Assembly: GCA_043779265.1 (NCBI GenBank)
Contig: JAYWEM010000010.1
Span: 1-14,754, forward strand
Direction: 5' to 3'
Origin: a bacterium
GTDB lineage: Bacteria > Eisenbacteria > RBG-16-71-46
DNA length: 14,754 nt
The position numbers and the translations under genes were made by a program. Shown here piece by piece: positions 1 through 14,754 of this stretch. Each line of letters opens with the position of its first letter. The stretch's first letter is position 1. The notes beneath the pieces are model-generated. The model searched no databases. It was not told where the DNA came from and worked only from the letters and a program-made list of their open reading frames with translations.

Positions 1-42
1 GGGGGGGGGGGGGGGGGGGCCCGCCGGGCCCACCCGCGCCCC

Positions 43-1995
43 TCAGTTCGTCAGCACGATCCGACGAGTCTCCCGTCGCCCGTCCACGTCGAGTCTCACG
101 ACATAGATCCCGTGTGAGAGGCGAGCGCCGGATCGCGTCTCTCCCCTCCACGTGAGCTGGTGTGCGCCACCCGAGTGGAAGCTGCGAACCGGCGCTGCTA
201 CGGACCGGCCCGCGAGATCGAAGATCTCCAACCGGACGTTCCCACCGGTCGCCGGCACGCGATACGCGAGCCTCACTTCCCCACGAGCGGGTACCGGACC
301 GATCGAGATGAAGCCTGCCTGCTCGGCCCCGGTGCGATCGCCCACGCCGAGTGGGCTCGCATACCAGGCCAGTTCGGTCGGTTGTCCGACATGCAGACCG
401 CGCATCTCACTGCCTGCGCCGGCGGCCGAACCAGTCGTCGTCGTGACCTGGCCGCCACCTGATGCGTGGGCGAGGTATGACTTCACCCACCAGTCGCCTG
501 CCTCGCTCGAACTGATCTCGGCGCTGAACGTGCCACCCTTCGGATCGCGAAGCATGATCAGGCGTGGCCAACCGCTCGCGCCGGCCGACAGTGCTTGACC
601 GGACGCGCCGAAATCGTTGATCGGGTTCCCACTGGCATCGTGTCCGATGCGGCGCCCATCCGCATCGGTCAAGAGCACGTTGACGAGCGAGTCGGAGCGG
701 ACCACGAGGACCTGCGCGCCACTATCGGACGAAGTCGTGGTGGTGAGGGCCACGGACGAAGGGCCATTCCACCGCCACGGCCGACCGGTATAGGGCTGGC
801 TCGCATCGAGAACCTCGAAGAGACCATTCCGGTCCGTACGAATCAGGCGGCCATTGCCCACGCCGAGCAGTCCATCGCCGTCAGGTGACGTTCGCGAGGC
901 GGATGTGGGCGTGAAGTCCGGAAGCCAGAATCCGAGTGGCCCGGTCCCGATCGTCGCCGACAACCACTGGCAGCTGAAGGGATTGAGGTAGGGATCTCGC
1001 GTGGCGATATCGAACACGAATGGTGTTCCGGTCCCGCTCGATGACGAAGTGACATAGATCGCTCCACCGAGGAGACCCAAACCGCTCATCGACAGTGACG
1101 CGAACGACGCTCCGCTGGGATTGAACGGAACGTTGTTGTCGATCGCTGCGCCGCAATTCACGGTCCCGTTGGGGTCCCGCGTGTTGTCGAGCACGCTGCC
1201 CGTGATGATCAGGACATTCTTGGGTGGAAGTGTCCCTGTGATGGCCAAAGCTCCCCAGTCCCCATCGAAGTGCAGCTGGACCGTGGTGGGGACGCTGGTG
1301 CGGCCGATGGTCCGGGAGCTCCCGTAGTAGATGTACTCGTCATCGCTGATCATGCAGGGCGCTCCAGTCCCCGGCAGCAGCGACGTCGAGATGCCGACCT
1401 TGCAGACTCCCTCGATCGGGTCATAGAGGAAGGTCGTGGGCGGCAGGCCCGATGCGGCGAACGTGAGACTCGAGAAAGCGTAGGTGTCGTGACGAATGAC
1501 CTCTGGCCACCCGCCATTCACGTCGTCATCGAGCTTCACGTCGAAAGTTCGCTCGAAGTGGAGCGACTGATTGTGAGAGCCGTACGGGAACTGCGTGATC
1601 ATGCCGGCGCCTTGCGGGAGCGTGTCGCCCGGCTGCACGATATAGGGGAAGTAGTAGAGCCTCTCGAGGGATGCGGTCGCCGGGTCGATGCGGAACAAGG
1701 CGAAGTCGTTGACGTTCCGGCCCGAAGTCGAGGCGAAGAACACAAGTCGGCCCTGCGAGTCGACGATCATGTCCTTGGGATGGCGATAGAGCCCGGATTG
1801 GAACAGGCGCGTCACGGCGCCATTGCGCAGTCGGTAGAAGCATCCGTTCACGTTTCCGAAGCCATCCACCACGACGTTCCCAGGTACGACGATGTCGCCA
1901 CTCTCGAGAGGCTGGGCGATCGCAGGAAGCGAGATCATGGACAGGGCCGCAAGGGCGGCGAGCAGACGGCGAACGAACTGAATGAGATGTGCCAT
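43..1995 (-). CDS. Secreted protein, 650 aa: signal peptide, beta-rich (propeller-like) body, C-terminal FlgD-Ig / T9SS-sorting-like domain
   Basis: N-terminus MAHLIQFVRRLLAALAALSMISLPAIA-Q has basic residues, a hydrophobic core and an AxA site. Blade-like segments include PKDMIVDSQGRLVF and LFRIDPAT. The C-terminal ~85 aa (PVPARGEVRLAYRVP...VRLEIFDLAGRSV...HQLTWRGETRSGARLSHGIYVVRLDVDG...RRIVL) matches the FlgD-Ig-type tail pattern. Catalytic function not recognisable. Confidence 0.85.
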   Translation of the reverse strand: MAHLIQFVRRLLAALAALSMISLPAIAQPLESGDIVVPGNVVVDGFGNVNGCFYRLRNGAVTRLFQSGLYRHPKDMIVDSQGRLVFFASTSGRNVNDFALFRIDPATASLERLYYFPYIVQPGDTLPQGAGMITQFPYGSHNQSLHFERTFDVKLDDDVNGGWPEVIRHDTYAFSSLTFAASGLPPTTFLYDPIEGVCKVGISTSLLPGTGAPCMISDDEYIYYGSSRTIGRTSVPTTVQLHFDGDWGALAITGTLPPKNVLIITGSVLDNTRDPNGTVNCGAAIDNNVPFNPSGASFASLSMSGLGLLGGAIYVTSSSSGTGTPFVFDIATRDPYLNPFSCQWLSATIGTGPLGFWLPDFTPTSASRTSPDGDGLLGVGNGRLIRTDRNGLFEVLDASQPYTGRPWRWNGPSSVALTTTTSSDSGAQVLVVRSDSLVNVLLTDADGRRIGHDASGNPINDFGASGQALSAGASGWPRLIMLRDPKGGTFSAEISSSEAGDWWVKSYLAHASGGGQVTTTTGSAAGAGSEMRGLHVGQPTELAWYASPLGVGDRTGAEQAGFISIGPVPARGEVRLAYRVPATGGNVRLEIFDLAGRSVAAPVRSFHSGGAHQLTWRGETRSGARLSHGIYVVRLDVDGRRETRRIVLTN

Positions 1996-2037
1996 GAGAG
2001 CCCCCGCGTGGAGAGGTGGACCGCGTCTACACCTATC

Positions 2038-2063
2038 CGTCGCACGAGCGGGCGCGGCGTTTA
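2038..2063 (-). promoter_or_regulatory. Putative ECF-sigma promoter, copy 1 (TAAACG-N9-CTCGTGCGACG), upstream of the secreted FlgD-Ig protein
   Basis: Minus strand reads TAAACG ccgcgcccg CTCGTGCGACG and ends 42 nt before the ATG at 1995. Identical blocks and spacing recur at 3025-3050. TAAAC-N16-CGAC resembles the AAC...CG(T/A) pattern of ECF promoters. Confidence 0.7.
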
Positions 2064-2100
2064 GCCGAGCGCATGCGGATCGCGCCCCACAGTGGCCGGG

Positions 2101-2991
2101 TCAGGGAGCCGCAGGGCTCGAGATCACCTCGAACTCCGCCGTCAGCACGGCGGGAGCCTCCGCTGCGGCGAGGAGCTCCACCCGATAGCGGCCGGGCGCT
2201 AGCGCTTGGACCGGCACCATCAAGCCGACCAACTGGTTCGCCTCGTCCCAGAACTCCTCTCGAGGACCGCTGGAGGACCAGGCGATCGCCCCGTCGGCCC
2301 GTAGCACTCGGACGGTGAGCGGCCCGAGTGGCGGGGTCACGTCCAATAGCAACGCCAGCATCGACTGCCCGGCGCGCAGTCGCACGATGGGCACTGAGGA
2401 CGCTGCTCGCGTGGCACCGCGCAGGACCAGCACGGCGGCACCGCCTCCTGGCAGGCTCAGCGCTGGCGGACTCACGGGATCGACACGGGCAAGCGACTCC
2501 TCGGCCGCACTCAGTCGGAGCCGCGCATCGGCCAACTCCCGCGGCGCGACGACGAGGCCGTTCCATGCCGGGAGCACGAGCGCGATCGCGACCACCGCGA
2601 TTACCGGCTGGAGTGCTCGGGGTATCGAGGGCAGCCCCGCGAGGGCTGCGCGCCAGGACCGCAACGCACTGGGAGCGAGCGCATCGCGCATGAGAATGAC
2701 TTCTTGCCGGCACGCATCGCACGAGCGCAGATGCCCGCCCACGAGGGCGAGTTCACGAGAGGCCAGGTCGGATGGTAGCGCGATGTATCGGGCCAGCTGG
2801 TCTGGAATCGGATGCTCCCCCGGAGCGCCTTGCGCACGCTTCGCCTCGGCCCACAGGGCGCGCGCGCCATCGGCCGCGAGGCGACACTCCGCGCAGCTGG
2901 CGACATGGAGCGCGACGCCTTCGGCGATCGCCGGCTCCAATGCCCCCCCCACCCAGTCGGAGACCAGGCCGGCTGCCTTGTCGTGGTCCAT
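2101..2991 (-). CDS. Membrane-anchored anti-sigma factor with two tandem zf-HC2 (ZAS) motifs, 296 aa
   Basis: Two HxxxCxxC motifs (LHVASCAEC, GHLRSCDAC), one hydrophobic segment (VIAVVAIALVLPAWNGLVVAP), a short helical linker and a C-terminal beta-rich domain. GGAGG SD precedes the ATG, and the gene lies next to an ECF sigma. Confidence 0.85.
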   Translation of the reverse strand: MDHDKAAGLVSDWVGGALEPAIAEGVALHVASCAECRLAADGARALWAEAKRAQGAPGEHPIPDQLARYIALPSDLASRELALVGGHLRSCDACRQEVILMRDALAPSALRSWRAALAGLPSIPRALQPVIAVVAIALVLPAWNGLVVAPRELADARLRLSAAEESLARVDPVSPPALSLPGGGAAVLVLRGATRAASSVPIVRLRAGQSMLALLLDVTPPLGPLTVRVLRADGAIAWSSSGPREEFWDEANQLVGLMVPVQALAPGRYRVELLAAAEAPAVLTAEFEVISSPAAP

Positions 2992-3024
2992 GCCCCTCCG
3001 CCCTGTGAAGCTCCCACTTTGTCA

Positions 3025-3050
3025 CGTCGCACGAGACGACTCCACGTTTA
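3025..3050 (-). promoter_or_regulatory. Putative ECF-sigma promoter, copy 2 (TAAACG-N9-CTCGTGCGACG), upstream of the anti-sigma gene
   Basis: Minus strand reads TAAACG tggagtcgt CTCGTGCGACG and ends 33 nt before the ATG at 2991. Same two blocks and spacing as 2038-2063. Confidence 0.7.
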
Positions 3051-3110
3051 TAGTGAACACACAGGCTCCCTCCCCTCGAGCCTCGCTCCGTCCCCGATCC
3101 GGAGGGCTGA

Positions 3111-3680
3111 CTGGACATCGCGTCCGAAGTCCCTCACAAGCACGGCGATCCTCTCCTCCGGCGATTCCTCGCCGGGGATACGGCGGCTTGTCGCGAGATC
3201 GAACGATGGTCCCGGGAGATCCTGTTCTTCCGAAGGTTCAATCTCGGACGCGAGGACATCGAGGACGTGGTGCAGGACGTGGTGAGCACCGTGTGGCAGT
3301 CCGCTGCTCGGCCGGGATTCGAGATCCGCCATGGTCTGCGTGCGTTCGTCCGCTGCATCACCCTCGCTCGCGCCATCGACCGCGTGCGTCGTCAGCGGGT
3401 CCGCCGCGCAGACACGCTCGACGGGGGGATCCGCGATCCGAGCCCGGGACCCGCGGCGCTCGCCGAGGCGTCGGCTGAGAGCGACCAGGTCCATCGGGCG
3501 CTCGATGACCTGGATGAGAAGTGCCGGGACGTGATCCGCCTGCACTACTTCGAGGGTTGGCCATACGCGCGGATCGCCGCCTCGATCGGACGGAGCGAGT
3601 CGACGGTGCGTGTCCGGATGTTCCACTGTATTCGATCACTGCGAGAACGGATGGGTATCGACGTGGGCTCTTCCAGGTGA
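3111..3680 (+). CDS. ECF-type RNA polymerase sigma-70 factor, about 189 aa, probable CTG start
   Basis: The frame of the track ORF 3267..3680 stays open back to an in-frame TGA at 3108-3110. The extension encodes typical ECF N-terminal sequence (DPLLRRFLAGDTAACREIERW...EDIEDVVQDV). Region 4 reads VHRALDDLDEKCRDVIRLHYFEGWPYARIAASIGRSESTVRVRMFHCIRSLR. GGAGG lies at 3101-3105, just before CTG 3111. Confidence 0.92.
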   Translation: MDIASEVPHKHGDPLLRRFLAGDTAACREIERWSREILFFRRFNLGREDIEDVVQDVVSTVWQSAARPGFEIRHGLRAFVRCITLARAIDRVRRQRVRRADTLDGGIRDPSPGPAALAEASAESDQVHRALDDLDEKCRDVIRLHYFEGWPYARIAASIGRSESTVRVRMFHCIRSLRERMGIDVGSSR

Positions 3681-6391
3681 GCCTGCTCGCGTTAGTGCTC
3701 ACCCTCGCGACGACCGCACCGCCAGCTGCTGTCGACTCGATGGCCGTCTACCTGGCGGATGGACGCATCGACCACGCGGAGCGATTCGCCCATGCCCGCC
3801 TCGCCGCCAGCGATCAGCCGACGGCGGCGGACTCGCTGATGTGGAGCCGGGGGCTCGCCCGCGTCACACAGCTGCGAGGTGACGACATCGCCGCGATCGG
3901 CTGGTGGACGCAGGTGCACGAGTCGACTGTCCGACTCCACGGACCCGAGAGCCCCGAAGCAGGCCTGGTGCTGCACGATCTGGGAGCGACGCAGCGGAAC
4001 GCAGGACGACTCACCGATGCGCTACGCACCTACCGCGCGACGCTCGAGCTGCGGGGGCGCGTGCTGGGCCCCGATCACATCGATGTCGCGTGGACCCTCA
4101 ACAACCTGGCGAACGTGTACTTCGATCTCGGGGACTTCGCAGAAGCCGCGTCGATGCATCGCAGGGCCCTGACGATCCGCGAGGCGCGCTGGGGAGCCGA
4201 TCACGCACAGGTCGCCTTGAGTCTGATGAACCTCGCGAACGCGCTGGAGCGACGGGGCGACGTCTCGACCGCGATCCGGCTCCACGAGCGGGCGCTCGCG
4301 ATCCATGAACGCGTGAACGGGCCATGGCATCGAAGCGTCGCCCAGAATCTCAACAATCTCGCACTCGCCCACATGAGCGCGGGCGATCTGGCCACCGCAC
4401 GCCCGATGTTCGAGCGTTCCATCAGTATCCGCGACTCACTGTTCGGCCCCGGCAGTGCCGAGGCGGCACGCAGCCGCCTTCGGCTTGGACTACTGCATCT
4501 GAGCGCCGACTCGCCGGTGGACGCGGCACGCGTCCTGTCGGAGGCCGTGGACGCGGATCGACGTCAGTTCGGGAAGGACCATCCGCTCCGGCAGGATGCG
4601 GCGATCGCACTCGCGGTGGCCGATCTGAGACTCGGCCGGGAGGGCGAAGCGCTGGACCTCGCGCTCGCTGCCGAGCGCGCCACGATCGGGCACCTGAGGC
4701 TGACGGCCCAAGGACTCGACGAGAGCCAGGCACTGCTCTTCTCGAGCAGTCGCTCCTCGGGTCTCCAGGTGCTGCTGAGTCTCGCCGCTTCCCGACCATC
4801 GGACTCGGCCATCGTCTTCACGGCATGGGATGCGCTCGTTCGGTCGCGCTCGGTGGTGCTCGACGAGATGGTCGCCCGGCGGAGATGGTCGAGTGCTGCT
4901 TCCGCCGACTCGGCGGCACGCCGCATGAGTGCTCGCGTGTCCGCTGCGCGCGATCATCTGGCACGGCTCGCGCTCCAGGGGCCGTGGCGAGACTCGACGC
5001 AGGAAGCGCGGCGACGCACGGCGACTGAAGAGAAGGGTCGCGCCGAAGAGGCATTGGCCGATGCCAATCGCATGTTCGGGGCGGAGATGCGCAGCGCCGA
5101 GGCCGGACTGCCGGAAGTCCGCGCCGCCCTTCCAGCGGGAGCGGCGCTGGTCTCCTTCGTCTGGTTCGAGCAGCTGCCCATCGGGGGCGCCGCCACGGAT
5201 ACCGTGAGCCAGGTGGCGGCGATGGTTCTCACCTCGAAAGAGGCGAGGCCCATCATGGTGCCCCTCGGGCCCGCGCCGGAGGTGGATCGAGCGATCCGCG
5301 CCTGGCTTTCGTCACAGCGCCGACAGCCCCATCCGCTTCGCCGAGCTCAGGATGAAGCGGCCTGCGCAGCCCGGGGCAGACGCGTTCGCGCACTCGTGTG
5401 GGAGCCAGTGGCCAGGCTCGTGGACTCGGCCGAACGCGTCTTCATCGTGAGCGACGGATTGCTGCAGATCACACCCTTGGGAGCACTCCCGGATCTGCGT
5501 GGACGCACGCTGATCGAGCATGGGCCGCTCCTCCATCCGATCGCGACCGAGCGGGACCTCTTGAGCACGATGCTTCCGGACCCGACCGGGAAGGGGCTCC
5601 TGGCGATCGGCGCGCCGGCATTCGATCGCTCACCGTCGAGCTCGCGCTCTGCGTCCGCTGCTTACGCGGACGCCTGCGCGATCTTCCGTGGCGGCCGATT
5701 CGAGGCCCTTCCCGAGTCCCTCTCGGAACTGACGGATGTCGCCCGAACCTGGGATGCCGCTCGGGGGGGCTCGGACGTGCTCCCGGATGAGAGGGCGCGA
5801 GTGGCATCGGGTGCGCAAGCGACGGAGCGTGCGATCCGCTCCCAGGCGGGTGGTCGGCGTGCCCTGCACATCGCCACCCATGGGTTCTTTCTGCCCACGA
5901 ACTGCTCGGTCTCGCTGAGCGGCGACACGCACACGTCATTGGCGCATCGGCATCCATTGCTCCGAAGCGCGATCGCGCTTGCTGGTGCCAATCAGCGATC
6001 GGATTCCCAGGATGCCGCGGACGATGGGATCCTCACCGCCGAGGAAGTCGCGGGTCTCGATCTCGCTTCGCTCGAGTGGGTGGTGCTGTCGGCATGTGAG
6101 ACCGGCCTCGGCGAACTGGATGGGAATGAGGGCGTGCTGGGGATGCGCCGAGCCTTCCGCGCCGCAGGCGCGAACGCGCTTGTGATGAGTCTGTGGCGAG
6201 TGGATGACGCAGCGTCGGCCGACTGGATGCGGGCGCTCTACGATGCTCGCTTCCGTCGAAAGCTCGACGCTGCGGCGGCAACGCGCGCGGCTGGCACGCG
6301 GATGATCCAGGAACGTCGCGCGAGAGGCCTGAGCACGCATCCGTATTACTGGGCGGCGTTCGTCAGTGAAGGTGGAGCCACAGGTCCCTGA
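3677..6391 (+). CDS. TPR-CHAT (caspase HetF-associated) cysteine protease, about 904 aa, possibly exported
   Basis: GTG at 3677 overlaps the sigma stop (GTGA) and is followed by hydrophobic SLLALVLTLATTA. About six 42-aa TPR units are marked by GPES/GPDH/GADH/GPWH/GPGS/GKDH. The CHAT dyad is intact: LHIATHGFF (His codon 5879) and VVLSACETG (Cys codon 6095). Also present are SLWRVDD and terminal HPYYWAAF. The ORF-track start 3521 would overlap the sigma gene by 160 nt. Confidence 0.93.
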   Translation: MSLLALVLTLATTAPPAAVDSMAVYLADGRIDHAERFAHARLAASDQPTAADSLMWSRGLARVTQLRGDDIAAIGWWTQVHESTVRLHGPESPEAGLVLHDLGATQRNAGRLTDALRTYRATLELRGRVLGPDHIDVAWTLNNLANVYFDLGDFAEAASMHRRALTIREARWGADHAQVALSLMNLANALERRGDVSTAIRLHERALAIHERVNGPWHRSVAQNLNNLALAHMSAGDLATARPMFERSISIRDSLFGPGSAEAARSRLRLGLLHLSADSPVDAARVLSEAVDADRRQFGKDHPLRQDAAIALAVADLRLGREGEALDLALAAERATIGHLRLTAQGLDESQALLFSSSRSSGLQVLLSLAASRPSDSAIVFTAWDALVRSRSVVLDEMVARRRWSSAASADSAARRMSARVSAARDHLARLALQGPWRDSTQEARRRTATEEKGRAEEALADANRMFGAEMRSAEAGLPEVRAALPAGAALVSFVWFEQLPIGGAATDTVSQVAAMVLTSKEARPIMVPLGPAPEVDRAIRAWLSSQRRQPHPLRRAQDEAACAARGRRVRALVWEPVARLVDSAERVFIVSDGLLQITPLGALPDLRGRTLIEHGPLLHPIATERDLLSTMLPDPTGKGLLAIGAPAFDRSPSSSRSASAAYADACAIFRGGRFEALPESLSELTDVARTWDAARGGSDVLPDERARVASGAQATERAIRSQAGGRRALHIATHGFFLPTNCSVSLSGDTHTSLAHRHPLLRSAIALAGANQRSDSQDAADDGILTAEEVAGLDLASLEWVVLSACETGLGELDGNEGVLGMRRAFRAAGANALVMSLWRVDDAASADWMRALYDARFRRKLDAAAATRAAGTRMIQERRARGLSTHPYYWAAFVSEGGATGP
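3890..4660 (+). repeat. Protein-level 42-aa tetratricopeptide repeat array (kinesin-light-chain type) within the CHAT gene
   Basis: Recurrent G-x-[DE]-H...LNNLA...G....A.....RAL pattern at about 126-nt period. Boundaries are approximate. Confidence 0.8.
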
Positions 6392-6437
6392 CTGCGGAAG
6401 GCCGCGAGCGATTGCCCGGACTCACTCGGCGCCGGCA

Positions 6438-6833
6438 TCAGCGGTGGTACCACCAGTAGACGAGGGCCGCTGCGCCACCCAACCAGAGAACGACGATCGC
6501 GGTGGCGGCGGCGTGGCTGGCCGGCCTGGCGAGCAATGCACTCGCCTTGGCGCGAGAGTCGAGGAGCACGTCGTGCGGCAACATGCGAATCACGACCATC
6601 AACGTCAGAGGCACGATGAGCAGATCATCGAGGTGGCCGAGTATGGGCACGAAGTCGGGGATCAGGTCGATCGGGCTGAGCGCGTACGCCGCAACGCCCC
6701 ACCCCAGGACTCTCGCGACGAGTGGCGTCCTCGTATCACGCGCCGCGAAGTAGATGGCGACGACGTCCCGCCTGATCTCATGCGCCCAGAGTCGGAGTCG
6801 TTCGAGGTGCGGTGCGACCGGGCCCTGAACCAC
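6438..6833 (-). CDS. YkvA / DUF1232 family membrane protein, about 131 aa
   Basis: Signature AYALSPIDLIPDFVPILGHLDDLLIVP and the preceding AIYFAARDTRTP. GTG 6833 is preferred because the track start 6968 overlaps the upstream gene; exact start uncertain. Confidence 0.9.
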   Translation of the reverse strand: MVQGPVAPHLERLRLWAHEIRRDVVAIYFAARDTRTPLVARVLGWGVAAYALSPIDLIPDFVPILGHLDDLLIVPLTLMVVIRMLPHDVLLDSRAKASALLARPASHAAATAIVVLWLGGAAALVYWWYHR

Positions 6834-6888
6834 TAGGGGCTCACGACAAGCGTGTGGCCGATGCGGGCCCGGCGGCCGAATCGCCGAC

Positions 6889-7263
6889 TCAGACGGCGTC
6901 CTGTCGGAGCCAGGCGAGCGCCTGCGACCGGATGCGGAAGACCGCGGTGTGCGTGCGTTCCGTGGCACGGAACACGTCGAACATGCGAATCAGGCCGAAC
7001 GCGAGGTCGTCGGAGACGAGGAACGCCATGCGGAGCCCGGCGAAGGGTGAGTTCTGCTTGCCGAAGGCGGCGAATTCCGCGACCTCGGCCGAGCTGAGCT
7101 CGAAGTTGACGCCCCGCAGATCCCAGAGCACGCACGCCTCGGGCGCCGTGACCTCGCGCCAGAGCGCCGCCGCCGCTGCCTTGAGGTCCTGAAGTCGAAG
7201 CTGGCCGCTGGCGGTGCCGACGATGATTCCTGGTTCCGCCTTCTGATCGATCACCAATTCCAT
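6889..7263 (-). CDS. STAS/SEC14 (SpoIIAA-like) domain protein, about 124 aa
   Basis: Pattern VLWDLRG...RMAFLVSDDLAFGLIRMF...AVFR...ALAWL is typical of SpoIIAA-like proteins. AGGAGG lies upstream of ATG 7263. Confidence 0.75.
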   Translation of the reverse strand: MELVIDQKAEPGIIVGTASGQLRLQDLKAAAAALWREVTAPEACVLWDLRGVNFELSSAEVAEFAAFGKQNSPFAGLRMAFLVSDDLAFGLIRMFDVFRATERTHTAVFRIRSQALAWLRQDAV

Positions 7264-7318
7264 GGGAGGTACTGCCTCCTGTCGCGACGTGAGCGGTGCC
7301 TGGGCCGGACGCCACACG

Positions 7319-7765
7319 CTACGCGGGGATTTCCGGCTCGACCAGTCGGGCGAGTTGCTCCAGCGACTCCTGCCAGCCGAGGTAGCACATCTCGGTCGGA
7401 ATGACCTCGGGGATGCCCTCTTGCACGATGCTCACCTCCACGCCGCAGGCGACCTGCAGGATCGTCACCGTCACCTGCATCTCGCCCGGCAGGTTCGGGT
7501 CATCGAACGTGTCGGTGTATCGCACCAGCTTGCCGGGCACCAGTTCTTTGTACTCACCGCCGAAGGAGTGGCTCTTGTCCGCCGAGAAGTTGTGGAACGA
7601 CATCCGGAATGTGCCCCCGACCTTGGCTTCCAAGTGGTGCACCTTGCATGTGAACCCGTAGGGCGGAAGCCACTTGCTCATCGCCTCGGCCTCGGTGAAC
7701 GCGCGATAGAGCTTGGTGGGCGTGGTGCGGAGCACTCGGTGAAGTCGGACCGTGCCTGTGGCCAT
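7319..7765 (-). CDS. SRPBCC / AHSA1 (START-like) family protein, 148 aa
   Basis: VRLHRVL...YRAFT...KWLPPYGF...VGGTFRMSF...FGGEYKELVP...YTDTFDDPNLPGEM...CYLGWQESLEQLARLVEP. GAGGAG SD upstream. Confidence 0.93.
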   Translation of the reverse strand: MATGTVRLHRVLRTTPTKLYRAFTEAEAMSKWLPPYGFTCKVHHLEAKVGGTFRMSFHNFSADKSHSFGGEYKELVPGKLVRYTDTFDDPNLPGEMQVTVTILQVACGVEVSIVQEGIPEVIPTEMCYLGWQESLEQLARLVEPEIPA

Positions 7766-7880
7766 GACCGGATCTCCTCTACGACGTTGGGACTGGCTCG
7801 AACGAGCAACGCGGGAACAGCGGTCGAGGTCAGACTACGACGGGGCGTCGGGCGGAAGGCTTGCGTGTACGCGCGACACG

Positions 7881-8450
7881 CTATCCCGCCGCCTCATAGG
7901 CCGCTTGGATCCACGCGATCAGCTCGGCATCCACTTCCTTGGCGTCGGTGAGCTTGATCTTGTAGTTGCACATCTGCCCCGGCGGCAGCTCCAGCAGACG
8001 GTCGCCGGCCTTGAGCCCCTTCGCGTTCAGTCCGACCTCGACGCGCGTGTTGGTGGCAGGGCCGATCATGGCGAACTGCTTCTTGCGCCGATAGCTGACG
8101 TAGGTCTTCTTGGGCGCCTCTTCGAAGCTCCCGAGCTTGCGCAGCGCCACCATCAACTTGTCGTGGATGGGGCGCAGCGCCTTCTTCGGCCCCGTGTAGA
8201 GCCCGTCGAGCACTTGCGTCGCCGAGAGTCCCTCGACCGCGCTCGGCCCGCCGGACTTGAGCGCCGAGTGCACCAGCGTGTTGGCGTCGCCATGCCCCAT
8301 GCCGAGCGTGGTCTTGAGCATCGCGACCAACTCACCGTGCTTGGAGAGTCCGCTGCCCTTCACGATCGCCGTGAGCTGCTTGAGCGACCTCCCTGTCCGC
8401 TTCTCGATGTTGGCCAGCTGGGTCGCGAGGGCCTTGTCGATATCTGCCAT
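7881..8450 (-). CDS. DUF4287 + DUF5655 domain protein, 189 aa
   Basis: N-terminal NIEKRTGRS...KHGELVAMLK..LGMGHGDAN is DUF4287-like. C-terminal YTGPKKALRPI...PKKTYVSYRRKKQFA...EVDAELIAWIQAAY is DUF5655-like. AGGAG SD upstream. Confidence 0.85.
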   Translation of the reverse strand: MADIDKALATQLANIEKRTGRSLKQLTAIVKGSGLSKHGELVAMLKTTLGMGHGDANTLVHSALKSGGPSAVEGLSATQVLDGLYTGPKKALRPIHDKLMVALRKLGSFEEAPKKTYVSYRRKKQFAMIGPATNTRVEVGLNAKGLKAGDRLLELPPGQMCNYKIKLTDAKEVDAELIAWIQAAYEAAG

Positions 8451-8493
8451 GAGTCGGGCTCCTGGGTGGGTCGTTGCGCTTGCGACGTCGATG

Positions 8494-8922
8494 CTATGGC
8501 ACGATCCGGATGCGCATGAGATCAGGCGTCAGTTCCAGGATCTCGAATGAGCTCAGAGCGTTGCCCGAGGCATCCGTGAGGTGCACCCGGTTCGGATGTG
8601 TGCGGTCGGTCGACCACGTCATCGACTCCATATGATGTGCGTCCGCCGGGTCGAGCACGAGGCGCGCGCCGGTGCGATCCTGACTGAACTGATACACCTG
8701 CCGGAAGCGCGATGCGGGGAAGTCCCTCGATGAGACCGGGCGGTACACCTGGGCCCCATCTCCCTGGTCCTCCTCGCTCGAGTGCGCCCAACTCGTGTAG
8801 AGCTCGTTCTGCTCAGCGAGCGACGAAGCCGCCGGCCCGGAGACGTGCGAGTCGCGTTCCGCACAGCCCAGGCTGACGAACGAGATGAACAGCAGGGCCA
8901 CTGCGAACTGAGACGCTCTCAT
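8494..8922 (-). CDS. Hypothetical lipoprotein, about 142 aa
   Basis: ATG 8922 follows GGGAGGGG. MRASQFAVALLFISFVSLG-C forms a lipobox. The mature region (WAHSSEED...VYRP...FPASRFR..YQF) is beta-rich, possibly lipocalin-like. Confidence 0.75.
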   Translation of the reverse strand: MRASQFAVALLFISFVSLGCAERDSHVSGPAASSLAEQNELYTSWAHSSEEDQGDGAQVYRPVSSRDFPASRFRQVYQFSQDRTGARLVLDPADAHHMESMTWSTDRTHPNRVHLTDASGNALSSFEILELTPDLMRIRIVP

Positions 8923-9053
8923 GGGTCCCCTCCCAGATTCGGTGCGCCCGGTCGTCTTTCCACCCGTGCCTCGCAGGATACGCCTCGCCACTAGGGCGGT
9001 GCAGCCCCCGTTTCACTGCACGCCGGAGCGAGCGCAGAAGGAGCCTCGCGGCA

Positions 9054-10001
9054 CTAGGCTCGGACCTGGCTGTCGGGTCTCGGCCGAACGCTTCGCAGCA
9101 GCTTGCTCCCGGCGGCGAACAGCGCGACGCCGATGAAGAGCACCAGGAGCTGCTTGACCATCTGGTCACTGCTCGGGGCCTTGAAGACGGGCCCATCGAG
9201 CACGACCCACGCTGACACCGCGGAGATGACGATGCCGAGCACGCCTTGGAGTCGTTCCAGCGCGGCCGTCCAACGTCCCGTCACGATCACGCTCAGCCAG
9301 AGCGGCGCATGCAGGAGCAGGAGTCCCAGGAGCCAGGGCGCCTGACGCCGAAGGAAGGTGTCGGAGTAGGTGAGCGCCTCGTAGGCCGCCGGCGCCGCTC
9401 GACCGCCCCAGAAGAGGTCGAGCACCAAGCGCGGATCCATGAGCGCAGACACGCCGAACAAGAGGCCGACGAGCGCCATCACGATGGCGGTGCGACCACC
9501 CGAGACGCGCTCGCGCGAACGCGGATCCCACTCGCCCGTCGGCAGCGCTCGGCGCCGACTCCATGACGACAGGCCGTGGTACACGACCAACACACCCGGC
9601 CACCACAGGGACGCGATCACGACACGCACCCACCATTGCCCGATTATCGACAGCAGGCTCACGCCAGGGCTCGAAGGCTGCTGGAACATCTCCACCAGCC
9701 CGAGGACCCAGATGATCGCCATGCCGATGGCACTCGTACGCACGAACGCGTGTCCGTCCGCGGGATCGATGACCGTGAGCGAGGGTCGGTAGCGTGCGGC
9801 CACATCGGCAGGACGACCGAACTCACGAACAAGTCGCGTGGCCATGTCGGCATCGGCGAGTTGGCCCGAGTCCCCGGCCTTGTCATGCAGCTCCTCCTGC
9901 AAGAGGGCGCGCAACTCGAAGGCCACGTCGTTGCGCTGCTTGCGAGGCAGGCGTTCGGCGATCTCGGTGATATAGGCCTCGATGACGTCATTCGCGTTCA
10001 T
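9054..10001 (-). CDS. Multi-pass membrane protein with N-terminal helical HAAS-like domain, about 315 aa, PadR partner
   Basis: ATG 10001 overlaps the PadR stop (ATGA). N-terminus VIEAYITEIAERLPRKQRNDVAFELRALLQEEL...FGRPADVAARY is followed by about six hydrophobic segments. Confidence 0.82.
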   Translation of the reverse strand: MNANDVIEAYITEIAERLPRKQRNDVAFELRALLQEELHDKAGDSGQLADADMATRLVREFGRPADVAARYRPSLTVIDPADGHAFVRTSAIGMAIIWVLGLVEMFQQPSSPGVSLLSIIGQWWVRVVIASLWWPGVLVVYHGLSSWSRRRALPTGEWDPRSRERVSGGRTAIVMALVGLLFGVSALMDPRLVLDLFWGGRAAPAAYEALTYSDTFLRRQAPWLLGLLLLHAPLWLSVIVTGRWTAALERLQGVLGIVISAVSAWVVLDGPVFKAPSSDQMVKQLLVLFIGVALFAAGSKLLRSVRPRPDSQVRA

Positions 10002-10339
10002 GATCGGTCCTCCCCCAACAGCCGGTCCATGGCCTGATTCATGCCGTGCCACGACTCCGTGAGCTTTTTGAGCAACTTGCGACCGTCTGCATTGAGTGCG
10101 TAGTAGCGCCGCGGCGGACCGTCCTCGATCTTCCACTCGCTCTTGAGGAGCCCCTGCGTCTCCAGGCGACGAAGCAGCGGATAGAGCGTGCCCTCCTCGA
10201 TCGGCAGCCCTTGATCCGCGAGCACCTGCTTCAGCTCGTAGCCATAGCGCGGGCTCCGCAACTGCGAGAGCGTGGCCAGTACCACCACGCCTCGCCGCAG
10301 CTCGAGTTCCAGCTTGCCGATCGCGTCCGTCTCACCCAT
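9998..10339 (-). CDS. PadR-family transcriptional regulator, about 113 aa, probably leaderless
   Basis: ELRRGVVVLATL...YGYEL...IEEGTLYPLLRRLETQGLLKSEW...PPRRYYALN..GR winged-helix signature. Confidence 0.95.
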   Translation of the reverse strand: MGETDAIGKLELELRRGVVVLATLSQLRSPRYGYELKQVLADQGLPIEEGTLYPLLRRLETQGLLKSEWKIEDGPPRRYYALNADGRKLLKKLTESWHGMNQAMDRLLGEDRS

Positions 10340-10346
10340 GCGGGAC

Positions 10347-10375
10347 ACACTACTGTGCTGCACACAGTAACGCAA
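10347..10375 (-). promoter_or_regulatory. sigma70-type promoter TTGCGT-N17-TAGTGT with embedded palindromic operator TACTGTG-N5-CACAGTA (10351-10369)
   Basis: -35 at 10375-10370 and -10 at 10352-10347 with an exact 17-nt spacer. ATG lies 7 nt past the -10 with no SD. A perfect 7-bp inverted repeat fills the spacer. Confidence 0.8.
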
Positions 10376-10434
10376 TGGGAATCTTCGAACTCACGCTCCG
10401 CCACCCCGGGGCGCCTCGCACGCCCCCGATCTTT

Positions 10435-10487
10435 CACCTTGCTTACCGAGGGGAGCGAGGCGCATGCTCCCCTCGGTCACCGATATG
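10435..10487 (+). promoter_or_regulatory. Putative operator region of the second PadR: 12-bp perfect inverted repeat, also readable as two tandem 7-5-7 boxes
   Basis: ACCGAGGGGAGC (10445-10456) and GCTCCCCTCGGT (10466-10477) are exact reverse complements. The region also parses as CACCTTG-N5-CGAGGGG (10435-10453) and CCCCTCG-N5-CGATATG (10469-10487, overlapping the ATG). Possible promoter TTGCTT-N18-CATGCT. Confidence 0.65.
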
Positions 10488-10820
10488 AGCAAACCCACCG
10501 ACTTGGTCCAGGGCACACTCGATCTGCTCATCCTCAAGCTGCTGGCGATCCAGCCGCTGCACGGATGGGCGATCAGCCGCCGCCTGCGCGCGGTCTCGGG
10601 TGAAGTGCTTCAGGTCAGCGAAGGCTCGCTCTACCCCGCGCTGCACAAGCTCGAGCAAGAGGGCTGGATCCGCGCGGAATGGAAGCTCACCGAGAACAAC
10701 CGCCGCGCGAAGTTCTACGAACTGACGCGCGCCGGACGGCGACAGTTGCAGACCCAGGCCGCCTCGTGGGACCTGCTGTCCTCCGCGATCACCGCCGTCA
10801 TCCGGCTGTCCGAGAGCTGA
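10485..10820 (+). CDS. PadR-family transcriptional regulator (acidobacterial ADOP-associated type), about 111 aa
   Basis: DLVQGTLDLLILKLL...HGWAISRR...VSEGSLYPALHKLEQEGWIRAEW...NNRRAKFYELTRAGRRQL. Directly upstream of an ADOP permease. Alternative start at 10464. Confidence 0.95.
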   Translation: MSKPTDLVQGTLDLLILKLLAIQPLHGWAISRRLRAVSGEVLQVSEGSLYPALHKLEQEGWIRAEWKLTENNRRAKFYELTRAGRRQLQTQAASWDLLSSAITAVIRLSES

Positions 10821-10826
10821 TCGGCC

Positions 10827-13523
10827 ATGCGACTCGAGCGCTGGTGGACCACGTTGCGGCTGCGGCTCCGTACGTTGCTGCGCCGCGGCCAGATGCAGCA
10901 CGAGTTGGATGACGAGATGCAGTTCCATCTCGACCACCTGATCGACGACGGACTCGCGCGCGGCCTCTCTCCGACAGAAGCGCGCGCGGCGGCGTTGCGC
11001 ACGATGGGCGGGCTCACGCAACGCAAGGAGGAGGCACGCGACATGTGGGGACTGACGTGGCTCACCGACTTGGCCGACGACCTTCGATTCGCGCTGCGCA
11101 GCCTGTCGCGCGCCCGCGCGCTCACGGTCTTCGTGGTGTTGGCGCTGGCACTCGGCATCGGCATGACCGCAGCATCGTTCAGCATGCTCGACGCGCTGGT
11201 GTTCCGCCCCTACCCGGTGCCCGATCCCGGCAAGGTCGTCACGCTCGTGAGCACCTCGCGTGACCATGCGTTCGAACAGTTCTCGTATCGCGAGTTCCTC
11301 GACCTGCAGCAGTCCGCGCGCAGCTACGACGGCCTGGTGGCGAGCGGCACCGTGTTCGGCGTGGGCTACAGCCCCGACTCGCGCACGAGTCCGAGCGTCA
11401 AGGGGGGCATGCTCGTCTCGGGGGATTACTTCCGCGTGCTGGGCGTGGAGCCGCACCTCGGCCGCAGCTTCCGCGCCGAGGAGGACCGCGTCCCCGACCG
11501 AGACGCCGTCGTCGTACTGGCGCACGCGTTCTGGCAGCGGGAACTGGCCGGCGACCCGGACGTGGTGGGGCGGCATCTGCGCATCAACGGCCGCGACTTC
11601 ACCGTGATCGGCGTGGCGCCGCAGACGTTCCCCGGCATGTTCATCTTCTCGCGCAGTGATTTCTATCTGCCGCTCGCGATGGGCCGACTGTTCGAGGCCA
11701 CGGCCGAGCGCGACCTGCTCGAGGATCGCGACGCCCGCGTCCTCACCGTGCGAGGCCGACTGCGAGACGGTGTCACCCTGGCCGAGGCGCGCCACGAGGT
11801 GGCAGGCATCGCCAGCGCCTTCGAGCGCAGTCACCCCGTGCTCAATCGGGGCCGCGGCGCCTCGGTGCACACGCAACTGGCGATGCGCACCCAAGCCGAT
11901 GACGTGAACTGGAAGTTCGGCGCGATCTTCACCGTGCTCGGCCTGTGCACACTGCTCGTCGCCTGCACCAACGTGGCCGGGCTGCTGCTGTCGCGGGCCC
12001 GCGCACGCACACGCGAGATCGCCGTTCGCCTGGCGCTGGGCGCCGGTCGCGGCCGACTCGTGCGCTTCCTGCTCGCCGAGAGCCTCATCCTCGCCGGCGC
12101 CGGCGGCGCGGCGGGCGTGGTGCTGGGCTATGCCGCGATCCAGGCGCTGCGGCGCTTCTCGATCCCCGCCGACCTGCCCGTGACGGTCCCGTTCCAGATG
12201 GATGTGCGCGTGCTGCTCGCCTGCGTCGTGCTGGCGGTGACGAGCGCCGTGCTGTGCGGCCTCGCACCCGCACTGCAGAGCACGCGAGCCGATGTGACCG
12301 TCGGCCTGCGCTCGGCTGACGTCGATCCGCCCGGCCGGCGTGGCATGTGGGGCCGCAATGCTCTGGTGGTCTCGCAGGTGGCGCTCTCGCTCGCGCTGCT
12401 CACCGCGTCGTTCCTGATGGCGCGCAGTTTCCAGCAGAGCGTGGAGCAGTCATCCGGGCTGCGGACCGACCACCTGCTCATGGCGAGGCTCGATCCTCGA
12501 CTCCTGCAGTACGACACGGCGCGCACGCAGCGCTTCTACACGCAGCTCACCGAGCGCCTGCGCCAGGTGCCTGGTGTGGTGGGTACGGCGCTCACGCAGA
12601 ACCCGCCGCTCGGGCTCGACACGTTCGACCGCATCGAGTTCGTGCCCGAGGGCTACGACATGCCGCGCGACCGCGAGAGCCTGTCCGCGCCGAGCGACGC
12701 GATCGACGATGGCTACTTCGACACGTTCGGCGTCACGATCGCGCGCGGTCGCGCGTTCACCGCGCACGACGACTCCGCCTCGACGCGCGTCGCGATCGTC
12801 AGCGAGTTCATGGCAGAGCACTACTGGCCCGAGGGCGAGGCGGTGGGCCGCATCCTGCGGCTGGGCGGCCGTGACGGTACGCCGGTGGAGATCGTCGGCG
12901 TGTCGCAGACAATCAGCTACTCGAGCAGCCTCGAGAAGCCCGCCGACTTCATCTACCTGCCGCTCGCCCAGAAGCCCACGGCCCGCATGGTGATGATGGT
13001 GCGATCGACCGGCGACCCATTGCAGATGGTCGGCGCCGTGCGCGCCGCGGTGCACGCGATCGAGCCCGACCTGCCGATCCTGGAGATCCGCTCGTACGAG
13101 GAGCTGGTGCGCTACAGCAACACCGAGGGCCCGGCCGTGGCGATCCGCATGGTGGGCACCATGGGGTTGGTGGGCGTGCTGCTCGCGATCGCCGGCCTCT
13201 ACGGCCTCGTCGCGTACAACGTGGCGCGCCGCACACGCGAGATCGGCATCCGCATGGCGATCGGCGCGACCCACGCTGATGTGATGCGGCTGGTGCTGGG
13301 CAATGGGCTCACGCTGGTAGCGATCGGCACCGGGCTCGGACTGCTGCTCGGGTTCGCGCTCGAGCGTATGATCGACTCGATGCTGTTCGGCACCTCGGGC
13401 GTCGACTTGGTGTCCTACGCGATCGTCGTGCCGCTGATGCTGGCGGCCAGCGTGCTCGCCGCCTACCTGCCCGCCCGACGCGCCCTGCGGATCGAGCCCA
13501 CGGTGGCGTTGCGGTGCGAGTAG
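10827..13523 (+). CDS. ADOP-family duplicated ABC-type permease (prefix helical domain + 2x MacB-PCD/FtsX), 898 aa
   Basis: Prefix ELDDEMQFHLD...GLSPTEARAAALRTMGG, then DLRFALRSL...LALGIG. Two FtsX repeats (ACTNVAGLLLSRARARTREIAVRLALGAGR; GLYGLVAYNVARRTREIGIRMAIGA). Terminal PARRALRIEPTVALRCE. No ATPase gene adjacent. Confidence 0.95.
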   Translation: MRLERWWTTLRLRLRTLLRRGQMQHELDDEMQFHLDHLIDDGLARGLSPTEARAAALRTMGGLTQRKEEARDMWGLTWLTDLADDLRFALRSLSRARALTVFVVLALALGIGMTAASFSMLDALVFRPYPVPDPGKVVTLVSTSRDHAFEQFSYREFLDLQQSARSYDGLVASGTVFGVGYSPDSRTSPSVKGGMLVSGDYFRVLGVEPHLGRSFRAEEDRVPDRDAVVVLAHAFWQRELAGDPDVVGRHLRINGRDFTVIGVAPQTFPGMFIFSRSDFYLPLAMGRLFEATAERDLLEDRDARVLTVRGRLRDGVTLAEARHEVAGIASAFERSHPVLNRGRGASVHTQLAMRTQADDVNWKFGAIFTVLGLCTLLVACTNVAGLLLSRARARTREIAVRLALGAGRGRLVRFLLAESLILAGAGGAAGVVLGYAAIQALRRFSIPADLPVTVPFQMDVRVLLACVVLAVTSAVLCGLAPALQSTRADVTVGLRSADVDPPGRRGMWGRNALVVSQVALSLALLTASFLMARSFQQSVEQSSGLRTDHLLMARLDPRLLQYDTARTQRFYTQLTERLRQVPGVVGTALTQNPPLGLDTFDRIEFVPEGYDMPRDRESLSAPSDAIDDGYFDTFGVTIARGRAFTAHDDSASTRVAIVSEFMAEHYWPEGEAVGRILRLGGRDGTPVEIVGVSQTISYSSSLEKPADFIYLPLAQKPTARMVMMVRSTGDPLQMVGAVRAAVHAIEPDLPILEIRSYEELVRYSNTEGPAVAIRMVGTMGLVGVLLAIAGLYGLVAYNVARRTREIGIRMAIGATHADVMRLVLGNGLTLVAIGTGLGLLLGFALERMIDSMLFGTSGVDLVSYAIVVPLMLAASVLAAYLPARRALRIEPTVALRCE

Positions 13524-13710
13524 GGGCGAGCTCTCTCCGTTCGCGATGAGCAGACTGCCGAGTGGATGGTCGAGCATGCGGCAGAGGCTCCCCGAACCCG
13601 GTCGCGCCAAAGGCAGGCGACACGGATGACCGGTTCTGGCGCGAGCGCGGCGCGCGGGGAGGCGGCCTTCGCCACCGCTCCCGAGCGCCTGCCGGTGCTG
13701 CCGAGCGTCG

Positions 13711-14367
13711 CTACTCGGACCACGCCACCTTCCCCGTGTCGAGGTCGTAGACGCCCGAGATGACGCGGACGCTCTTGGCCAGATCTCCCAACTGCGCCTC
13801 GTTGCGGATGCGCGTGGCGATTTGCGACGCGTTCTCCTTGACGGTCAGGTCGAGCATGTCGCCCGGCTTGCCCTGGGTGGCCTCGACCGCGGGCTGGATG
13901 TCCCGCACCAGAGAGCCGACGTTGCCGGGCGCCGTGGCGCTGCCGAGTGCGGCCTTGACAGCGCCACAGCGCTCATGTCCCAGCACCACGATCAGCCGCG
14001 CACCCAGGTGCGCCACCGCGTACTCGATGCTGCCCAGCGCATGCTCGCCGATGAGGTTGCCCGCGGTGCGGATGACGAACAGGTCGCCGATGTTCTTGTC
14101 GAACACCAACTCGGGCGCCGTGCGCGAGTCGGCACAGCCCACGACGATGGTGTGCGGCTGCTGCGACTGGCCGGTCTCGGCGCGGCGCGCCGCGACGGGC
14201 TTGCCCTTGGTGACCTTGTGCGAGGCGAACCGCGCGTTGCCCGCCTTGAGCCGGGCGAGCGCGTCGTCCGGACCGACTGACTTGGCCAGTTCGGCCGCGA
14301 ACAACGTGGAGCCTGAGGCGAGCATGCAGACGGCTGCGAAGGTGATGAGAATGCGATGGCTGTGCAT
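13711..14367 (-). CDS. Beta-class carbonic anhydrase with N-terminal signal peptide, about 218 aa
   Basis: Zinc ligands CADSR and HERCGA, plus ALARLKAGNARF, GDLFVIRTAGN and GSIEYAV. ATG 14367 follows GAGGG and opens MHSHRILITFAAVCMLASGSTLFA-A. Confidence 0.95.
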   Translation of the reverse strand: MHSHRILITFAAVCMLASGSTLFAAELAKSVGPDDALARLKAGNARFASHKVTKGKPVAARRAETGQSQQPHTIVVGCADSRTAPELVFDKNIGDLFVIRTAGNLIGEHALGSIEYAVAHLGARLIVVLGHERCGAVKAALGSATAPGNVGSLVRDIQPAVEATQGKPGDMLDLTVKENASQIATRIRNEAQLGDLAKSVRVISGVYDLDTGKVAWSE

Positions 14368-14472
14368 GAGTGATGCCCTCTGGAGGATCATGGGTGTGCT
14401 GAAGCGCCGCGATGTCGAGCACCGCCGATCGGGCGCATGGTACAGGGCCCGCGGCGGAGTCACCGAGCGGGA

Positions 14473-14754
14473 TCAGTCGAAGTCGAACAGGTTGCCGAGG
14501 AATCCGCGCTGCTTCCTGCCGCGACCACCGCGGTCGTCATCGTCGTCGTCGTCGAAGTCACGCCGGTCGTCTGGCCCGCGGTCGTGCTGCCGGGACACCT
14601 GACGCTCGGGCGTCGGCATGGACTGCCCGGCACGCTCGATGATCTTGTCCAGTTCGCCTCGGTCCAGCCACACACCCCGACACTCTGGGCAGTAATCGAT
14701 CTCGATGCCCTCTCTCTCTGCGATGACAAGCACCGGATCCTTGCATGCCGGGCA
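14473..14754 (-). CDS. zf-TFIIB (transcription factor zinc-ribbon) domain protein, 5' end cut by the window edge
   Basis: The frame stays open to the last base and reads CPACKDPVLVIAEREGIEIDYCPECRGVWLDRGELDKIIER (two CxxC), then an acidic/Arg-rich tail ending FLGNLFDFD. Confidence 0.9.
   Translation of the reverse strand, partial: CPACKDPVLVIAEREGIEIDYCPECRGVWLDRGELDKIIERAGQSMPTPERQVSRQHDRGPDDRRDFDDDDDDDRGGRGRKQRGFLGNLFDFD

Follow-up and report, generated by a model that had tools for sequence, protein, structure and literature searches.

The described systems closest to the locus analysed here associate an ECF sigma factor with a TPR-CHAT protein. In DdvS/DdvA of Myxococcus xanthus, an extracytoplasmic TPR-CHAT moiety is fused to a zinc-binding, single-pass anti-sigma, site-1 cleavage by CHAT has been proposed, and the promoters (GTAA-n16-CGT, with AAC and CG cores) are confined to the locus; they include PddvSA, itself a sigma target, and the other targets are CBASS/CRISPR (PMC6061681; PMC11506125). 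In Csx29/Csx30/CASP-sigma of type III-E CRISPR, the TPR-CHAT protein cuts an anti-sigma and frees an ECF sigma with sites in the locus, the system being cytoplasmic, RNA-triggered, and CRISPR-linked (PMC10028731). ECF54 sigmas also adjoin a TPR-CHAT gene; the group is actinobacterial, with a carboxypeptidase-regulatory-like +1 protein, a subtilase, no recognised anti-sigma, and GTATCAG/CTCC promoter elements (PMC7826278, Casas-Pastor et al. 2021). More generally, an AAC/CG core is common to many ECF promoters (PMC6061681), a spacing of 16-18 has been used for AAC-to-CG and about half of ECFs autoregulate (PMC7776599), ECF32 being a known non-autoregulated group (PMC7826278).

The window, by which we mean the whole 14,754-nt stretch of DNA that was analysed, contains a cassette of this general kind (Table 1). 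Like DdvS/DdvA, it combines an ECF sigma, a zinc-binding single-pass anti-sigma, and an extracytoplasmic TPR-CHAT protein (here predicted) with locus-confined promoters having AAC and CG cores, and for it too a site-1 cut by CHAT is proposed. It departs from DdvS/DdvA in that TPR-CHAT is encoded separately and predicted to be exported, the anti-sigma carries a pair of zinc domains together with a beta-sandwich, the sigma and anti-sigma genes are divergent, the promoter reads TAAACG-N13-TGCGAC, and the sigma gene is not among the targets, which encode secreted proteins. Whereas the Csx29 system is cytoplasmic, the window cassette is predicted to be exported and membrane-spanning, and no cas genes were found in the window. 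With ECF54 it shares the adjoining TPR-CHAT gene but none of the other features of that group, which are a much better fit to a paralogous cassette on contig C16 of the same genome. Its promoter resembles generic ECF target promoters in being bipartite and near-consensus, with 16 bp from AAC to CG and conservation upstream (PMC7776599, PMC7826278), but differs in not being autoregulatory. Judged from its sequence, the cassette works like DdvS/DdvA and Csx29/Csx30/CASP-sigma but belongs to neither, and it is not ECF54. In the portion of the PMC7826278 supplement that was covered, the TAAAC/GCGAC pair was not found and CHAT is mentioned only for ECF54; the motif may match a numbered ECF group, and it is set apart from ECF54 by the published description. 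Literature searches found no paper on the window's sigma/anti-sigma/TPR-CHAT family. The element is of an ordinary kind; the protease-gated ECF cassette around it is an undescribed variant.

Table 1. Cassette features and their positions in the window.
Feature	Position	Strand	Remarks
Secreted cargo, 650 aa	43..1995	-	Signal peptide at the start, FlgD_ig / T9SS-type sorting domain at the C-terminus; probably a beta-propeller
Copy C, predicted ECF promoter of secreted cargo gene	2038..2063	-	Exact match; 25.7 bits, foreign-site matrix
Copy C, -35	2063-2058	-	
Copy C, -10 region	2044-2039	-	
Copy C, predicted start	near 2028-2030	-	Putative
Anti-sigma-like protein, 296 aa	2101..2991	-	zf-HC2; two HxxxCxxC zinc domains
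Arg195 codon of anti-sigma	2407..2409	-	Candidate protease cut site; putative role
Copy A, predicted ECF promoter of anti-sigma gene	3025..3050	-	Exact match; 25.7 bits, matrix without this genome
Copy A, -35 (TAAACG)	3050-3045	-	
Copy A, -10 region (TGCGAC)	3031-3026	-	
Copy A, predicted start	near 3015-3017	-	Putative
TATAGT, housekeeping-type -10 toward sigma gene	3049..3054	+	2 bp shared with copy A -35; putative function
ECF sigma, 189 aa	3111..3680	+	Probable CTG start; GGAGG at 3101-3105 ahead; N-terminal alignment agrees with the starts of orthologues
TPR-CHAT caspase-like protein, 904 aa	3677..6391	+	Start overlaps sigma stop; hydrophobic N-terminus

Domain matches bore out the gene assignments of an earlier sequence-only reading, which had placed an ECF sigma, an anti-sigma, and a secreted protein next to the motif. 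The sigma contains Sigma70_r2 and Sigma70_r4_2 (TIGR02937, 81.6 bits against a cut-off of 42.9) and, with only sigma2 and sigma4 domains in ~190 amino acids, is of the ECF (group 4) type. Its closest named relative, at 64%, is from Candidatus Eiseniibacteriota; a metagenome scan for the sigma gave no close relative (best 31%). Elsewhere in the window, a run of ~19 G bases opens the contig (1-20) and is probably a sequencing artefact. Unrelated to the motif is a pair of divergent PadR genes at 9054-13523; behind each comes a gene for a membrane protein (HAAS-type, and a MacB/FtsX ADOP-like permease).

The motif TAAACG-N9-CTCGTGCGACG occurs twice, with 0 mismatches in either copy; one lies 42 nt upstream of the cargo ATG (1995), the other 33 nt upstream of the anti-sigma ATG (2991). 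The identical blocks, equal spacing, divergent spacer, shared strand, and intergenic location claimed from the letters were all found as described, and no further copy was present in the window even at 3 mismatches, at which the chance mean is 0.09 and two copies appeared in 0/200 shuffles. The two copies are also the only exact ones in the entire 3,433,006-base genome (92% complete). It might be argued that such a pair is a product of chance, as many gapped pairs of 6+6 words turn up more than once in 18 kb by chance, or that it is a functionless duplicated fragment. However, 17/17 bases matched at fixed spacing, and beyond the blocks the copies are no more alike than background sequence (identity of 13/40 upstream, 3/9 in the spacer, and 12/40 downstream); the pair is therefore not a duplicated segment. 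A gapped-word scan of the intergenic DNA of the ECF-CHAT loci returned the window pair as its sole match at 12/12, the equivalent blind scan across all DNA of these loci being too noisy. A search for RNA families gave no match close to threshold. Conservation of the motif across genera and two families, and its presence in a held-out locus, already refute an origin by chance or functionless duplication, to which we assign a vanishingly small probability.

That conservation was established from 25 loci in addition to the window. An orthologous sigma is encoded by 13/206 genomes of the phylum, by two more records, and by one more genome. Using a leave-one-genome-out matrix, the 330 nt preceding the anti-sigma gene were scored against 600 background windows, and in 16/16 orthologous divergent cassettes (sigma identity >=36%) the site before the anti-sigma gene beat all 600; the core, TAAACR-N13/14-YGCGAC, lies in the sense orientation upstream of that gene. 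The check suggested by the sequence-only reading, namely whether the motif lies upstream of orthologues, therefore came out in its favour. The motif was found before the anti-sigma gene in 0/5 distant cassettes (sigma identity 27-33%); five further loci (L143, L145, L146, L150, and L151), in which the DNA examined contains no sigma, belong to neither group. Behind the anti-sigma gene, a second site is present in 10/15 loci and missing from 5/15. The initial choice of training sites was seeded by the window consensus, and related sequences are not independent, so the held-out locus L184, which is outside the training set, matters: TAAACG-N13-AGCGAC lies ahead of its anti-sigma ATG. Over 27 sites, in a tally in which one row (L141 site C, absent from the matrices) is off by one base, AAC and GCGAC are nearly invariant, and the spacer is 13 in 24 sites and 14 in three, the AAC-to-CGAC distance being 16 bp. 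The suggestion that CTCGTG before the -10 is a conserved extended -10 contact fared less well: the full hexamer is intact in only 4/27 sites and was rejected as a conserved element, but a T-nn-YG before CGAC is retained, with T three bases ahead of YGCGAC in 19/27. At L138, the anti-sigma ATG is 10 nt behind CGAC, which fits a leaderless start, and at L032:9212-9214 the anti-sigma stop codon is the initial TAA of the cargo promoter -35.

A matrix built from 24 foreign sites gave both window copies 25.7 bits, the next genomic site scoring 17.0, and a reversed-genome control yielded two matches at >=18 bits and none at >=20. A genome scan for more targets, as had been proposed, thus found nothing above background by exact or matrix search beyond the window pair, and further targets in this genome were rejected. 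Among the 13 sigma-bearing genomes there are 16 exact-pattern matches, 15 of which are at the cassette (8/13 genomes); the only off-cassette match, L154:7365 (G007:C131), lies 63 nt before the gene for a 597-aa secreted TPR protein and is a candidate distant target. The 193 genomes without the sigma have 37 exact-pattern matches in 31 genomes, near the reversed-pattern control. Since there is no other genomic site and matches elsewhere occur at the control rate, the regulon appears to be confined to the cassette.

Co-occurrence and conservation among orthologues support the earlier proposal that the motif is the recognition sequence of the adjacent sigma, and we consider this assignment very likely. 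A different sigma or transcription factor encoded elsewhere, acting as a phylum-wide regulator, might instead read the motif: the genome encodes at least 16 ECF-like genes, the AAC/CG core is widespread in ECF promoters (PMC6061681), and the pattern is matched in 31/193 genomes that lack this sigma. This alternative is improbable, as those matches occur at the reversed-pattern rate, with 4/5 of those inspected lying inside long reading frames, and there is no other site in this genome. Moreover, the motif is gone where the sigma diverges (the 0/5 group), and the paralogous cassette has a different motif. Sigma residues Asp90 and Phe171 are kept together with the motif, Phe171 being replaced in 4/5 motif-less loci. 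But the sigma-alignment column taken as equivalent to RpoE Lys56, anchored on an alignment to SigK, is acidic in only 4/16 sigmas and Thr in the window sigma, a point against the assignment: according to Todor et al., an A at -11 goes with acidity at the Lys56 position (PMC7776599).

The sigma gene itself is never a target, a point that the sequence-only reading missed, together with the opposite-strand hexamer and the TPR-CHAT gene. The motif never points toward the sigma gene, and positive autoregulation was rejected because 0/16 cassettes gave p<0.01 on the reverse strand. Because there is no autoregulation, forward-strand searches upstream of sigma genes would miss this promoter. The start codon at 3111-3113 is probably CTG, and orthologues use GTG, TTG, or ATG; the non-ATG starts suggest that translation of the sigma may be kept deliberately low. 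Overlapping the -35 of copy A on the other strand is the hexamer TATAGT, which occurs 18 times in the genome. A match to TAnnnT (at least 5/6) on the sigma strand was present in 11/16 spacers, against 0/16 on the opposite strand and 0.9 expected; 5/16 spacers have no good match. The exact 2-bp overlap with the ECF -35 was seen in eight of the 16 loci, seven of them in one clade of eight rows and L136 being the only one outside it.

Whether this hexamer belongs to a weak housekeeping promoter for the sigma gene that would be occluded by bound ECF holoenzyme is, in our judgment, an even call. It could simply be an A/T-rich upstream extension that boosts the anti-sigma promoter, without any occlusion loop; this has less than an even chance, though a substantial one. 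It accords with the lack of a TTG-type -35 at 17-18 bp from the opposite-strand -10 in 16/16 loci (the ECF -10, read backwards, sits at 17 bp), with the near-restriction of the exact overlap to one clade, and with a consensus scan of 1-6600 that found no canonical sigma-70 promoters. A mere A/T extension does not, however, sit well with the strand polarity of the hexamer, nor with its occurrence at 9/16 anti-sigma sites versus 0/11 cargo sites, also at 5/6. The hexamer moves independently of the ECF site (+5 in L033, -31 in L135, and +125 in L137), and the held-out L184 has it twice. Against a housekeeping promoter, on the other hand, stands the pattern of this genome's tRNA promoters: among 36 tRNAs examined, TTG-N17/18-TAnnnT was found in 13 of the 15 promoters having a TAnnnT.

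The anti-sigma-like protein has the N-terminal HxxxCxxC, single transmembrane helix, and outer domain of ZAS-type transmembrane anti-sigmas, and gene context suggests that it binds and inhibits the sigma. A transmembrane/coiled helix occupies residues 125-169, and an extracytoplasmic beta-sandwich occupies residues 187-291. Its AlphaFold model (108 sequences, pLDDT 91.5, pTM 0.46) consists of two helical zinc domains, the 125-169 helix with a hydrophobic segment, and an all-beta outer domain; a fold search with the model gave generic beta-sandwich matches only. Apart from the zinc ligands, Arg195 is the best-conserved residue in 139 homologues (98%, with Gly next to it in 62%), and in the model this residue sits in an outer-domain loop, just past the first beta-strand. 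TPR-CHAT and anti-sigma are encoded by separate genes on opposite strands. The CHAT domain (PF12770, 189 bits) has a His735/Cys807 dyad, the His being invariant and the Cys present in at least 90% of 12 aligned proteins (L137 left out), and a solved-structure search with the CHAT alignment yielded only TPR matches at E<=1e-10. In most loci, the CHAT gene is translationally coupled to the sigma gene or directly behind it. The TPR-CHAT N-termini were judged by eye to be signal-peptide-like, which would put the protein and the conserved Arg-Gly loop on one side of the membrane.

We lean slightly toward the view that the exported TPR-CHAT protein cuts the anti-sigma outer domain after Arg195 as the site-1 protease. 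An Arg preference, as in separase, is assumed for the window's CHAT family. The promoter reading could be right and TPR-CHAT nevertheless not be the site-1 protease, acting rather in sensing, as a scaffold, or in processing the cargo, while a different protease, self-cleavage, or zinc or redox loss at the zinc domains would account for release of the anti-sigma. In that case the two zinc domains would suggest a cytoplasmic input, Arg195 may be structural rather than a cut site, and no cleavage is reported even for DdvA (PMC11506125). Such a role remains a serious minority possibility, against which stand the coupling or direct proximity of the CHAT gene to that for the sigma, the intact dyad, the signal-peptide-like start on the side of the Arg-Gly loop, and the precedent of Csx29/Csx30/CASP-sigma (PMC10028731).

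The second site precedes a gene for a secreted protein, and the proteins at this position in different genomes are mutually unrelated, having FG-GAP, LamG, BNR, or CHRD domains or none; FlgD_ig was found in 7/12 cargoes scanned. The structural neighbours of the window cargo are propeller-like (TM < 0.5), and the protein has 16 metagenomic homologues; no homologue was found in the other 205 genomes searched. Because the cargo gene differs between genomes, its promoter would be a socket for interchangeable secreted proteins. Extra sites of 18.8-21.6 bits (L138:5893, L140:16768, L145:6245, and L143:701) precede secreted proteins elsewhere in or near rearranged cassettes, in which the predicted promoter moves together with the cargo slot. 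No terminator was found in 1-6600, and so none between the anti-sigma and cargo genes; transcription from promoter A may therefore extend into the cargo gene. In one clade, no clear gene is present in the 300-400 nt behind the second promoter (L034:8250-8623, L135:9471-9844, and L136:8090-8459). The three loci share CTCCATCG ~20 nt behind the -10, and in L034 a long hairpin and a T run occur at ~130 nt; the region is a candidate for a small RNA that depends on the sigma and has an anti-Shine-Dalgarno seed.

The genome has 11 CHAT loci (contigs C12, C16, C84, C85, C96, C104, C113, C128, C134, and C147), several of which adjoin ECF sigmas, and a kinase-like gene, as judged by eye, lies between sigma and CHAT on at least C84, C96, and C113. 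The cassette on C16 (G000:C16:43671-44373, L152), like L161-L178, comprises ECF / zinc protein / TPR-CHAT / subtilase, and a sigma of its type is found in 44/206 genomes. It served as a control: the same approach recovered GTATC(A)-N16-CACCT before the anti-sigma gene in 18/19 loci, positioned inside the sigma 3' end and directed toward the next gene in 18/19 loci, and also upstream of the sigma gene, pointing away from it, in 13/19. Its -35 matches the published GTATCAG of ECF54, and its CACC compares with a published -10 of CTCC (PMC7826278). The C16 cassette is ECF54-like outside Actinobacteria, and there too the motif does not drive the sigma. As it carries a motif different from that of the window, each cassette has its own. 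The 9-mer CTCGTGCGA before the C16 subtilase gene was rejected as a common element; it occurs 125 times in the genome and is not kept in 18 orthologous loci.

As an overall explanation, the conserved, fixed-spacing sites likely represent a -35/-10 promoter, TAAACR-N13-YGCGAC, that the neighbouring ECF sigma recognises. The sigma would drive only the membrane anti-sigma gene and a secreted cargo gene, the second promoter serving as a socket for exchangeable secreted proteins. The sigma and TPR-CHAT genes would be co-transcribed from the weak housekeeping promoter whose TATAGT -10 overlaps the ECF -35. On sensing a signal, exported TPR-CHAT would cut the outer domain at Arg195, intramembrane proteolysis would follow, and the sigma would be released. 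Active sigma would then produce more inhibitor and occlude its own promoter, giving a self-limiting pulse rather than the usual positive autoregulation. That all of these steps operate together, as an undescribed ECF family forming a plug-and-play secretion switch that is opened by a CHAT cut, delivers slotted cargo, re-makes its inhibitor, and silences itself, is a tentative and rather doubtful proposition.

The cassette nonetheless brings together, from a phylum without cultured members, everything needed for a compact test system, comprising a sigma, a promoter consensus, an anti-sigma, a separate dyad-bearing protease, and a predicted cut site. Because enzyme and substrate are separate proteins here, site-1 action of CHAT on a membrane anti-sigma is testable in vitro, and because the sigma has no other genomic site and does not drive its own gene, the promoter suits use as an orthogonal switch. 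If true, negative autoregulation of an ECF sigma through overlap of its promoter with a divergent housekeeping -10 would be a route that a targeted literature search did not find described.
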